From an uncultured Clostridia bacterium (lineage in GTDB: Bacteria; Bacillota; Clostridia; TANB77; CAG-508), in the NCBI GenBank assembly GCA_944388795.1, contig CALXKD010000003.1:10090-74089 (forward strand): a stretch of DNA of 64,000 nt, given 5' to 3'. A program made the translations under genes and the position numbers. Positions 1 to 64,000 of this stretch are shown piece after piece. Positions within the stretch are counted from its first letter, which is position 1; each line of letters starts with the position of its first letter. The notes under the pieces are model-generated. The model did not search any database. It was given only the letters and a program-made list of their open reading frames with translations, and had not been told where the DNA came from.

Positions 1-2
1 CT

Positions 3-281
3 ATGTGGTATGATGCGATTGTTGGAAAAATCAAAAAGCTAAATGTGAAGGTAAAAGAAGTAGAAGTGAAAGTAAATCCAATAGACGCCAATAATGTGAT
101 TGGGCATAAAAAGGAAAATGTTAACAAATTAAAAGAAATTTATGATGTTGATTTAGTTTTAAAACAAGATGAATCTATTAAACAAGGAAAATCTAAAATA
201 GAAGTAACAAAAACATTTAAAGACTTTGCTTATGAGGAAAAAGAAGAGGAAAAAAAGAAATTAAGTAAAAGTAGAAAATAG
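3..281 (+). CDS. 3' end of an unidentified protein gene (5' part outside the window)
   Basis: Open frame entering from the window edge with a K/E-rich tail, followed by a hairpin. I can assign no diagnostic motif. Confidence 0.4.
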   Translation: MWYDAIVGKIKKLNVKVKEVEVKVNPIDANNVIGHKKENVNKLKEIYDVDLVLKQDESIKQGKSKIEVTKTFKDFAYEEKEEEKKKLSKSRK

Positions 282-294
282 AGAAAGAAAGCAT

Positions 295-340
295 AAAATC
301 ACCAGAAATTACAAATACTTGTAATAAAGGTGATTTTTAT
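295..340 (+). terminator. Rho-independent terminator candidate
   Basis: AAAATCACC (295-303) pairs with GGTGATTTT (329-337). The loop has an inner ATTACAA/TTGTAAT stem, and a T-rich run follows. Confidence 0.55.
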
Positions 341-341
341 T

Positions 342-1211
342 ATGGAAAAAAAACAAAGAAAGATAATAAAACATATTATTTTAGAAACATTGGGAACAAT
401 TTTGGGTGCTTTTATTATTGCAATTGCGGTATCCTTGTTTTTATTACCTAACAAGTTATCTTCTGGAGGTGTAGCCGGAATTGCAACAATTACTTATTAT
501 TTATTTAATATGCCAATGGGAATCAGTATGTTAATCATTAATATTCCATTATTTTTAATGTCTATATTAAAAATAGGAAAAGCGTTTTTTGTAAAATCTA
601 TTATAGGAACAATTAGTTTATCTGTTTTTATTGATATATTAGACAAGATAACACCTTTAACAGAAGATAAATTTCTGGCTTGTATATATGGTGGAATTTT
701 AATGGGAGTGGGAACGGCCATTATTTTAAAAGTGAATAGTTCAACTGGTGGGACAGATTTATTTAGTTATATAGCTAAAATATATAAACCAACAATGAAG
801 GTAGGAGAAATTATTTTCCTAATCGATATTGCGATTGTTGCTTTAAATATGATCTTTTTAAGGGAGATTGAAATTGGATTGTATTCTGCCATTGCCATTT
901 ATTTGATGGGAAAAATTATTGACATTTTATTTGAAGGTATTTATTTTACAAAATTAATCTACATTGTTTCTGACAAAACAGAAGAAATTGCCAAAAAAAT
1001 AGGTGAAGAATTAGGAAGAGGGACAACAGGAATTTATGGGAAGGGTATGTATACAAATAAAGACAAATTACTATTGATGTGTGCGGTTACAAGAAAAGAT
1101 GTTGCTAGAACAATGCAAATTATAAAAAAGATAGATAAAAATAGTTTTGTTATTGTTACAAATTCTAGAGAAGTATTAGGATTAGGGTTTAAAGAGGAAT
1201 TAAATCAATAA
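342..1211 (+). CDS. YitT-family membrane protein (DUF2179 C-terminal domain)
   Basis: Multi-pass hydrophobic N-terminal part with SSGGVAGIATI and GGTDL motifs, then a soluble C-terminal domain, as is typical of YitT/DUF2179. ATG 342 is preferred over GTG 330, which lies inside the upstream hairpin. Confidence 0.8.
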   Translation: MEKKQRKIIKHIILETLGTILGAFIIAIAVSLFLLPNKLSSGGVAGIATITYYLFNMPMGISMLIINIPLFLMSILKIGKAFFVKSIIGTISLSVFIDILDKITPLTEDKFLACIYGGILMGVGTAIILKVNSSTGGTDLFSYIAKIYKPTMKVGEIIFLIDIAIVALNMIFLREIEIGLYSAIAIYLMGKIIDILFEGIYFTKLIYIVSDKTEEIAKKIGEELGRGTTGIYGKGMYTNKDKLLLMCAVTRKDVARTMQIIKKIDKNSFVIVTNSREVLGLGFKEELNQ

Positions 1212-1222
1212 TATGTTAAAAA

Positions 1223-1262
1223 GTAAAATAACAGCTAGAGAAGGCTGTTGTTTTACTTTTTT
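1223..1262 (+). terminator. Rho-independent terminator
   Basis: 13-bp stem GTAAAATAACAGC / GCTGTTGTTTTAC (one G-U pair), 8-nt loop, then a T6 run. Confidence 0.7.
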
Positions 1263-1329
1263 AGTTATTGTTAATTAGATAATTTTGTGTTAAGATTTGG
1301 GTGTAATTATATAAAAGGGGGAGAGATAT

Positions 1330-1869
1330 ATGAAGAAATATTTAGTATTGATACTGATGATTATCTTTATAGCAATTCTAGGAGGAATCATATATGCAAA
1401 TAGTGAAAAAACAGTAAATGGAAAAGAAGAATTATATGAAAAAGTAGAAGAATATCTAGTTAGTCTAGAAGAACCAAATTATTTTCTTGAAAGTAAAGAT
1501 GCAGAGCCAAATTATGATATTAGTGATTTTAAAGTGTTTACAGATATAGAAAAATTAGGAATTAAAAAGAGAAAAAATCAATTTCATGTATATGTATGGG
1601 CTAAGGTGGAAAGCTACTATGTACAAGATGGTAAATTAGTATCAAATAGTGGAAGTGCAGCACCATATGAATTTATTATAGAAAATGATGTGGTTATAGA
1701 TTATAAAAAGCCAAAAGATGGTACAGAATATACAAGTTCTATAAAGGAAATATTTCCAAAAGATATAAGAGAAAAAATAGAACAATTAGATTTGGATAAT
1801 ACAGATATGAAAAAAGAAGTGGAAGAATATTATTCATATTTAGATGAGCAAGAAAATGAACAAATGTAA
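1330..1869 (+). CDS. Hypothetical membrane-anchored or secreted protein
   Basis: SD GGGGGAG lies upstream. It has an N-terminal hydrophobic segment (LVLILMIIFIAILGGIIYA) and an acidic C-terminus. No recognisable domain. Confidence 0.55.
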   Translation: MKKYLVLILMIIFIAILGGIIYANSEKTVNGKEELYEKVEEYLVSLEEPNYFLESKDAEPNYDISDFKVFTDIEKLGIKKRKNQFHVYVWAKVESYYVQDGKLVSNSGSAAPYEFIIENDVVIDYKKPKDGTEYTSSIKEIFPKDIREKIEQLDLDNTDMKKEVEEYYSYLDEQENEQM

Positions 1870-1891
1870 ACAAGTGAAGGAGAAAACATAC

Positions 1892-2554
1892 ATGCAAACA
1901 ATATTAATTGTAGAAGATGATATGGATATTCATAATCTTATAAAAGAACTATTAGAAAAACAAAAATACAAGGTCTTAGATAGTTATTCAGGAACAGAAG
2001 CACTAATGGTTTTAGAAAGAGAAAAGGCGGATTTGATTTTACTAGACTTAATGCTACCAGGATTAAATGGAGAAGAAATTGTAAAAAAAGTAAAAGACAT
2101 TCCGATGATTGTTATTAGTGCGAAAATATCACCAGAAGATAAAGTAAATGTCTTATTAAATGGAGCAAATGATTATATTACAAAGCCATTTTCAACAGAA
2201 GAATTGTTAGCAAGGATACAAGTACAGTTCAGAATAAAGGAATCTAAAAGAGAAAATAAAGAACTAACATATAAAGAGATGATATTAAGTGAAGAAAGGC
2301 AAGCAATAATAATGAAAGAAAAACAAGTTCATTTAACAAGAACGGAATTTGCCATTTTAAAACAGTTATTGCGAAATCCAAAACAAGTGGTAACAAAATC
2401 AAAACTGTTAGAGCTCATTAGTCATGATACATTAGACTGTGATGAAAATTCATTAAAAGTGCATATTAGTAATCTTCGAAAGAAAATTAGGCAACTAACA
2501 AAGGAGGAATATATTGAGTCTGTATGGGGAATTGGATTTAAAATGCATGAATAA
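1892..2554 (+). CDS. OmpR-family response regulator
   Basis: Receiver motifs ILIVEDD and LLDLMLPGLNG, plus a C-terminal winged helix ending VWGIGFKM. ATG 1892 has SD GAAGGAG at 1876-1882. The longer track ORF from 1844 overlaps the upstream gene. Confidence 0.9.
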   Translation: MQTILIVEDDMDIHNLIKELLEKQKYKVLDSYSGTEALMVLEREKADLILLDLMLPGLNGEEIVKKVKDIPMIVISAKISPEDKVNVLLNGANDYITKPFSTEELLARIQVQFRIKESKRENKELTYKEMILSEERQAIIMKEKQVHLTRTEFAILKQLLRNPKQVVTKSKLLELISHDTLDCDENSLKVHISNLRKKIRQLTKEEYIESVWGIGFKMHE

Positions 2555-2566
2555 AATTAACGAAAT

Positions 2567-2596
2567 CTTAACAAATTTCTTAACCGATTTCTTAAC
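2567..2596 (+). promoter_or_regulatory. Three direct TCTTAAC repeats, a candidate response-regulator operator
   Basis: TCTTAAC occurs at 2567-2573, 2578-2584 and 2590-2596 (11- and 12-bp phasing). A -10-like TATAGT follows at 2602-2607, just upstream of the ABC genes. Confidence 0.45.
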
Positions 2597-2633
2597 AATT
2601 TTATAGTAAAGTAAATAAGGAAAGGAGGAGGTT

Positions 2634-3548
2634 ATGGAATATATTTTAGAAACAAATCAGCTTGAAAAAACATATCATCATTTTAAAGCCATTAATGACC
2701 TAAATATGCACATAGGAAAAGGTGCTATTTATGGACTAATTGGAAAAAACGGAGCAGGAAAGACAACTTTAATTCGACTAATCTGTGGGTTGCAAAATCC
2801 GACAAAAGGAACTTATACAATTTATGGTATCCAAAATACGGATAAACGAATATTAGATGTAAGAAAACGAATGGGAGCTATTATAGAAACACCATCTATT
2901 CGATTAGATGCAACAGCAGAAGATAATTTAAAAGAACAATACAGAATTATGGGGTTACCTAGCTTTGATAATCTACAAGAAATTTTAAAATTAGTGGGAT
3001 TAATGGATACAGGAAAGAAAAAGGCAAAACATTTTTCTTTAGGGATGAAACAAAGACTAGGCATTGCTATTGCATTAGTAGGAAATCCAGATTTTTTAAT
3101 ACTGGATGAACCAATTAATGGTTTAGATCCAGAAGGAATTATTGAAATTAGAGAATTAATTTTAAAATTAAATAAGGAAAAAGGAATTACTTTTCTAATT
3201 TCTAGTCATTATTTAGATGAATTATCTAAAATTGCAACTGATTATGGATTTATTGAAAACGGACGTATGATTCAAGAAATTCCTAAAGAAGAGTTAGAAA
3301 AAAAGTGTAAGAAAAGACTAGAACTTGAAGTTAGTAATATAAAAGAATGTGTAAAGTATTTTGAAGAGAAACAATTTCCTTATGAAGTCATTTCAAACGA
3401 AAAAATTTATTTATATCATATAATGAATGTCACAGAATTAGCAATTGCTCTTTCTGAAAAGAATTGTATTATCAACAAATTTGAAGAAAAAGAAGAATCC
3501 CTTGAAAGTTATTATATCAACTTGATGGGAGGTGACAATCATGTATAA
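2634..3548 (+). CDS. ABC transporter ATP-binding protein (Bcr/Lan-type peptide-resistance family)
   Basis: Walker A GKNGAGKTT, signature LSLGMKQR, Walker B FLILDEP. Strong SD AGGAGGAGG. Confidence 0.9.
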   Translation: MEYILETNQLEKTYHHFKAINDLNMHIGKGAIYGLIGKNGAGKTTLIRLICGLQNPTKGTYTIYGIQNTDKRILDVRKRMGAIIETPSIRLDATAEDNLKEQYRIMGLPSFDNLQEILKLVGLMDTGKKKAKHFSLGMKQRLGIAIALVGNPDFLILDEPINGLDPEGIIEIRELILKLNKEKGITFLISSHYLDELSKIATDYGFIENGRMIQEIPKEELEKKCKKRLELEVSNIKECVKYFEEKQFPYEVISNEKIYLYHIMNVTELAIALSEKNCIINKFEEKEESLESYYINLMGGDNHV

Positions 3549-4401
3549 ATTGTTAAAAGCAAATTTCTTTAGATTAGTAAAAAACAAAATATTTTGGGGA
3601 ATTGTCATCATCACCATATTGATAGCAAGTTTTATATTATTGAATACGATTTTAAATCATCAAGGAGAGATAAAAGCAGGAATTGATAACATATTGATAA
3701 TGTATATCAATTTTATTGGGATTTTCATTGCCATGTTTACTAGCTTATTTGTAGGTACAGAATATTCAGATGGAGCTCTTAGAAATAAAATTGTGATAGG
3801 GCATAGTAGAAAACATATATATTTTGCAAATATGATGACAAGTATTGTTGTAGGAATATGTATAGAATTGATTTACATACTTATTATAACGATTGTAGGA
3901 ATTCCAACTCTTGGAACTTTACAAATGTCAACTGAAAAATTTTTATTTATTGTATTAGATATTATCTTTATTATTATTGCATATGCTTCTATTTTTACCT
4001 GTGTAACATTATTATGTTCAGATATTACAGTTTCAACAGTTGCTTGCATAATTTTGGTGCTTGTTATGCTGGTAGTAAGTATGGCATTATCTTCAACAGC
4101 AAATGCAACAAAATATTATGAAACGTATTCCCAAAATGAAAATGGAGAAATAGAAGTTTATCAAGAACCTAACCCTGATTATCCAGGAGATTTTAAGAAA
4201 AATGTAGCCAAAACAATTTTGTATTGTATTCCCACAGGACAGGCATCTCAAATTGTAAGTCAAGTAAATAAACAGCCTTTCCAAATGATAGATTATATGT
4301 CAGATAATGAATTAAAAATTGCTTTTCTATATTCATTAGGTATGACAGTATGTATAACAGGCATAGGAGTTTATTGTTTTAAACGAAAAGACTTGAAATA
4401 A
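3541..4401 (+). CDS. ABC-2-type transporter permease
   Basis: About six hydrophobic segments. ATG 3541 follows SD GGGAGGTGA and overlaps the ATPase stop by 8 nt, which suggests translational coupling. Confidence 0.75.
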   Translation: MYKLLKANFFRLVKNKIFWGIVIITILIASFILLNTILNHQGEIKAGIDNILIMYINFIGIFIAMFTSLFVGTEYSDGALRNKIVIGHSRKHIYFANMMTSIVVGICIELIYILIITIVGIPTLGTLQMSTEKFLFIVLDIIFIIIAYASIFTCVTLLCSDITVSTVACIILVLVMLVVSMALSSTANATKYYETYSQNENGEIEVYQEPNPDYPGDFKKNVAKTILYCIPTGQASQIVSQVNKQPFQMIDYMSDNELKIAFLYSLGMTVCITGIGVYCFKRKDLK

Positions 4402-4453
4402 GTGAATAAAGAGTTCAAATAAAGAATTTGGAAAACAAATAAAGCAAAAAAAG

Positions 4454-5347
4454 ATGAAGGGTTTGGTGAACATGTGGATTTATATCATTAGCATCATAAG
4501 TTTATGTATAGTATTGCTTTTTATAGCAATAAAACTATATCTCATAAAAAAATCTATAAAAGAAATTCGTGTTTCAATAAATAAAATTATAAAAGCAGAT
4601 ACAAATCAATTGTTAACCATATCTTCATCAGATAAAGAAATGAAAAAGTTAGCAAATGATTTAAACAAAGAATTACAGGATTTAAGAAAAGAAAAATTAC
4701 AATATCAAAATGGCAATCAAGAATTAAAGAGAATCATTACAAATATTTCTCATGATATGCGAACACCTCTTACAGCAATTAGCGGATATATCGATTTAAT
4801 GAAAGAAAATAAAGAAAAGCAAAAAGAATATATGAAAATCATAGAAAAAAAGACAGAAGAATTAACATTGCTTACAGACCAATTATTTGACTTTTCAAAA
4901 ACAATGGATATGGGTGTAGAAATGCAAAGAGAAAAATGCTGTATAAATGAAATTTTAGAGGAAACTTTGGCAAATATGTATCACTTTTTTAAAGAGAAAC
5001 AAATTGAACCAAAGCTTGAAATATGTACACAAAAAATATATAAAGACTTAGATAAACATAGCATTATTCGTGTATTTGAAAATATTTTGTCAAATGTTTG
5101 CAAATATAGTGACGGGGATTTTAAAGTAACATTAAATGAAAAAGGAATTATAACATTTTCGAATAAAGCAACTTCATTAGATGCAACAACCGTACAAAAA
5201 ATTTTTGATAGATATTTTACCGTTGAAAATGCTAAAAAATCTACGGGGCTAGGATTATCCATTAGTAAACAACTTGTGAAATTAAATGGAGGAAAAATAT
5301 CTGCTAAATATGTTAATGAGTATTTAATTATTCAAATAGAATTTTAA
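4454..5347 (+). CDS. Sensor histidine kinase without an obvious extracytoplasmic input domain
   Basis: One N-terminal hydrophobic segment, His box SHDMRTPLTAISGY, and an ATPase G-box GLGLSISKQLV. The start is uncertain (ATG 4454 or ATG 4472). Confidence 0.85.
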   Translation: MKGLVNMWIYIISIISLCIVLLFIAIKLYLIKKSIKEIRVSINKIIKADTNQLLTISSSDKEMKKLANDLNKELQDLRKEKLQYQNGNQELKRIITNISHDMRTPLTAISGYIDLMKENKEKQKEYMKIIEKKTEELTLLTDQLFDFSKTMDMGVEMQREKCCINEILEETLANMYHFFKEKQIEPKLEICTQKIYKDLDKHSIIRVFENILSNVCKYSDGDFKVTLNEKGIITFSNKATSLDATTVQKIFDRYFTVENAKKSTGLGLSISKQLVKLNGGKISAKYVNEYLIIQIEF

Positions 5348-5394
5348 TGTGTATATTTTTATGATAGAATAAAAGCAAAAATAAAAGGGAATAT

Positions 5395-6393
5395 ATGATA
5401 AAAATGAATAAAAAAGAACTAAAATCTATATTTGTAAATATCAAAGAAGAAAATGAAAAAGGATTAGAAGAATTGTATAGCAAATACCATAAAATGGTTT
5501 ATGGCATTGCTTTTTCAATTGTGAAAAATAAAGAAGATGCAGAAGATATCATGCAAATTGTTTTTACTAAAATACAAGAACTAGATAAAACGAAGTTACC
5601 ATCTGATAAAGAAATGACATGGTTATATACACTTACAAAAAATGAAGCATTAAATTATCTAAAAAAGAAAAAGGGAGAATTTTCATTAGATACCATATAT
5701 GAAATAGAAAATAAAAATAATGAGATAGATGAAAAAATAGATTGTATAGAATTTAACCGATTAATCAGTAAATTAAATAAGAAAGAACAGGAAATCATTT
5801 CTTTAAAAATAGTATCTAATTTTTCATTTCAAGAGATTAGTGAATTGCTAAATGAACCTGTTGGAACAGTGAAATGGAGATATTATAAAAGTTTACGCTC
5901 TATAAAACGAATGTTAGGAAGTTTCGCAATGTTTGTTATTACATTTACTATTGGAATGAAAGCTATACTTACAAATTTGAAAACGGGTGAAGAAGAACAA
6001 GGAACAATGCAATCAGAAGAAGATGTAAATGATGTCAGACAAGAGGTGGAAAATACAAGTAGGCAAGACAGTGATAGTATGAATGGTGGAGAGCTTCAAG
6101 AGGAAGAACAACATAAAGAAATGCAAGATATTATACAAGAGGAAAATACAACAAGAGAAGAAGATACGAATAAAGCGGAAGAAAATAGAATAGAACAAAA
6201 CATCACAATTGAGAATATAACATCACCAGAAAATGAAATAAAAGAAGAAACAATTGTAGAAGAAGAAATGGTAGAAAACCAGATTTCATATTTAGGAATA
6301 GGACTAATAGGGATATCTGTTATATTTCTCATCATGACAATTATTTTTTTCATAAAATACCAACTAAAAACAAAAAAGAAATTGTCTAAATAA
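5395..6393 (+). CDS. ECF-type sigma-70 family factor fused to a C-terminal membrane extension
   Basis: Region 2 (DAEDIMQIVFTKI) and region 4 (ISELLNEPVGTVKWRYYKSLRSIKRML) occupy about aa 1-172. A hydrophobic segment at aa 174-193 follows, then an acidic stretch of about 100 aa, a strongly hydrophobic segment at aa 298-320, and a basic tail. Confidence 0.8.
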   Translation: MIKMNKKELKSIFVNIKEENEKGLEELYSKYHKMVYGIAFSIVKNKEDAEDIMQIVFTKIQELDKTKLPSDKEMTWLYTLTKNEALNYLKKKKGEFSLDTIYEIENKNNEIDEKIDCIEFNRLISKLNKKEQEIISLKIVSNFSFQEISELLNEPVGTVKWRYYKSLRSIKRMLGSFAMFVITFTIGMKAILTNLKTGEEEQGTMQSEEDVNDVRQEVENTSRQDSDSMNGGELQEEEQHKEMQDIIQEENTTREEDTNKAEENRIEQNITIENITSPENEIKEETIVEEEMVENQISYLGIGLIGISVIFLIMTIIFFIKYQLKTKKKLSK

Positions 6394-6407
6394 TAGAGGT
6401 GGTATGA

Positions 6408-7538
6408 ATGAAAAAGAAAATTTTAATTATCATAAGTGTCATTATTACTTTATTAATCTTAGGATATGGAAGTATTGTATATATAGATTATCATAATGTG
6501 GTAAATGGAAAATTACCTATTCTTGCTAATTATTCTGAAGATGGAGGTTATCAAGGATTGGGGTACACAGTTGAAGTAACATATTATCCTGATACAGATG
6601 TAATTGAAGAAATGAAGATGAAACTTTTTGGCAAAACAATAGCAGCAATGGTGCAAGATATTGAGAAACAAAACGAAAATCAAGAGAATCCAGAGATTGT
6701 TACCATTAGCAACGGAAATATACAAAATGAAAATAAAATTGATGCGTTTATTGATAAAGGAGATAATCGTGAAGCAGATATTTTACAGATACATATAATT
6801 TCAAATGATAAAACAGATAATGTGACAGTAGAGTTTGTGCCAGGAACATATGATGAAATATCTTTTGAAGAAAGCAATATAGAAAGTGGAAATACAACAA
6901 ATAGACAAGTGCCAAGAAGTGTTACAACAGCAGAAGAATATGAGGAAGTCTATGGATATTATAAAATAACTGTAAATGGAGAAGAAACAGGAAGATATGA
7001 TGGTTTGCGCTGGCACATGAAAAGGGTAACAAAAGATAATACAGTACAAGTTATTATGGAACCATATGTAATAGAAGTAACAGAGTTTCCGGTTATTTGC
7101 GAATATTCCTTAGAAAGTTCAAATTATGAAAAGAAATTTGAATTAACATATATGGCTAGAAAGGATATGGGCGTAAAGAAAATTGCAGAAAAAAATCAAT
7201 TTGATAATTTGGATTTTGGAGTATATACGATTGCAGGAGATATTTCTATTACCATAGAAGGAGATATGGTATATTCTCTAGAAGATGCTTTAAGTCAAGG
7301 AGTGATTACAGTTCAAGACATATTAGAACAAGCAAAACAAGATGAGAAATATGGATTTTGTGAAGAAGCCTATTATAGTGATGGAGGAAGCACAGAATAT
7401 CGATATGCAGAATATACCATACTAAAATACAATACATTAGATGGTAATAAAGATTTGGTAATTGGTATGCAAGGAATGATTATAAATCAAGTAAATGCAA
7501 GTGGGTATAAAACGGAAGAGGAAGAAAATGTGGAATAG
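6408..7538 (+). CDS. Hypothetical membrane-anchored extracytoplasmic protein
   Basis: Starts 15 nt after the sigma gene with SD GAGGTGG. It has an N-terminal signal-anchor (ILIIISVIITLLILGYGSIVYI). No recognisable domain. Confidence 0.6.
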   Translation: MKKKILIIISVIITLLILGYGSIVYIDYHNVVNGKLPILANYSEDGGYQGLGYTVEVTYYPDTDVIEEMKMKLFGKTIAAMVQDIEKQNENQENPEIVTISNGNIQNENKIDAFIDKGDNREADILQIHIISNDKTDNVTVEFVPGTYDEISFEESNIESGNTTNRQVPRSVTTAEEYEEVYGYYKITVNGEETGRYDGLRWHMKRVTKDNTVQVIMEPYVIEVTEFPVICEYSLESSNYEKKFELTYMARKDMGVKKIAEKNQFDNLDFGVYTIAGDISITIEGDMVYSLEDALSQGVITVQDILEQAKQDEKYGFCEEAYYSDGGSTEYRYAEYTILKYNTLDGNKDLVIGMQGMIINQVNASGYKTEEEENVE

Positions 7539-7550
7539 ATAAAATCATAA

Positions 7551-7586
7551 AATTACTTTATACGAAAGTATAGAGTAATTTTTTTA
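7551..7586 (+). terminator. Rho-independent terminator
   Basis: AATTACTTTATAC / GTATAGAGTAATT stem (one G-U pair), GAAA loop, then a T-run. Confidence 0.7.
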
Positions 7587-7622
7587 AATATGATATAATT
7601 TAACAGAATTAGGAGTGAGAAA

Positions 7623-8492
7623 ATGAAAGAGCAACAATATATATTAAAAGAACCAAAGACATTTCATTTAAAAGATATCTTTGAATGTGGACAATGCTTT
7701 CGATGGAATGAGCAAGAAGATGGTAGTTATACAGGTATATGGAAAGAAAATGTCGTTAATGTCAAAAAAGAAGGAAAAGATTATGTGTTTTCTGGCATAT
7801 GTAAACATGAAAATTTAGAAGAGGAAATATATACATATTTTGACTTAAACAGAGATTATGAAAGAATAAAAGAAGAATTATCTAAAAAAGATAAATATAT
7901 GAAAACAAGTATTACATATGGTAAAGGCATTAGAATTTTAAATCAAGACTTATGGGAAACAATTATATCTTTTATCATATCTGCCAATAACAATATACCA
8001 AGAATTAAAGGCATTATTGAAAGATTATCAAAGGCATATGGAAAAGAGATAGAATGGAAAGGAAAAATATATTATACATTTCCAACACCAGAAGAACTAA
8101 AAGATGTTACAGTAAAAGAATATAGAGATTTAGGATTAGGATTCAGAGATATAAGGTTATATGAAACAACTCAAATGATACTGGAAGGAAAAGTGAACCT
8201 AAAGGAATTAGAAGAAAATCCAAATACAATGGAGGTAAGAGAAAAATTATTGACGCTTTCAGGAGTAGGACCAAAAGTTGCAGATTGTATATTATTATTT
8301 TCTGATTTAAAACGTTTAGAGGTGTTTCCAATAGATGTATGGGTAAGAAGAGTCATGAATGATTTATATATCCAAAATAAAGATGAAACAAAAGTAAATA
8401 AAAAACAAATTGAAAAGATAGCAAGAGAAAAATTTGGAGATTTAGCTGGTTTAGCGCAACAATATTTGTTTTATTGGCGAAGAGAAGCATAA
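7623..8492 (+). CDS. ogg: 8-oxoguanine DNA glycosylase / AP lyase (Ogg1-type, HhH-GPD)
   Basis: N-terminal OGG-like region (CGQCFRW). HhH-GPD motif LSGVGPKVADCILLF followed by FPIDVWV. Confidence 0.8.
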   Translation: MKEQQYILKEPKTFHLKDIFECGQCFRWNEQEDGSYTGIWKENVVNVKKEGKDYVFSGICKHENLEEEIYTYFDLNRDYERIKEELSKKDKYMKTSITYGKGIRILNQDLWETIISFIISANNNIPRIKGIIERLSKAYGKEIEWKGKIYYTFPTPEELKDVTVKEYRDLGLGFRDIRLYETTQMILEGKVNLKELEENPNTMEVREKLLTLSGVGPKVADCILLFSDLKRLEVFPIDVWVRRVMNDLYIQNKDETKVNKKQIEKIAREKFGDLAGLAQQYLFYWRREA

Positions 8493-8510
8493 AGTTGAAA
8501 TATAAAAATA

Positions 8511-8539
8511 TTGTAAAATAAAACTAGGTATGATAGAAT
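8511..8539 (+). promoter_or_regulatory. Candidate sigma-A promoter of the fru/pts block
   Basis: TTGTAA (8511-8516), a 17-nt spacer, then TAGAAT (8534-8539) with an upstream TG (extended -10). Confidence 0.45.
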
Positions 8540-8559
8540 CTGAAACAAGGAGGAAAAAA

Positions 8560-9477
8560 ATGATTTATACAATAACATTTAATCCTGCACTAGATTATAT
8601 CACGCAAGTTGAAAATTTTAAAATTGGTGAAATAAATAGAACGAAAACGGAAACAATATTACCAGGAGGAAAAGGACTTAATGTATCTATAGTACTAAAA
8701 AATTTAGAAATTGAAAATACAGCACTTGGTTTTGTGGCAGGATTTACAGGAGAAGAGCTAATACGCAAAATAGAGTCACAAGGTGTAAAAACAGATTTTG
8801 TTAAAGTAGAAAAAGGAATGACAAGAATTAATATTAAAATTAGTTCTATGAATGAAAAAAAGGTAAAAGAAACGGCCTTAAATGGAATGGGACCACAGAT
8901 TACTGAAAACGATATCGAAGTGTTAATGGAAAAAATACAAAAGATGTCTACAAAAGATACTGTTATTTTAGCTGGAAGTATACCTAAAAATATTGACAAG
9001 GATATCTATGAGAAAATATGTAAGGAACTTAATGAAAAGAAAATGACATTTATAGTGGATTCAACGCAAGAGTTACTTATAAATGTACTAAAATACAAAC
9101 CTTTTTTAATAAAACCGAATAAAGAAGAATTAGAGGAAACTGTAAATTGTAAAATATCTACAAAAGAAGATATTATAGAGGCAGCGAAAAAACTAAAAGA
9201 AATGGGAGCACAAAATGTGTTAGTATCGTTAGGAAATGATGGGGCACTATTGCTGACGAAAGATGATAAGACATATTATTCAAAAGCACCTAAGGGACAA
9301 GTTGTCAATACAGTTGGATCTGGAGATTCTATGGTAGCAGGATTTTTAGCAGGATATTATCAAACGCAAGATTATGAATATGCATTAAAAACAGGAGTGG
9401 CGGCAGGAAGTGCAAGTGCATTTTCAGTACAACTTGCAACAAAAAAGGATGTTGATTTACTTTTAAAACAATTATAA
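8560..9477 (+). CDS. fruK: 1-phosphofructokinase
   Basis: PfkB family: N-terminal TITFNPALDY and C-terminal GSGDSMVAGF. ATG 8560 follows SD AAGGAGG, so the track start at 8530 is unlikely. Confidence 0.9.
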   Translation: MIYTITFNPALDYITQVENFKIGEINRTKTETILPGGKGLNVSIVLKNLEIENTALGFVAGFTGEELIRKIESQGVKTDFVKVEKGMTRINIKISSMNEKKVKETALNGMGPQITENDIEVLMEKIQKMSTKDTVILAGSIPKNIDKDIYEKICKELNEKKMTFIVDSTQELLINVLKYKPFLIKPNKEELEETVNCKISTKEDIIEAAKKLKEMGAQNVLVSLGNDGALLLTKDDKTYYSKAPKGQVVNTVGSGDSMVAGFLAGYYQTQDYEYALKTGVAAGSASAFSVQLATKKDVDLLLKQL

Positions 9478-9508
9478 ATAAAAATTTTACAAAAGAAGGG
9501 GGTAAAAT

Positions 9509-11431
9509 ATGAGAATTACAGATTTACTTAACGAAAAAGCCATCATTCTGCAAGGAAAAGCGAAAACCAAAGCTGAAGCAATTGATCAATTAGTAGAATT
9601 AATGATGGAAAATGGAAACATTAAAGATAAAGAAGCTTACAAAAAGGTAGTTTTAAAAAGAGAGGAAGAAGGAACAACAGGAATTGGAGAGGGAATTGCC
9701 ATTCCACATGGTAAAACAGATGCAGTAACAAAACCAGGTTTAGCTGCAATGGTAATTCCAGAAGGTGTGGATTTTGATTCATTAGATGGAAGTCCAGCAA
9801 AATTGCTATTTTTAATAGCAGCACCAGATACAAAAGATAATGTACATTTAGATGTTTTAAGTAGATTATCTACATTATTGATGGATACAGAATTCAGAAA
9901 AGCTCTATATGATGCTAAATCACCAAAAGAATTCTTAGCATGTATAGATAAAGCAGAGGGTGAAAAATTAGGAGAAGAAAAAACATCAAACGAGCAATAT
10001 GAAATTTTAGCAATTACTAGTTGCCCAACAGGAATTGCACATACGTATATGGCAGCAGAGGCATTAGAACAAATGGGAGAGCAGTTAGGACATAAAGTAA
10101 AAGTAGAAACACATGGGTCATCAGGTGTAAAAAATAAATTTACAAAAGAAGAAATCAAAAATGCAAAGGGAATTATTATTGCATCAGATACAAAAATTGA
10201 TTTATCAAGATTTAATGGTAAAAAGTTAGTAAAGGCAAAAGTGGCAGATGGAATCAATAAGCCTAAAGAGTTAATTGAACATATATTATCACCAAATGTC
10301 AAAACATATCATTCAAATACGAAAAATGTGACAGAAGACAATGATGAAGAAAAAGAAAAGATAGGAACCAAAATATATAAACACTTAATGAATGGTGTTA
10401 CACATATGCTACCATTTGTTGTTGGTGGAGGAATTTTAATAGCAATCGCATTTCTATTAGATGATTATTCAATAGATCCTTCAAATTTTGGTATGAATAC
10501 ACCGATTGCAGCATTTTTTAAAACAATAGGAAATGCAGCATTTAATGTTATGTTATATATACTTGCAGGTTATATTGCTATGAGTATTGCAGATAGGCCA
10601 GGTTTAGCTGTTGGATTTGTTGGAGGAATTTTAGCAGTACAAGGAACAACATTTGAATCATTAACAAATGGAGAAATTACTTTAGTAAGTTCAGGATTTT
10701 TAGGAGCACTAATTGCAGGATTTGCAGGAGGATATATTGTTTTAGGATTAAAGAAATTATGTAGTTATTTACCAGATAGTATAGAGGGAATCAAAACAAT
10801 TCTTTTATACCCTGTATTTGGAATTTTGATTATGGGAACATTTATGTTATTGATAAATCCTTATGTAGCAGCAATTAATACAGGAATTAACAATTATTTA
10901 TCTTCAATGAGTAGTGCAAATAAAATTATATTAGGAGCCATATTAGGAGGAATGATGGCTGTAGATTTGGGAGGACCTATTAATAAAGCAGCATATACCT
11001 TTGGAACAGGAATGTTAGCATCAGGACAATATGAAATCATGGCGGCTGTTATGGCTGGAGGAATGGTTCCACCACTTGCAATTGCATTTTTGGCAACAGC
11101 ATTTCCAAGAAAAATTCCTAAAAAGGATAAACAAGCAGCATATGTAAATTATATTATGGGCTTATCTTTCATATCAGAAGGTGCCATTCCTTTTGCATCA
11201 GCAGATCCACTAAGAACAATTCCAGCATTTGTCATTGGATCGGCTGTTACAGGAGCACTTTCAATGCTATTTAGTTGTACATTAATGGCACCACATGGAG
11301 GAATATTTGTCATAGCAACAATTGGGCATCCAGTAAAATATTTATTAGCAATCATAGTAGGTGCAATTGTTTCTACAGCTATTATGGCAAAATTAAAAAA
11401 GAATTTACCGGAATATGAGAAGGTTAAATAA
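9509..11431 (+). CDS. fruA: PTS fructose transporter subunit IIABC
   Basis: EIIA-2 domain (GIAIPHGK), EIIB (ITSCPTGIAHTYMAAEAL) and a multi-pass EIIC. It lies adjacent to fruK. Confidence 0.9.
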   Translation: MRITDLLNEKAIILQGKAKTKAEAIDQLVELMMENGNIKDKEAYKKVVLKREEEGTTGIGEGIAIPHGKTDAVTKPGLAAMVIPEGVDFDSLDGSPAKLLFLIAAPDTKDNVHLDVLSRLSTLLMDTEFRKALYDAKSPKEFLACIDKAEGEKLGEEKTSNEQYEILAITSCPTGIAHTYMAAEALEQMGEQLGHKVKVETHGSSGVKNKFTKEEIKNAKGIIIASDTKIDLSRFNGKKLVKAKVADGINKPKELIEHILSPNVKTYHSNTKNVTEDNDEEKEKIGTKIYKHLMNGVTHMLPFVVGGGILIAIAFLLDDYSIDPSNFGMNTPIAAFFKTIGNAAFNVMLYILAGYIAMSIADRPGLAVGFVGGILAVQGTTFESLTNGEITLVSSGFLGALIAGFAGGYIVLGLKKLCSYLPDSIEGIKTILLYPVFGILIMGTFMLLINPYVAAINTGINNYLSSMSSANKIILGAILGGMMAVDLGGPINKAAYTFGTGMLASGQYEIMAAVMAGGMVPPLAIAFLATAFPRKIPKKDKQAAYVNYIMGLSFISEGAIPFASADPLRTIPAFVIGSAVTGALSMLFSCTLMAPHGGIFVIATIGHPVKYLLAIIVGAIVSTAIMAKLKKNLPEYEKVK

Positions 11432-11449
11432 GACCAAAAGGAGGAATTT

Positions 11450-11716
11450 ATGGTAAAAGATACAATTATATTAAAAAATGAAACAGGATTACATGCAAGA
11501 CCAGCAAGCGAACTTGCAAAACTTGCAGCTTCATTTAAAAGTACAATAAAATTGAATGTCAATGGTAAAACTGTTGACGCAAAATCAATATTAGGTATCA
11601 TGGCAGCAGGAATCAAATATAATACAGAAATTGAAATAGAATGTGAAGGAGAAGATGAAGAAAAAGCTTTATCAGAAATCGTAAAAGGTTTTGAAAATAA
11701 TTTTGGAGAAGAATAA
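11450..11716 (+). CDS. ptsH: Phosphocarrier protein HPr
   Basis: 88 aa with the His-15 context GLHARPAS and the Ser-46 context KSILGIM. Confidence 0.9.
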   Translation: MVKDTIILKNETGLHARPASELAKLAASFKSTIKLNVNGKTVDAKSILGIMAAGIKYNTEIEIECEGEDEEKALSEIVKGFENNFGEE

Positions 11717-11790
11717 AAATAATAAGATTTTAGTTAAAGGTTTATAGGTTTTTCCATAAAACCTAAATACATATATAAGGAAGGATACAG

Positions 11791-13491
11791 ATGCTAAAAG
11801 GAAAAGGTGTTTCAACTGGTATAGGATTTGGAAATATAGTGGTTTTAAAAAAAGTAGAAAGAAAAATAGAAAAGAAAACAATAGAAAGTGAGCAAGTGGA
11901 ATATGAATTAGAAAGACTTCACGAAGCATTAAAACAAGTTATCAATGAAACCGAAATGCAAATGAAAAATATAAGTGGTACAGAAGCAGATATTATGCAA
12001 GCATATGTAATGATTATGCAAGATCCTTCATTAATTTCAGAAACAGAAAACGCTATTAAGAATTCAAAGTATAGTGCAGAATATGCTGTAGAAGTTGGAT
12101 TTAATAGTGTCATCCAGATTTTTGAAAATATGGACGATGAATATATGGCTTCAAGATCTAGAGATATTTTGGATATAAAAAATAGAGTATTAGGAAAATT
12201 GCTAAAGGAAGAGAATATTGATTTAAGTAAGTTAAAGCCAAATACCATTATTGTAGCAACAGAGCTAACCACTTCTGAAACTGCAAAACTAGATTTTAAA
12301 AATGTAGCAGGAATTATTACAGAACTTGGAGGAGAAAATTCACATACTTCTATTATGGCAAGAACACATGCAATTCCTGCAATTACCAAATTGGAAAAAG
12401 CTACTGAAATATTTAAAAATGGTGACTATGTTGCTATCAATGGTACATCAGGAGAAATCTATGTAAATCCGACTGAAGAAGAAAAACAAAAATTAATAGA
12501 TTTGGAAAAGCAATTAGAAGAAGAAAAAACAGAATTAGAAAAATACAAGAGTCAAGAAAGTGTCACAAAAGATGGAACAAAAGTAAAATTATATGCTAAT
12601 ATCGGACTTCCAGCAGATGCAGAAATTGCATTAAATAATACTGCAGAAGGTGTTGGATTACTAAGAAGTGAGTTTTTATATATGGATAGTGATACAATGC
12701 CATCAGAAGAAGGTCAATTTGAAGCATATAAAAAAGTGGCAGAAATTATGAAAGATAAAGAAGCTATCATAAGAACATTAGATATTGGAGGAGACAAAGA
12801 GTTAAAATATCTAAAATTAGAAAAAGAGGCAAATCCATTTTTGGGATATAGAGCAATTAGATTGTGTTTAGATAATCCAACAATATTTAAAACACAACTA
12901 AGAGCTATCTTAAGAGCAAGTGCATTCGGAAAACTAGCCATCATGTTTCCAATGATATCTTCTATAGAAGAATTAAGGGCTACTAAAGAAGTATTAGAGG
13001 AATGCAAACAAGAATTAGATCATGAAAATATTTTGTATGACAAAAATATTCAAGTAGGAATTATGATTGAAATTCCATCAGCAGCATTAATAGCAGACAA
13101 ATTAGCACAAGAATGTGATTTCTTTAGTATAGGAACAAATGATTTGATTCAATATACAGTTGCAGTTGAAAGAGGAAATGAAAAGATTTCTAAATTATAT
13201 ACAAAATACCATCCAGCAGTTATCAAATTAATCAAAAAAGCAATTGATGGTGCACATTCAGCAAACATCATTTGTGGAATGTGTGGAGAAGCAGCAGGAG
13301 ATCCAACCTTTATACCACTTCTAGTTGGTCTAGGTTTAGACGAATTTTCAATGAACTCAAACAATATATTAAGAGCTAGAAAAACCATCAATAACTTAGA
13401 TAAAGAAACATGTGTAAAACTTAGTGAAGAAATATTACAAATGGCATCTGCAGAAGAAGTAGAAAAAAGATTAAAAGAGTTTATCAATTAA
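11791..13491 (+). CDS. ptsI: Phosphoenolpyruvate-protein phosphotransferase (PTS enzyme I)
   Basis: Active-site His context GGENSHTSIMAR, a PEP-utilising C-terminal TIM-barrel (IGTNDLIQY, CGEAAGDP), 566 aa. Confidence 0.95.
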   Translation: MLKGKGVSTGIGFGNIVVLKKVERKIEKKTIESEQVEYELERLHEALKQVINETEMQMKNISGTEADIMQAYVMIMQDPSLISETENAIKNSKYSAEYAVEVGFNSVIQIFENMDDEYMASRSRDILDIKNRVLGKLLKEENIDLSKLKPNTIIVATELTTSETAKLDFKNVAGIITELGGENSHTSIMARTHAIPAITKLEKATEIFKNGDYVAINGTSGEIYVNPTEEEKQKLIDLEKQLEEEKTELEKYKSQESVTKDGTKVKLYANIGLPADAEIALNNTAEGVGLLRSEFLYMDSDTMPSEEGQFEAYKKVAEIMKDKEAIIRTLDIGGDKELKYLKLEKEANPFLGYRAIRLCLDNPTIFKTQLRAILRASAFGKLAIMFPMISSIEELRATKEVLEECKQELDHENILYDKNIQVGIMIEIPSAALIADKLAQECDFFSIGTNDLIQYTVAVERGNEKISKLYTKYHPAVIKLIKKAIDGAHSANIICGMCGEAAGDPTFIPLLVGLGLDEFSMNSNNILRARKTINNLDKETCVKLSEEILQMASAEEVEKRLKEFIN

Positions 13492-13520
13492 AATAGCAAG
13501 AAAAATCTTGCTATTTTTTC
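13492..13520 (+). terminator. Rho-independent terminator
   Basis: AATAGCAAG / CTTGCTATT stem followed by a T-run. Confidence 0.7.
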
Positions 13521-13560
13521 CATTGTATAATACAATTTACAAGAGAAAATATTTCAATTT

Positions 13561-13626
13561 GACATAAAAATGTCCCAAAAGGAAACGTCCCCAATTGGAC
13601 AAACAATTGGACAAATAATTTGGACA
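13561..13626. repeat. Cluster of GTCC/GGACA half-sites, including three ATTGGACA direct repeats
   Basis: GACAT-AAAA-ATGTCC (13561-13575), CGTCCCCAATTGGACA (13585-13601), and TTGGACA at 13595, 13607 and 13620, ending at the addB SD. Nearly the same 15-mer (TGTCCCAATTGGACA) recurs at 54077-54091. Confidence 0.4.
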
Positions 13627-13640
13627 TAAAGGAGAAAAAT

Positions 13641-16600
13641 ATGGGCTTAAGAATCATTTATGGAAAAACAGGAACAGGAAAAAGTAGTTTTTGTTTTTCA
13701 GAAATAGCAAAATTAATAGAAAAAGAAGAAAATATATATTATATTACCCCAGAACAGTTTTCGTTTACAGCAGAAAAAAATTTAATGGGATTTCTAAAAG
13801 AAAAGGCAGTTATAAATGCAGAGGTTATTACCTTTAGTAGAATGGCAAATAGAGCATTAAATGAAATTGGTGGAAGTAATAAAACGAATTTATCCAAATG
13901 TGGGAAAGCAATGCTAATTTATTCCATATTATCTAAGTATCAGAAGAATTTTCAATTTTTAGGGAAAAGTGATGAAAATATAGAAATTGGAATCCAAAGT
14001 ATTACAGAGCTTAAAAAGCATGGGATTACATTAGAAGCATTAGATAATGAAATAAACCATATGGAAGATAAATATTTAAAAACAAAGCTAGAAGATATAC
14101 GTCTTATTTATCAAAGTTTTGAAGAGCAAATATCACAAAACTATATAGAGGAAACAGATTTATTGGATTTTTTAGCAAAAAATATAGAAAATCTAGAATG
14201 GATAAAAAATAGCATTATTTATATAGATGAATTTTCTGGTTTTACAGCACAAGAATATGCCGTAATAAAGCAATTTATTAAGTATGCAAAACAAGTAAAT
14301 ATAACAATGTGTATGGATAATTTAGAGATAGAAACAAATCCAGATACAGATATTTTTTATTCTAATAAACAAACCTTAAAAAAGATAAAGAGAATGATAG
14401 AAGAGAATCATTTTGAAATTGAAGAAACAGTTTGTCTAGAAGAGCAATATAGATTAAAAACAGAAGAATTAAAACATTTAAGTCAAAATATATATGCAAT
14501 TAAATCCACAAAATATGCAAAAAATGTGGAAAACTTACATATATTCTTAGCAAAAAATAGATATTCAGAAATTGAAAATGTTGCTAAAGAGATTAATCGA
14601 ATGGTAAGAGAAAAAAAATTACGATATAAAGAAATAGCTGTTATTACCCAAAATATAGATATCTATTCATCATTAGTAAGAAGTATTTTTTCGAAATATC
14701 ATATACCTGTCTTTATTGATGAAAAGAGAGATTTAAATCAAAATATGATTGTACAATATGTGCTTTCTATATTCGATATTTTTACAACAAATTATTCTAA
14801 TGAAGCGATGTTTAATTATATAAAATTAGGATTTTTAGATATAGAGGATGATGAGATATTTAAACTAGAAAATTATTGTACAAAATGGGGAATCAAACGA
14901 AATAAATGGAAAGAAGATTTTCAATATGAAATGGAGGATGAAAATAAAAAGCAAGAGGTAGAAAGATTAAATGATATTAGAAAAGAAGTCATAAAACCAT
15001 TAATAGAGTTAAAGAAAAATATAGACAAAGAAAAAACAGCAATCAATATGACAAAACAATTCTATATTTTTTTACAAAATCAAAATATAGAAGAAAAGAT
15101 ATCCAAAAAAGTAAAATGGCTAGAAGAAAATGGGTATGTTGATTTAGCAAATGAATATGTAGAAAGTTATAATATTATTTTAGAAGTCTTAGATGAGATT
15201 GTATTAGTATTTAATGAAGAACATATGAATATGGATACATATAGTAAAATCTTAAAAATAGGACTAAAAAATAGTGAATTAGGAAAAATACCAGCAACGC
15301 AAGACCAAGTGATATTGGGAGATGTTGATAGAACAAGAAGTCATAAAGTAGATGTCATATTTGTTATAGGATTAAATGATGGAATTTTTCCAAGTGTTAA
15401 TAAAGATGAAGGCTTTTTAAATGATGCAGATAGAGAAAGACTAAAAAGTGATGGATTAGAATTAGCAAATGGCACAATGGAAAATCTTTATGAAGAGAAT
15501 TTTAATATTTATAAAGTGTTTACAACAGCAGAACGAGAGATCTATCTATCTTATGCTTCTTCTGATGAAGAAGGAAGAGCCTTAAGACCGTCAATTTTAG
15601 TTAATAAAATAAAAAAAATCTTTCCTAGTTTAGAAGAAGAAAGTGATGTTATTCACAAAAAATATGAGATAGTGAATCAAGAGGTTACATATGAAGAATT
15701 ATTAGAAAAAATATATCACTTGAAAAATAAAGAAGAGATAGAAAAACTATGGTATGCAGTATATGATTGGTATAAACAAAATCCAAAATGGAATATGAGA
15801 TTAGAACAAGATATGGAAGGAATAACATATACGAATATTCCTAAGAAAATCAAAAGAGAGAATATAGATAAACTATACGGAAATACTTTAAATACAAGTG
15901 TATCTAGATTAGAACAGTATAGAAGATGTCCATTTTCCTATTATTTACAATATGGTTTAAAAGTAAAACCAAAAGAAGAACTAAAAATTCAAAGTTTTAA
16001 TACAGGCTCTTTTATGCATGAAACCATTGATGAATTTTTTAAGTATGTACATGAAAATGGTTTGAATTTAGCAGAATTAGAAGAAGTGGATATTCAAAAG
16101 ATTGTTTCTAAAATCATTGATGAGGATTTAGAATTATCAAAAAATTATATTTTTAAAGCAACGGTAAAATACCGTATTCTAGTAAGAAGATTAAAAAAAA
16201 TCGTGAGCAAAGCTTTAAAATATATTATCCAAACATTAATTTATAGTGATTTTACGATTCAAGGAACAGAAGTAGAATTTGACAAAAAAGGAGAATACAA
16301 ACCAATTCGATTAGAACTAGAAGATGGAAAAAGAATTGAAATTACAGGTAAGATTGATAGGATTGATATTGCAAAAGAAAAGGATGGAAATTATTTAAGA
16401 ATTATTGACTATAAATCTTCAAGCAAAAATATTGATTTAAATGAAGTGTATGCAGGTTTGCAAATACAATTATTAACTTATGCAGATGCTGTATGTAAAG
16501 AAGAGGATTTGATTCCAGCAGGAATATTCTATTTTTCGTTATTAGAGCAAATGATAAAAGCAGATAAAAAAATATCAGATGAAGAAATAGAAGAATTGAT

Positions 16601-17003
16601 TAGAAAAAATTTCAAGATGAAAGGATTAATTGTTGCTGATGTAAAAATCATTAAAATGAATGATCATTCTTTGACAACAGGAACCTCTAAAATGGTTCCA
16701 GCAGCGATTAGTAAATCGGGAGAAGTGATTGAAAAATGGACAAATGGTGTAAAACAAGAAGAGTTTGAAATTCTACAAAAATATATTTATAAAACCATAC
16801 AAGATATCGGAGCAGAAATTTTTGATGGAAAGATAGATATAAAACCATATTATAAAGAAGGAAAAACACCATGTGAATATTGTGAATATAAATCAATATG
16901 CACATTTGATCCAAGAAGAAAAGAAAATACATATCAATATATTCACAAATTACCAAAAGATGATATAATAATAAAAATGAAAAAAGAAATTCATAAATCA
17001 TAA
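13641..17003 (+). CDS. addB: Helicase-exonuclease AddAB, subunit B
   Basis: N-terminal Walker A GKTGTGKS. C-terminal RecB-type nuclease region with four Cys placed for the AddB Fe-S cluster (RRCPFSYY ... CEYCEYKSIC). ATG 13641 follows SD AAGGAG and is preferred over the track TTG at 13620. Confidence 0.9.
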   Translation: MGLRIIYGKTGTGKSSFCFSEIAKLIEKEENIYYITPEQFSFTAEKNLMGFLKEKAVINAEVITFSRMANRALNEIGGSNKTNLSKCGKAMLIYSILSKYQKNFQFLGKSDENIEIGIQSITELKKHGITLEALDNEINHMEDKYLKTKLEDIRLIYQSFEEQISQNYIEETDLLDFLAKNIENLEWIKNSIIYIDEFSGFTAQEYAVIKQFIKYAKQVNITMCMDNLEIETNPDTDIFYSNKQTLKKIKRMIEENHFEIEETVCLEEQYRLKTEELKHLSQNIYAIKSTKYAKNVENLHIFLAKNRYSEIENVAKEINRMVREKKLRYKEIAVITQNIDIYSSLVRSIFSKYHIPVFIDEKRDLNQNMIVQYVLSIFDIFTTNYSNEAMFNYIKLGFLDIEDDEIFKLENYCTKWGIKRNKWKEDFQYEMEDENKKQEVERLNDIRKEVIKPLIELKKNIDKEKTAINMTKQFYIFLQNQNIEEKISKKVKWLEENGYVDLANEYVESYNIILEVLDEIVLVFNEEHMNMDTYSKILKIGLKNSELGKIPATQDQVILGDVDRTRSHKVDVIFVIGLNDGIFPSVNKDEGFLNDADRERLKSDGLELANGTMENLYEENFNIYKVFTTAEREIYLSYASSDEEGRALRPSILVNKIKKIFPSLEEESDVIHKKYEIVNQEVTYEELLEKIYHLKNKEEIEKLWYAVYDWYKQNPKWNMRLEQDMEGITYTNIPKKIKRENIDKLYGNTLNTSVSRLEQYRRCPFSYYLQYGLKVKPKEELKIQSFNTGSFMHETIDEFFKYVHENGLNLAELEEVDIQKIVSKIIDEDLELSKNYIFKATVKYRILVRRLKKIVSKALKYIIQTLIYSDFTIQGTEVEFDKKGEYKPIRLELEDGKRIEITGKIDRIDIAKEKDGNYLRIIDYKSSSKNIDLNEVYAGLQIQLLTYADAVCKEEDLIPAGIFYFSLLEQMIKADKKISDEEIEELIRKNFKMKGLIVADVKIIKMNDHSLTTGTSKMVPAAISKSGEVIEKWTNGVKQEEFEILQKYIYKTIQDIGAEIFDGKIDIKPYYKEGKTPCEYCEYKSICTFDPRRKENTYQYIHKLPKDDIIIKMKKEIHKS

Positions 17004-17025
17004 ACAGAAGAGGAAATGAAATATT

Positions 17026-18312
17026 ATGGTAGAAAAAGAAAAAATACAAATGAGAAAACGAAATATGAAATTATTTCCTATATATAAAACACTTAGCTGG
17101 GATTATATATTTTTTTATACAACCAATTTCTTATTTTTAACACAATGTAAACATATTCATCCAGCAGATGTTGTATTAATAGACTCTTTTTATGCTTTAT
17201 TTGGAATCATTATGCAGGTTCCAGCAACATTTGTCATAGAATATTTGGGAAGAAAAAGAAGCATGATTTTTGCCAATTTTTTAAATTGCATTTATATGTT
17301 AGTGGTTATGTTTAGTACCAATTTATTTAATTTGATTACTGCGGAGTTATTGTCATCACTGGCCTTTGGAATTAAAGAATCAGTGGATCCAGCATTATTA
17401 AATGAATCTATACCACATTCAAGATATAAAAGTAAAATTTTTGCAAAAATTAGTCAAAAGGGAATGGCAAACTATTATATGATTAATGCGATAGCAACTA
17501 TATTGGCAGGATTTTTCTATGATATTAATCCATATATACCAATTACATTATCTTTTATCATAACTACATTGGTAACAATTATATCTACAGGATTCATAGA
17601 ACCACAAACTGAAAATAAAAAACACAAAGTTCAAGAATTTAATCAACTAAAGGAATTAAAGGATTCTTTTAAGTTTATTCTAAAATCAGAAAGATTAAAA
17701 GCATTAATCCTATTTTCAGCAATATCAGGCGGAGTGATAAGCCTTATGGCAACATATGAAGTTAGTTTACTAGAAGATTTTGATATGCCAGCAAAATATT
17801 TATGCATTATTTTTGCTATATTGGGAATGATTTCAGGGATATTAGCTAAAAAGCAAGAGGCTTTTCATGAGAAGTTTAGAAATAAATCTTTATGTGCTTT
17901 ATTAGCAATCATAGGAGGAACGATTTTAATAGCAGGATTATGTGGAACCATAGCGAAACAATATAGTGTGTTTATTCTATTCATAGTTGTTACATATATG
18001 ATTCGATATTCTTGCCAAGGAATATATTATCCACTAACAGAAAGATATTTAAGAAATTTCTCAAATGAAAAGATTGATACAAAAATATTTACAGCAAAAA
18101 ATTTCTTAAAAAGTATATTAAGTGCTGTTATTGGTATTATTGGTTCATTTTTATTAGACAGAATGAATATTTCTTATTGTATGCTTATTATAGGTGCTTC
18201 AACAATTATATTGACTATACTTTTGAGTCAATATATGAAAACAAGGGTAGGACTAAAACCACAGGAATATTCTAAAGAAGAGATAAAATATGATGAATTG
18301 AAAAACAAATGA
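17026..18312 (+). CDS. MFS-type transporter (tandem paralogue 1)
   Basis: About 12 hydrophobic segments. It is clearly paralogous to the next gene along its whole length, including the tail KTRVGLKPQEYSKEEIKYDEL. Confidence 0.75.
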   Translation: MVEKEKIQMRKRNMKLFPIYKTLSWDYIFFYTTNFLFLTQCKHIHPADVVLIDSFYALFGIIMQVPATFVIEYLGRKRSMIFANFLNCIYMLVVMFSTNLFNLITAELLSSLAFGIKESVDPALLNESIPHSRYKSKIFAKISQKGMANYYMINAIATILAGFFYDINPYIPITLSFIITTLVTIISTGFIEPQTENKKHKVQEFNQLKELKDSFKFILKSERLKALILFSAISGGVISLMATYEVSLLEDFDMPAKYLCIIFAILGMISGILAKKQEAFHEKFRNKSLCALLAIIGGTILIAGLCGTIAKQYSVFILFIVVTYMIRYSCQGIYYPLTERYLRNFSNEKIDTKIFTAKNFLKSILSAVIGIIGSFLLDRMNISYCMLIIGASTIILTILLSQYMKTRVGLKPQEYSKEEIKYDELKNK

Positions 18313-18328
18313 AAAAAGGAGGAAGTAT

Positions 18329-19630
18329 ATGGGGAATAAAGAAGATGTACGAATGATGAGAAAGACAAACATGAGGATATTTCCAACATATAAAAAATTG
18401 GCATGGGATTATTTATTTTTTTATACGATTGACTTTTTATTTCTGACACAGATAAAAGGAATTAGTGCAGCAGATGTCATGTTAAAAAGTACATTTTATG
18501 CGTTTTTTAGTATTGTATTACAACTTCCTGCAAATGTTATTGTAGAATTTTTAGGAAGAAAAAATAGTGTCATATTAGGAAATATTCTAAGCTGTCTGTA
18601 TATGGTAATTATTATGATGAGTGGAAGTTTATTTGATTTAATTATTGCAGAATTTTTCAGTGCCATGTCTTTTTCAATTAAAAATGTTGCAGAACCGAGT
18701 CTATTAAATGAATCTATTCCACCATCAAGATATAAAAGTCAAATATATTCAAAAATTAGTGCTAAAGGAGCATCAGGATATTATTTATTTAATACAATTT
18801 CAAAAGTGATTGCAGGTGCTTTATTTACAATTAATGGATATTTACCAGTTATATTATCTTTAGCTATATTAATTATTGTTACAATATTATCCATAGGATT
18901 TATAGAACCAATCAAGAAAAAGAAAAAGGGTAATGCTGTATTAATGTATAAAGTCGAAATGAGAAATGTAAAAGAAGGATTTACTTTTGTATTAAAATCA
19001 GAAAGATTAAAAGCTTTAATACTATGTGCATCACTAATATATGCACTATTATCGATATTACAAACATATCATGTAAGCTTACAAGAAGATATAGGCTTAT
19101 CCTCTTTTATCATAGGAATTATTGCAGCCATAGGTGGTTTGGCAAGTGCTTATGCTTCTAAAACACAAGCACAATTCCATAATAAATTCAGAAATCAATC
19201 GTTATTTACAATTTGTATGATACTATCAATCAGTACAATTATTGCTGGTGTATTTGGTATAAGGGCAGAACAATATATATTTTTATTATTACTTGTTATA
19301 CTATCATTCTTTATATATAATTTTGGTATGGGAATGTTTCATACTATTATTGATAAATATCTTAGAAATTTTTCTAATGAAAAAATTGATACAAAAATAT
19401 TTGCAGCATATAATTTATTTAGAAGTGTCTTTAGAATGTTAGCAGGATTATTGGCATCCTTCTTGTTAGACAAAATGGCAACTGTATATTGTATGATTGT
19501 CATTGGTGTTTTATTTACAATTATATATATTTTATTAGGAAAATACATGAAAACAAGAGTAGGATTAAAACCAGAAGAATATTCTAATGAGGAAAGAAAA
19601 TATGATGAATTAAATCAAGTAAAGGAATAA
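18329..19630 (+). CDS. MFS-type transporter (tandem paralogue 2)
   Basis: Strong SD AAGGAGGAAG. Colinear similarity to 17026-18312 (N-terminus MRIFPTYKKLAWDYLFFYT, tail KTRVGLKPEEYSNEERKYDEL). Confidence 0.75.
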   Translation: MGNKEDVRMMRKTNMRIFPTYKKLAWDYLFFYTIDFLFLTQIKGISAADVMLKSTFYAFFSIVLQLPANVIVEFLGRKNSVILGNILSCLYMVIIMMSGSLFDLIIAEFFSAMSFSIKNVAEPSLLNESIPPSRYKSQIYSKISAKGASGYYLFNTISKVIAGALFTINGYLPVILSLAILIIVTILSIGFIEPIKKKKKGNAVLMYKVEMRNVKEGFTFVLKSERLKALILCASLIYALLSILQTYHVSLQEDIGLSSFIIGIIAAIGGLASAYASKTQAQFHNKFRNQSLFTICMILSISTIIAGVFGIRAEQYIFLLLLVILSFFIYNFGMGMFHTIIDKYLRNFSNEKIDTKIFAAYNLFRSVFRMLAGLLASFLLDKMATVYCMIVIGVLFTIIYILLGKYMKTRVGLKPEEYSNEERKYDELNQVKE

Positions 19631-19655
19631 ATAAAAATATCTTAGAGGTGATGAT

Positions 19656-20543
19656 ATGAAGGATTTATCTAATAAAAATGTGATTCATGTGAAGGATAAG
19701 GAAATAGAATATTTACAATTTAGAAAATTATTAGAGTATAGAGATATTATTCATCATGGATATGCATTAGGATTGGATATAGGGTTTAAAACAACAGCAG
19801 TCAATCAAAAACCAGCATCACCAGAAAGAATGGAGTTAGCAAGACAATCTTATAGAAAATTATGTAATAGTATTGGAAGTAATGATACACATATTGTGCA
19901 GGCTAACCAAAATCATACAGATACCATTAAAAGTGTTTATACAAAAATAAATATAGATAAACCTGATTTTAGCTTAACAGAAGAGGGAATTGAGGATGGA
20001 TTGATTACTAATAAAAGAAATCTAGCATTAGCAACAACCAATGCAGATTGTATCTTATTACTGTTTTTTGACCCAGTAAAACGTGTAATTGCCAATACAC
20101 ATTCTGGCTGGAGAGGGACTTTGCAAAGAATTTCTATCAAAACAGTTCAAAAAATGGTCAAAGAATTTGGAACTAAACCGCAAGATATCATATGTTGTAT
20201 TTGCCCAAGTATTCGAAAATGTCACTTTGAAGTAGATAAAGATGTTAAAGACATGTTTAAAAATGAATTTTGTGATTTGGAAAATGCAAATTTTGTAGAT
20301 ATAGAAGAGAAACAAGAAAAAACAATTGAGGTAACAGACTTCATAGAAGAAAAAATAGAAAATATGAAGTGGAATATTGATACAGTTTTAATTAATAAAA
20401 TTCTTTTACAAAAAGAAGGGCTAAAACCAGAGAATATTATTGATTCAGGAATTTGTAGTGTTTGTCATTCAGATATTATACATTCCTATCGAATCGAAAA
20501 GAAGGAGTATAAAACAGAAACAGCAATTATAGAATTAAAATAG
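19656..20543 (+). CDS. pgeF: YfiH/PgeF-family laccase-domain protein (peptidoglycan editing factor / purine nucleoside phosphorylase-like)
   Basis: HSGWRG motif and the later CPSIRKCHFEV Cys/His metal-site context typical of the YfiH family. It carries an acidic insertion near aa 205-245. Confidence 0.75.
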   Translation: MKDLSNKNVIHVKDKEIEYLQFRKLLEYRDIIHHGYALGLDIGFKTTAVNQKPASPERMELARQSYRKLCNSIGSNDTHIVQANQNHTDTIKSVYTKINIDKPDFSLTEEGIEDGLITNKRNLALATTNADCILLLFFDPVKRVIANTHSGWRGTLQRISIKTVQKMVKEFGTKPQDIICCICPSIRKCHFEVDKDVKDMFKNEFCDLENANFVDIEEKQEKTIEVTDFIEEKIENMKWNIDTVLINKILLQKEGLKPENIIDSGICSVCHSDIIHSYRIEKKEYKTETAIIELK

Positions 20544-20561
20544 AAAAAGGATGTAAGAAAA

Positions 20562-21110
20562 ATGTTTAAAACATGGGAAGAATTAGAAGGATCGATTAAA
20601 GATTGTAATAAATGTAAATTATGTAAGACAAGACAAAACATTGTATTTGGAACTGGAAATAAACATGCAAAGTTAATGTTTATTGGAGAAGGACCAGGAG
20701 CAGACGAGGATAGATTAGGTGAACCTTTTGTAGGAAGAGCCGGAAAATTAATGAATTTAGCATTTGAAACTTTAGGAATTGATAGAAAAGAAGTATATAT
20801 TGCGAATGTTGTAAAATGTAGACCTCCAGGTAATAGAAATCCAGAGGAAGATGAAGCAATGGCATGTTTGAATTACCTAAGGAATCAAGTAATACTCGTA
20901 CAACCAGAAATCATTGTTTTATTAGGGAGTGTCGCTTTAAAAAATATTCTTGGAAAGGAATATGGTATTACAGCTTCTAGAGGAAAATGGGTAGAAAAAA
21001 AAGGCATAAAATATATGCCAACATGGCATCCAGCAGCATTGTTAAGAGATGAAACGAAAAAAATAGATTTTATAAAGGATTTACAAAAAGTAGTAGAAGA
21101 AATGAAATAG
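20562..21110 (+). CDS. Uracil-DNA glycosylase, family 4
   Basis: N-terminal Cys cluster CNKCKLC, motif A GEGPGADED, motif B HPAALLR. Confidence 0.85.
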   Translation: MFKTWEELEGSIKDCNKCKLCKTRQNIVFGTGNKHAKLMFIGEGPGADEDRLGEPFVGRAGKLMNLAFETLGIDRKEVYIANVVKCRPPGNRNPEEDEAMACLNYLRNQVILVQPEIIVLLGSVALKNILGKEYGITASRGKWVEKKGIKYMPTWHPAALLRDETKKIDFIKDLQKVVEEMK

Positions 21111-21174
21111 GAAACAGTATAGTCAGTTTTATTGACGAAATAAAAGAAACAATGTAAAATATTTTATAGATAAA

Positions 21175-21202
21175 AAAGAATTGAATCATCAATTCTTTTT
21201 TT
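21175..21202 (+). terminator. Rho-independent terminator
   Basis: AAAGAATTGA / TCAATTCTTT stem, ATCA loop, then a T-run. Confidence 0.75.
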
Positions 21203-21246
21203 CTAAGAGTTAAGTAAAGAAATCATAATGAAAAGGGGCGTAAAAA

Positions 21247-22500
21247 GTGATAAAAGAAATTGAAGAAAAAGTAAATTATTGTTTGAATTGTAAAGTAAAA
21301 CCTTGTTCTTTAAAAGGTTGTCCATTAAATAATCATATACCAGACTTTATACAGGCCTTAAAAAAAGAGGCATATTTTGAAGCATATAAAATTTTATCAG
21401 AAGCTACTGTTTTACCAGGTGTATGTGGTAGAATTTGTCCTCATGAAAAACAATGTCAAGGTTCTTGTGTAAGAGGAATAAAGGGAGATCCTGTTTCTAT
21501 AGGAGAATTAGAAGCTTATACATTTGATAAAGCACATGAATTAGGATATCATTTAACAGATTGTTATGAAAGAATAGAAAAAAAAGATAAAAGGGTAGCG
21601 ATTATTGGAGGAGGACCAGCAGGATTAACCTGTGCGGCTTTTTTGGCCAAAGAAGGTATACAGGTTACTATCTATGAAAAATATGACTATTTAGGTGGAT
21701 TATTAATGTTTGGAATACCAGATTTTAGACTACCAAAAGAGATTGTAGAAAATACAGTAAAAGATATTCTAGATTTGGGAATAGATGTAAAATATAATCA
21801 AGAAATAGGAAAAGACTTTACTTTAAAAGATATAGAAAATAAATATGATGCGATATTTTTAAGTATTGGTGCTAATGTTTCTTCTAAGATGGGTGTTGAA
21901 GGAGAAGAGTTAAAAGGTGTTTATGGAGGAAATGAATTATTAGAATACAATTTACATCCCGATTATAAAGGAAAAAAAGTGATTGTTACAGGTGGAGGAA
22001 ATGTAGCAATGGATTGTGCCAGAACCATTAATAAATTGGGGGCAAAAGAGGTAACAGTTGTCTATAGAAGAGCAGAAGAACAAATGCCAGCAGAAAAGAA
22101 GGAAATACAAGATGCAAAAAATGAAGGCGTTCAATTTGCTTTTCAAAATAATATTGTAAAAATATTAGGAAATGAGAAAGTAGAAAAAGTAGAATTAATA
22201 AAGACAAAGTTAATTCAAAAAGAAGGAGACAGTAGATTATCTCCTGTTAATATTGAAAATAGCAATTATCAAGTAGATGTTGATTATATTGTTATGGCAT
22301 TAGGTTCAAAACCACAAGTATATGTAAAAGACTTAGGATTAGATTTAAATAAATGGGGAAACATACAGGTAGATGAGGAATATAAAACCTCTAATCCTAA
22401 AGTTTATGCAGGAGGAGATTTAGCAGGAATCAAGGGAACAGTGGCATGGGCTGCAAATTCAGGAAGAGAAGCTGCAAAAAATATAATGAAGCATATATAA
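21247..22500 (+). CDS. GltD/NfnB-family NAD(P)H-dependent iron-sulfur flavoprotein oxidoreductase
   Basis: N-terminal Fe-S Cys motifs (CLNCKVKPC, CGRICPHEKQCQGSC) and two dinucleotide folds (IIGGGPAGL, VTGGGNVAMDCART). GTG start with SD AAAGGGG. No partner subunit gene is adjacent. Confidence 0.8.
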   Translation: MIKEIEEKVNYCLNCKVKPCSLKGCPLNNHIPDFIQALKKEAYFEAYKILSEATVLPGVCGRICPHEKQCQGSCVRGIKGDPVSIGELEAYTFDKAHELGYHLTDCYERIEKKDKRVAIIGGGPAGLTCAAFLAKEGIQVTIYEKYDYLGGLLMFGIPDFRLPKEIVENTVKDILDLGIDVKYNQEIGKDFTLKDIENKYDAIFLSIGANVSSKMGVEGEELKGVYGGNELLEYNLHPDYKGKKVIVTGGGNVAMDCARTINKLGAKEVTVVYRRAEEQMPAEKKEIQDAKNEGVQFAFQNNIVKILGNEKVEKVELIKTKLIQKEGDSRLSPVNIENSNYQVDVDYIVMALGSKPQVYVKDLGLDLNKWGNIQVDEEYKTSNPKVYAGGDLAGIKGTVAWAANSGREAAKNIMKHI

Positions 22501-22507
22501 GAAAAAC

Positions 22508-22550
22508 GCACTTTAGCGAAATATATTATATATTTACTAAAGTGTGTTTA
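22508..22550. terminator. Hairpin between convergent genes (possible bidirectional terminator)
   Basis: GCACTTTAG / CTAAAGTGT stem with a 20-nt loop and T-rich flanks. Confidence 0.4.
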
Positions 22551-22551
22551 T

Positions 22552-23655
22552 TTAAATATCATTATTTTCAGTTTCAGAAGATCTACCTAGAAGAATTCGT
22601 TTAATTGCTTTAAATAAGGTCATAATCTTACTTTCATTTTTAGGTTTTATATTGATAGCTGTTTCAATACCACCATTTTCTAGTATATTATATTTATGCT
22701 CTAATTGAGACATTTTTTCAACATAGTAATCATTGAAAAAAGTATAGCCTTCAGAGAAACCTAAATAAGATTTCATATCATATAATTTTTTTCTATAATT
22801 TTCTAATTCTTCTAAATTGGTTATTTTTGAAAAAGCTTTATCAAAATAACTAGAAATGATTAGATTTTGTGTCCTTAAAAAAGTTATTTTAATTTTTTCT
22901 TTTAAATCGTCAATCTTTTTTACCATATCATCGACTTTTTTGTTTCTATCATCAATTAAAGCAATTTTATTGTTTAATTTAATAATGTCTTCTTCTGCAA
23001 ATAAAATATCATCAATTGCGTTTTGAATAGCCATAAAATCTTTTTGTGAAGTCAATTCAGAGAATTTTATTTTAAAGTTATCGTCACTATTTAATGTACT
23101 TTTAAATAAAACATCTTCACCTACAATAAAGGCTAATTGATTTACTAAACAGCATTCTAAAGGATAATAAGAAGGACTTATCGTTTCAAAACTAATTCCA
23201 AAATATTTTACGTAGTCTTTGGGAATACCAATGACTTTTGAAGACATTAATTGGACAGCCGCTTCATTTAATCCTAAGCCATAGATTTTAAATTCTGTAT
23301 AATCACATAATCCCATTCTTAATAAATAATTTCTTTTATCTTTTACTTCTTGTAAATAATGAATACATTCGTGAATAGCAAATTCTTCCATATCTTCTTC
23401 GGGTATATGTTCATTGAAATAAATGGATGTATTTTTATAATAATAATTTGCTTCAGCCATTCCCTCAGGCATTTTAGCTTTATACATATCTAATCTAGAT
23501 AACTTTATAAATAGTTCATTTTCGTTTAAGCCATATGAAGGAAAGGTTTGACATAATTTTGAAGCAATATTTTTCGCAATTGAATTGATTTTTAGTGTAT
23601 CTAATTTTTGTGTTACTTCAATGCCATCTTTTTTTAAATCAGATTTAATACTCAT
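22552..23655 (-). CDS. Hypothetical protein with an HExxH...NEA gluzincin-like motif and a coiled-coil C-terminal half
   Basis: HECIH is encoded at 23359-23373 (aa 95-99) and GLNEAAVQ lies 31 residues later. There is no signal peptide, and the C-terminal half is K/D/E-rich and heptad-like. It is divergent from 23888-24463. Confidence 0.6.
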   Translation of the reverse strand: MSIKSDLKKDGIEVTQKLDTLKINSIAKNIASKLCQTFPSYGLNENELFIKLSRLDMYKAKMPEGMAEANYYYKNTSIYFNEHIPEEDMEEFAIHECIHYLQEVKDKRNYLLRMGLCDYTEFKIYGLGLNEAAVQLMSSKVIGIPKDYVKYFGISFETISPSYYPLECCLVNQLAFIVGEDVLFKSTLNSDDNFKIKFSELTSQKDFMAIQNAIDDILFAEEDIIKLNNKIALIDDRNKKVDDMVKKIDDLKEKIKITFLRTQNLIISSYFDKAFSKITNLEELENYRKKLYDMKSYLGFSEGYTFFNDYYVEKMSQLEHKYNILENGGIETAINIKPKNESKIMTLFKAIKRILLGRSSETENNDI

Positions 23656-23887
23656 TCTAATTCTCCTTAGTATATAATTATCTAACCATATTATACTATA
23701 AGAAATGGTGAAGAATATTTCAATATGATTAAATATTCTTTACAGTTTAATGACAATTGTTTATAAGAAGAATAAAGATAAAAAAGTTTTTTAAGAAACA
23801 ATGCAAGTGTAGAACTTTGTCGAAAAGTTTTTATTGACATGATAGATTTTAGAATATATAATAGCAAAAAAAGAAAGGAGGGAAAGA

Positions 23888-24463
23888 ATGAGTAACACAA
23901 ATCGAGAGTTACTTTTAAAAATATATGAAGAATTACAAGAAACAAAAGACAAAGTAAAAGATATACCAGAAATGAAAAAGCAATTGGAAGAAATACCAAA
24001 AATGAAAAAACAATTAGAAGAAATACCAAAAATGAAAAAGCAACTGGAAGAAATACCAAAAATGAAAAAGCAACTGGAAGAAATACCAAAAATGAAAAAA
24101 CAATTAGAAGAAATACCAAAAATTAAAAAGCAACTGGAAGAAATACCAGAAATAAAAAAGCAATTAGAAGAGATACCAGAAATCAAAGAAAAATTAATAC
24201 CTACAATGCAACAAGATATATCGCAAATTAAAGAAATTTTAAAGGAAATACCAGAAATCAAGCAAGAATTACGTAATATTAGTGGATCTGTTGCTAGAAT
24301 CGAAGTTGAACATGGTGAAAAATTAGCAGTTTTGTTTGATGCATTTAAAGTAAATACAGAAAAAATTGAAGAACAAAATAAAAGAATTACGAAATGTGAA
24401 AAAATGTTAGAAAGACATGATCATCAAATTTATATTTTAAATTCAAAAATTCAAAATACATAA
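23888..24463 (+). CDS. Repeat-containing coiled-coil protein (IPKMKKQLEE decapeptide repeats)
   Basis: Strong SD AAAGGAGGG. Promoter-like TTGACA-17-TATAAT lies upstream. Eight tandem decapeptide units are followed by a unique helical C-terminus. Confidence 0.7.
   Translation: MSNTNRELLLKIYEELQETKDKVKDIPEMKKQLEEIPKMKKQLEEIPKMKKQLEEIPKMKKQLEEIPKMKKQLEEIPKIKKQLEEIPEIKKQLEEIPEIKEKLIPTMQQDISQIKEILKEIPEIKQELRNISGSVARIEVEHGEKLAVLFDAFKVNTEKIEEQNKRITKCEKMLERHDHQIYILNSKIQNT
23963..24196 (+). repeat. Tandem 30-bp in-frame repeat, seven full units plus a 24-bp partial unit
   Basis: Units start at 23963, 23993, 24023, 24053, 24083, 24113, 24143 and 24173. Consensus is ATACCAAAAATGAAAAARCAAYTRGAAGAA, with near-identical central copies. 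A degenerate extra unit (IPEIKQEL) occurs near 24248-24271. Confidence 0.9.
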
Positions 24464-24500
24464 AAGCCTATTAGTGTGCTTTTATAACTAATAGGCTTTT
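24462..24500. terminator. Bidirectional rho-independent terminator
   Basis: 13-bp perfect stem AAAAGCCTATTAG / CTAATAGGCTTTT with A/T runs on both sides, between convergent genes. Confidence 0.75.
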
Positions 24501-24509
24501 ATAAATCAA

Positions 24510-26933
24510 TTATTTCACAACAATATTATAAATTTTATTTTTAACATAAATTTCTTTTACAATCGTTTTATTTTCCAATTTATCACAAACTGCTTCATGT
24601 ACCTTTGCTTTAACATTTTCTTCTTCTTCATCTAAAGAAATCGTAATAGTTGCTTTTAATTTACCATTAAATTGAATAGGTAAAGTAATTTCATCAGCAA
24701 TTGTTTTTTCTTCATCATATGTAGGCCATTCCATATATGCTAACATTTCTGTACCACCTAATACAGTTTGCCAAAGTTCTTCTGTCATATGTGGTGCAAA
24801 AGGATTTAGCAATTGTAAAAAGGTTTTAAGTTCTGCTTTATTAATTTTCTTTTCTTTATAAAAATCATTTACTAAAGTCATAAAGGTTGAAACAGCTGTA
24901 TTAAATTTCATTTCTTCAATATCATTAGAAACTTTTTTAATAGCTCTATGCATTGCTTTTTCAAATTTTGGAGAATATTCTTCACCATCTACTAATAAAT
25001 TTTGAAGATTCCAAACTCTATCTAAGAATTTTGCACAACCTCTAATACTTTCCATAGACCATGGAGCTGTTTGATCAAAAGGTCCCATAAACATTTCATA
25101 AACTCTAAAAGCATCTGCCCCAAATTCATTAACAATGTCATCTGGATTTACAACATTACCTTTAGATTTAGACATTTTTTCTCCATTGCTTCCAAGAATC
25201 ATTCCATGAGAAGTACGTTTTTGATATGGCTCTTTTGTTGGAACAACACCTATATCATATAAGAATTTATGCCAAAATCTTGAATATAGTAAGTGAAGTG
25301 TTGTGTGTTCCATACCACCATTATACCAATCAACAGGTGACCAGTATTCTAATGCTTCTTTTGAAGCTAATGCTTTATCATTGTGTGCATCCATATATCT
25401 TAGATAATACCAAGAAGAACCAGCCCACTGAGGCATTGTATCTGTTTCTCTTTTGGCTTTTCCACCACAATGAGGACAAGTGGTATTTACCCACTCTGTA
25501 TGTCTTGCAAGAGGAGATTCTCCATTTTCACCTGGTTCATAATCTTCAACATCAGGTAATTTTAGAGGTAATTCTTCTTCTGGAACAGGAACCCAACCAC
25601 ATTTTTCACAATAAATCATAGGGATTGGTTCTCCCCAATAACGTTGTCTAGAAAATACCCAATCACGTAATTTATAATTTACTTGTTTTTTACCAATGTG
25701 ATGATCTTCTAAAAAGCTAATTACTTTTTTCTTAGCTTCTACAACTGGTAGATCATCTAAAAATCCGGAATTGATTAATATACCAGTTTCTACATCTGTA
25801 AAAGCCTCTTTATCAATATCACATTCCATTGTTTCATGGGCAGGTTTAATAACTTGAACAATTGGTAAATGGAATTTTTTTGCAAATTCATGGTCACGTG
25901 TATCGTGTCCAGGTACAGCCATAATCGCACCTGTACCATAAGTGATTAGAACATAATCAGAAATCCAGATAGGAATTTCTTCATTTGTTAATGGATTAAT
26001 GGCTTTAATTCCTTTTATTTCACAACCAGTTTTTTCTTTATTTAGTTCTGATCTTTCAAAATCAGATTTTAAAGAAGCTTGATGTTTATATTCTTCAATT
26101 TCATCCATATTGGTAATTCTATCAGAAAGTTTGTCAATTATATGATGTTCAGGAGCAACAACCATATATGTAGCACCAAATAAAGTATCTGGTCTTGTAG
26201 TATAGACTGTTAAAGTTTCATCAGAATCAGCAATTTTAAAAGTAACTTCTGCACCTTCAGAACGACCAATCCAATTTTTTTGTTGTGCTTTAATTTTATC
26301 TAAATAATCTACATCATCTAAATCATCAATTAATCTTTGTGCATATTTTGTAATTCTTAACATCCATTGACTTTTTTCTTTTTGAACAACTGGACTTCCA
26401 CATCTTTCACAAACACCGTTGACAACTTCTTCATTAGCAAGTCCTACTTTACAACCTGTACAGAAGTTAATAGGCATTGTTGCTTTGTATGCCAATCCAT
26501 GTTTGTATAATTGAATAAATATCCATTGTGTCCATTTATAATAGCTTGGATCAGTAGTGTTAATTTCTCTTGACCAATCAAAAGAAAAACCAATTGATTT
26601 TAATTGTTCTCTAAAATGGTTAACATTTTTCTCAGTAGTAATTTTAGGATGAATATGATTTTTAATGGCATAGTTTTCAGCAGGTAACCCAAAAGCATCA
26701 AATCCAATAGGAAATAATACATTATATCCTTGCATTCTTCTTTTTCTTGCAATGATATCTAATGCAGTATAACTTCTAGGATGTCCTACGTGAAGACCTT
26801 GACCTGATGGATATGGAAATTCGATTAATCCAAACCATTTTTTCATTGTGAAGTCATCTTTAGCATTAAATGTTCCTTCAGCATACCATTTATCTTGCCA
26901 CTTTTTTTCAATTTCTTTAAAGTTATAACTCAT
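24510..26933 (-). CDS. leuS: Leucine--tRNA ligase
   Basis: HIGH-type motif (LHVGHPRSY), KMSKS (EKMSKSKGN) and a CP1 editing domain, about 807 aa. The start [12 protein letters not shown] at 26933 is preferred over the track start at 26954. Confidence 0.95.
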
Positions 26934-27113
26934 GCTTCTAATCCGTCCTTTCAAATGTTATATAACCCGTATTATATAACAAAAAGGTAGCAGATTCAAG
27001 AGAAAATTACGAATTCATAAAGATTTGCTAGATATTCAGACAATTTATAGCAAGGGGATTTTAACTTGAAATAAAAAATAAAAAATGATAGAATGCAAGA
27101 TGAGGTGAAAAAC

Positions 27114-27893
27114 ATGATTGATATGTTAATGGCTAAAAAAGCATTTGCAGAATATGTAAAAAATTATGATATAAAAAATGATAAAATAAAATTAAAAGTG
27201 GAGCATATAGAAAGAGTATCACAAATTGCAAAAAAATTGGCAATAAAGCTAGAGTTAAATAAAGAAGATGAAACATTAGCAGAATTAATTGGTCTACTTC
27301 ATGATATAGGAAGATTTGAACAAATTAAAAGATTTAATACATTTAATGATAGAAAAAGTGTTAATCATGGAGAATTTGGTGTACATGTTTTATTTAATCC
27401 AAAAGATGGAATCATTAGAAATTTTGTAAAAGATACACAATATGATGAGATTATTAAAAAGGCAATTTTAAATCATAATAAAGATGCAGCAGATATACCA
27501 GATGATTTAACAACACAGGAATTATTACATACAAAAATTATTAGAGATAGTGATAAAATAGATATATTGTATATATTAACATATGAAAAAAAGGAAACTG
27601 CTTGGGAAAAGGCGGATTTATCAGATGATATCATTAGTGAAGAAATATATAAAGATTTTATGGAAAAAGGAAAAATAGATTATGGAAAAAAGAAATCAAG
27701 CGTAGATAGCTTAGTAGGACATTTTGCATATATTTTTGATTTTAATTTTCCAGATAGTATTCAACTTGTGAAAGAAAAAAAATATATGGAAACCATATAT
27801 AATCGATTTGAATTTCATAATCAAAAGACTATGGAGCAGTATAAAAATATATATGATAAAGTGGTAAAATATATGAAAGCACTAAGTGATTAA
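27114..27893 (+). CDS. HD (HDIG-type) domain phosphohydrolase, paralogue 1
   Basis: LLHDIGRFEQ, NHGEFG and RDSDKIDIL motifs. ATG 27114 follows SD GAGGTGA; the track start at 27093 is less likely. Confidence 0.75.
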   Translation: MIDMLMAKKAFAEYVKNYDIKNDKIKLKVEHIERVSQIAKKLAIKLELNKEDETLAELIGLLHDIGRFEQIKRFNTFNDRKSVNHGEFGVHVLFNPKDGIIRNFVKDTQYDEIIKKAILNHNKDAADIPDDLTTQELLHTKIIRDSDKIDILYILTYEKKETAWEKADLSDDIISEEIYKDFMEKGKIDYGKKKSSVDSLVGHFAYIFDFNFPDSIQLVKEKKYMETIYNRFEFHNQKTMEQYKNIYDKVVKYMKALSD

Positions 27894-27925
27894 GGAAATA
27901 TATAAGAGAGGATGAATCAATCAAA

Positions 27926-28699
27926 ATGATAGATTTAGATAAGGCAGAAAAGGAATTTATAAAATATTCTGAAAGATTTAATATACAAGATAGTCTTTTA
28001 AAAAGAAAACAATTACATTCTTTAAGAGTTGGAGATTTGTCTAGACAAATAGCTCAGAAAATGAAGTTAAGTGATGAAGAAATACAAATAGCAACACTAA
28101 TAGGATTACTACATGATATAGCCAGATTTGAACAATTTACTAAATATGGTACATTTCGAGATAGAGAAAGTATTGACCATGGAGATTTAGGTGTAGCAAT
28201 CTTAAAGAAAGATGATTATATAAAAACATATATAGAGGATGAGAAATACAAAGACATCATTTATGTAGCAATAAAAAATCATAATAAATATAAAATAGAA
28301 AAAGGACTAAATCCAAACCAAGAAATGTTTTGTAAAATCATAAGAGATGCAGATAAATTAGATATTTTCTATGAAATGATAAATATTTTTTATCAAGAAA
28401 AAGAGATAGAAAACATTAATTATTCAATTGTTGATGATGAGATTTTGTCTAAAATTTATGAAAAGAAAACAATTAATAGAAATCATTTCAAGAAAAAGGG
28501 AAAGTTACAAGAAATGATAATTCTGCTTGCATTTTTATTTGATATTAATTATCAAGCATCTTTTGAAATTATATGGAATGAAAAATATATAAATCAATTA
28601 TTTCAAAAATTTGATTTTAGAAATGAAGAAACAAAACAAAAAATGCAAAAAATGCAAGAATTTTTAAATCAATATGTAGAAGAAAAAATAAAAGGATGA
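27926..28699 (+). CDS. HD domain phosphohydrolase, paralogue 2
   Basis: LLHDIARFEQ, DHGDLG and RDADKLDIF motifs, colinear with the preceding gene. Its stop overlaps the topB ATG. Confidence 0.75.
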   Translation: MIDLDKAEKEFIKYSERFNIQDSLLKRKQLHSLRVGDLSRQIAQKMKLSDEEIQIATLIGLLHDIARFEQFTKYGTFRDRESIDHGDLGVAILKKDDYIKTYIEDEKYKDIIYVAIKNHNKYKIEKGLNPNQEMFCKIIRDADKLDIFYEMINIFYQEKEIENINYSIVDDEILSKIYEKKTINRNHFKKKGKLQEMIILLAFLFDINYQASFEIIWNEKYINQLFQKFDFRNEETKQKMQKMQEFLNQYVEEKIKG

Positions 28700-30702
28700 T
28701 CACATTGAGCAAAAAATTAATCATAACAGAGAAACCATCTGTAGCAATGGAATTTGCAAAAGCATTAAAAATTACAACTAGTAGAAAAAATGGATATTTA
28801 GAATCCAATGATTGGATTATTACATGGTGTGTAGGTCATTTAGTTACCATGAGTTATCCTGAAAAATATGATGAAAAATTAAAATTTTGGAGATTAGATA
28901 CTTTACCATTTATTCCAGAAGAGTGGAAATATGAAATTATACCACAGGTGCAAAATCAATTTAATATTGTGCAACAATTGTTACAAAGGGAAGATGTAGA
29001 GGAAATATATAATGCAGGAGACTCTGGAAGAGAAGGAGAATATATACAAAGGCTTGTGTTTATGATGGCAAAGCCAAATCCAAAGGCAAAAATGAAAAGA
29101 GTATGGATAGATTCTCAAACAGAGGAAGAAATTCTAAGAGGCATCCGTGAAGCAAAAGATATGTCAGAATATGATAGTTTGTCAGATAGTGCTTATTTAA
29201 GAGCAAAGGAAGATTATTTAATTGGAATTAATTTTTCTAGACTATTATCTATCATATTTGGAAGAAGATTGGCACAAAATATTCATGAAGATAGAGCTTC
29301 TATTTCTGTGGGAAGAGTTATGACTTGTGTATTAGGAATGGTTGTATCTCGTGAAAGAGAAATTCGAAATTTTGTCAAAACAAAGTATTATAAAATTATG
29401 GGAGAATTTGGAGAGGAGCAAGCTTCTTTTAAAGCAGATTGGAAAGCAACAGAAAAATCTACTGTATGGGAATCTCCTAAGTTATACAATGAAACAGGAT
29501 TTAAAAAAGAAAGGGATGCAAAAGAATTTATTGTCAGTCTAAGTAATAAAAAAGCGGTCATAACAGAGTTAAAAAAATCAAAACAAAAAGAAAATGCACC
29601 ATTATTATTCAACTTAGCAGAAATTCAAAATGAGTGTACCAAACGATTTAAAATCAAACCAGATGAAACATTGGAGATTATCCAAAATCTATATGAAAAG
29701 AAATTGGTTACCTATCCTAGAACAGATGCGAGAGTATTATCAACAGCAGTTAGCAAGGAAATTAATAAAAATTTAAATGGAATTGCAAAAGGTTGTAAAG
29801 ATGAAGAGATACAAGGATATATTAAAAAAATGGTAGAAGAAAAATATTCTACGAATTTAGCAAAAACAAAATATGTGAATGATAGTAAAATCACAGACCA
29901 CTATGCCATTATTCCAACAGGACAAGGGTACGAAAATTTTAATAGTTTACCACAATTACAAAAAGATATTTATTTGGTGATTGTAAAACGTTTCTTAGCC
30001 ATTTTTTATCCACCAGCAGAATATAATAAAATACAATTAACAATTGAAGTGGAAATAGATAAAGAGAAAAAAGAAACCTTCACAACAAGTGGAAGAGTTT
30101 GTATTAATCAAGGATTTTTAGAAATTTTAAAACCTGTAGATAGACATGAAAATAAAAAGAAAAAATCCACAAATGGTGAGCAAGATGTGGAAAACAAAGA
30201 GGAAGAAAACAAAAATGGTGAAAATAAATCAGCAGACTTAGAAATATTAAAGAAACTAAAAAAAGGACAAGAAGTATTAATTAAGAATTTTGAAATTAAA
30301 GAAGCAGAAACCTCACCACCAAACAGATATAATTCAGGTTCTATTATTCTAGCTATGGAAAATGCAGGAAAATTAATAGAAGAAGAGGAATTAAGAGAGC
30401 AAATAAAAGGTGCTGGAATTGGAACAAGTGCAACAAGAGGAGAAATTATTAAAAAATTAGAAAAAATAAATTACATAGAAATTAATAATAAAACGCAGAT
30501 TATTACACCAAGTCAAAAAGGAGAATATATCTATGACATTGTTATGCAATCTATGCCAGATATGTTAAATCCGAAATTAACAGCTAGTTGGGAAAAAGGG
30601 CTAGATATGGTAGCCAAAAAAGAAATCAAACCAGAAGAATTTATGATAAAATTAGAAAATTATATTAACAGTAAATTTAATAAACTAGTTGTTAAAATGT
30701 AA
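28696..30702 (+). CDS. topB: DNA topoisomerase III
   Basis: TOPRIM N-terminus (LIITEKPSVA, DSGREGE), catalytic Tyr context TYPRTDARVLS, and a K/E/N-rich low-complexity insertion. An alternative TTG start lies at 28705. Confidence 0.9.
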   Translation: MITLSKKLIITEKPSVAMEFAKALKITTSRKNGYLESNDWIITWCVGHLVTMSYPEKYDEKLKFWRLDTLPFIPEEWKYEIIPQVQNQFNIVQQLLQREDVEEIYNAGDSGREGEYIQRLVFMMAKPNPKAKMKRVWIDSQTEEEILRGIREAKDMSEYDSLSDSAYLRAKEDYLIGINFSRLLSIIFGRRLAQNIHEDRASISVGRVMTCVLGMVVSREREIRNFVKTKYYKIMGEFGEEQASFKADWKATEKSTVWESPKLYNETGFKKERDAKEFIVSLSNKKAVITELKKSKQKENAPLLFNLAEIQNECTKRFKIKPDETLEIIQNLYEKKLVTYPRTDARVLSTAVSKEINKNLNGIAKGCKDEEIQGYIKKMVEEKYSTNLAKTKYVNDSKITDHYAIIPTGQGYENFNSLPQLQKDIYLVIVKRFLAIFYPPAEYNKIQLTIEVEIDKEKKETFTTSGRVCINQGFLEILKPVDRHENKKKKSTNGEQDVENKEEENKNGENKSADLEILKKLKKGQEVLIKNFEIKEAETSPPNRYNSGSIILAMENAGKLIEEEELREQIKGAGIGTSATRGEIIKKLEKINYIEINNKTQIITPSQKGEYIYDIVMQSMPDMLNPKLTASWEKGLDMVAKKEIKPEEFMIKLENYINSKFNKLVVKM

Positions 30703-30746
30703 AAAATGCAAATAGTCGGCTATACAGCTTAGTTGACTGTTTGCAT
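30701..30746 (-). terminator. Terminator of the minus-strand SDR gene
   Basis: ATGCAAATAGTC / GACTGTTTGCAT stem (one G-U pair). The T5 run reads on the minus strand (plus-strand A-run 30701-30705). Confidence 0.55.
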
Positions 30747-30794
30747 TAAAAAGTTTAGCTAGATAAATTTTCATTAAAAATATACTAATAAAAT

Positions 30795-31694
30795 TTAAAC
30801 AATGGTACCACCATTAACATGAATGATTTGACCAGTGACATAGCGAGAATCATCAGAAGCTAAATATAAATAAGCAGGGGCAAGTTCAAAAGGTTGACCT
30901 GCTCTTTTTAACGGAGTTTCTGTACCAAAAATAGAAACTTCTTCTGCTGTAAAAGAAGCAGGAATGAGTGGAGTCCAAATAGGACCTGGTGCAACGGCAT
31001 TAACTCTTATTTTATTATCTGCTAAAGATAAAGCTAAAGACTTTGTAAATACAGTAATTGCACCTTTGGTAGAAGAGTAATCAATTAAATTTTTCTTTCC
31101 AGCAAAAGCGGTAATAGAAGAAGTATTAATAATACTAGCATTTGCTTCTAAATAAGGAAGAACGGATTTTGTTAAATAAAAAAATGAAAAAATATTAGTT
31201 TCAAATGTGTTTTTTAATTGTTCTGAGGATATATCTAATATACTATTTTGTGGAAATTGTACACCACAATTATTCACTAAGATATCTACCTTTCCAAAAG
31301 TTTTTAGAGTTTCATTGATGACTTGTGTAGAACTTTCTTCTTTTCGTAAATCACAGGCAATTAATAAACATTTTCTACCATAATATTCAATGACTTCCTT
31401 TGTATAATTGGCATCTTCATGTTCATTTAAGTAAGCAATGACAATATCACAACCCTCTTTTGCAAATAAAACAGCAACTGCTCTACCGATACCACTATCA
31501 CCACCAGAAATGATAGCAACTTTCCCTTGAAGTTTTCCACTTGGTATATAATTTTGATTATCAAAAATAGGAAGTGGATTCATTTGGTTTTCTATTCCTG
31601 GTTGTACAGACTGATGTTGGGGAGGAAAAGTAATAGGTTGTTGTTTACAAACTGTTTCAAAATTATAATAGGGGATAAATGGGTAATCATTCAT
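30795..31694 (-). CDS. SDR-family oxidoreductase (YhxC/YghA-like)
   Basis: GGDSGIGR cofactor motif, NNCG, and the catalytic-region YSSTKGA. The start MNDYPFIP at 31694 follows SD AAGGAGA, so the track start at 31721 is unlikely. Confidence 0.85.
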   Translation of the reverse strand: MNDYPFIPYYNFETVCKQQPITFPPQHQSVQPGIENQMNPLPIFDNQNYIPSGKLQGKVAIISGGDSGIGRAVAVLFAKEGCDIVIAYLNEHEDANYTKEVIEYYGRKCLLIACDLRKEESSTQVINETLKTFGKVDILVNNCGVQFPQNSILDISSEQLKNTFETNIFSFFYLTKSVLPYLEANASIINTSSITAFAGKKNLIDYSSTKGAITVFTKSLALSLADNKIRVNAVAPGPIWTPLIPASFTAEEVSIFGTETPLKRAGQPFELAPAYLYLASDDSRYVTGQIIHVNGGTIV

Positions 31695-31873
31695 AATAAA
31701 ATTCTCCTTTATATCATACATATATAGTAATCTTTATGTTTTTATATACTTTCTTATTATATGCGATACTTTTATATTTATGCTTATATGAGAATTTATA
31801 TAGGACACAATCAAGGAATAATTAAGAAAAAAGTGTAAATAAAAAGTAATGAAAATAAATATGATTAACATTG

Positions 31874-31900
31874 GGAAAAGCCTCTCCAGCATGGAGAGGC
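31874..31900 (-). terminator. GC-rich terminator of the 31915-32616 gene
   Basis: GCCTCTCC (31880-31887) pairs with GGAGAGGC (31893-31900), followed on the minus strand by CTTTTCC. Confidence 0.55.
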
Positions 31901-31914
31901 TATCCGTTTAGAGG

Positions 31915-32616
31915 TTAGTTAATACGCTGACAAGCCCAAGCTCTTTTAATATTCTTTAAAAGTTCATAAAGATCTACTTTCTTTGCTGAATGAGCAGAAG
32001 TAGTTGTGATGACAGCCTTTTTTTCCTCTAATCGCCAAACAATAATGCATTCACGAGTTTTCATAGCTGGAAAATCATGTAACCAAGCAGCCGGAACCAG
32101 TGCAATTACGGGACGTTCAAGAGTTACCGATTCACAGAGTTCAAAAACTGAACGTTGAATCCATGTACGCACTCCAAATAATTGCTCTAATGCCTTATCA
32201 AAGGCAATCCATAATGTGCCATTATCCTCAGTGCGATAACCATTCTCTACTAATTTCTTTCCTACATATTCCAGTGGAATAGAAGAAATGCATAAATAGT
32301 CTAAAATAGACATTAACGCACACGGAACCGTACCACCGTCAAGCATTGTTTTATACCCAGCAGGTACAGACTTGCTATCTTTTACTTCCCTACACTCACG
32401 ATAATCATAGATTATATGAGAATAGTCGTACTGACAGTATGGACTTGGAATATGATTGTCGTCAATTCCTCCGATAAAAGAGAAATTGCAAGTTTCCAGG
32501 TAATGAAGAGACTGTTTCCAACTTTCTTCAAATGCAGATATTTCTTCCTTATAGAGTTCATACACCTCAGGGGTCAGCCGGGCATTCATCCCTGTGCATT
32601 TAAGTGATTCTAGCAT
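31915..32616 (-). CDS. Hypothetical protein in a compositionally atypical (higher G+C) segment; possible papain-like Cys peptidase fold
   Basis: Perfect SD AAGGAGGT. Hand-counted 60-nt lines inside the gene give 40-42% G+C, against 17-32% in flanking lines. The motif GGTVPCALMSILDYL (Cys99, codon 32320-32322) resembles the catalytic Cys context of C39-like peptidases, and a later AAWLHDF provides a candidate His. Confidence 0.6.
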   Translation of the reverse strand: MLESLKCTGMNARLTPEVYELYKEEISAFEESWKQSLHYLETCNFSFIGGIDDNHIPSPYCQYDYSHIIYDYRECREVKDSKSVPAGYKTMLDGGTVPCALMSILDYLCISSIPLEYVGKKLVENGYRTEDNGTLWIAFDKALEQLFGVRTWIQRSVFELCESVTLERPVIALVPAAWLHDFPAMKTRECIIVWRLEEKKAVITTTSAHSAKKVDLYELLKNIKRAWACQRIN

Positions 32617-32862
32617 AAAAATTTACCTCCTTTTTTTCGAGGGAAGAACTCCCTCTTTACTTATGCTTTGTGTTATCTTGTAGCATATTTATTATACCAC
32701 AAAATGACTGAAAATTCAATAAATATAGGCATTTGATGAGATATACATATTGTTAAAAAAGAAAAATATATTACTAAAACTATTTATATTTTCTAAAAAA
32801 AGTAGTATAATATAGAAATCAAACAAACAAGGAGAAGAAAATGAATACTATTTTAGGAGAGC

Positions 32863-35800
32863 TTGGAAAATCTCGGGAAGTTTGTAACATTGGTAAATCA
32901 AATAGAAAATGAAAAAAGTCCGATTATGTTATCGGGCTTAACTGGCGTGGGAATGATAGAGTTATTAGCTAGTATCAATGAATATGCGAAAAGACCAATT
33001 CTAATTGTTACATATAATGAAATTCAAGCAAAACAAATATCAGAGAATATAAAAGCATTTATGGATAAGGGAGACATCTTTCACAAAAAGGAAATTGTAA
33101 CTTATGACTATATTGCAGAAAGTAAAGACTTACCTTATGAAAGAATTGAAGTTCTAAGTAAAATCAAAGAAAAAAGAAATCCAATCATAGTAACAACGAT
33201 AGAAGCTCTAATGCAAAAATTACCACCAAAAGATGTATTATTCAAAAACTTGTTACATTTCAAAGTAGGCGATATCTATTCATTAGAGGATATAAAGAAA
33301 ACTTTAGTAAGTCTAGGATATGTGAGATGTGATTTAATAGAGGGAAGAGGACAATTTAGTATTAGAGGTGGTATTTTAGATATTTCTGTTTCTGACAAAA
33401 TCGGTGTGAGAATTGAATTTTGGGGAGATGAAGTAGATTCTATTAGAAATTTTGCTATTGTTAGCCAAAGATCAATTAATGCTTTAGAAAAAGTAGAAAT
33501 TTATCCAGCACATGAATACGTATTAGAACAATCTATAGAACAAGTATGTAAAAATATTAGAAATTTAAGTGTCAATGAAAAACAAAAAGAAATCGTAGAA
33601 GAAGATATAGAGCAAATTATAGGTGGAAACTATATCAGTAAAATTGATAAATATTTTGATTGCTTTTATACAAACTCCTCTACATTATTGGACTACCTAT
33701 CTGAAAAATATATTATCGCATTAGATGAAGAAAGAAAAATAGAGCAAAGAACAGAAAATATTAAACAAGATAGAAAAAATCTAATCAATGCTTTAGTGGA
33801 AAAAGAAAAAATGATTCCACAAAGTTTAGAGGATACGATTGAATATGAAGAAATCGAAGATATTTTAGAAAATGGAAAAAGAAATGTAATCTATTTAGAA
33901 AAACAAGATAGCGTGACCAATAAGCAAGCAGAAAAATATGTTTTTGAATATAGAGAAGTCAATTTCTATAAAAGTGAGATTGAAAATTTATTTGAAGAAT
34001 TAAAAGAAGCCTTAAAGCAAAAAAAGAGTGTATATGTATTAGTTGAGAATAAGGAAAAGGCGAAAAAACTAAAGGAAATATTAGAAAAAGAAGAAATTAT
34101 TTGTAAGATAGAAGAAAAACTAGACAAAACCATTGTCGTAAAAACAGTAGAAAAAGTCGTTACTATTGGAATTGGAAAAATATCTGCAGGTTTTGAAAAT
34201 TATGAAATTAATCAATTGGTCATTTCAGCAGATGAATTAATTAGTGGAGAAAAGAGAAAAAGAAAAGCTGTCCATTCTGCTTATGCAGAAGGAGAAAAGG
34301 TTGTATTTGCGGATTTAAAAATAGGAGATTATGTGGTTCATAAAACCTATGGGATTGGTATCTATATTGGTGTCAATACCATTAAAGCAGATGGAACGAT
34401 TAAGGACTATATCAAAATCAAATACAAAAATGATGATATTTTGTATGTACCAACAAATCAAATGGATATGATTCGAAAATATGTTGGTGGAGATAAAATT
34501 AATCCAAAAATCAATCGATTAGGTAGCAAAGAATGGGAAAATACCAAAACAAGAGTTAAGAAAAACTTAAGAGAAGTAGCGACAGAATTAATCGAGTTAT
34601 ATGCCAAAAGAGAAAAATCGCAAGGGTTTGCTTTTAGTAAAGATACGCCTTGGCAAAATGAATTTGAAGCAAAATTTCCATATCAAGAAACAGATGACCA
34701 ATTACGTTGTATTGAAGAGGTCAAAAAGGATATGGAAAATCCTAAACCAATGGATAGATTACTATGTGGTGATGTTGGATATGGTAAAACAGAAGTGGCC
34801 ATAAGAGCAGCGTTTAAAGCCGTTATGGACCAAAAGCAAGTAGCCTATTTAGCACCTACAACCGTTTTAGCAGAACAACAATATCAAGAATTTAAAGAAA
34901 GAATGAAGGATTATCCAATCAAAGTAGAGATATTGAACAGATTTAAATCTGCAAAATATCAAAAAGAAGTCATCAAAGGGTTGAAATTAGGAGAAGTAGA
35001 TGTTGTGATAGGAACCCATAGAATTCTTAGTAAAGATGTAGAATTTAAGGATTTAGGCTTATTAATTATTGATGAAGAGCATAGATTTGGTGTAAAAGAT
35101 AAAGAAAAGATAAAACAATACAAAACCAATGTAGATGTATTAACGATGACAGCAACACCAATCCCAAGAACTTTACACATGTCTATTGTGGGAGTAAGAG
35201 ATATGTCTGTTATCTATGAACCACCTCATAACAGGAGACCTGTACAAACTTATGTATTAGAATATGATAGAGAAGTGATAAAAGAAGCAATTACGAAGGA
35301 ATTAGAAAGAGATGGGCAAGTATTTTACATCTTTAATAATGTGGAAAATATCCAACAAAAAGCGGATGAAATATCAAGACTTGTGTCAGAGGCAGAAGTT
35401 TCTTATGCACATGGACAAATGTCAGGAAATCAGATTGAAGAAATCATGAATGATTTTATCCAGAAAAAGTCAAATGTATTGGTTTGTACAACGATTTTAG
35501 AATCTGGAATTGATATTCCAAATGCGAATACCATTATTGTTGAAAATGCAGATAGAATGGGATTAGCACAGTTATATCAAATACGAGGAAGAGTGGGAAG
35601 AAGTGACAGGCAAGCTTATGCATATATTACCTATAAACGAGATAAATTATTATCAGAAGTGGCAGATAAGAGATTAAAAGCTATAAAAGAATTTACAGAG
35701 TTTGGATCAGGATTTAAAATTGCGATGCGTGACTTAGAAATCAGAGGAGCAGGAAGTTTACTTGGAGAGATTCAATCAGGACATTTAGAACAAGTAGGAT

Positions 35801-36351
35801 ATGATACCTATTGTAACTTGTTAGATGAAGTTATCAAAGAAATGAAAGGTATTGAAGTAAAACCAGAAGTCGATATCCAAATAGACTTAAATGTCACCAG
35901 CTATATTCCAGATGACTATATCTCAGATGCCAATCAAAAAATTGAAATTTATCAAGATATTGCTTTGTGTAAAGATGAAGAAGATATCCAAAATATTATT
36001 GATGAACTTATTGACAGATTTGGTAATATGCCAGCAGAATTAGAAAACTTAATTGATATTGCAAGAATCAAATATTTAGCAAAAGCATTAAACATATCAA
36101 AAATTGCAAGCAAGAAAACGGCTGTTGTATTTACATTTGAAGAATCTGAATTTCCTTATGATGTCGCAAAACTTGTAAAAGAATATGGAAATAAATTAAA
36201 ATTTTCAGCAGGTATTAAACCTATGATTACATTAGAGATTGGGACAGATAATGAAATGAAAATTTTAAATGATGTAACAGAGTTTTTGAAGACATTAACG
36301 AAATACAAAAAAGAAGAGGATAAAGAAATGATTTATGATAAGCAATCATAA
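32863..36351 (+). CDS. mfd: Transcription-repair coupling factor
   Basis: UvrB-homology N-terminus, RNAP-interaction domain, and superfamily-2 translocase motifs GDVGYGKTEVA, DEEHRFGV and TATPIPRT. The 5' end is anomalous (see findings). Confidence 0.9.
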   Translation: MENLGKFVTLVNQIENEKSPIMLSGLTGVGMIELLASINEYAKRPILIVTYNEIQAKQISENIKAFMDKGDIFHKKEIVTYDYIAESKDLPYERIEVLSKIKEKRNPIIVTTIEALMQKLPPKDVLFKNLLHFKVGDIYSLEDIKKTLVSLGYVRCDLIEGRGQFSIRGGILDISVSDKIGVRIEFWGDEVDSIRNFAIVSQRSINALEKVEIYPAHEYVLEQSIEQVCKNIRNLSVNEKQKEIVEEDIEQIIGGNYISKIDKYFDCFYTNSSTLLDYLSEKYIIALDEERKIEQRTENIKQDRKNLINALVEKEKMIPQSLEDTIEYEEIEDILENGKRNVIYLEKQDSVTNKQAEKYVFEYREVNFYKSEIENLFEELKEALKQKKSVYVLVENKEKAKKLKEILEKEEIICKIEEKLDKTIVVKTVEKVVTIGIGKISAGFENYEINQLVISADELISGEKRKRKAVHSAYAEGEKVVFADLKIGDYVVHKTYGIGIYIGVNTIKADGTIKDYIKIKYKNDDILYVPTNQMDMIRKYVGGDKINPKINRLGSKEWENTKTRVKKNLREVATELIELYAKREKSQGFAFSKDTPWQNEFEAKFPYQETDDQLRCIEEVKKDMENPKPMDRLLCGDVGYGKTEVAIRAAFKAVMDQKQVAYLAPTTVLAEQQYQEFKERMKDYPIKVEILNRFKSAKYQKEVIKGLKLGEVDVVIGTHRILSKDVEFKDLGLLIIDEEHRFGVKDKEKIKQYKTNVDVLTMTATPIPRTLHMSIVGVRDMSVIYEPPHNRRPVQTYVLEYDREVIKEAITKELERDGQVFYIFNNVENIQQKADEISRLVSEAEVSYAHGQMSGNQIEEIMNDFIQKKSNVLVCTTILESGIDIPNANTIIVENADRMGLAQLYQIRGRVGRSDRQAYAYITYKRDKLLSEVADKRLKAIKEFTEFGSGFKIAMRDLEIRGAGSLLGEIQSGHLEQVGYDTYCNLLDEVIKEMKGIEVKPEVDIQIDLNVTSYIPDDYISDANQKIEIYQDIALCKDEEDIQNIIDELIDRFGNMPAELENLIDIARIKYLAKALNISKIASKKTAVVFTFEESEFPYDVAKLVKEYGNKLKFSAGIKPMITLEIGTDNEMKILNDVTEFLKTLTKYKKEEDKEMIYDKQS

Positions 36352-36817
36352 TAAGCAATAGTTAGAATTAAGAATTCCAAATTATTAAGTGAAAAAACTA
36401 ATAATTTGGAGTTATTAAATTTTCAGCCAAAAGTTTGATACTTTTGGCTGGATTACATTACTATGCAGTATTCAAGATACTGGATTACAATGTATTTGTG
36501 AACTTATTATACCATATTTGACATAAAAGTCAAAGGGGTTAAAAAGATATCGAATATATATGTAAATATATTGCTAAAACTAAAAAAAAGTTATAAAATA
36601 CAATCATACAAAATCAAAGTATGGTTGTTTTTTTATGTATATGTACTATACGTGATCATATTTATGAACATTAAGGATGTGCCAAATTGTTCATTCTAAA
36701 AATATGCACAACGAAACCATAAAAAACTTGCATAATAAAATCACATAAATTTGCACAATGAATTTAATAAAAATAGACATATGTAAGATAAAATGCATAT
36801 ATGAATGGAGGTTTTAA

Positions 36818-37814
36818 ATGGAAATAAATTATCCACCATATACAATTACTGATAAAATGTTAAATTATGTATCAGATATAATGAAAAAAATAGGTGAAGC
36901 GAATTATTTTGAAAGTTTAAATAGATATCCAGAGTTAAGAAGAAAATCAAGAATAAGGTCAATACATTCTTCTTTGACGATAGAAAATAATCAATTATCA
37001 TTATTTCAAGTCGAAGATGTAATCAATGGAAAACCTGTAATTCGGGGAGCAAAAGGACATTCAAGAAGTAAAAAATGCATATAAAGCTTACGAACAAATT
37101 GATAAAGTAAATCCTTATTCAGTAGAAGATTTAAAAAAGATACACGGAATACTAACTTTTTTAATTGAAAAGGATGCAGGTAAATTTAGAAATCATGGCG
37201 AGGGTGTTTATGATGGAGATATATGTATTTTTACTTGCCCACCACATAAATTAGTACCTAGCTTAATGGATAATTTATTTAATTGGATGAATGAAGTTAA
37301 AGATAAAATAAATCCACTTATTTTATCCTCTATATTTCATTATGAATTTGTATTTATACATCCATTTCATGATGGAAATGGAAGAACCGCAAGGTTGTGG
37401 CAAACAGTAATTCTTTCACATTGGGAAAAAGCATTTACATATTTACCTATTGAAAGTATGATAAAGAAAAATCAAGAAGAATATTATACAGCTATTCAAA
37501 ATTGTAATAATGCAGGAAATTCAACAGAATTTATAGAATTTATGTTGAAAATGATTAATAATACAATAGATGAAATGAATAATTCAAAAGAAATGAAAGA
37601 TAAGTCTATATTATTACTTTCTGAAAATGAAGCTAAAATATTAAAATGTATAAAAGAAAATGTTATTATTGGTGCAAAAGATATTATTGAACAAACTAAA
37701 ATATCGGATAGAACTGTTAGAAGAATATTAAAAAAGTTTGTTGATAATAAAACTATTGAAAGTGTTGGAAATACTGAAAATACCCCAAACAAAAAATATA
37801 AATTGACAGAGTAA
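36818..37814 (+). pseudogene. Fic-family (AMPylase-type) gene interrupted by a frameshift in a G4 run
   Basis: The N-terminal frame (36818-37084) carries the inhibitory SxxxEN motif (SLTIEN). The second frame is open from 37041 and carries the Fic motif HPFHDGNGRTARL plus a C-terminal wHTH. Removing one G from GGGG (37044-37047) fuses the frames as ...NGKPVIREQKDIQEVKNAYKAY... Confidence 0.8.
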
Positions 37815-37903
37815 TGACAGAGTAATGGCAGAGTTAAAAATAAAAATAGGAATAAATTCATCTAAAAATATCAGTATAATAAAATAAAGAAAGAGGGAAA
37901 AAC

Positions 37904-39022
37904 ATGGAAAAATCAAAAGTATATTTTACAGACTTTAGAGCAAGACCAGGATATAACTTATTACAAAAACTAGAAAAATTAATGAAAAAAGCAGGAATTG
38001 AAAATATTGATTTTCAAAATAAATATGTAGCCATCAAAATTCATTTTGGTGAACCGGGAAACCTAGCATATTTAAGACCTAATTATGCAAAAGTAGTTGC
38101 AGATGCTGTCAAAGAATTAGGAGGAAAACCATTTTTAACAGATTGCAATACCTTATATGTTGGCGGAAGAAAAAATGCTATTGACCATTTAGATGCAGCA
38201 TATGTGAATGGATTTAGTCCATTTTCAACAGGTTGTCATGTGATTATTGCAGATGGACTAAAAGGAACAGATGAGGCATATGTAGACATTAATCAAGAAT
38301 ATGTTAAAACTGCCAAAATCGGAAGAGCCATTATGGATGCAGATATTGTCATATCTCTAAACCATTTCAAAGGACATGAAGGAACAGGATTTGGTGGAGC
38401 TATTAAAAATATTGGAATGGGTTGTGGTTCAAGAGCTGGAAAAATGGAAATGCATAGTAGTGGCAAACCAGAAGTTCTTTTAGAGAAATGTAAAAAATGT
38501 AAACAATGTATTAAAATTTGTGCACATGGCGCTATTTCATATAATGAAGAAGGAAAAGCAGTTATCGACCATAATAAATGTGTTGGATGTGGTAGATGTA
38601 TTGGAATTTGTAATTTTGATGCTATTAAATCACCAAATGACGAAGCAGCGGATATTTTAAATAAAAAGATGGCAGAATATGCATTAGCAGTTGTAAAAGA
38701 TAGACCACAATTTCATATTAGCTTAATTTGTGATGTTTCACCAAATTGTGATTGTCATGCAGAAAATGATGCACCAATTGTTCCAAACATTGGTATGTTA
38801 GCATCATTTGACATGGTTGCATTAGATAAAGCTTGTGCAGATTTAGTGAATAAACAAGAAGTATTTCAAAATAGTGCATTAGGAGAAAATATAAAGAAAA
38901 AAGTGGAAGGACATGACCATTTCCATATCAATCATCCAGATACCAATTGGGAAAGTCAAATTGAACATGGAGAAAAAATTGGATTGGGAAGTTCTGAATA
39001 TGAATTGATTGAAATGAAATAG
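37904..39022 (+). CDS. DUF362 domain protein with a 2x[4Fe-4S] ferredoxin insert
   Basis: Two CxxCxxCxxxC motifs (CKKCKQCIKIC, CVGCGRCIGIC) sit inside a DUF362-like scaffold. SD AGAGGGA. Confidence 0.8.
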   Translation: MEKSKVYFTDFRARPGYNLLQKLEKLMKKAGIENIDFQNKYVAIKIHFGEPGNLAYLRPNYAKVVADAVKELGGKPFLTDCNTLYVGGRKNAIDHLDAAYVNGFSPFSTGCHVIIADGLKGTDEAYVDINQEYVKTAKIGRAIMDADIVISLNHFKGHEGTGFGGAIKNIGMGCGSRAGKMEMHSSGKPEVLLEKCKKCKQCIKICAHGAISYNEEGKAVIDHNKCVGCGRCIGICNFDAIKSPNDEAADILNKKMAEYALAVVKDRPQFHISLICDVSPNCDCHAENDAPIVPNIGMLASFDMVALDKACADLVNKQEVFQNSALGENIKKKVEGHDHFHINHPDTNWESQIEHGEKIGLGSSEYELIEMK

Positions 39023-39137
39023 AAATATAATAAAATTTATAAAAATGGAAATTATATATAGAGAGTTTGTTTCATAATTAATTATATGGATATAAAAAGG
39101 AACAATAAAAAATTTACTTTAAAATTAAAATAAACTG

Positions 39138-39167
39138 TTGACTTTGTGCGTAATAGTATCATATAAT
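39138..39167 (+). promoter_or_regulatory. Candidate sigma-A promoter of the small-peptide mRNA
   Basis: TTGACT (39138-39143), an 18-nt spacer, then TATAAT (39162-39167). Confidence 0.55.
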
Positions 39168-39243
39168 TTTATATGAAGTAAGAGAGTAAACAGGGAATAG
39201 TGGCTATCATCTCTAATTCCAAAAGATGAGGAGGTGATGCTAT

Positions 39244-39357
39244 ATGGTAAATATATTAATTAAATTATTACATATTTTAATTTTTTCTAATATATGTTTT
39301 ATCATAGTAAGTATTGCCTTAATAATAACAATCATATTATTAATGAGCGATAAATAA
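39244..39357 (+). CDS. 37-aa hydrophobic peptide, a candidate type I toxin
   Basis: SD GAGGAGG (39228-39234) lies 9 nt before ATG 39244. It encodes MVNILIKLLHILIFSNICFIIVSIALIITIILLMSDK, with one predicted TM helix and a polar SDK tail. It is below the ORF-track length cutoff. An upstream anti-SD segment (39205-39213) can pair with 39231-39239. Confidence 0.5.
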   Translation: MVNILIKLLHILIFSNICFIIVSIALIITIILLMSDK

Positions 39358-39447
39358 AAAAAGCCACACCCTTGATTTCGCCATCGGGGTGTGGTATTAC
39401 ACTATATAGATGGTAGCCACTATTTTACAGTGGTCTCCTTACTTCTA
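39355..39447 (-). ncRNA. Predicted antisense small RNA of about 90 nt, a candidate antitoxin
   Basis: It is defined by the minus-strand promoter at 39453-39480 and the terminator at 39364-39394 plus its U-tract. Its 3' end overlaps the peptide stop codon and 3' hairpin. I saw no convincing ORF. Confidence 0.45.
39364..39394 (-). terminator. Shared hairpin acting as a strong terminator on the minus strand
   Basis: CCACACCC (39364-39371) pairs with GGGTGTGG (39387-39394). On the minus strand it is followed by C + U7 (plus-strand A-run 39354-39362). On the plus strand only TATTA follows. Confidence 0.7.
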
Positions 39448-39452
39448 TTTAT

Positions 39453-39480
39453 ATTATATCATAAAATGGTATAAAGTAAA
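39453..39480 (-). promoter_or_regulatory. Candidate sigma-A promoter (extended -10) of the antisense RNA
   Basis: Reading the minus strand: TTTACT (39480-39475), a 16-nt spacer, then TGaTATAAT (39461-39453). Confidence 0.5.
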
Positions 39481-39524
39481 TAGAATTTAAAAAAATAATT
39501 GTATAGATAAAATCGGAGGCATTT

Positions 39525-40334
39525 ATGCAAGTAATATCAAGTAAAGATAATGAATTTATCAAACACATTAAAAAACTAAAAGATAAGAAATATAGAGACT
39601 TGAATAATGAATATATCATTGAAGGTATCAAAATTATAGAAGAGGCCATCAATGAAAAAGCAAATATTAAACAAGTCGTTATTTGTGATGATTGTGAAAA
39701 AACATCTAATATTCCAAAAGAGCTTATGTATGAAATTGCCAAACAAGAATGTGTTTATGTTACAAGTAAGTTATTTGAAAGTTTAACAGATGTCACAAAT
39801 CCACAAGGAATATTGGCTATTGTAGAAAAAAATGCAATGAAGTCAGCAGTTGCTGGTAGTGAAGAAATTGATTATAACCAAGACATCATAGTAGCCTTAG
39901 ATGATATTCAAGATCCAGGAAATTTAGGAACGATTTTAAGGACTGTAGATAGTATAGGAATTAATCAAATATTTGTATCAAAAGGAACAGCTGACAGCTA
40001 TAATCCTAAAGTGGTACGTTCAACAATGGGGGCTATATTCCGAGTAAAAATCATAGAATGTGAAGATTTAGAGAAAACACTTAAAGAGATTAAAAAACAC
40101 AAATTTGAAATTGTTGTCACATCATTACAAACGAAAAATAGTATCTATGATATAGATTACAAGAAAAAGGTCATTGTCATTGGAAATGAAGCAAATGGAG
40201 TAGAAGAAAAAATACAAAAACTAGCAGATAAAAAAGTAAAAATCCCAATGCTTGGAAAAACAGAAAGCTTAAATGCTTCAGTTGCAACAGGAATTATATT
40301 ATATGAATATGTAAGACAAAAATTGGAACATTGA
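39525..40334 (+). CDS. TrmH/SpoU-family RNA 2'-O-methyltransferase (RlmB/YsgA-like)
   Basis: N-terminal substrate-binding domain plus SpoU motifs (IQDPGNLGTILRT, VIGNEANGV, SLNASVATGIILYE). Confidence 0.85.
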   Translation: MQVISSKDNEFIKHIKKLKDKKYRDLNNEYIIEGIKIIEEAINEKANIKQVVICDDCEKTSNIPKELMYEIAKQECVYVTSKLFESLTDVTNPQGILAIVEKNAMKSAVAGSEEIDYNQDIIVALDDIQDPGNLGTILRTVDSIGINQIFVSKGTADSYNPKVVRSTMGAIFRVKIIECEDLEKTLKEIKKHKFEIVVTSLQTKNSIYDIDYKKKVIVIGNEANGVEEKIQKLADKKVKIPMLGKTESLNASVATGIILYEYVRQKLEH

Positions 40335-40403
40335 GATATATCGAAATGTTCCAATAGTTTACTAGGGATAGAATAAATGAAAGAGTAAAAAGGAGAAATG
40401 AAA

Positions 40404-40901
40404 ATGAAATTACATGTTGTATTAGTGGAACCAGAAATACCTCAAAATACAGGAAATATCGCAAGAACTTGCGCAGCAATTGGTGCTAAATTGCATTTGG
40501 TACATCCTTTGGGATTTAGCATTTCAGAAAAAGCAGTCAAAAGAGCAGGATTGGATTATTGGGACAAGTTAGATATAGAAGAACATATATCTTTTAAAGA
40601 ATTTTTAAATACATATCAGCCAGAAGAGCATAATATGTTTTTTGTAACAACAAAGGGAAAACATGTGTATTCTGAACCAGATTTTAAAAATATGGAAGAA
40701 ATTTTTGTACTATTTGGAAAAGAAACAAAAGGATTGCCAGAAGATATTTTACAAAAATATATAGATAAAACAATTCGAATTCCTATGAGACCACATTTGA
40801 GGTCATTAAATTTATCTAATTCAGTTGCTATTGTTGTATATGACATTTGTAGGCAAAAACATTTTGAGGGATTAGAAGAAATTAGTAGTTATTTTAATTA
40901 A
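40404..40901 (+). CDS. trmL: tRNA (cytidine/uridine-2'-O-)-methyltransferase TrmL
   Basis: About 165 aa, single-domain SpoU: EPEIPQNTGNIARTC, FGKETKGLP, SLNLSNSVAIVVYD. ATG 40404 is 8 nt after GGAG. Confidence 0.85.
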   Translation: MKLHVVLVEPEIPQNTGNIARTCAAIGAKLHLVHPLGFSISEKAVKRAGLDYWDKLDIEEHISFKEFLNTYQPEEHNMFFVTTKGKHVYSEPDFKNMEEIFVLFGKETKGLPEDILQKYIDKTIRIPMRPHLRSLNLSNSVAIVVYDICRQKHFEGLEEISSYFN

Positions 40902-41031
40902 ATTTCTTTCAAACCGTTAGTGAGAGTATGATATAACTATAAGTTCTTTAATAAAAATCTAAAAAAGGGATTGAAAAATTTTTTAATAAACTATATAATA
41001 ACTAAAACACGTAAGATAAAGGAGAAAACAA

Positions 41032-41829
41032 ATGAATACATTTCGATTTGTGCCAGAAGGTTGGAATGAAGAAATAGAAAATTTGAGTTTACAAAAGATA
41101 CAAGAATATCAACAGGAGAATAAAACAATACAAGGAATTGTGCAAAGCTGTGATGAACAATGTAATTTACATATTCATTTAGGTAATAAAATAGAGGGAA
41201 TTATTCCAAGATGTGAAGTAGAAAATATTGGAGAGGGTGTTCCAGACGAGAGATTATGTACAGGAAAAGTACATAAATATGTACAATTTAAAGTAGAAAA
41301 TATTGAAAATGATAATACAGTGTTATTATCTAGAAAAAGTGTACAACAGGAAGTTTTACAATATATAAAAAATAATATGCAGATTGGTCAGAGTGTGACA
41401 GGAATTGTAAAAAATATTAGACCATATGGAGCTTTTATAGAAATTGGTGGAGGCATTGTTGGACTAGCACATATAGAAGATTTGTCTGTTGCAAGAATAA
41501 AAACACCATATGAAAGGCTAAAAATTGGACAAAAAGTAAATGTTGTGATAAAATCTATAGATAGATATACAGGAAAAGTGAATTTGTCATACAAAGAAAC
41601 ACTAGGAACGTGGGAAGAGAATGCTGAAAAATTTTCTACAGGGATGAAGGTAAAAGGCATTATCAGAGAAACTGAGAAAAATAAGAATGGTATATTTATA
41701 GAACTAACACCGAACTTAGTAGGAATGGCAGAATATACTGAAGGATATGAATATGGACAAAAAGTCAATGTATATATCAAAAAAATAGATAAAGAAAAGA
41801 AAAAAGTCAAATTGTTGATTGAACAATAA
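41032..41829 (+). CDS. S1 RNA-binding domain protein
   Basis: Repeated S1/OB motifs (GQSVTGIVKNIRPYGAFIEIGGGIVGLAHIEDLS, GMKVKGIIRE...GIFIEL). A TTGAAA-17-TATAAT promoter-like sequence lies upstream. Confidence 0.8.
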   Translation: MNTFRFVPEGWNEEIENLSLQKIQEYQQENKTIQGIVQSCDEQCNLHIHLGNKIEGIIPRCEVENIGEGVPDERLCTGKVHKYVQFKVENIENDNTVLLSRKSVQQEVLQYIKNNMQIGQSVTGIVKNIRPYGAFIEIGGGIVGLAHIEDLSVARIKTPYERLKIGQKVNVVIKSIDRYTGKVNLSYKETLGTWEENAEKFSTGMKVKGIIRETEKNKNGIFIELTPNLVGMAEYTEGYEYGQKVNVYIKKIDKEKKKVKLLIEQ

Positions 41830-41886
41830 TGTGGTTTATTATTAAAAAATATAGATAATTCTAAATTTATAAGGGGGAAAACAAAA

Positions 41887-42822
41887 ATGGTAGAAGATAA
41901 TGAAATCAAGGCACAAGTATCTCCATTTGCTATCAGAGAAGGTGAAATTAAAACTTTCGATGGAAAAGATGGGTATGTGTCAATGAATCAAATCGTACAT
42001 AAGATTAATATTGGACATATTAATGAAATCCATTTTGCAATTTTAGACTTAGTAAATGAATTTGAATTTATTACATCAAGACAGTTATATCAAATGTTAG
42101 AAATCAAAGGAATTGATCCTAAGTCACAAGACAAATTAAATAACAAGCTAGATCAACTAGTTAAATCTAAAATTTTAACAAGATATTACTTTACTTCTGA
42201 TGAGGGTAAAGGAATTTATAGAATTTACTGCTTAGAGAAGATGGGAAAATATTTATTAAATTCTAAGGAAATTGATTGTAAATGGCAACCATCTGATAAT
42301 ACAAAACCAGTACCAATGATTAAAAAGAGATTAGCTGGAAATCAAACATTAATTGCTTACTTAAGAAAAGTAAAAGCATTTGATAGTTATATTGTAAAAC
42401 CAGCCATTACTGCAAAAGTATCAGGAAAGCTATTTAAAGCAAGTGGTGGAGCTGTTAAACTTACGAAAAATGGAAAATCAATTCAATTTGTTTTTGAAGT
42501 TATCAGAAGAGAACCTGACTGGGAGAAAAAATTAGTTGAAAGAATGAGATTATATAAAGAATTCTATGAAAACTATGTTCCAGGAGATTCTGGATTTGCA
42601 GCAATGCCACAATTGATATTAATTTGTGAGGATGAAAAACATATGGCAGAATCCTTCAAAGAAATTGTAAAAAATAAATTAGAAATTCCACAAATCAAAT
42701 TATATTTTACAACGGATTTAAGACAAAATAAAGAAACACTAGAGGATACATTAGTAGATTTTAAATTAGTAGATGGAAAATATAAAATGGAAAATGTAGA
42801 ATTAAAATTATTAGGAATGTAA
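41887..42822 (+). CDS. Hypothetical protein, with a possible winged-helix N-terminus and a replication-relaxation-like fold
   Basis: SD AAGGGGGAA. wHTH-like segment FAILDLVNEFEFITSRQLYQML...LVKSKILTRY. The family assignment is only a resemblance. Confidence 0.55.
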   Translation: MVEDNEIKAQVSPFAIREGEIKTFDGKDGYVSMNQIVHKINIGHINEIHFAILDLVNEFEFITSRQLYQMLEIKGIDPKSQDKLNNKLDQLVKSKILTRYYFTSDEGKGIYRIYCLEKMGKYLLNSKEIDCKWQPSDNTKPVPMIKKRLAGNQTLIAYLRKVKAFDSYIVKPAITAKVSGKLFKASGGAVKLTKNGKSIQFVFEVIRREPDWEKKLVERMRLYKEFYENYVPGDSGFAAMPQLILICEDEKHMAESFKEIVKNKLEIPQIKLYFTTDLRQNKETLEDTLVDFKLVDGKYKMENVELKLLGM

Positions 42823-42840
42823 AATTCTATAAAATAGAAA

Positions 42841-42870
42841 AGAAAGAGAATGAAAATTCTCTTTCTTTTT
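42841..42870. terminator. Bidirectional terminator between convergent genes
   Basis: Perfect 10-bp stem AGAAAGAGAA / TTCTCTTTCT with a T-run on the plus side and a T-rich minus side. Confidence 0.65.
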
Positions 42871-43603
42871 AACTTATACCTAAGATTGCTTTTGCACGTT
42901 TTACATCATCACTAGTGGCATCTTTAATATTGTCTAAATCATATTTTAAACCTAGTTTTGTCCATTTATATTTACCAATACTGTGATATGGCAAAATTTC
43001 TACCTTTTCAACTGTATTCAGAGTAGAAATAAAGTCTTTTAGTTTTCGTAAATCTTTTTCATCATCTGTATACCCAGGTACTAACACTTGTCTAATCCAA
43101 ATAGGGATATTATTTTCACTTAAATATTTAGCAAATGCTAATTCTAGTTTATTATCAAATCCAACTAAATCTTTGCATTTTTCACTATCAATGTGTTTAA
43201 TATCTAGTAGAACTAAATCTGTTAGGGTTAATAAGTGTTTAATATCATCTGTTAAAGCTACCATCCCAGAAGTATCAATACAAGTATGAATTTTTTTCTT
43301 TTTTAATTTTGTAAATAATTCAATTAAAAACTTTACTTGTAATAAAGGTTCTCCACCTGAAACAGTCACACCACCATTTGGAGTGATATAATTTTTATAT
43401 TTTAAAATCATATTATAGATATCATCAACAGATTGATATTTTCCTTCTTTCATATCCCAAGTATCACGATTATGACAATATTTACATTGTAAATGACATC
43501 CTTGAAGAAATAATACAAAACGAATTCCTGGACCATCAACAGCACCAAAGGTTTCGATTGAATGTACTTTTGCATAATATCTTAAATCTTTTTCTTCTTC
43601 CAT
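42869..43603 (-). CDS. pflA: Pyruvate formate-lyase activating enzyme (radical SAM)
   Basis: CHLQCKYCHN (CxxxCxxC) near the N-terminus, GGVTVSGGEPL motif, located downstream of pflB. Confidence 0.9.
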   Translation of the reverse strand: MEEEKDLRYYAKVHSIETFGAVDGPGIRFVLFLQGCHLQCKYCHNRDTWDMKEGKYQSVDDIYNMILKYKNYITPNGGVTVSGGEPLLQVKFLIELFTKLKKKKIHTCIDTSGMVALTDDIKHLLTLTDLVLLDIKHIDSEKCKDLVGFDNKLELAFAKYLSENNIPIWIRQVLVPGYTDDEKDLRKLKDFISTLNTVEKVEILPYHSIGKYKWTKLGLKYDLDNIKDATSDDVKRAKAILGIS

Positions 43604-43643
43604 AAGCTTCCTCTTTCTATTTGTAGTAAATAATTACTTTATA

Positions 43644-43677
43644 AAAGGGATTTTAAGAAAAATCTTGAAATCCCTTT
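43644..43677 (-). terminator. Strong intercistronic hairpin between pflB and pflA (partial terminator or stabiliser candidate)
   Basis: 14-bp stem AAAGGGATTTTAAG / CTTGAAATCCCTTT (one G-U pair) with a 6-nt loop. Only a short T-run follows on the minus strand. Confidence 0.45.
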
Positions 43678-43688
43678 ATATTGTATTA

Positions 43689-45926
43689 CTAAATTCTTTC
43701 ATGAATTGTTCTATTAATAACATCTAATTGTTGTTCTCTTGTTAATTTTGTGAAGTTTACAGCATATCCAGAAACTCTAATGGTTAATTGAGGATAATTT
43801 TCTGGATGTTCCATGGCATCAATTAATAAACTTCTATCAAAAACATTAACATTAATATGATGTCCTGTTTGTTTGAAATATCCATCTAACATATTGACTA
43901 AGTTTGTAATTCTTGTATCTTCATCTTTTCCTAATGTTTTTGGTGTAATTGAGAATGTATATGAAATTCCGTCTTCTGCATAATCAAAAGGTAATTTTGC
44001 AATAGAGTTCATAACAGCTAAAGCTCCATTTACATCTCTTCCATGTAATGGATTTGCACCAGGTCCGAATGGAGCACCCATTCTTCTTCCATCAGGTGTA
44101 TTTCCAGTTGCTTTACCATAAACAACATTTGATGTGATAGTAAGAATAGATAATGTATGTTTAGAATTTCTATAAGTTGGATATCTTCTTAATTTATTCA
44201 TAAATGTTTTTACAATATCAACAGCAATACTATCTACTCTTTCATCATCATTACCAAATTTAGGAAAATCTCCTTCTATTTCATAATCAGTAGCTAGTCC
44301 AGTTTCATCTCTGATAACTTTTACTTTTGCATATTTAATTGCAGAAAGTGAATCGGCAACAACAGATAAACCAGCAATACCACAAGCCATTGTTCTGATA
44401 ATATCTTTATCATGAAGCGCCATTTCAATTGCTTCATAACAATATTTGTCATGCATATAGTGGATAGCGTTTAGTGCTTTAATATAAATTTTAGCTACAT
44501 AATCCATCATTTGATTGAATTTCTCCATAACCTCATCATAATCTAAATATTCAGAAGTAATTGGAGCAAATTTTGGAGTAATTTGTTTTCCAGACATTTC
44601 ATCTCTACCACCATTGATAGCATATAGTAAAGTTTTTGCTAAGTTTGCTCTTGCACCAAAGAATTGCATTTGTTTACCAATTTTCATTGGAGAAACACAA
44701 CAAGCAATTCCATAGTCATCTCCTAATGTAATTCTCATTAAATCATCACTTTCATATTGAATAGAAGATGTTTTGATAGATAAATCTGTTGTATATCTTT
44801 TAAATCCATCTGGTAAATTTACAGACCATAAAACAGTTAAGTTTGGTTCTGGAGCTGGTCCTAAGTTTTCTAGTGTATGAAGAATTCTAAAAGAGTTCTT
44901 TGTAACTAAAGTTCTTCCATCAATTCCCATACCACCAATACTTTCTGTTACCCATACTGGGTCACCACTGAATAATTCGTTGTATTCAGGTGTTCTCAAG
45001 AAACGAACTAATCTTAATTTCATAACAAAATGATCCATAATTTCTTGAACTTCTTCTTCAGTGATTGTTCCATTTTCTAAATCTCTTTCAAAATAGATAT
45101 CTAGGAAAGTAGAAGTTCTACCAAGACTCATTGCAGCACCATCTTGAGATTTTACAGCACCTAAATATCCAAAGTATAACCATTGGACAGCTTCCTTACT
45201 GTTGCTTGCAGGTCTAGAAATATCAAAACCATATTTTGAAGCCATTGCTTTTAAATCATTTAAAGATTTGATTTGCTCACTGATTTCTTCTCTTTCACGA
45301 ATGACATCTTCAGTCATACAGTCATCATCTAATATTACTAAATCTTTTTTCTTTTCTTCAATTAATACATCAACACCATAAAGGGCAACTCTTCTGTAAT
45401 CACCAATAATTCTTCCTCTACCATATCCATCTGGTAATCCAGTAAGTAAGTGAGCACTTCTAGCAGCTCTGATGTCTGGAGTATATACACTAAATACACC
45501 ATCATTATGTGTTTTTCTGTAATTGTGGAAAATTTCTTCCACTTCATCATCTACTTTTCTATCATAAGCCGCACAAGCTTTTTCAACGATACGAATTCCT
45601 CCATAAGGCATAATAGCTCTTTTTAGTGGAGCATCTGTTTGAAGTCCTACGATTTCTTCTAAGTCCTTATCAATATATCCAGCTTCATGACTATTGACAC
45701 TTGAAATAGTTTTCGTGTCTATATCTAGTACACCGCCTTTAGAAGCTTTTTCTTTTTTGTAAAGTTCTAGTACTTCGTCCCACAATTTTGTTGTTTTTTC
45801 TGTAGGTCCAGCCAAAAATGTTGCATCTCCTTCATAAGGTGTATAGTTTCTTTGAATGAAATCTCTTACATTAATTTCACTTTGCCAATCACCTTTTTCA
45901 AATCCATCCCATTGTTCAAATTTCAT
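43689..45926 (-). CDS. pflB: Formate C-acetyltransferase (pyruvate formate-lyase)
   Basis: Glycyl-radical motif RVSGYAV near the C-terminus, active-site CC in IACCVSPM, 745 aa. SD AAGGAGGG. Confidence 0.95.
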
Positions 45927-46242
45927 AATTTTAAAAACCCTCCTTAATTAAGAAATAAAATTAAATACAATTAATAATGATGATAAAGATAATTTATTTA
46001 ATTTTTTTCTTTTTTCATTATTATTATCATTTTGACCACATAATATAATACCATATTCATAAAATATAATCAATCAAAAACGACAATAAAATTCTTGAAA
46101 TTACAAAATTATCTTTTGTTTTTTAATAGAGCAATTTATCTATAGTATTAATTGCAAAATAATCATATTCATAAAAATAGAAAAAAGCTGTTGTAAATGC
46201 AACAAAAAACCAATATTTTTAAATATTGGTTTTCATACAAAT

Positions 46243-46569
46243 TTATTCAGCTTCTGCAATGATTTTTGCAATTTTATAAATTAATCTTTGCTTATGTGCT
46301 GGGCAACTTTTTAATAAGTCAGAAAATTCTTTAGATAGATAATTTTCTGAATCACTAGAAGTACCACTTAAAATATAGCCTTCTGAAACATCTAATAAAT
46401 TGCAAATTTGTGTTAATCTTTTTAAATTGATATGAGAATTACCTCTTTCAACTCTACTTAAAAAAGCAACAGAAACATCTATTTTTTCAGACAATTCTTC
46501 TTGTGTATAGTTTTTTGCAAGCCTGGCTTGTTTAATTCTTTGCCCAATAATTGTATAATCTAATGCCAT
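46243..46569 (-). CDS. XRE-family helix-turn-helix transcriptional regulator
   Basis: N-terminal HTH (IGQRIKQARLAKNYTQEELSEKIDVSVAFLSRVERG). The start MALDY at 46569 follows SD AGGAAGGTGA. Confidence 0.8.
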   Translation of the reverse strand: MALDYTIIGQRIKQARLAKNYTQEELSEKIDVSVAFLSRVERGNSHINLKRLTQICNLLDVSEGYILSGTSSDSENYLSKEFSDLLKSCPAHKQRLIYKIAKIIAEAE

Positions 46570-46903
46570 ATATATCACCTTCCTAATTTTTTATTGCAAA
46601 ACAAATACAAAGTATATGTTTACCATATAGTCTACGAACATACTATATAATAATAAAGTAAAAAAGTCAAGATTTTACAAATAAAAGCTAAGATATGAGA
46701 TAGAAAATTAGAAATATATGTAAAATTAAGAAAAATTAAGTAAAAAAGAGATTTTAAGAGAAAAAGTGCTAGTGGAAAAGAGAAAATTTTAAAAATTATG
46801 AATAATTTTGTTTTTTTATCCTAAATTATGTATACAAAGTTTGAAAAAAGCCAGAATATATAGTATAATATAGATTAGTCGCGTAAAAAACATAAAAAGG
46901 AGA

Positions 46904-47908
46904 GTGGATTTTATTTTAAAAAAGAAACTAAAATTTTACACAAAAGAGTTTCTGAAATTTTTTAACATTACAATTATAGCTTTGGGTATCATAATCGCGA
47001 TTATATTAATAAAATATAAACCAATGTATAAAGTAAGTATTTCTGGGGAAGAAATTGGATATGTAGAAAATAAGCAAGCTTTAGAAGAAACATTAAAAGA
47101 GGAGATTACAGAAAATACAAGCAAAACAATTGAAGATATTCAATTAAATGATGAACCAGAATATGAGTTAAAATTAGTAAATAGAGCAGAAGATACAGAG
47201 GACAAAACATTAGTAGAAGAATTAAAAGAGGAAGTTACAGTTACGTATAAGTACTATGAGATAGCAGTACAAGAAACAGTTGTTGAAAAAGTAGATACAA
47301 GTGAAGAAGCAGAGGAATTGATAAATGAAATAAAAGAACAAAATAATAGTGAAGATATTGATTTAAGTATTGTAGAAAAATATACACAAAATGAAGAAGA
47401 AGCAAATACATCAGATTTAGAAGTAGCAAAGGCAAATGTTCAAGAAACAGTACAGACAGCTATAGAAGAAATTGAACAACAAAAGGAAGAAGAAGAAAGA
47501 TGGAACGCATTACCAAGTATTAATGGCATAAAATTAGCAGTAACACCAATAGAGGGAAGGATTACTTCAAGATATGGTGTTAGAAGTAGTATAAGAAAAT
47601 CAACACATACTGGATTAGATATTTCTGCAGTACAAGGTACAGCTATAAAAGTTATAGCAGATGGTACAGTAACAGCTGCAAGTTATAATGGATCTTATGG
47701 AAACTTAGTAAAAGTTGACCATGGAAATGGTGTAGAAACTTGGTATGCACATACAAGTAAAATGTATGTGAAAAAAGGAGATACTGTGAAAGCTGGAGAT
47801 GTTATTGCTGCTGTTGGTTCGACAGGAAATTCAACAGGACCACATTTACATTTAGAAATTAGAGTAAATGGAGAACATGTTAATCCGCAAGATTATTTAT
47901 ATAAATAG
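46904..47908 (+). CDS. M23-family (LytM-type) peptidoglycan metalloendopeptidase, membrane-anchored
   Basis: N-terminal TM, an acidic coiled linker, and C-terminal M23 motifs HTGLDI and GSTGNSTGPHLHLEI. The GTG start sits only about 2 nt after GGAG, so the exact start is uncertain. Confidence 0.85.
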   Translation: MDFILKKKLKFYTKEFLKFFNITIIALGIIIAIILIKYKPMYKVSISGEEIGYVENKQALEETLKEEITENTSKTIEDIQLNDEPEYELKLVNRAEDTEDKTLVEELKEEVTVTYKYYEIAVQETVVEKVDTSEEAEELINEIKEQNNSEDIDLSIVEKYTQNEEEANTSDLEVAKANVQETVQTAIEEIEQQKEEEERWNALPSINGIKLAVTPIEGRITSRYGVRSSIRKSTHTGLDISAVQGTAIKVIADGTVTAASYNGSYGNLVKVDHGNGVETWYAHTSKMYVKKGDTVKAGDVIAAVGSTGNSTGPHLHLEIRVNGEHVNPQDYLYK

Positions 47909-47912
47909 AAGA

Positions 47913-47949
47913 AAACACATTTAGAATTGTAAACTAAATGTGTTTTTTT
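47913..47949 (+). terminator. Rho-independent terminator
   Basis: Perfect 12-bp stem AAACACATTTAG / CTAAATGTGTTT followed by T7. Confidence 0.8.
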
Positions 47950-48126
47950 ATTGCAAAAATCTATAGCGTTTAGAAGGTTTGACTTGAAAAGTTACATAAA
48001 GTATGTTAACATAGTTGCATACTAGTTATATGATGCTTAAAATAAAATTTTATTAAAGAAAGGAAGATGTAAAAACAGCGAAACAACGTAACTTATTAAC
48101 ACTGATTAAAAAAGGAGGATTCCTAA

Positions 48127-49173
48127 ATGAGCTATCAAATCACAATACGGGTAACAGGAGAAGAGGATAAAAAAAATCTTCTCAAAGCAATTTTGCCGGG
48201 GATGGATATCCAAATGGAAGGCGACATTATCGTTAGAGAAGATAATTGCTTCGAGAAAACGAAAGTAATTATGGAGGCATTAGCCAAAATGTCACCAGCA
48301 CAGGAGGAGAAGAAACCAGATGAAAATAAGGAAATATCTGGTAATCTGGTAAAAAAATCGACTGAAGTAGGAAGCGGACAGCAGAAAGTAAAGGCTGTAA
48401 AGAGAAAGAAAAACAGCCGGAGTAATGAAATCTTAAGATTCATGCAGGAAAATCCTATAAAGGAGTATAGGGTTAAAGACCTTTCTGAAAAGTTAGGATG
48501 CTCTTATGCAGCGGCTAGCTCTGCCATGTATAAATTGTTACAGGAAGGTTTAATCACAAGAACGGATAAAGCCTATAAATTGGTGGAGGCTGTGGAAAGT
48601 ACCGCACCTGTAGCAACTGAAGCGGAAGCACAGGAGATATCGGGAACGACTAAAGAAGTAAAAACTGATAAAAATGTAGGCAAATCATCAGAAGAAAAGG
48701 CCAAACCTGCTGCAGCTCAAGCTGTGCAGATTCCGAAAGAAACGCCGAAGATATCGAAAACAGTAAAAAAACAGGCGGTACCAGTAAAAATTGAGGAAAT
48801 TAAAAAGTGCTTTGGTAAGGAAAAATATGAGGACATACTTATGTTCCTGTTTCCGAAAAAGACAACCTTTACAGTAGAAAAATTGAAAAATAGCTTTTAT
48901 ACACAAGAGAAAGAAATAACTGAATTAATTCAGTTATTTATAGATGAAGTATTTATTCCTAATGAAGGTATGGAGGGCCGTTACACAATCTCAAATAAGT
49001 GGAGAATTTATGCATACCTTCTGAAGGCTGGAAAAATGGTGGAAGAAGGCACCATAAAGTACGATTTAGGGATAAGTGATAAGGATTTATACCTGGCAAC
49101 TGAAAAAGCAATTGGACAAGGACTGCTGAGAAAGAAAGAGGTAAGAGACAGGATGGTATATGGTGTAAAATAA
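48127..49173 (+). CDS. Hypothetical multi-winged-helix protein in a higher-G+C segment
   Basis: Strong SD AAGGAGGA. Hand-counted lines give 40-50% G+C. MarR-like wHTH segment ILRFMQENPIKEYRVKDLSEKLGCSYAAASSAMYKLLQEGLITR, low-complexity K/E/A/P linkers, and further wHTH-like C-terminal segments. Confidence 0.6.
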   Translation: MSYQITIRVTGEEDKKNLLKAILPGMDIQMEGDIIVREDNCFEKTKVIMEALAKMSPAQEEKKPDENKEISGNLVKKSTEVGSGQQKVKAVKRKKNSRSNEILRFMQENPIKEYRVKDLSEKLGCSYAAASSAMYKLLQEGLITRTDKAYKLVEAVESTAPVATEAEAQEISGTTKEVKTDKNVGKSSEEKAKPAAAQAVQIPKETPKISKTVKKQAVPVKIEEIKKCFGKEKYEDILMFLFPKKTTFTVEKLKNSFYTQEKEITELIQLFIDEVFIPNEGMEGRYTISNKWRIYAYLLKAGKMVEEGTIKYDLGISDKDLYLATEKAIGQGLLRKKEVRDRMVYGVK

Positions 49174-49198
49174 GTAAAGTAATATAAGGGTAGCTGTG

Positions 49199-49236
49199 AG
49201 AAGACGGGAGAGTGTACTTTCCCGCCTTCTTTTTTA
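49199..49236 (+). terminator. GC-rich rho-independent terminator
   Basis: AGAAGACGGG / CCCGCCTTCT stem (one A-C mismatch), 12-nt loop, then T6. Confidence 0.7.
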
Positions 49237-49287
49237 TGTATTTGTCGATAAATGTTATTAAAACTGAAAAATATCCCTTTTTTATTA

Positions 49288-49315
49288 TTGACATTTCATT
49301 CCAATCATATATAAT
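49288..49315 (+). promoter_or_regulatory. Candidate sigma-A promoter of adhE
   Basis: TTGACA (49288-49293), a 16-nt spacer, then TATAAT (49310-49315). Confidence 0.55.
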
Positions 49316-49354
49316 GGATTTGTGTAAAATAACCTATGAATGGAGGATTTTTTT

Positions 49355-51967
49355 ATGAGTGATAACGTAAATGAAGAAAAAGAAATTGAACAAATGATTA
49401 ATGACTTAGTAGAAAAAGCAAAAGTAGCATCTCAAGAGTATTTAAAATTAGACCAAGAAACAGTAAATAACATTACAAAGGCAATGGCAATGGCAGGTCT
49501 TGAAAATCACATGAGATTAGCAAAAATGGCAGTTGAAGAAACTAAAAGAGGTATCTATGAAGATAAGATTACAAAGAATATGTTTGCAACAGAATATATA
49601 TATCATAGTATCAAATATGAAAAGACAGTCGGTATTATAGATGAAAATGTAGAAGATGATTATGTAGAGATTGCAGAACCAATCGGAATTATAGCAGGGG
49701 TTACACCTGTTACAAATCCAACATCAACAACCATGTTTAAATCTATTATATCAGCAAAAACGAGAAATGTTATCATATTTGGTTTTCACCCATCTGCACA
49801 AAAATGTAGTGTGGAAGCGGCTAGAATTTTAAGAGATGCAGCTGTAAAAGCAGGGGCACCAGAAAATTGTATTTTATGGATTGAAAAACCAAGTATTACA
49901 GCTACAAGATTATTAATGAATCACCCAGATGTCAATCTAATTTTAGCAACAGGTGGGACAGGCATGGTTAAATCCGCTTATTCTTGTGGAAAACCGGCAT
50001 TAGGTGTAGGACCTGGAAATGTTCCATGCTATATTGATAAAACAGCAAAATTAGAAACATCAGTAAATGATTTAGTCATGTCAAAAGCATTTGATAATGG
50101 TATGATTTGTGCATCAGAACAAGCAGTCATTATAGATAAAGAAATTCAAAAAAGATTTGAAGAATTAATGAAAAAAGCAGGTTGCTATTTTGTCAATAAA
50201 GAAGAAAAAGAAAAATTAGCGAATAGTATGTTTGAAAAATTAGAAAATGGAGATTACAAATTAAAATCACATGTACCAGGACAATATCCTCATACAATTG
50301 CCAAAGATGCTGGATTTGAAATTCCAGAAGATACAAAAGTAATCGTTGTACCTGAAACAGGAGTTGGAAAAGAATATCCATTCTCAAAAGAAAAATTAAG
50401 TCCAGTATTAACATACTATGTTGTAAAAGATGAAGATGAAGGAATACCATTAGCAGAAAAATTACTAGAATTTGGTGGACTAGGACATTCAGCTGTTATT
50501 CATTCAGAAAATAAAGATACAATTTTAAGATTTTCAGAAACCATGAAGGCAGGAAGAATTATTGTAAACTCTCCATCAACACATGGAGCAATTGGTGATA
50601 TATATAATACAAACATGCCATCATTAACATTAGGTTGTGGTTCATTTGGTGGAAACTCAACGACAGCCAATGTATCATCAGTAAACTTGATTAATATAAA
50701 AAGAGTTGCAAATAGGAGGGTTAATATGCAATGGTTTAAAGTTCCAGAAAAAATATATTTTGAAGCAGGTTCAATTGCTTATTTAGAGAAAATGCCAAAT
50801 ATTGAAAGAGCATTTATAGTAACAGATCCAGGAATGGTAAAATTAGGATATGTAGATAAAATTTTGTATCACTTAAGAAATAGACAACATTATGTGCATT
50901 CAGAAATCTTTAGTGAAGTAGAATCAGACCCATCATTTGATACCATCATGAAAGGTGTTGAAGCAATGAAAAACTTCAAACCAGATGTCATTATTGCATT
51001 AGGAGGAGGAAGTCCAATTGATGCAGCAAAAGGAATGTGGCTATTCTATGAACATCCAGAAGCAGATCCAGAAGGTTTAAAATTGAAATTTATGGATATA
51101 AGAAAACGTACCTATAAATTCCCTAAATTAGGAGAAAAATGTCAAATGGTAGCCATTCCAACAACATCAGGTACAGGTTCAGAGGTAACATCATTTGCCG
51201 TTATCACAGATAAAGAGAAAAATAAAAAATATCCATTAGCAGATTATGAATTAACACCAGATGTAGCAATCGTAGATCCAGATTTAGTTATGAGTTTACC
51301 AAAATCTATTACAGCAGATACAGGAATGGATGTATTAACACATGCATTAGAAGCATATGTTTCAAATATGGCATCAGATTATACAGATGGACTAGCTGAA
51401 AAAGCAGTAGAATTAGTATTCCAATACTTAGAACAAGCATATGATGATGGAACCAATAAAGTGGCTCGTGAAAAAATGCATAATGCAAGTACAATTGCAG
51501 GTATGGCTTTCACAAATGCCTTTTTAGGAGTTAACCACTCAATGGCACATAAAATTGGTGCAGAATTCCATTTACCACATGGAAGAATTAATGCAATTTT
51601 ATTACCATATGTGGTAAGATATAATGCTACAAAACCAACAAAATTTGTTTCATTCCCTAAATATGAATATTTCATTGCTGATAAAAAATATTCTGAAATA
51701 GCAAAAAAAGCAGGATTAAAAGCAAAAACAGTTGAAGAGGGAATTAGTAGCTTAATTGAAAAAATTAAAGAAATGAATGAACATATGAATATTCCAAAAT
51801 CATTTAAAGATGCTGGAATTGATGAACAAGAATTTTTATCAAAAGTGGATATGTTAGCAGATAGAGCTTTTGAAGATCAATGTACAACAGCTAACCCAAG
51901 AGTACCACTAGTATCAGAAATAAAACAAATTTTATTAGATAGTTATTATGGAAAAGAAGTAAAATAG
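49355..51967 (+). CDS. adhE: Bifunctional acetaldehyde-CoA / alcohol dehydrogenase
   Basis: N-terminal aldehyde dehydrogenase domain (catalytic Cys context DNGMICASEQ) fused to an iron-type alcohol dehydrogenase (GGGSPIDAAK, His cluster). ATG 49355 lies 7 nt after GGAGGA. Confidence 0.95.
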   Translation: MSDNVNEEKEIEQMINDLVEKAKVASQEYLKLDQETVNNITKAMAMAGLENHMRLAKMAVEETKRGIYEDKITKNMFATEYIYHSIKYEKTVGIIDENVEDDYVEIAEPIGIIAGVTPVTNPTSTTMFKSIISAKTRNVIIFGFHPSAQKCSVEAARILRDAAVKAGAPENCILWIEKPSITATRLLMNHPDVNLILATGGTGMVKSAYSCGKPALGVGPGNVPCYIDKTAKLETSVNDLVMSKAFDNGMICASEQAVIIDKEIQKRFEELMKKAGCYFVNKEEKEKLANSMFEKLENGDYKLKSHVPGQYPHTIAKDAGFEIPEDTKVIVVPETGVGKEYPFSKEKLSPVLTYYVVKDEDEGIPLAEKLLEFGGLGHSAVIHSENKDTILRFSETMKAGRIIVNSPSTHGAIGDIYNTNMPSLTLGCGSFGGNSTTANVSSVNLINIKRVANRRVNMQWFKVPEKIYFEAGSIAYLEKMPNIERAFIVTDPGMVKLGYVDKILYHLRNRQHYVHSEIFSEVESDPSFDTIMKGVEAMKNFKPDVIIALGGGSPIDAAKGMWLFYEHPEADPEGLKLKFMDIRKRTYKFPKLGEKCQMVAIPTTSGTGSEVTSFAVITDKEKNKKYPLADYELTPDVAIVDPDLVMSLPKSITADTGMDVLTHALEAYVSNMASDYTDGLAEKAVELVFQYLEQAYDDGTNKVAREKMHNASTIAGMAFTNAFLGVNHSMAHKIGAEFHLPHGRINAILLPYVVRYNATKPTKFVSFPKYEYFIADKKYSEIAKKAGLKAKTVEEGISSLIEKIKEMNEHMNIPKSFKDAGIDEQEFLSKVDMLADRAFEDQCTTANPRVPLVSEIKQILLDSYYGKEVK

Positions 51968-51978
51968 GAGAGAGGTAA

Positions 51979-53244
51979 ATGAGCTTAAAAGATATAGGTA
52001 AAAGATTCCAAGAAAAGTTTCTAGGAAAGAAAACAGTAGCGCAGATAGTAGAAGAAGAAGTTGTAAAACCAATACAAGGTCAAAATTTAACACCAGAAGA
52101 ACGAATAGAAAGACAGGCAGAAAAGATTATAAGGGCATTGAAGGAATATCCAGAGGATAGCGATGCGATAATGAAAAGAGTAAATGCGGATTCTCGAATT
52201 CCACAACGAGCTATAGATCAATCAGCACGAAAAGCAACGGATTCTCCAGAAGTTTCAGCCAATGTAGCAGCTACAATAGCAAAGGGAGCTTCAGATGCTG
52301 CAACATTGTATGTAATGGAAAATTCAAATTTATCACAGAATGCTGCAATAGAAGTAGCCCACACATTGGAGGATGAGGAGGCACAGAAAGAGGGGGCGTG
52401 TACATTACTTGTAAAATTATATAACTCGCTAAAAACATTTGAACAACAGGATATCCTATCTACTAAAATACAAAATAGTTTAGTAGGAGAGGAAATGACA
52501 GATGATGTTAAGCGTGAATTATATAAAGTGATTGCTAAAAATTTTGCATTAACATATTATCAATGTAATGGTGCAATTAGTTTGTATAATATGGAGAAAA
52601 TAATTCCATTAGATGAAATGATGAGAGTAAAAATGCCTCAAAAAATTGAAGAAGAGTATATTAGTTTATTAAAAGACGGTGAGGAAAATAAATTTGATGA
52701 AGAATATGTTACAGATATTTTCTTAGAAAAAATAGCACAGGAATCATCAAAAGAAGCGAAAGAACAGGGAAAATCAGTAGATTTGTTTTCACCATCTGAT
52801 TTAGGAAATCTTACAGATGAAGAAATTGAAAAGTATTTGGATTTTTTAAGCAAATACACTCCTAGCCTAACAGATTTAACACGAGGAAATATAAGAGATA
52901 GGTTGAAAGAGCAAGAACAAGATATGTATACTGTTGATCAATTTATTTCCACTTTAAGGGATTTACCTGATGGAGAAAGAGGAAGATATCTTCGTATGTT
53001 ATCAACTTTAAGCACTAGAGAGATGGATACAGTTGCACAATGTATTGAATCAGGGCTGATAGAAAATTTAAGCAAGAAGAAGGTAAAGGATAGAGGACAA
53101 TATCTTCGTGCAATTAATAGTTCAATTGAAAAAAGACAAGAAAGAGAAAATAAAGAAAATGAATCTACCGCAAAATATAAAATAGCAAGCAGAGAAGAAA
53201 CACCTAAAGTAAAAAGAGCAGAATGGGGAGATGAGCCTAGATAA
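51979..53244 (+). CDS. Hypothetical, predicted all-helical cytoplasmic protein
   Basis: SD GGAGAGAGG. It starts 12 nt after the adhE stop. There is no TM segment or signal peptide and no motif I recognise. G+C is moderately raised (hand-counted lines 35-47%). Confidence 0.6.
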   Translation: MSLKDIGKRFQEKFLGKKTVAQIVEEEVVKPIQGQNLTPEERIERQAEKIIRALKEYPEDSDAIMKRVNADSRIPQRAIDQSARKATDSPEVSANVAATIAKGASDAATLYVMENSNLSQNAAIEVAHTLEDEEAQKEGACTLLVKLYNSLKTFEQQDILSTKIQNSLVGEEMTDDVKRELYKVIAKNFALTYYQCNGAISLYNMEKIIPLDEMMRVKMPQKIEEEYISLLKDGEENKFDEEYVTDIFLEKIAQESSKEAKEQGKSVDLFSPSDLGNLTDEEIEKYLDFLSKYTPSLTDLTRGNIRDRLKEQEQDMYTVDQFISTLRDLPDGERGRYLRMLSTLSTREMDTVAQCIESGLIENLSKKKVKDRGQYLRAINSSIEKRQERENKENESTAKYKIASREETPKVKRAEWGDEPR

Positions 53245-53269
53245 AAGCCAATTTGGCTTTTATTTTTTA
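53243..53269 (+). terminator. Rho-independent terminator
   Basis: AAAGCCA / TGGCTTT stem followed by TATTTTTT. Confidence 0.6.
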
Positions 53270-53391
53270 CCATTTTATAAGTTCATGAAAAAAACACAAT
53301 TTAAATATGTTTTAGAAACAATTCTAGGATAGGATATGCATATACTAAATAGGAACAAACATAAATATCCTATGAGGAGTTGTGATGAAAT

Positions 53392-54054
53392 ATGAAAAAA
53401 GATAAAGGCAAAGAATTAGGAATTGTAGAGATGAAGAACTTTTTAAGTTATGATGAAAAAATAGAAGAAAAGACGAATACATTTGAAAAAATCATGGCAA
53501 TTTATGAGATGGCCATTACAGAATTAGAAACAAAAATGAATATATTACAAAAAGAATTTAAAGTATTTTATAACTATGATTTAATTGATCATATCAATAC
53601 AAGAATAAAAGAGCCAGATAGTATTGTAAACAAAATGAAGAAAAAAGGTTATGAACTTACATACAAGGAAATGATAGAAAATATTAATGACATAGCTGGT
53701 GTTAGAATTATATGTCAGTTAAAAGATGACATATTTAAAATTAGAAATTTAATCGAAGAATTACCAGGAATTCAGATTGAAAAAGAAAAAGACTATGTAA
53801 ATCATCCAAAAGAAAGTGGGTATTCTAGTTATCATATGATTATAAAAATACCAGTGACTTTATCAAAACAAACCATATATGTGAAAGTAGAAGTACAAAT
53901 ACGAACAATGGCAATGGATTTCTGGGCTAGCCTAGAGCATAAGATGAAATACAAAACAGATAAAGAAGTTAACAAGAAAACTTCCAAAGAATTAGTTAAT
54001 TATGCAAAAATTGTGAATAGAATGGATAATAAAATCATGTTAATGAATAATTAA
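53392..54054 (+). CDS. relQ: Small alarmone synthetase (RelQ/RelP-type GTP pyrophosphokinase)
   Basis: Single RelA/SpoT synthetase domain: DIAGVRIICQ, GYSSYHMII, EVQIRTMAMDFWASLEH. About 220 aa with no hydrolase domain. Confidence 0.85.
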   Translation: MKKDKGKELGIVEMKNFLSYDEKIEEKTNTFEKIMAIYEMAITELETKMNILQKEFKVFYNYDLIDHINTRIKEPDSIVNKMKKKGYELTYKEMIENINDIAGVRIICQLKDDIFKIRNLIEELPGIQIEKEKDYVNHPKESGYSSYHMIIKIPVTLSKQTIYVKVEVQIRTMAMDFWASLEHKMKYKTDKEVNKKTSKELVNYAKIVNRMDNKIMLMNN

Positions 54055-54072
54055 AGTAAAATGTGCAATTGG

Positions 54073-54098
54073 AAATGTCCCAATTGGACATTTTTTTT
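54073..54098 (+). terminator. Rho-independent terminator
   Basis: AAATGTCC / GGACATTT stem, CAATT loop, then T8. Confidence 0.8.
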
Positions 54099-54183
54099 GA
54101 ACAAAGAGAAGGATTTATGTAAAATACGTCGAATAATATAATTATGTATAGTTATTTGAAATATTTTAGGAAAGGAGTAAATA

Positions 54184-55971
54184 ATGGCAAGATATAGTGA
54201 TGAAATCATTGATGATGTAAGGCAGTCTAATGATATTGTAGATGTGATATCACAATATGTAAGGCTAAAAAGAAGTGGCAGAAATTATTTTGGGCTATGT
54301 CCTTTTCACAATGAAAAATCACCTTCATTTTCAGTATCTCCAGAAAAACAAATATTTCATTGCTTTGGTTGTGGTGTTGGGGGAAATGTATTTACATTTT
54401 TGACAAAGATTGAAGGCATCAATTTTGTAGAGGCTGTCCAACTTTTAGCAGAAAGAGCCAATATACAATTACCAACATTAGAAAATAATGTAGATTCAGC
54501 AAAAGAGGCTTTAAAAACAAAGGTATATAAAGTAAATGAATTTACAGCAAAATATTATCATGAAAATTTGTATAGACCAGAGTCTAAAATAGCTCAAGAA
54601 TACATAAAGAAAAGAAAATTATCAAATGAAACATTAAAATCTTTTCAAATTGGATTTTCAGGAAAATTTGATGAATTATATAAGGAACTAAAAAAACAAG
54701 GCTTTGAAGATAGGGAAATTTTAGAGTCTGGCTTAGTGAATAAAAATGAAAGAGGACAATATATTGATAGGTATAGAAACAGATTAATGTTTCCTATATG
54801 TGATGTAAGAGGAAGAGTGATTGCGTTTGGAGGAAGAGTGTTAGACGATTCAAAACCTAAATATATAAATTCTCCTGAAAATGTTGTATATAGTAAGGGA
54901 AGACATCTATATGGACTAAATGTTGCCAAAAAGTATGATATAAAAAAAAGACTACTTATCGTAGAAGGATATATGGATGTGGTATCTCTTCATCAAAGAG
55001 ATATTCATAATGTGGTTGCCTCTTTAGGAACAGCACTAACCCAACAACAAGGCTATTTGCTAAGAAACAACACAGAGCAAATTATATTAAGTTATGATTC
55101 AGATGAGGCTGGACAAACTGCTAAAGTAAGAGCGATGGAAATATTGCAAAATATGGGGTGTGATATTCGTGTCTTACAAATGGAAGGTGCAAAAGATCCT
55201 GATGAATATGTTATTAAATATGGAAATGCAAGATTTCAAAATTTAGTCGACAAAGCTATTTCTGTTATCGAATTTAAAGTCAAAATATTAAGGCAATCTT
55301 TAAATTTAGATAGTACCAATGATAAAATAAAATTTTTAAATGAAATTGCAAAATTAATCGCAAAAATTGACAATAGCATGGAAAGAGAAGTTTATATAGA
55401 AAAAATAGCAAAAGAATATGATGTTTCAAAAGAAGCAATCTATGCAGAGGTCAATAAATTAACATATAAAGAAAATGTAGATGAAAAAATATTGAATAAA
55501 GCCAAACCAGTAATCAAGCATTTGGAAAAAACAAATGAGGATACTGTTTCTGAAGCTGTTAAACGCAGAGAAAATACTATTTTAGCAATATTGCTTTCAG
55601 GAGATGTCAATATATATCAAATTATAAAACAAAATATAAAAATAGAGGATTTTAAGTATGATATAGATCATAAGATTGCTAGAAAACTGTATGAAGAATT
55701 TGAAAATGGAAATAGTAATATAAGCAGTATCATTGATAATTTATCAGAAGAGGAACAAAACCATATTACTATGATAATGGCAGAAGACTATGGAATTGAT
55801 GATGTAGAAAAAGCAATAGACGATATTATACAAACCTATGAAAAGGATAAATTAAATGAAAGAAAGCTTGAAATTTTAGAATTATTAGAAAATCCAACAG
55901 AAGAAAATCAAAAGAAAGAATTAGAAAAAGAGCTAAATGATATTATTATCAGGTTAGCAAAAATGAGATAG
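54184..55971 (+). CDS. dnaG: DNA primase
   Basis: Zinc-ribbon CPFHNEKSPSFSVSPEKQIFHCFGCGVGGN, RNA polymerase core, and TOPRIM (VEGYMDV, DSDEAGQ). Confidence 0.95.
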   Translation: MARYSDEIIDDVRQSNDIVDVISQYVRLKRSGRNYFGLCPFHNEKSPSFSVSPEKQIFHCFGCGVGGNVFTFLTKIEGINFVEAVQLLAERANIQLPTLENNVDSAKEALKTKVYKVNEFTAKYYHENLYRPESKIAQEYIKKRKLSNETLKSFQIGFSGKFDELYKELKKQGFEDREILESGLVNKNERGQYIDRYRNRLMFPICDVRGRVIAFGGRVLDDSKPKYINSPENVVYSKGRHLYGLNVAKKYDIKKRLLIVEGYMDVVSLHQRDIHNVVASLGTALTQQQGYLLRNNTEQIILSYDSDEAGQTAKVRAMEILQNMGCDIRVLQMEGAKDPDEYVIKYGNARFQNLVDKAISVIEFKVKILRQSLNLDSTNDKIKFLNEIAKLIAKIDNSMEREVYIEKIAKEYDVSKEAIYAEVNKLTYKENVDEKILNKAKPVIKHLEKTNEDTVSEAVKRRENTILAILLSGDVNIYQIIKQNIKIEDFKYDIDHKIARKLYEEFENGNSNISSIIDNLSEEEQNHITMIMAEDYGIDDVEKAIDDIIQTYEKDKLNERKLEILELLENPTEENQKKELEKELNDIIIRLAKMR

Positions 55972-55986
55972 GGGTGAATAGAAAAA

Positions 55987-57234
55987 ATGGCAAAAAAAGA
56001 AGAAAAAAAACAAGAAGATAAAAAACAGGAAGAATTAAAACAAGAAGAAAAGATTGAAAAAATTGAAAAGGTAAGAAAAAAAGCACATAAGAAGGCAGAG
56101 GAAGTAGAACAATCAAAAAAAGAGGAACATCTAGAAGAATCAGAAGAAACAAAAAAACTAAAAGAAGAAAAAGTAAATAACATATTAAAAAAAGCAAAAG
56201 AAAAAGGAAAAATCACATATGGTGATTTAGCATCTGAATTAGATGATGTAAATCCAGATCAAATCGATAAAGTATTTGATGCTTTTGAAGAAATGGGTGT
56301 GGATTTACTACAAGATGATATGGATGAAGAACCAGATATTGAGGACTTAAAAGAAGTAGAAGATTTAAAATTAGATGAAATTACAGATACTAGTTATGAA
56401 GGCATTAATGTTGATGATCCTGTAAGAATGTATTTAAGAGAAATTGGAAGAATTCCATTATTAACATTTGACGAGGAATTAGATTTGGCTAAAAAAGTAT
56501 TACAAGGAGATGAAGAAGCAAAACAAAAATTAGCAGAATCAAATTTAAGATTAGTTGTCAGCATTGCCAAAAAATATGTAGGAAGAGGTATGTTATTCCT
56601 AGATTTGATACAAGAAGGAAATATGGGATTAATTAAAGCAGTAGAAAAATTTGATTATACAAAAGGATTCAAATTTAGTACGTATGCTACATGGTGGATT
56701 AGACAAGCCATTACAAGAGCAATTGCAGACCAAGCAAGAACCATAAGAATACCAGTTCATATGGTAGAAACAATTAACAAATTAATTAGAACTTCTAGAC
56801 ATCTATTACAACAATTAGGAAGAGAACCAACCCCAGAAGAAATTGCAGCTGAAATGGAAATACCAGTTGAAAAGGTAATAGAAATACAAAAAATAGCACA
56901 AGACCCAGTATCATTAGAAACTCCAATAGGAGAAGAGGATGACAGTCATTTAGGTGATTTTATACAAGATGATGATTCTCCAGCACCTCAAGATTCAGCA
57001 GCATATACAATGCTTAGAGAGCAATTAGAAGAGGTAATGAATACATTAACACCAAGAGAAGCAAAAGTATTAAAATTAAGATTTGGATTGGAAGATGGAA
57101 AGTCAAGAACATTAGAAGAGGTAGGAAGAGAATTTCAAGTAACCAGAGAGAGAATTAGACAAATAGAAGCTAAGGCATTAAGAAAATTAAGACATCCAAG
57201 TAGAAGTAAGAAATTAAGAGATTACATGGGATAG
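55987..57234 (+). CDS. rpoD: Primary RNA polymerase sigma factor
   Basis: K/E-rich region 1, region 2.4 [27 protein letters not shown], and region 4 [27 protein letters not shown]. It follows dnaG, as in the classic operon. Confidence 0.95.
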
Positions 57235-57269
57235 ATTAAAAATGAATAACTTGATAACGGAGGAAAAAT

Positions 57270-58334
57270 ATGGAGCAGTTAGTTGTGTTTTGGAATAGAC
57301 TAACATCTATACAAATTGTAGATATTATTATAGCTATAGGAATTATTGTATTTTTTAGAATATTAAGTGGTACATTTTCCTATATGATTATTAGAATATT
57401 TAAAATAAAGAGTAAAAAGGCAAAAGAAATAAAAGAAAGTGCATTTTTTAAACCATTAAAAGTATTCTTTATCATTTTAGGTATCTATTTAGCAATCGTA
57501 TTTTTAAGAGTGCCACTACAAATTAATAATCAAGTAATGGATATTGTAACAAAAGCCTTTAAAATTATTAGTGTTATAGAGGTTGCGGTAGGATTAGCTA
57601 ATAGCTTTACTTCAAAAACCATTTTAGGAAAAAAATTAAGAAAAAGTTTAAGCCAAAAAATGGATGATACTGTATTTGAATTTGTATTAAAAGTTACAAG
57701 AGTATTTATCTATGTGATTGCTGTATTTTTAGTATTAGCCATATTAGAAATTAATTTAACAGGATTAATTGCAGGTTTAGGATTAGGTGGTGTGATTGTA
57801 ACACTGGCCGCACAAGATACTGCTAAGAATTTATTTGGCGGAGTGGTTATTTTCATTGATAAACCATTTGTGGTTGGCGATTGGATTGAGATGGATAATT
57901 ATGAGGGAACAATTGAAGATATTACATTTAGAACAACTAGAATCAGAACGTTTGAAAATGCGTTAGTCAATATTCCAAATGCTATCATTGCAGATGCTTC
58001 TGTAACAAATTGGAGTAAAATGGAAAAAAGAAGATATAAAACAAATTTATGTGTAGAATTAAATACGCCTTTAGAAAAATTGGAATTACTAAAAGCAAGA
58101 ATTGAAAAAATGTTACAAGAAAGAGAAAGTGTCTATGATGACTCTATCATTGTGAGATTTGATCAGATAACAGATAATGGAATTAATATATTAATCTATA
58201 CATATACCAACTCAGTGGATTATGCAAGTTATTTAAAAGAAGTAGAGGATATTAATATAAAAATCATGAAAATATTAAAAGAGCAAAATATTGAATTGGC
58301 TTATGATACAAAAACTGTATATGTTAAAAATTAA
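57270..58334 (+). CDS. MscS-family mechanosensitive channel
   Basis: N-terminal TM helices, then the conserved pore/beta-domain region (AAQDTAKNLFGGVVIFIDKPFVVGDWIE). Confidence 0.85.
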   Translation: MEQLVVFWNRLTSIQIVDIIIAIGIIVFFRILSGTFSYMIIRIFKIKSKKAKEIKESAFFKPLKVFFIILGIYLAIVFLRVPLQINNQVMDIVTKAFKIISVIEVAVGLANSFTSKTILGKKLRKSLSQKMDDTVFEFVLKVTRVFIYVIAVFLVLAILEINLTGLIAGLGLGGVIVTLAAQDTAKNLFGGVVIFIDKPFVVGDWIEMDNYEGTIEDITFRTTRIRTFENALVNIPNAIIADASVTNWSKMEKRRYKTNLCVELNTPLEKLELLKARIEKMLQERESVYDDSIIVRFDQITDNGINILIYTYTNSVDYASYLKEVEDINIKIMKILKEQNIELAYDTKTVYVKN

Positions 58335-58342
58335 AATCGATG

Positions 58343-58374
58343 ACTACACTATTTATATTTAGTGTAGTTTTTTA
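58343..58374 (+). terminator. Rho-independent terminator
   Basis: ACTACACT / AGTGTAGT stem followed by a T-run. Confidence 0.7.
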
Positions 58375-58461
58375 TTAAAATAAAAAATTTGTTCACAATA
58401 TAGACATAAAACCTATGTATAATATATAATAAAAATAATAGAAAAAATAGGAGTGATATAT

Positions 58462-59139
58462 ATGCTTAACAATTGTATTCTAGTTGTAGATGATGAACAA
58501 AGGATGAGAAAATTAATAAAAGATTTTTTAGCAGCAAAAGGATATAGTATATTAGAGGCAGAAGATGGTGAAAAAGGCTTAGAAGTATTTGAAGAAAATA
58601 AAAATAAAATTAGCCTTATTTTATTAGATGTTATGATGCCAAAATTAGATGGTTGGTCAGTATTAAGACAAATTAGGCAAGAATCAAAAGTACCAATTAT
58701 TATGCTAACAGCAAGAGGAGAAGAACAAGATGAATTGTTTGGATTTGAACTAGGTGTTGATGAATATATTTCTAAACCTTTTAGTCCTAAGATTTTAGTG
58801 GCACGTGTGGAGGCTATATTAAAAAGAACCAATCAAGATGAAAAAGAAGTGAAGGATTATGGTGGTATTGAGATTGATAAAGAGGGAAGAACTGTAAAAG
58901 TAGATGGAAAACCAATTGAATTAAGTTTAAGAGAATATGAGTTGTTAACTTACTTAGTAGAAAATGAGAATATTGCTTTATCAAGAGATAAAATATTAAA
59001 TAATGTATGGAATTATGATTATTATGGAGATTCTAGGACAATTGATAGCCATATAAAGAAAATAAGACACAAATTAGGAAAAAAAGGAAAATATATTCAA
59101 ACAATGAGAGGTGTCGGATATAAATTTGAGGTAAAATAG
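58462..59139 (+). CDS. OmpR-family response regulator
   Basis: ILVVDDE and LLDVMMPKLDG receiver motifs, with a wHTH ending MRGVGYKFEV. ATG 58462 lies 8 nt after AGGAG. Confidence 0.9.
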   Translation: MLNNCILVVDDEQRMRKLIKDFLAAKGYSILEAEDGEKGLEVFEENKNKISLILLDVMMPKLDGWSVLRQIRQESKVPIIMLTARGEEQDELFGFELGVDEYISKPFSPKILVARVEAILKRTNQDEKEVKDYGGIEIDKEGRTVKVDGKPIELSLREYELLTYLVENENIALSRDKILNNVWNYDYYGDSRTIDSHIKKIRHKLGKKGKYIQTMRGVGYKFEVK

Positions 59140-59151
59140 TTTTACCTAAGG

Positions 59152-60657
59152 ATGGGAATAAAAATGGGAAAAATTAAAAATGCATTAAAATCTGTAAGAG
59201 TTAAATTATTTTTAATGTTATCATTAGTCATATTATTAATCATATTATTTTTAATTTTAGTAAATAATTTTGTATTTGGGCAATTTTATTTGTTTAGTAA
59301 AACCAGAGATTTAAAAGATGTATATACTGTCATTAATGATTATTATAACAATCCTACCAATATAGATATTGATTCAGAATTAGAAAAACTGGCAGTAAAT
59401 AATAACTTTGATATTTTGATAAAAGATGATGAAAATATAAATGTATTTACATCTAATAAAGATTTTCTTTCAACTTTTGGAGAAATGAACGCTATGACAA
59501 ATGCCATAAATGCAGGAGAATTGCTAGAAGAAAATGATGAATTTATTATTAGAAAATTGAGAGATAATAAAACAGGGATATCATATATTTTGTTATCTGC
59601 CAAATTAGATAATGGATATTTGTTATATATTAGGATACCTGTTTCATCAATAGAGGAAAGTGTAAAAATATCGAATAATTTCCTATATTTAATAGCAGGA
59701 TTTACAATTTTAATATCAGCAGTTATTGTTAATTTTGTAAGTAGAAAATTTACAGAGCCAATATTAGAATTAAATACAATTGCAAAAAATATGGCAAATT
59801 TAGATTTTAGTCATAAATATCGAATAACAGATGCAGATGATGAGATTAATAACTTGGGAAAAAGTATCAATCAAATGTCAGATAAACTAGAAAGTACAAT
59901 CAAACAATTAAGAAGAACAAACATTGAACTAGAAAGAGATATAGAGGAAAAATCTAAAATTGATGAAATGAGAAAAAGCTTTATATCAGATGTATCTCAT
60001 GAATTAAAAACACCAATTGCTTTAATACAAGGATATAGTGAAGGCTTGCTAGAAAATGTAAATACAGATGATGAAAATAGAAAATTTTATGCAGAAGTTA
60101 TTCTAGATGAAACTAATAAAATGGATAAACTGGTAAAACAATTATTAGAGCTAATGAAGCTAGAATATGGAAAAAGAGAATTTTCAGATAAAGAATTTAA
60201 TGTGGTGGAATTAGAAAAAGAAGTCATTAGAAAATCAAAGGTAATGCTAGAAGAAAAACAGGTTGAAGTAGAATTAAAATCTCCTGAAGAAATTAATGTA
60301 TTTGCGGATGATTTTTATATAGAGCAAGTAATTACTAATTACTTAACAAATGCTATCAAGCATGTTGAAGAAGTAGATGGAAAGAAAAGTATCGTCATAG
60401 AAAATGTTGTAAATGTAGAAAAAAATAAAGTTAGAATAAAAGTATTTAATACTGGTATCAATATAAAAGAGGAAGATTTAACTAGAATCTGGAATCGTTT
60501 TTATAAAGTGGATGAATCTAGAAATAGAGCGGATGGCGGAACAGGTATTGGATTATCGTTTGTAAAAGCCATTATGAGTAATTACAAAAATGATTATGGC
60601 GTTATTAATAAAGATAATGGTGTAGAATTTTATTTTGAATTAGACTTAAAAATATAA
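59152..60657 (+). CDS. Sensor histidine kinase with an extracytoplasmic loop and a HAMP domain
   Basis: Two TM segments flank a loop of about 130 aa. It has a HAMP-like linker, His box SHELKTPIALIQGY and G-box GGTGIGLSFVKAIM. ATG 59164 is an alternative start. Confidence 0.85.
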   Translation: MGIKMGKIKNALKSVRVKLFLMLSLVILLIILFLILVNNFVFGQFYLFSKTRDLKDVYTVINDYYNNPTNIDIDSELEKLAVNNNFDILIKDDENINVFTSNKDFLSTFGEMNAMTNAINAGELLEENDEFIIRKLRDNKTGISYILLSAKLDNGYLLYIRIPVSSIEESVKISNNFLYLIAGFTILISAVIVNFVSRKFTEPILELNTIAKNMANLDFSHKYRITDADDEINNLGKSINQMSDKLESTIKQLRRTNIELERDIEEKSKIDEMRKSFISDVSHELKTPIALIQGYSEGLLENVNTDDENRKFYAEVILDETNKMDKLVKQLLELMKLEYGKREFSDKEFNVVELEKEVIRKSKVMLEEKQVEVELKSPEEINVFADDFYIEQVITNYLTNAIKHVEEVDGKKSIVIENVVNVEKNKVRIKVFNTGINIKEEDLTRIWNRFYKVDESRNRADGGTGIGLSFVKAIMSNYKNDYGVINKDNGVEFYFELDLKI

Positions 60658-60673
60658 TTTTTAAGTCTTTTTC
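60642..60673 (+). terminator. Rho-independent terminator overlapping the kinase stop codon
   Basis: Perfect 12-bp stem AGACTTAAAAAT / ATTTTTAAGTCT followed by TTTTT. Confidence 0.7.
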
Positions 60674-60857
60674 TCATTCATAAATGTCGAATTTTGCGAT
60701 GAAAACTTCTTTACAAATGGAAAAAAATGTATTACTATATATGTATAGCATGTTATTTTAATTTCAAAGATTTATAAATCTAAAAGATTTAATCAAAATT
60801 TTATTCGAATGCAAAACCCAATAAACTAGAAAACGATTTTTTAAGGAGAGAGTATTT

Positions 60858-61445
60858 ATTCTAATATATACCAGTAAATTTATTAATATAATATCTTTTA
60901 TTATTTCTATCATTGTATATATAAGTATACATTTTTTGATAAATTATATAGATTTTTCAATCAATAAAATTAAATTCAAGGCTGATTTTACATCAGAACA
61001 AACTTTAATTCAAAATATTTCAATTAATTCAAATCAAGTTTTAGAGGAAGATAGTAAGAAAAATACTGATAATGAATGGTATGTTCAAATAGGAAAAATA
61101 GAATTAAAAGCACCCATACAAGAGGGAACAACAAAAGAAATCTTAGAAGATTATGTAGGGCATTTTGAGGAAAGTCCTAAAAATATAGGAAATGTGTGTT
61201 TAGCAGCACATAATAGAGGATATAAGCATAATTATTTTAGTCGAATAAAAGAATTGAAAGAAGGAGATGAGATTACATATAGATATAAAGATATAGAAAG
61301 AACATATATAGTCACAAAACATGAGATTATTAAAAATACAGATTGGAGTAATTTAGAAGATACAGAAGAAAATATAATTACATTAATTACTTGTGTTGAA
61401 AATGAACCAGAATACAGAAGATGTATACAAGGAATAGAAAAATAA
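60858..61445 (+). CDS. Sortase (small class D/E-like); start probably non-canonical
   Basis: Catalytic motifs LAAHNRG (His), TLITC (Cys) and a downstream RR. The only canonical start is TTG 60936. The in-frame stretch 60858-60935 encodes the expected membrane anchor (KFINIISFIISIIVYISIHFLI) and follows the strong SD AAGGAGAGAG (60843-60852). Confidence 0.7.
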   Translation: MLIYTSKFINIISFIISIIVYISIHFLINYIDFSINKIKFKADFTSEQTLIQNISINSNQVLEEDSKKNTDNEWYVQIGKIELKAPIQEGTTKEILEDYVGHFEESPKNIGNVCLAAHNRGYKHNYFSRIKELKEGDEITYRYKDIERTYIVTKHEIIKNTDWSNLEDTEENIITLITCVENEPEYRRCIQGIEK

Positions 61446-62737
61446 AAAAAGGATGTGAAAATAATTTGTATAAGATAAAAAAAGGCATAAAAGTGGTGTG
61501 CATTGTATTTGCAATTATTTTATTAAATTTCTTAAATTTTGCAAATTCAGTCATAGCAAGTAATTTGAATACAGCAAATGTTCAAGCAATAGGAGATTGT
61601 GGAAGTTTATTAAAATATAAAGGAAGTATAGTAAAAACGACCTATATTGAATATGAAAATGAAGGAAAACGATACCCTGCTTATTGTTTAGATAAAACAA
61701 AACCAGGAGCTGAAGTGGGAAGTTATACAGTTTCAGTTGATAGAGCTATACAAGATGTTATGCTTTGGAAAATTGTAACAAATGGTTATCCATATAAAAC
61801 AATAGGAGAATTAGGTGTCGCAAATGAAAAAGAAGCTTTTACAGCAACAAAACATGCTATTTATAGCTATATTCATGGAAATCAATTGAGTGATTATGAA
61901 GCAATAGGAGAGGCTGGACAAAGGACCTTAAATGCTATGTATAAGATTATAAATGATGCAAATAATTCAAGTGAGGTACAGATTTCTAATCAAGTAGATA
62001 TTCAAAAACTTCAAGAGTATTGGGAGCAGGATCTTATAGAACTACATTATGTATCTAAAACATATAAAGTAAATGCAAAAACCAATATAGATAATTATAA
62101 GGTTCATGTGACAGATGAGAATGGAGAAATAATAGAGGGTATCAAAATAACAGATGAAAATAATCATACAAAAACGGAATTCGCACAAAATGAAATATTT
62201 AAAATATTGATACCTATAAAAAGTATGACAGCAGATAAAAAAATAAAGATAACAATAGAAACAAAAGTAGAAACCAAACCAGTCTTATATGGAACTGCAC
62301 CAAATTCAGGCTTACAGGATTATGCTTTAACAGCATCAACATATGAAGATGGAAGCGGAAATATACAAGATACATATACGAAAAATGAAACCAAGATTGT
62401 CATTGTAAAGCAAGACGAAGAAACAAAAGAAAAATTACAAGGTGTAGAATTTCAGTTATTAGATGAAAATAAGAATGTGATATATAGTAATTTACAAACA
62501 GATGGAAATGGTATGGTGAAAATTGAAAATTTGCTTCCAGGTACATATTATATAAAAGAGGCAAGAACGATAGATGGATATGAAATATATGAGAATCTGA
62601 TTAAAGTAAATATAGCATTACAAGAAGAAGTAACCATAACAGTAAATAATCATAAAGAGGAAGAACCTAAAATTGACAAAACAATGAATAAAAAGGAGGC
62701 CCGTTATCAAAAAATATTACCAATTACAGGAATGTAA
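61421..62737 (+). CDS. Surface adhesin-like protein: signal peptide, TQXA/thioester-like domain, Cna-B/SpaA-type domain, C-terminal LPITG
   Basis: Signal peptide KIKKGIKVVCIVFAIILLNFLNFANSVIA. YCLD ... NGYP ... TATKHAIY matches the TQXA-domain layout with K in place of Q. The Cna-B-type domain is VEFQLLDENKN...TDGNGMVKIENLLPGTYYIKEARTIDGYE. The protein ends ...ILPITGM-stop. TTG 61466 is an alternative start after the sortase stop. Confidence 0.75.
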   Translation: MYTRNRKIKKGCENNLYKIKKGIKVVCIVFAIILLNFLNFANSVIASNLNTANVQAIGDCGSLLKYKGSIVKTTYIEYENEGKRYPAYCLDKTKPGAEVGSYTVSVDRAIQDVMLWKIVTNGYPYKTIGELGVANEKEAFTATKHAIYSYIHGNQLSDYEAIGEAGQRTLNAMYKIINDANNSSEVQISNQVDIQKLQEYWEQDLIELHYVSKTYKVNAKTNIDNYKVHVTDENGEIIEGIKITDENNHTKTEFAQNEIFKILIPIKSMTADKKIKITIETKVETKPVLYGTAPNSGLQDYALTASTYEDGSGNIQDTYTKNETKIVIVKQDEETKEKLQGVEFQLLDENKNVIYSNLQTDGNGMVKIENLLPGTYYIKEARTIDGYEIYENLIKVNIALQEEVTITVNNHKEEEPKIDKTMNKKEARYQKILPITGM

Positions 62738-62749
62738 AATAGGAAATAA

Positions 62750-62778
62750 AAGGAAACTTTTAAAGTTTCCTTTTTCTT
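62750..62778 (+). terminator. Rho-independent terminator
   Basis: GGAAAC / GTTTCC core within the palindrome AAAGGAAACTTTTAAAGTTTCCTTT, followed by a T-run. Confidence 0.6.
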
Positions 62779-62875
62779 ATAGAATTAAAAATTTAAAACT
62801 ATTGAATAAAAAATCAAACTTTGATAGAATATATTAAAAATAACGATAATTATAAAATTAAGGGAGCGTATTTTC

Positions 62876-64000
62876 ATGTTATCACAGTTAATTGTATTAG
62901 TCATATTGATTTTATTGAATGCATATTTTGCAGCAAGTGAAATTGCATTTATATCTTTAAATGATGCTAAAATAGAAAAACAAGCAAAAGAGGGAAATAA
63001 AAAAGCAAAGCAAATAGAAAAAATGTTAAAAGAACCAAGTAAGTTTTTAGCAACTATCCAAATTGGAATTACATTGGCAGGATTTTTATCAAGTGCTTTT
63101 GCATCAGAAACATTTGCAGATATGTTAGCCCCTGTTTTAAATGACTTAATACCTGCAGTAAGTATAGGTGTATGGAAAAGTATATCGATTATCATTATAA
63201 CCATTATTTTATCATTCTTCACATTGGTTTTTGGAGAATTGGTTCCAAAAAGATTGGCTATGAAACATTACGAAAAAATATCATTTGCAACAATAGGTGT
63301 TATTAGAGGAATTTCAATTGTGACAGCACCATTTGTCAAATTATTAACAGTTGTAACAAATGCGATATCAAGATTGTTTGGTGTTGGAGAAAATGAAGAA
63401 GAAACTGTTACAGAGGAAGAAATTAAAATGATGGTAAATCAAGGAGAAGAAAAAGGAACCATCAAAGAAGAGGAAAAAGAATTAATCAATAATGTTTTTG
63501 AATTTAATGATATAACTGTATCTGAAATTATGAGACATAGAAAAGATATTTTTGCGGTAGATATCAATATTAGTAATGAAGAATTATTAGATGAATTATC
63601 AAAAGAAGAATATCGATATAGTAGAATACCTGTATATGATGAAACGATTGATGAAATAAAAGGAATCTTATATGTAAAAGATGTCTTAAAAAATATTAAT
63701 AAAAAAAGTTTTAAAGTAAAAAATGTAGTAAAAGAAGCTTATTTCATATCACAAAATCGATTGATTAATGAAGTGTTTAAGGAATTACAAAAAAACAAAA
63801 TGCAAATAGCTATCATTGTTGATGAGTATGGTGGAACAGCAGGATTGGTTACTATGGAGGATATATTAGAAGAACTAGTTGGTGACATATATGATGAATA
63901 TGACAAAGAAGAAAAAGAATATGAAAAGATAGATGAAAACACGTATATGTTAGCGGGAAGTTTACCAATATATGATGTAAATAAATTATTAGATGCAGAA
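62876..64000 (+). CDS. Hemolysin-family / CNNM-type protein (DUF21 + CBS pair), 3' end outside the window
   Basis: It is absent from the ORF track, presumably because no stop lies in the window. My translation from ATG 62876 (SD AAGGGAG) gives MLSQLIVLVILILLNAYFAASEIAFISLN...FGELVPKRLA...EEEKELINNVFEFNDITVSEIM...IIVDEYGGTAGLVTMEDILEELVGDI, the canonical DUF21 and CBS-pair signatures. Confidence 0.85.
   Translation, partial: MLSQLIVLVILILLNAYFAASEIAFISLNDAKIEKQAKEGNKKAKQIEKMLKEPSKFLATIQIGITLAGFLSSAFASETFADMLAPVLNDLIPAVSIGVWKSISIIIITIILSFFTLVFGELVPKRLAMKHYEKISFATIGVIRGISIVTAPFVKLLTVVTNAISRLFGVGENEEETVTEEEIKMMVNQGEEKGTIKEEEKELINNVFEFNDITVSEIMRHRKDIFAVDINISNEELLDELSKEEYRYSRIPVYDETIDEIKGILYVKDVLKNINKKSFKVKNVVKEAYFISQNRLINEVFKELQKNKMQIAIIVDEYGGTAGLVTMEDILEELVGDIYDEYDKEEKEYEKIDENTYMLAGSLPIYDVNKLLDAE

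Follow-up and report, generated by a model that had tools for sequence, protein, structure and literature searches.

The window, a 64,000-nucleotide stretch of DNA from an uncultured Clostridia bacterium, carries a gene for a 332-aa ECF sigma factor fused to a predicted two-TM membrane hairpin (5395..6393; this and all other features described here lie on the forward strand), and the same architecture is found in 64 species-level gut Clostridia MAGs. A bipartite motif under constraint at the DNA level occupies the final 12 sigma codons, and a conserved partner gene (the +1 gene) follows directly. The proposed cassette therefore consists of a hairpin-fused ECF sigma, an embedded ECF-type promoter, and at least one co-oriented gene for an anchored surface protein. 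From these features we infer a membrane topology, a route of processing, and a promoter activity, and we give somewhat better than even weight to a joint model in which the membrane-held sigma is freed by intramembrane proteolysis and drives the +1 gene from the embedded promoter.

The single 332-codon frame described in the initial annotation, with sigma regions 2 and 4 ending near aa 172, is confirmed by the ORF itself, by matches in Pfam and NCBIfam, and by conserved full-length homologues. Region 2 (aa 27-93; 5473..5673) matches PF04542 (Sigma70_r2, E 2.9e-12), and region 4 (aa 120-172; 5752..5910), with its recognition helix at the C-terminal side, matches PF08281 (Sigma70_r4_2, aa 120-168, E 2.1e-8); its boundary is also drawn from a SigW alignment and an AF2 helix described below. 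Pfam detects σ2 and σ4 and no other sigma domain, as in ECF (group 4) members of the σ70 family, and the protein scores 76.1 bits against TIGR02937 (sigma70-ECF, NCBIfam; cut-off 42.9). It reaches no NCBIfam cut-off for a named ECF equivalog (SigV, SigW, BldN, SigX, and others), the top scores being 82.6 bits for the BldN family (cut-off 206), 73 for SigV (190), and 69 for SigW (209). The closest PDB relatives of the sigma core are all ECFs (SigW, σE, and SigH), with SigW the nearest solved structure (E 2.5e-13). The alignment with B. subtilis SigW (5wuq, 187 aa) stops at query aa 174, three residues short of the SigW end, and therefore the sigma core ends where the hydrophobic segment begins.

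The extension beyond σ4 has no Pfam domain, no Cys, and no Cys- or His-based anti-sigma motif. Neither a FecR-N domain nor a zinc-finger HxxxCxxC was found between σ4 and the TM helix, and a CxxC occurs in the extension of only one of 113 family representatives. TM1 (about aa 174-193; 5914..5973) begins within ~2 residues of the end of σ4, with no linker, and is moderately hydrophobic (Kyte-Doolittle (KD) 19-mer maximum 1.70, the measure used for both segments); its Gly187 is nearly invariant, while Gly175 and Lys189 are invariant only within a 21-sequence alignment. It is followed by an acidic, low-complexity loop rich in E/Q/N/T (aa 194-297, ~104 aa; 5974..6285) that contains 28 Glu, 11 Asn, and 10 Gln, has a net charge of -26, and is predicted to be extracytoplasmic and disordered (pLDDT ~30). 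Loop length varies between 9 and 219 aa in the family, and 94 of the 113 representatives have a loop of net negative charge. The strongly hydrophobic TM2 (aa 298-320; 6286..6354; KD maximum 2.94), modeled by AF2 as a helix at 299-323, leads into a basic, Lys-rich C-terminal tail, KYQLKTKKKLSK (6355..6390), whose codons overlap the promoter-like motif and whose charge has a family median of +5. Both hydrophobic segments are kept family-wide, that at the TM1 position in ~125 of 150 cluster representatives. The hydrophobic segment, the ~100-residue E/D/Q/N-rich stretch, and the very hydrophobic second segment reported in the initial annotation were thus all recovered, the first of them by hydropathy at about aa 173-192 and only moderately hydrophobic. 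The absence of an anti-sigma domain between region 4 and the first segment, also reported there, holds and extends to the entire cassette.

Positive charge is found at the ends expected to be cytoplasmic (KSLRSIKR ahead of TM1 and the basic tail after TM2), and the protein would form a hairpin of TM1, exposed acidic loop, TM2, and basic tail, with the N and C termini both cytoplasmic (N-in/C-in). In the AF2 model of the 332-aa protein, the last helix of σ4 and TM1 form one helix (aa 156-201), followed by a disordered loop and the TM2 helix; block-mean pLDDT is ~74-89 for aa 151-190 and drops to ~53 for aa 191-200. The overall confidence of this model is low (mean pLDDT 64, pTM 0.31), which counts against the joint model, as does the moderate hydrophobicity of TM1. 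The predicted continuous σ4-TM1 helix favors a sequestered sigma that would have to be released, as opposed to activity at the membrane. A sigma that is active while anchored and uncleaved, in the manner of ToxR/CadC, recruiting RNA polymerase to its promoter at the membrane and controlled by conformational change or by the +1 protein, appears improbable. Its target promoter would lie inside a transcription unit whose products enter the membrane, so the DNA could sit near the membrane, and the hairpin and tail are conserved, which a mere degradable tether would not need. However, a flexible spacer is the rule in membrane-bound DNA-binding regulators, and there is no linker between σ4 and TM1. 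The β-flap and the -35 DNA would need to come up directly against the bilayer, and the conservation of the tail is in large part explained at the DNA level.

TM1 might instead be an amphipathic or hydrophobic autoinhibitory helix lying on the core (ECF41/42-like), with a cytoplasmic loop and with TM2 serving as a tail anchor or as a second autoinhibitory element. This would suit the modest hydrophobicity of TM1 (KD 1.5-2.5) and its possession of a Lys that does not vary across the close homologues in alignment A1, and C-terminal regulatory extensions that contact the core are established in other ECF groups (PMC7826278). We nevertheless regard such an arrangement as very unlikely given the positive-inside rule and the 12-residue tail with 6 Lys, which would need translocation. 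In addition, AF2 does not pack TM1 back against the core, the hydrophobicity of TM2 is very high (KD up to 3.5), and the acidity and varying length of the loop are what one would expect of an exposed spacer.

The fusion is conserved well beyond the genome in which it was noticed. Almost all of the 120 best matches (47-99% identity) are 285-349 aa long and near full length, and the architecture is present in more than 100 close homologues and in ~113 of the best 150 clusters (50% identity). The same continuous ORF recurs in dozens of independent assemblies, and the family is spread widely among uncultured Clostridia from the guts of humans, mice, chickens, and rabbits. The homologue survey suggested in the initial annotation thus points to a conserved fusion and not to a lost stop codon. 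That a lost stop, a frameshift, or a sequencing or assembly error brought together an ordinary sigma gene and a gene for a membrane protein has a negligible chance of being correct: no point in its support was found, and identical architecture in hundreds of independent metagenome assemblies and in the 64 species-level MAGs, at 39-99% identity, rules it out. Among the cluster representatives, a few consist of the sigma or the hairpin only, including P0205 (181 aa) and P0244 (158 aa), and look like truncated gene calls.

The motif in the 3'-terminal codons of the sigma gene (6359..6390) consists of ACCAAC (6359-6364), 19 nt, and GTCTAAA (6384-6390; preceded by T6383), and is supported by its spacing, its synonymous conservation, and its uniqueness. 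The family consensus is ACCAAC-N19-(C/T)GTCTAAATA, with spacing that is invariant in >55 loci and conservation that runs beyond the stop codon into TAATAG. When the codons of 43 non-redundant members were compared with those of gene bodies, codon -11 ended in C in 42 of 43 (against 13% of such codons in gene bodies), the Leu codon -9 was CTA in 38 of 38 (15%), and the Ser codon -2 was TCT in all 43 (23%); codon -3 ended in G in 39 of 43 despite a variable amino acid (L/T/A/S/M). Conservation of the tail is therefore at the DNA level and includes synonymous sites, and amino-acid replacements preserve the DNA. Because synonymous sites are invariant and replacements keep the DNA, the idea that the tail (KYQLKxKKKLSK) serves as a degron or as a motif for protein recognition was largely set aside.

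The motif is associated one-to-one with the sigma gene. It occurs once in the window, against 0.01 sites expected, and once in the whole genome (74% complete), a search of which gave no second site that would mark a further regulon member. Exact matches among 31 relatives were found in three known fusion carriers and in G029, which proved to carry the fusion as well; a fifth match, in G021, has a GC-rich spacer and looks like chance. In two rearranged loci the motif is present as a non-coding copy, upstream of an anchored-protein gene in L037 and upstream of the sigma gene in L053. Its form is that of an ECF-type promoter, with an AAC-containing -35, a (C)GTC-type -10, and fixed spacing at the locus of the cognate sigma, and the predicted promoters of ECF02 (GAACTTT-Xn-GTCT) and ~20 other ECF groups have comparable motifs in this '-35 AAC / -10 (C)GTC(T)' style. 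The element thus appears, as a prediction from its sequence, to be an ECF-type promoter for the +1 gene. In σW and σE promoters the AAC-to-CGTC spacing is 1-2 nt shorter than the 18 nt seen here, and this excess over the best-known ECF promoters counts against the joint model.

An unlikely alternative is that the element is not a promoter for this sigma at all, and acts as an mRNA element coupling translation of the +1 gene (UACCA pairing with UGGUA at the ribosome-binding site) or as the site of another regulator. AUACCA (6357-6362) can indeed pair with UGGUAU (6400-6405) in the window (MFE -11.5 kcal/mol, z = -1.9), and GGTGGTAT ahead of the start codon shows more conservation than a ribosome-binding site alone would need. 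However, RNAalifold with 34 sequences gave neither a consensus structure (-0.34 kcal/mol) nor compensatory changes, Rfam had no match for the element, and the GTCTAAATA block lies outside all pairing. With only a weak fold, confined to the window, an RNA structure or translational coupling element was rejected. The two blocks with rigid 19-nt spacing and ECF -35/-10 likeness, together with the survival of the non-coding copies through rearrangement, also speak against an mRNA element, and no other regulator is conserved nearby to which the site might belong.

The +1 gene (6408..7538) starts 14 nt past the sigma stop codon, behind a ribosome-binding site, GAGGTGG (6396..6402), and AGGTGGTAT is kept ahead of its start codon across loci. 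It encodes a 376-aa, three-module extracytoplasmic protein of an uncharacterized conserved family, which is anchored, as first proposed, by an N-terminal TM segment (aa 5-23; KD 2.68) and has only ~4 cytoplasmic residues and no cytoplasmic domain. The initial annotation had also called it an ORFan, and this did not hold: full-length homologues (45-92% identity) are encoded in ~23 species-level loci and homologues of the C-terminal domain in ~45. An N-terminally anchored, modular extracytoplasmic protein is encoded 12-25 nt after the sigma gene in ~60 of 63 loci, and by single-linkage BLAST the partners are mutually homologous in 60 of 63. The protein belongs to no Pfam or NCBIfam family. Its AF2 model is mostly β (mean pLDDT 81), and a Foldseek search of the PDB with this model returned nothing significant (best E 0.014, TM 0.15). 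The suggestion that this gene belongs to the same circuit is strengthened, since a conserved partner behind an embedded ECF-type promoter motif is a tighter tie than had been proposed. The idea that the sigma may be its own tether likewise fits the anatomy of a real and conserved fusion, because the cassette has no anti-sigma domain and the +1 protein so few cytoplasmic residues.

The wider neighborhood is less constant. The RR/ABC/HK module upstream adjoins the sigma gene in only 9 of 64 species-level loci, all of them close relatives that share the downstream OGG gene, and three loci have the same OGG gene without the module. The earlier proposal that this two-component/ABC module belongs to the circuit was thus not upheld, and a functional tie as a family trait was rejected. 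No other conserved regulators were found in the sigma neighborhood. Serpin-like proteins are encoded among the neighbors in other loci, in about a quarter of species. A firm serpin assignment was rejected, with the Pfam match below threshold (24 bits against a gathering score of 27), and sequence and profile searches of the PDB with these neighbors found nothing, so the label stays 'serpin-like'. M50 site-2 proteases are encoded in this genome and in 14 of 14 control genomes; being near-universal, their presence says little. The RasP-like gene of this MAG is moreover split over two frames, a further point against the joint model.

In the joint model, the sigma would be made from a housekeeping-type extended -10 promoter, inserted into the membrane, and held there inactive because σ4 is flush against the bilayer. 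An extracytoplasmic event, acting on the loop or via the +1 protein, would expose TM1 to a site-2 (RasP/M50-type) protease, whose cut would free a sigma core of ~175 aa. Once free, the sigma would guide RNA polymerase to the promoter embedded in its gene, yielding more of the anchored protein or proteins. The embedded promoter would not be strictly required for +1 expression, because read-through from the promoter of the sigma gene reaches the +1 gene. More speculatively, and with the balance clearly against it, the acidic disordered loop may itself be the sensor, either baiting proteases outside the cell, from the host or from competitors, or binding cationic host-defense molecules. Clipping or remodeling of the loop would then turn the hairpin into a site-2-protease substrate. 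This would amount to a 'protease alarm' in one protein, in which the freed sigma domain, acting at the promoter within its own final codons, turns on surface-anchored countermeasures, including the serpin-like inhibitors of about a quarter of species.

Several known systems share parts of this design. The sigma/anti-sigma hybrid IutY of Pseudomonas putida (ECF243) is activated by Prc and RseP (PMC5411451; PMC8999054), and in both IutY and the present fusion an ECF sigma and a membrane tether form one polypeptide; IutY requires removal of its C-terminal part by regulated intramembrane proteolysis, as may be the case here by analogy. However, IutY differs in its FecR-type anti-sigma domain, its one TM segment, its folded periplasmic sensor domain, and its use of an outer-membrane receptor, and it comes from a Gram-negative, whereas the clostridial fusion has two TM helices and a disordered acidic loop, and lacks an anti-sigma domain and a linker. 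Actinobacterial ECF48, ECF52, and ECF53 (e.g., SCO4117) have a C-terminal extension made up of a zinc-finger anti-sigma domain and 1-2 TM helices (PMC8999054). Like the fusion described here they combine a membrane-spanning C-terminal extension, predicted proteolytic release, and the lack of a separate anti-sigma gene, but where the clostridial extension has no Cys/His motif and no folded ectodomain, theirs includes a ZAS-type domain together with large domains outside the cytoplasm (Pro-rich, carbohydrate-binding). ECF262 and ECF263, known from bioinformatics only, are similar in having a membrane-spanning C-terminal extension and no anti-sigma, and ECF262 is from the same bacterial class. 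The one ECF262s5 sequence compared (Ruminococcus albus) aligned with the 332-aa protein across σ2 only (28% identity over 103 aa), and differs in its ~40-aa cytoplasmic spacer, one TM segment, and long ectodomain, while ECF263 proteins are polytopic and come from proteobacteria. ECF262 has no predicted promoter on record, and a hairpin, tail, embedded promoter, or +1 partner is not described for either group.

The RasP-released systems σW-RsiW and σV-RsiV offer parallels in membrane sequestration, the logic of site-1 and site-2 cleavage, and a partner gene co-transcribed downstream. There, however, a separate anti-sigma protein binds non-covalently and the autoregulated promoter lies upstream of the sigma gene, in contrast to the covalent tether and the ECF-type promoter-like motif at the sigma 3' end in this family. 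The B. subtilis pro-σK and pro-σE are also inactive membrane-associated precursors activated by proteolysis, in the case of pro-σK by the M50 protease SpoIVFB, but they belong to the group-3 sporulation sigmas and carry a short pro-sequence at the N terminus, whereas the present protein is an ECF with a two-TM hairpin at its C terminus. ECF234 is Paenibacillus-restricted, without an extension or an anti-sigma, and found in a TCS and ABC context that, as noted, few loci of this family share. A literature search on membrane-tethered sigma factors found nothing about this family, and the motifs of the family were not found in the available portion of the supplement tables of the ECF classification.

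ECF sigmas are the third pillar of bacterial signal transduction, and to our knowledge almost all that is understood mechanistically about them comes from separate sigma/anti-sigma pairs. The fusion family would represent a minimal one-protein transmembrane signaling device, with a hairpin but neither an anti-sigma domain nor a folded sensor. If the joint model is correct, synthetic biology would gain a compact and probably orthogonal switch, with sigma, tether, and cognate promoter within ~1 kb. The C-terminal protein sequence would then be dictated by a promoter lying in the coding sequence, a caution against calling such conservation a protein motif. The model would also provide a handle on surface sensing by small-genome gut Clostridia, with surface-anchored serpin-like proteins among the outputs.

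The two ends of the cassette carry candidate transcription signals. A σA-type extended -10 promoter-like element, TGATAGAAT (TG-n-TAGAAT; 5362..5370), lies 33 nt upstream of the sigma start codon; the consensus promoter scan, which needs a -35 hexamer, does not list it. Of 57 family loci, 39 have TGNTANNNT in the 150 nt preceding the sigma gene, in most cases at a distance of 30-45 nt from the ATG; among random 135-nt segments of the same loci the proportion is 24%. At the other end, in a position not called by a terminator scan that needs at least three G-C pairs, an AT-rich hairpin (ATTACTTTATAC / GTATAGAGTAAT) is followed by a T-run (7552..7585) and is likely the terminator of the cassette.

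The sigma gene is a single ORF of 332 codons (5395–6393). Pfam places Sigma70_r2 at residues 27–93 and Sigma70_r4_2 at residues 120–168 of the fusion, which exceeds the cut-off of the NCBIfam ECF superfamily model (76 bits versus 42.9) and comes near the cut-off of none of the named NCBIfam ECF equivalogs. The nearest solved relative of the sigma core is SigW of B. subtilis, and as this alignment stops at query residue 174, three residues short of the SigW end, the core is complete and ends at the start of the first hydrophobic stretch. A Kyte-Doolittle scan shows a moderate hydropathy peak at residues 173–191 (TM1, 1.70) and a strong one at residues 302–320 (TM2, 2.94), with a loop between them of 104 residues, including 28 glutamates, and a net charge of −26; the C-terminal tail is KYQLKTKKKLSK. 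The initial annotation of a sigma factor continued by two hydrophobic segments, an acidic loop and a tail is thus borne out. An AlphaFold2 model of the fusion, built with a 58-sequence alignment, has a mean pLDDT of 64, so only its local features count: σ2 and σ4 are confidently modelled, the σ4 recognition helix runs directly into TM1 as a single unbroken helix (156–201), the loop is disordered (pLDDT ~30), and TM2 forms a helix (299–323). TM1 and TM2 have basic residues on their cytoplasmic flanks, whereas the loop between them is acidic; by the positive-inside rule, this favors an N-in/C-in topology with the loop outside.

This architecture is widely conserved. A word-indexed protein search with the fusion gave 1,663 matches, the best 120 of which show 47–99% identity, are nearly all 285–349 residues long, and cover almost the whole query. 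Searched exhaustively with HMMER, 1.84 billion cluster representatives yielded 153 clusters at E<1e-30, and of the best 150, 113 showed the same layout in a hydropathy scan: a core, a TM segment at ~170–190, a loop, a second TM segment, and a short basic tail (median charge +5). In these 113 representatives the loop is 9–219 residues long (median 75), is net negative in 94, and is 57% E/D/Q/N/S/T, while an anti-sigma-type CxxC is found in only one. When one genome was scanned for each species, the fusion turned up at 64 loci, every one of them in uncultured Clostridia of the gut (hosts: chicken, rabbit, mouse, and human); Clostridium sp. CAG:793 and Ca. Scatovivens faecipullorum are among the carriers. 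The survey of homologues first proposed as a check therefore finds the fusion conserved, and this conservation excludes both stop-codon loss and misassembly as its origin. Among 19 genomes of the window's own genus, only 3 carry the fusion; such a patchy spread, with most genomes lacking the cassette, fits either gain and loss or mobility. One congeneric genome (G005) has two paralogous sigma-hairpin cassettes (C4:7302–8165 and C1:11779–12651), with 55% and 51% identity to the window protein.

The gene following the sigma gene (6408–7538) starts 14 nt past the sigma stop and encodes a protein with an N-terminal TM segment at residues 5–23, as was originally described. It had also been labelled an ORFan, and here the initial annotation does not hold: ~60 of 63 loci have, 12–25 nt after the sigma gene, a gene whose product carries a TM segment at residues ~5–28, and these partner proteins form one BLAST network. 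With this exception the original observation is confirmed, and its interpretation is supported in part. The partner proteins are modular. The N-terminal, middle, and C-terminal modules of the window protein recur in roughly 23, 26, and 45 loci, and other family members have DUF4362, Big_14, or a ~320-residue serpin-like module. This last module occurs in the first or second gene after the sigma gene in 17 of 64 loci; examples of serpin-like anchored proteins within L041–L082 are found in L063 (5905–6987) and in L079 (4010–4978 and 5880–6971), where they lie on both sides of the sigma gene. The module is only tentatively a serpin: it carries a C-terminal signature (F.IDDTFAIFL…PYFAGKI), its Pfam match is sub-threshold (24 bits versus a gathering score of 27), and comparison with PDB sequences gave no match supporting the call. 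A model of the window's partner protein (pLDDT 81) is mostly β and had no significant match among PDB structures. Since only ~4 of its residues are cytoplasmic, this protein cannot be a canonical anti-sigma factor.

An alignment of the last 19 codons of the sigma gene and the next 40 nt from 58 loci revealed conservation at the nucleotide level: AAA-[T/C/A]AC-CAA-CTA-AAA-N9-AAA-NNG-TCT-AAA-TA[A/G]-TAGAAAGG. Codons were counted from the stop in 43 non-redundant members and compared with usage in gene bodies. Codon −11 ends in C in 42 of 43 (13% of Tyr/His/Asn codons in gene bodies), the leucine codon −9 is CTA in 38 of 38 (15% of Leu codons), and the serine codon −2 is TCT in all 43 (23% of Ser codons); codon −3 ends in G in 39 of 43, with L, T, A, S, or M as the amino acid (ACG, GCG, and TCG are each 3–6% of their family). 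ACCAAC is kept through amino-acid replacements (Y/H/N and L/Q/P) and is always 19 nt from (C/T)GTCTAAATA; in the window, this motif spans 6359–6390. An explanation at the RNA level is unsupported, as RNAalifold found no consensus structure or compensatory pairs in the element, the window's own copy folds weakly (z = −1.9), and a comparison with Rfam gave no match. Read as DNA, the motif has the form of a putative ECF promoter, with 'AAC' as −35 and '(C)GTC(T)' as −10 element, albeit with a spacing that exceeds that of σW/σE promoters by 1–2 nt. In the ECF classification, ECF02 is given GAACTTT-Xn-GTCT, and ~20 groups have CGTC or GTC −10 elements. A single copy of the motif is present in the window (0.01 expected), and the 1.67-Mb assembly as a whole has no other. 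Across 31 related genomes, the motif is matched exactly in the fusion carriers G000 (the window's own), G003, and G005, in G029, which on inspection has the fusion and an anchored partner, and in G021, where the match has a GC-rich spacer and looks like chance. This uniqueness and co-occurrence make the motif a dedicated one-to-one companion of the sigma family, lying 5' of the anchored-protein gene, and we infer that the sigma's cognate promoter is encoded in its own last codons. A more distant fusion subclade (P0249, P0252, and P0264–P0268; ~250 residues, short loop) has tails with LPTK, IPTK, or KPTK in place of …SK, and may carry a different embedded DNA motif.

Rearranged loci lend independent support to the proposed promoter. 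In L037 the order is inverted, with the anchored-protein gene first and the sigma gene second; a non-coding copy of the motif with the same leader (3722–3760) lies directly upstream of the anchored-protein gene, and the −10 block is gone from the sigma's own tail. In L053 the sigma gene is preceded, at a distance of ~75 nt, by a second, non-coding copy (4890–4930) that follows a terminator hairpin, making autoregulation of this cassette possible. In L071 a ~630-bp insertion with a small ORF of ~130 aa (5800–6520) splits the sigma tail, which gains a new C-terminus (…KYQLKRRKLL); a 49-bp direct repeat of the tail/promoter region lies on either side of the insertion, and an intact motif stays ahead of the anchored-protein gene. 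In the window, no ECF-like motif was found upstream of the sigma gene, where a TG-extended −10 (TGATAGAAT) lies at 5362–5370. TGNTANNNT precedes the sigma gene in 39 of 57 loci, in most cases 30–45 nt from the start, versus 24% of control windows, suggesting that the sigma is expressed constitutively under σA, as would befit a sensor restrained after translation. An AT-rich hairpin and T-run (7552–7585) after the anchored-protein gene probably closes the unit.

Upstream of the cassette lies a BceRS/ABC-like module (1844–5347) of an OmpR-type response regulator, an ABC ATPase, an ABC-2 permease, and a small histidine kinase almost without a sensor domain. No terminator was found between the kinase and sigma genes in the window, and transcription may thus read through into the sigma cassette in the window's species. 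This module adjoins the sigma gene in nine close relatives only; three loci sharing the window's downstream OGG gene are without it, and more distant fusion members have unrelated gene contexts. The module is a neighbor by descent, not a family partner. The early idea that both flanking units belong to the sigma's circuit therefore fails for the module, and gains support for the downstream gene as a conserved partner preceded by the embedded motif.

The family combines a conserved architecture lacking an anti-sigma domain with a conserved partner gene and a DNA element tied to the sigma gene. In the mechanism we propose, the hairpin would insert with both termini cytoplasmic. As σ4 joins TM1 without a linker, both the −35-binding helix and the surface that binds the β-flap would be pressed against the membrane, leaving the tethered sigma inactive. 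Release would require a cut in TM1 or close to it, for which an M50 site-2 protease is the most plausible enzyme, and conserved TM1 glycines could give the helix flexibility that these proteases need. The window's genome has three M50 loci; site-2 proteases of this kind are near-universal, so their presence says little. Once free, the core would act at the embedded promoter and lift the amount of the anchored protein(s) beyond what read-through provides. The only candidate sensors would be the partner ectodomains and the exposed loop with its acidic, disordered sequence.

A covalently tethered ECF factor freed by regulated proteolysis is known in IutY of P. putida (PMC5411451, PMC8999054), and comparable release has been predicted for ECF48, ECF52, and ECF53 (PMC8999054). 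These have an anti-sigma domain and a folded ectodomain, whereas the window's family has neither. The nearest bioinformatic descriptions of TM-containing extensions are ECF262 (Clostridiales) and ECF263; one ECF262 sequence compared with the window protein was only distantly similar. The system is a variant of the fused sigma/anti-sigma kind that is minimal and hairpin-tethered, lacks an anti-sigma domain, and has a probable cognate promoter in the sigma's own last codons. In the window's genome, a RasP-like M50 site-2 protease gene (contig C16:19570–20749) lies in two overlapping frames of 84 and 356 aa, which suggests a frameshift or assembly error in this MAG.

Follow-up and report, generated by a model that had tools for sequence, protein, structure and literature searches.

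Organization of the locus

The DNA analysed here, a stretch of 64 kb that is referred to below as the window, comes from an uncultured clade of low-GC gut Clostridia and has a G+C content of 28%. Within it, an insert of approximately 400 bp holds a short peptide ORF and, converging on it from the opposite strand, a predicted small RNA (Table 1). The two promoters, the SD hairpin, the 37-aa ORF, the terminator and the inverted sequence blocks from which the original prediction was built were all recovered at the positions that it gave. The insert was compared with approximately 100 related loci, which are labelled by L-numbers, and in these the element always occupies one genomic position, between mfd/DUF362 and the methyltransferase gene. 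The direct repeat at its borders is present as a single copy at the "empty" sites L014, L015 and L031. At empty sites only approximately 100 nt, without a terminator, separate DUF362 from the methyltransferase gene, which would place both the small RNA and its hairpin inside an operon transcript.

Table 1. Coordinates of the module and its borders in the window.
Feature	Position	Strand	Remarks
Direct repeat, left copy, TAATTATATGGATATAAAA	39079-39097		Imperfect repeat; brackets the ~400-bp module
Predicted peptide promoter, TTGACT-18-TATAAT	39138-39167	+	Sigma-70 type; 11/12 consensus matches
5′ leader of the peptide mRNA	39175-39243	+	Holds both arm blocks, the SD and the SD-sequestering hairpin
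Leader: arm block 1	39175-39182	+	
Leader: arm block 2/anti-SD	39196-39215	+	
Leader: SD	39228-39238	+	
37-aa hydrophobic ORF, MVNILIKLLHILIFSNICFIIVSIALIITIILLMSDK	39244-39357	+	Candidate toxin
Shared terminator	39356-39394		8-bp G+C stem, 15-nt loop, A7/U7 run
Predicted small RNA, 90 nt	39356-39445	-	Candidate antitoxin; from fold and six aligned orthologues
Predicted small-RNA promoter, TTTACT-16-TGaTATAAT	39453-39480	-	10/12 matches, extended -10
Direct repeat, right copy, TAATTGTATAGATAAAA	39496-39512		Imperfect repeat; directly upstream of the SD of the methyltransferase gene
SpoU/TrmH-family methyltransferase gene	39525-40334		Downstream of the module

Promoter and leader of the peptide mRNA

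A promoter scan returned 10 sites overall where 12.7 would be expected from shuffled sequence, and since this is no enrichment, the promoter assignments are weak evidence on their own. Comparison adds to them: the -35 and -10 hexamers of the toxin promoter are invariant in five species (that of the window, L029, L087, L099 and L144), despite the divergence of the 17-18 nt spacer between them.

The leader is predicted to fold into a hairpin in which positions 39200-39214 pair with 39230-39243, forming a 14-bp helix that buries the SD. In this fold, the probability of being unpaired does not exceed 0.07 anywhere in 39230-39243, and the SD bases 39230-39238 are paired with a probability of at least 0.93. 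All 16 of the leader pairs are kept across the 5 species, the two one-sided changes among them giving G-U and U-G pairs. As modelled, the leader thus supplies a cis element that sequesters the toxin SD, which is one of the criteria for a type I system. The SD that it covers is one of 58 GGAGG sites in the window, of which only 2, this one included, lie ahead of an ORF of 30-79 aa. In L087, the module promoter, leader, SD and ATG sit before an intact KilA-N ORF of 258 aa, and the leader start is therefore a usable translation start.

The hydrophobic ORF

With a GRAVY of 2.11, the peptide ranks in the top 2.8% of the window's 143 small ATG-ORFs. In DNA of 28% G+C, short hydrophobic ORFs are no rarity, and this 2.8% are just as hydrophobic. 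At the composition of the window, the chance of finding at least 37 open codons after a given ATG is p ~0.025. The C-terminus, SDK, is a minimal charged tail. The peptide nevertheless has the features of the type I toxin class, namely a length of less than 60 aa, one transmembrane segment, here predicted, and charged C-terminal residues (PMC8594479, PMC6563280).

The original prediction had made conservation of the ORF a check upon itself, and the frame is indeed open in every variant recovered, with changes that are either conservative or synonymous. It is intact in L029, with the replacements S23V, T29V and M34I; in L099 it is extended to 55 aa with a K/D-rich tail, a form with p ~0.004 by chance; and in L144 its N-terminus is present. 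The ORF is therefore open in all three full variants, its start is found in a fourth, and there are no indels among them. Synonymous changes occupy five codon positions, while the seven replacement events fall at six positions and are conservative (V/I/M, K/R, S>V, T>V, M>I and D>N). With 12 events in total, the excess of synonymous changes is statistically not significant, and there is no significant dN/dS signal. Among the approximately 33 contigs read for the window species, the ORF is annotated on one.

The original prediction had matched the peptide to no known type I toxin family, and the searches agree, as no toxin family was matched in Pfam, NCBIfam or the protein collections. An exhaustive phmmer search of 1.84 billion representative proteins retrieved only the query itself. 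A word-indexed protein search, for which the peptide was padded with X and with two in-frame upstream codons, gave a single match, the L099 variant (P0002). Neither Pfam nor NCBIfam offers a family for the peptide even at E-values of up to 10, and the 55-aa variant, searched in six frames against viral contigs and those of JGI metagenomes, had zero matches. In the representative-protein searches, no homology was seen to the C. difficile CD0956.2 group or to TxpA, BsrG, BsrE or YonT from B. subtilis.

The small RNA and the shared terminator

Five orthologues have one and the same small-RNA promoter, with identity over the 45 nt upstream, and the window departs from them at two positions. The RNA itself is predicted to comprise a 5′ GAAGUAA, a first hairpin containing arm block 2, a variable linker and the terminator. 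Its fold has an energy of -28.2 kcal/mol (z = -3.45), and not one of 200 shuffles was as stable. In the alignment of six orthologues the 5′ 38 nt are nearly invariant, while the linker varies in both length and sequence. The helices of the small RNA retain 119 of 120 pair cells, and those of the leader and the small RNA taken together retain 199 of 200, with the variation lying mostly in unpaired columns. Compensatory base changes, which the original prediction had wished to see sought in related genomes, were found in none of the leader or small RNA helices of the orthologues; the sequences are too similar for the structures to be provable by comparison.

The stem of the terminator hairpin is formed by 39364-39371 and 39387-39394, and the A7 at 39356-39362 reads as U7 on the minus strand. 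The hairpin is canonical on this strand only, as had been claimed, since the plus-strand tail is UAUUACAC and has no U-tract. The terminator is the only guaranteed overlap between the mRNA and the small RNA. This overlap is approximately 38 nt long, reaches only the stop codon of the peptide, and can be counted on only where the mRNA extends through the terminator hairpin.

At gathering thresholds, Rfam has no match anywhere in the window. At permissive settings the only match is to RF02589, Spy779816 from S. pyogenes, with 30.4 bits as against a gathering threshold of 67 (E = 0.06 in a search of 7 kb); although sub-threshold, it spans the whole minus-strand RNA. The two RNAs share a similar plan of a short 5′ tail, a hairpin, a linker and a large-loop terminator, and a literature search by name found no mention of Spy779816. 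A covariance-model match at 52759-52848 in the window, which scored 20 bits and lies inside a 421-aa ORF, was considered as a further copy of the small RNA and dismissed as chance.

Inverted arms and predicted fold-back

The 5′ regions of the two RNAs are related by two blocks. Arm block 1 (39175-39182 and 39438-39445) comprises 8 nt that are identical as inverted copies, and arm block 2 (39196-39215 and 39405-39424) comprises 20 nt that are 90% complementary; across the 64 kb of the window, the arm pattern is confined to this locus. Because the arms are inverted and not direct, the mRNA and the small RNA share their 5′ sequence and have no complementarity there. The inverted blocks thus bear out the earlier claim that both RNAs start with the same sequence, and the further claim that the antitoxin mimics the toxin leader holds as a statement about sequence. 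The single arm difference, U versus C, is wobble-compatible in exactly the plus-strand fold-back.

The self-pairing between the 5′ and 3′ ends that had been anticipated for a read-through mRNA does form in the predicted folds, in which the 3′ part at 39405-39445 pairs with the 5′ end of the same molecule at 39175-39215. The possibility that the read-through tail might strip the anti-SD away and so free the SD was rejected, as in these folds the SD stays paired, now with 39310-39318; read-through would therefore not be expected to switch on translation. A role for the 5′ domain of the small RNA as a trans-acting anti-SD similar to SprA1AS was likewise rejected, since shuffles matched the toxin translation start equally well in 531 of 1000 cases for the window and in 96 of 1000 for L029. 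Short AU/GU-rich matches between small RNA and leader do occur, and they lie in different places in the window species and in L029.

Related loci and their decay

The intact module was found in two species, that of the window, in which 11 contigs are all 100% identical, and L029, which has 87% nucleotide identity and retains the ORF and the terminator along with both arms. Elsewhere, the locus is a hot spot for deletions and is found in no fewer than six distinct derivative states. Only the small RNA is found at L037, L132-135 and L124, which represent two lineages, and at L125 a deletion of 115 bp has taken the anti-SD, the SD, the ATG and 21 codons while leaving the small RNA intact. Degenerate remnants of the terminator alone are seen at L011, L012, L013, L016, L020 and L127, and a fragment of the small-RNA promoter alone at L026. 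Many of the related loci are empty sites, and the small RNA has been lost in most related species. An identical methyltransferase protein adjoins three of the states, small-RNA-only, toxin-deleted and empty, which indicates a dispensable module with rapid turnover.

Among loci sequenced through the region, no intact ORF was found without the small RNA, a rule that rests on few cases, as only two intact loci are independent. The contigs of L099 and L144 stop short of the small RNA region, and look-ups with mfd fragments that were made to extend the L099-type locus returned either loci that lack the element or contigs that break off too soon.

The fusion of the toxin leader to a truncated KilA-N gene in L087 was seen once. 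KilA-N homologues in viral contigs have approximately 30 extra N-terminal residues and nothing of the module leader, which argues that L087 is a derived fusion and not the ancestor. An origin of the ORF as the remnant of a KilA-N gene was rejected on the same absence of the leader, and because the similarity ends after the first ~13 nt of the ORF.

A candidate type I toxin-antitoxin module

Together, these observations lead us to favour, with modest confidence, a reading of the locus as a type I toxin-antitoxin-like module that is carried on the chromosome and belongs to a new family confined to this clade. Under this reading, the sigma-70 promoter would produce an mRNA for a single-pass membrane peptide of 37 aa, and the cis anti-SD/SD hairpin would block its very strong ribosome-binding site, rendering the message intrinsically silent in translation. 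The convergent promoter would produce a structured RNA of ~90 nt whose end, at the common terminator, would just cover the stop codon of the peptide. Across the terminator stem-loop, the mRNA and the small RNA would then be perfectly complementary, over ~38 nt and with complementary loops of 15 nt, and an mRNA that reads through the U-less hairpin would be complementary to the entire small RNA. Pairing of the small RNA at the 3′ end may mark the mRNA for double-strand-specific cleavage and so prevent expression of the peptide, in the manner of txpA/RatA or bsrG/SR4. The transcripts, the toxicity of the peptide and the capacity of the RNA to neutralise it are inferred from sequence, as is whatever part the same-sense 5′ arms may play. 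The repeated loss of the peptide half with retention of the RNA, and the failure to observe the reverse, is what a toxin and its antitoxin would predict, and the comparative data fit a dispensable pair of this kind. The original proposal of a type I-like module is thus supported in part, by the layout and the comparative pattern, while compensatory changes were not found and the complementarity of the small RNA to the toxin translation start remains at the level of shuffles.

A more speculative proposal, which we think doubtful, would make the antitoxin a same-sense paralogue of the toxin leader that works as its decoy. The U-less hairpin would normally be read through, and the toxin mRNA would fold its 3′ tail back on its 5′ end (8 + 20 nt) to give a stable, inert form. 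The small RNA, which would carry both arm blocks and be the perfect complement of the mRNA tail, would compete with the leader for that tail and so decide between trimming, degradation or activation of the mRNA. If true, this would be a regulatory logic undescribed for any type I system.

The candidate toxin-antitoxin reading has to be weighed against the prospect that the peptide is no toxin but a harmless small membrane protein, whose gene happens to lie beside an independent small RNA. Such an RNA could act in trans, or could serve as an antisense regulator or roadblock against read-through from DUF362 or the peptide gene into the SpoU/TrmH operon. In two lineages the small RNA and its promoter do persist without the peptide gene, lying between DUF362 and the methyltransferase gene; the near-invariance of the 5′ 38 nt alongside a drifting linker, and the want of complementarity to the toxin translation start above shuffles, point the same way. 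Yet tight sequestration of an SD and a convergent RNA over the stop codon are a hallmark of toxic-peptide loci, the peptide half has been deleted repeatedly with the RNA kept while the reverse is unseen in fully sequenced loci, and the loss of the small RNA from most related species argues against an essential role for it in regulating the methyltransferase operon. We regard an independent RNA as unlikely. A decaying, non-functional remnant appears less probable again. Here the ORF would be a chance frame behind a leftover promoter and leader, possibly once those of another gene such as KilA-N, with the arms as relics of an old inverted duplication around the terminator. A deletion hot spot with six or more derivative states, the presence of the leader on a different gene in L087, the not negligible probability of a 37-codon open frame, and a peptide that has neither homologues nor a significant dN/dS signal would all suit such a remnant. 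However, L087 is better explained as a derived fusion, given that the viral-contig homologues of KilA-N are without the leader, and the ORF is open without indels in all variants, including the improbable 55-aa form, with conservative changes. Moreover, hexamers, arm blocks and helices are conserved where spacers, loops and linker vary, which is not the pattern of neutral decay.

The original prediction had itself offered a MITE-like element as an alternative, that is, a non-autonomous mobile element bounded by a target-site duplication and ending in long inverted repeats, and this we now consider hardly tenable. It would account for the inverted arms near both ends of the ~400-bp unit, for the imperfect 17-19-bp direct repeats, longer than typical target-site duplications, that flank it and are single at some empty sites, and for the differences in presence and absence between close relatives. 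Nevertheless, there is one copy in the 64-kb window, and in 757 kb from ~90 related loci a covariance model and BLAST found the element at the syntenic position only. BLAST searches of phage and plasmid collections gave only AT-rich, promoter-like noise, and the arm pattern matched viral contigs 8 times, in each case as an unrelated chance 17-mer, and JGI metagenomes not at all. The partial derivatives, with terminator, RNA or promoter only, reveal internal deletion and not excision, and, at 87-90% between species, nucleotide identity follows that of the gene alongside, which is what vertical inheritance would produce. Furthermore, the arms are internal promoter and 5′ regions and not the termini of an element.

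To our knowledge, hardly any type I toxin-antitoxin systems are known from uncultured gut Clostridia, as neither the peptide nor the RNA is annotated. The module would add to them a new orphan toxin family, and a layout with common, and not complementary, 5′ sequences, unlike that of par or SprA1. Its derivatives in one narrow clade would offer a ready-made comparative test of whether an antitoxin outlives its toxin, and would display the birth and decay of such modules at one chromosomal hot spot. If toxic, the peptide may also be of use for counter-selection in low-GC Firmicutes; otherwise there would still be the conserved 90-nt RNA, an unannotated small RNA inside an rRNA/tRNA-methyltransferase operon.

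Comparison with known type I systems

Fst and SprA1 are the known families with a small 3′ overlap, and both need a second region of complementarity. Gram-positive type I loci whose antisense RNA lies on the 3′ side have a layout that matches the module (PMC8594479, PMC7472228). In par (Fst/RNA II) from E. faecalis pAD1 and in related Gram-positive loci, as predicted for the module, transcripts from convergent promoters, the toxin mRNA and the regulatory RNA, end at a common hairpin and so have complementary terminator stem-loops; the antisense RNA leaves the body of the ORF uncovered, the SD is locked into a stem-loop at the 5′ end, and the product is a small peptide with a single transmembrane segment (PMC7472228, PMC8594479). 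In par, however, the direct repeats DRa and DRb give complementary 5′ regions, whereas the repeats of the module are inverted and its 5′ sequences same-sense, and the 5′ end would find a partner only in the hypothetical read-through transcript. Where par has a bidirectional intrinsic terminator, the one common hairpin of the module has a U-tract on the minus strand only. The PXXXG motif of Fst has no counterpart in the module peptide, which contains neither proline nor glycine and matches no Fst model. Having neither direct repeats nor an Fst-type toxin, the module falls outside the Fst/par family.

SprA1/SprA1AS from S. aureus similarly combines a short 3′ overlap off the ORF with a hydrophobic peptide of ~30 aa and a buried SD (PMC8594479). 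Yet SprA1AS has a non-overlapping 5′ domain complementary to the toxin start, of which the module has none above shuffle level, and the two systems are unrelated in sequence.

The convergent, 3′-overlapping antisense RNA is also that of txpA/RatA and bsrG/SR4 from B. subtilis and of the CD2517.1/RCd8-type loci from C. difficile. In these systems the antisense RNA is thought to trigger degradation of the mRNA, and the toxins are orphan-like transmembrane peptides missed by annotation (PMC6563280). Their overlaps are nevertheless long and include the ORF, whereas that of the module would be ~38 nt at the stop codon unless the mRNA reads through; and where the C. difficile toxins have Lys-rich tails, the module peptide ends in SDK and shows no homology to them. 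Finally, the mRNAs of hok/Sok and AapA1/IsoA1 undergo a fold-back of the fbi/tac type between their 5′ and 3′ ends, and the module mRNA is predicted to do likewise if it reads through. There, the translation signals are hidden by the fold-back itself, and it is to the 5′ region of the mRNA that the antitoxin binds, whereas in the module the SD would be hidden locally regardless, and the small RNA would have the 3′ partner of the fold-back as its target, not the leader.

Organization of the candidate toxin transcript

A reading of 38700-39900, together with mechanical scans, bore out every sequence feature of the original prediction: both promoters were recovered at the positions it had assigned them, as was its 37-aa reading frame. 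The toxin and small-RNA promoters rank first and third among promoter-like sites in the region, in a scan that overall shows no enrichment over shuffled sequences and that, taken alone, constitutes weak evidence. In five species the toxin -35 and -10 hexamers are invariant, and the 17-18-nt spacers differ at many positions. The leader pairing proposed to occlude the ribosome-binding site (SD) was likewise borne out, since folding predicts a helix in which the unpaired probability is at most 0.07 throughout 39230-39243. The SD itself, AGGAGGUGAU, matches the usual 16S 3' end perfectly over 10 nt, and only 2 of the 58 GGAGG sites in the window precede an ORF of 30-79 aa.

At 28.4% G+C, 37 or more open codons after a given ATG have a p of about 0.025, and the GRAVY of the peptide (2.11) places it among the highest 2.8% of the window's 143 small ORFs. 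Differences among the variants affect ten of the 37 sense codons, with synonymous changes at five codon positions and seven replacement events at six positions (V/I/M, K/R, S>V, T>V, M>I, D>N); no indel or stop was found within the ORF across these variants. The changes appear to trend towards purifying selection, the 12 events being too few for significance. Their distribution is uneven: the first 66 nt (39244-39309) show zero differences between the window and L029, the related locus with the other intact module, and only two relative to L099, a locus on a short contig, and the last 45 nt hold nine. Because this first segment is almost invariant even at synonymous sites, its conservation suggests that not only the peptide but also the RNA is constrained. 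Folding of the mRNA predicts a long AU-rich hairpin here (39244-39258 with 39288-39306).

Features of the module and of its neighbourhood, in window coordinates
Feature	Position	Strand	Basis or remark
Toxin promoter TTGACT-18-TATAAT	39138-39167	+	promoter scan
Small-RNA promoter TTTACT-16-TGaTATAAT	39480-39453	-	promoter scan
Arm block 1, GAAGTAAG	39175-39182 and 39445-39438	+ / -	sequence scan
Arm block 2, 20 nt, 90% complementary	39196-39215 / 39405-39424		inverted repeat scan
SD-burying leader helix, 14 bp	39200-39214 with 39230-39243	+	RNA folding
37-codon ORF	ATG 39244, stop 39355-39357	+	ORF reading
Shared hairpin, 15-nt loop	39364-39371 / 39387-39394	both	sequence reading
mfd	32863-36351
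Split Fic gene, 88-aa and 182-aa ORFs	36818-37084 and 37266-37814		180-nt gap between
DUF362/4Fe-4S gene	37904-39022
Two SpoU/TrmH-family methyltransferase genes	39525-40334 and 40398-40901
Replic_Relax (replication-relaxation) domain ORF, 311 aa	41887-42822		2.4 kb downstream of module

The small RNA and the shared terminator

Folding also agrees with the postulated minus-strand RNA of about 90 nt: the 90 nt from 39445 to 39356 are predicted to fold at -28.2 kcal/mol (z-score -3.45), a stability reached by 0 of 200 shuffles. A run of A7, read as U7 from the minus strand, precedes the shared hairpin, and on the plus strand UAUUACAC comes after it; a U-tract is present in the minus-strand direction only.

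Across the related loci 119 of 120 pair cells of the small RNA are kept. Over its 5' 38 nt the RNA hardly varies: of three variable sites, one is a G-C>G-U change and the others lie in the loop, where one of them extends the stem of the window copy. The linker varies in sequence and length (13-19 nt). In the toxin leader helix all 80 of 80 pair cells are standard, two paired columns have changed (A-U>G-U and C-G>U-G), and the remaining eight columns with variation lie outside the pairs. As neither RNA contains compensatory double changes, covariation proves neither structure.

The terminator stem-loop, of about 38 nt, is the sole complementarity between the mRNA and the small RNA that is independent of read-through. 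Its unusually large loop is conserved even in remnant loci and could, by analogy with par, engage in loop-loop kissing (PMC7472228).

A separate 20-nt inverted repeat (39443-39462 / 39466-39485; 85% complementary, 3-nt spacer) extends over the small-RNA promoter, positions -35 to +3. The outer 9 nt of its halves, TTCTATTTA and TAAATAGAA, complement each other perfectly and are conserved in every orthologue. The repeat could serve as an operator or, in a plus-strand transcript that reads through, fold into an AU-rich hairpin.

The inverted arms

The inverted arms are present as originally described, and neither block recurs elsewhere in the window. Since the repeats are inverted, the 5' regions of the two RNAs are alike in sequence rather than complementary. 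In the small RNA, block 2 forms the 3' side of hairpin 1, whose 5' strand, GGAGACCACU, is absent from the mRNA leader; the shared block thus has a different partner in each RNA.

The expected 5'-3' pairing of an mRNA reading through the hairpin (39364-39394) was upheld: the fold-back does form in the predicted structure, with a pair mass of 17.3 between the two copies of block 2, but the 3' tail does not free the SD by capturing its anti-SD, as the SD re-pairs with 39310-39318 and stays hidden. Action of the small-RNA anti-SD copy in trans on the toxin SD, in the manner of SprA1AS, was also rejected: the best duplex is no better than those of dinucleotide shuffles, which did as well in 531 of 1000 cases for the window and 96 of 1000 for L029, and the short matches sit at different places in the two species. 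The fold-back might instead protect the 5' end of the read-through mRNA, as do fbi of hok and the 5'-UH of par; the arms might also act as a decoy, offer a common site to a protein or an RNase, or be no more than descendants of an inverted duplication around the terminator.

On one viral contig, L098 (about 10540-10593), the 17-mer of the arms occurs twice, as the two halves of a palindrome (AGATGATAGCCACTAT ... AATAGTGGCTATCATCT) that lies immediately upstream of a gene start. Its context is unrelated to the window locus, and it looks like an operator.

Related loci and genomic neighbourhood

Many gut-metagenome contigs encoding the methyltransferase protein carry an intergenic region identical to that of the window. 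A scan covering one genome per species gave 80 loci, all from MAGs of uncultured low-GC Clostridia (e.g. Clostridium sp. CAG:575, 'uncultured Eubacteriales'), which were compared by BLAST of the intergenic region and then read directly. All module states occupy one chromosomal position, with mfd or DUF362 on one side and the methyltransferase gene on the other.

States of the module, and content of the mfd-methyltransferase interval, in the window and related loci
State or content	Locus	Remark
Intact module	window species, L029	87% nucleotide identity over 499 nt
Toxin half, contig ending too early	L099	promoter, leader, ORF with stop lost (55 aa, polar K/D-rich tail)
Toxin half, contig ending too early	L144	leader and first 14 codons (MMNILIRLLHILIF)
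Small RNA only	L037, L132-135, L124	DUF362 stop codon, then directly A-run, terminator, RNA body, promoter
Toxin inactivated, small RNA intact	L125	115-bp deletion (AATAGT|AGTTATT)
Last ORF codons and degenerate terminator only	L011, L012, L013, L016, L020, L127
Small-RNA promoter only	L026
Toxin promoter, leader, ATG and first codons fused to 258-aa KilA-N ORF	L087	no small RNA
Empty site, at least two kinds	L014 type; L024/L126 type
Interval: Fic, DUF362 and module	window 36352-39524
Interval: module alone	L029 3113-4000
Interval: KilA-N gene	L087 2913-4000
Interval: reverse-transcriptase (RVT_1) gene and DUF362 remnant	L125 99-1500
Interval: almost empty, 29-64 nt	L136 (3173-3235), L137

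The L029 ORF is intact and carries S23V, T29V and M34I. The L125 deletion takes out the anti-SD, the SD, the ATG and 21 codons. On viral contigs, homologues of the KilA-N protein lack the toxin leader and are about 30 residues longer at the N-terminus, so that L087 is a derived fusion. Small-RNA-only, toxin-inactivated and empty states all adjoin an identical methyltransferase protein (P0009), which indicates fast turnover. Between species the module is 87-90% identical, in keeping with the flanking gene, and the simplest history would be a single ancestral module followed by many independent deletions. Among the loci sequenced through the region, none has an intact ORF without the small RNA.

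At L099 570-770, the source assembly called the ORF as 66 aa, with TGA read as a sense codon (...FIWKNK...), against 55 aa under table 11. Since the long genes of the window are normal when translated with table 11, the 66-aa call is more likely an artefact of gene calling on a short contig than a sign of recoding.

In this clade the mfd-methyltransferase interval is a variable hot spot. In the window, the 182-aa Fic ORF has a winged-helix domain and otherwise matches the Fic profile at positions 46-93 only, its second half, and both ORFs are called likewise on all same-species contigs; the gene is probably a frameshifted pseudogene. Beyond the methyltransferase genes lie an S1-domain gene and the Replic_Relax gene; the latter may point to a mobile element, integrated or degraded, close to the module.

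Imperfect direct repeats of 17-19 bp flank the module (39079-39097 and 39496-39512). The right one lies just upstream of the methyltransferase SD, the left one is followed by a degenerate SD-like AAAGGAAC, and the repeat is single-copy at some empty sites. They may record the original insertion or have been a substrate for deletion.

Nature of the module and comparison with known systems

The original prediction had offered a MITE-like element as an alternative. Within the limits of the data it is rejected: the module is single-copy in the window, a covariance-model search of 757 kb of related DNA found copies solely at the syntenic position, searches of phages, plasmids, viral contigs and JGI metagenomes gave no copy, and the derivatives arose through internal deletion. 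The survival of RNA-only loci speaks for a harmless small-protein gene beside an independent small RNA, which we consider a less likely but real possibility. A pure relic is disfavoured by the uneven pattern of conservation. The best-supported reading, to which we give somewhat better than even chances on sequence and comparative evidence, is that of a type I toxin-antitoxin-like module. Of its features, it is the decay series and the same-sense arms that would repay experiment.

Protein and family-model searches revealed no sequence kinship of the peptide to any B. subtilis or C. difficile toxin, and the only Rfam match, Spy779816, scored 30 bits against a threshold of 67 and was rejected. 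The tests do not place the module in Fst/par: it lacks direct repeats and 5'-5' complementarity, its peptide has no PXXXG motif and does not match the Fst model, and its hairpin carries a U-tract on one side only. Judged by its sequence, the module would represent an orphan toxin family with inverted, not direct, 5' repeats. Among the known systems compared, it is closest to Fst/RNA II and SprA1/SprA1AS, in both of which the overlap leaves the ORF uncovered (PMC8594479).
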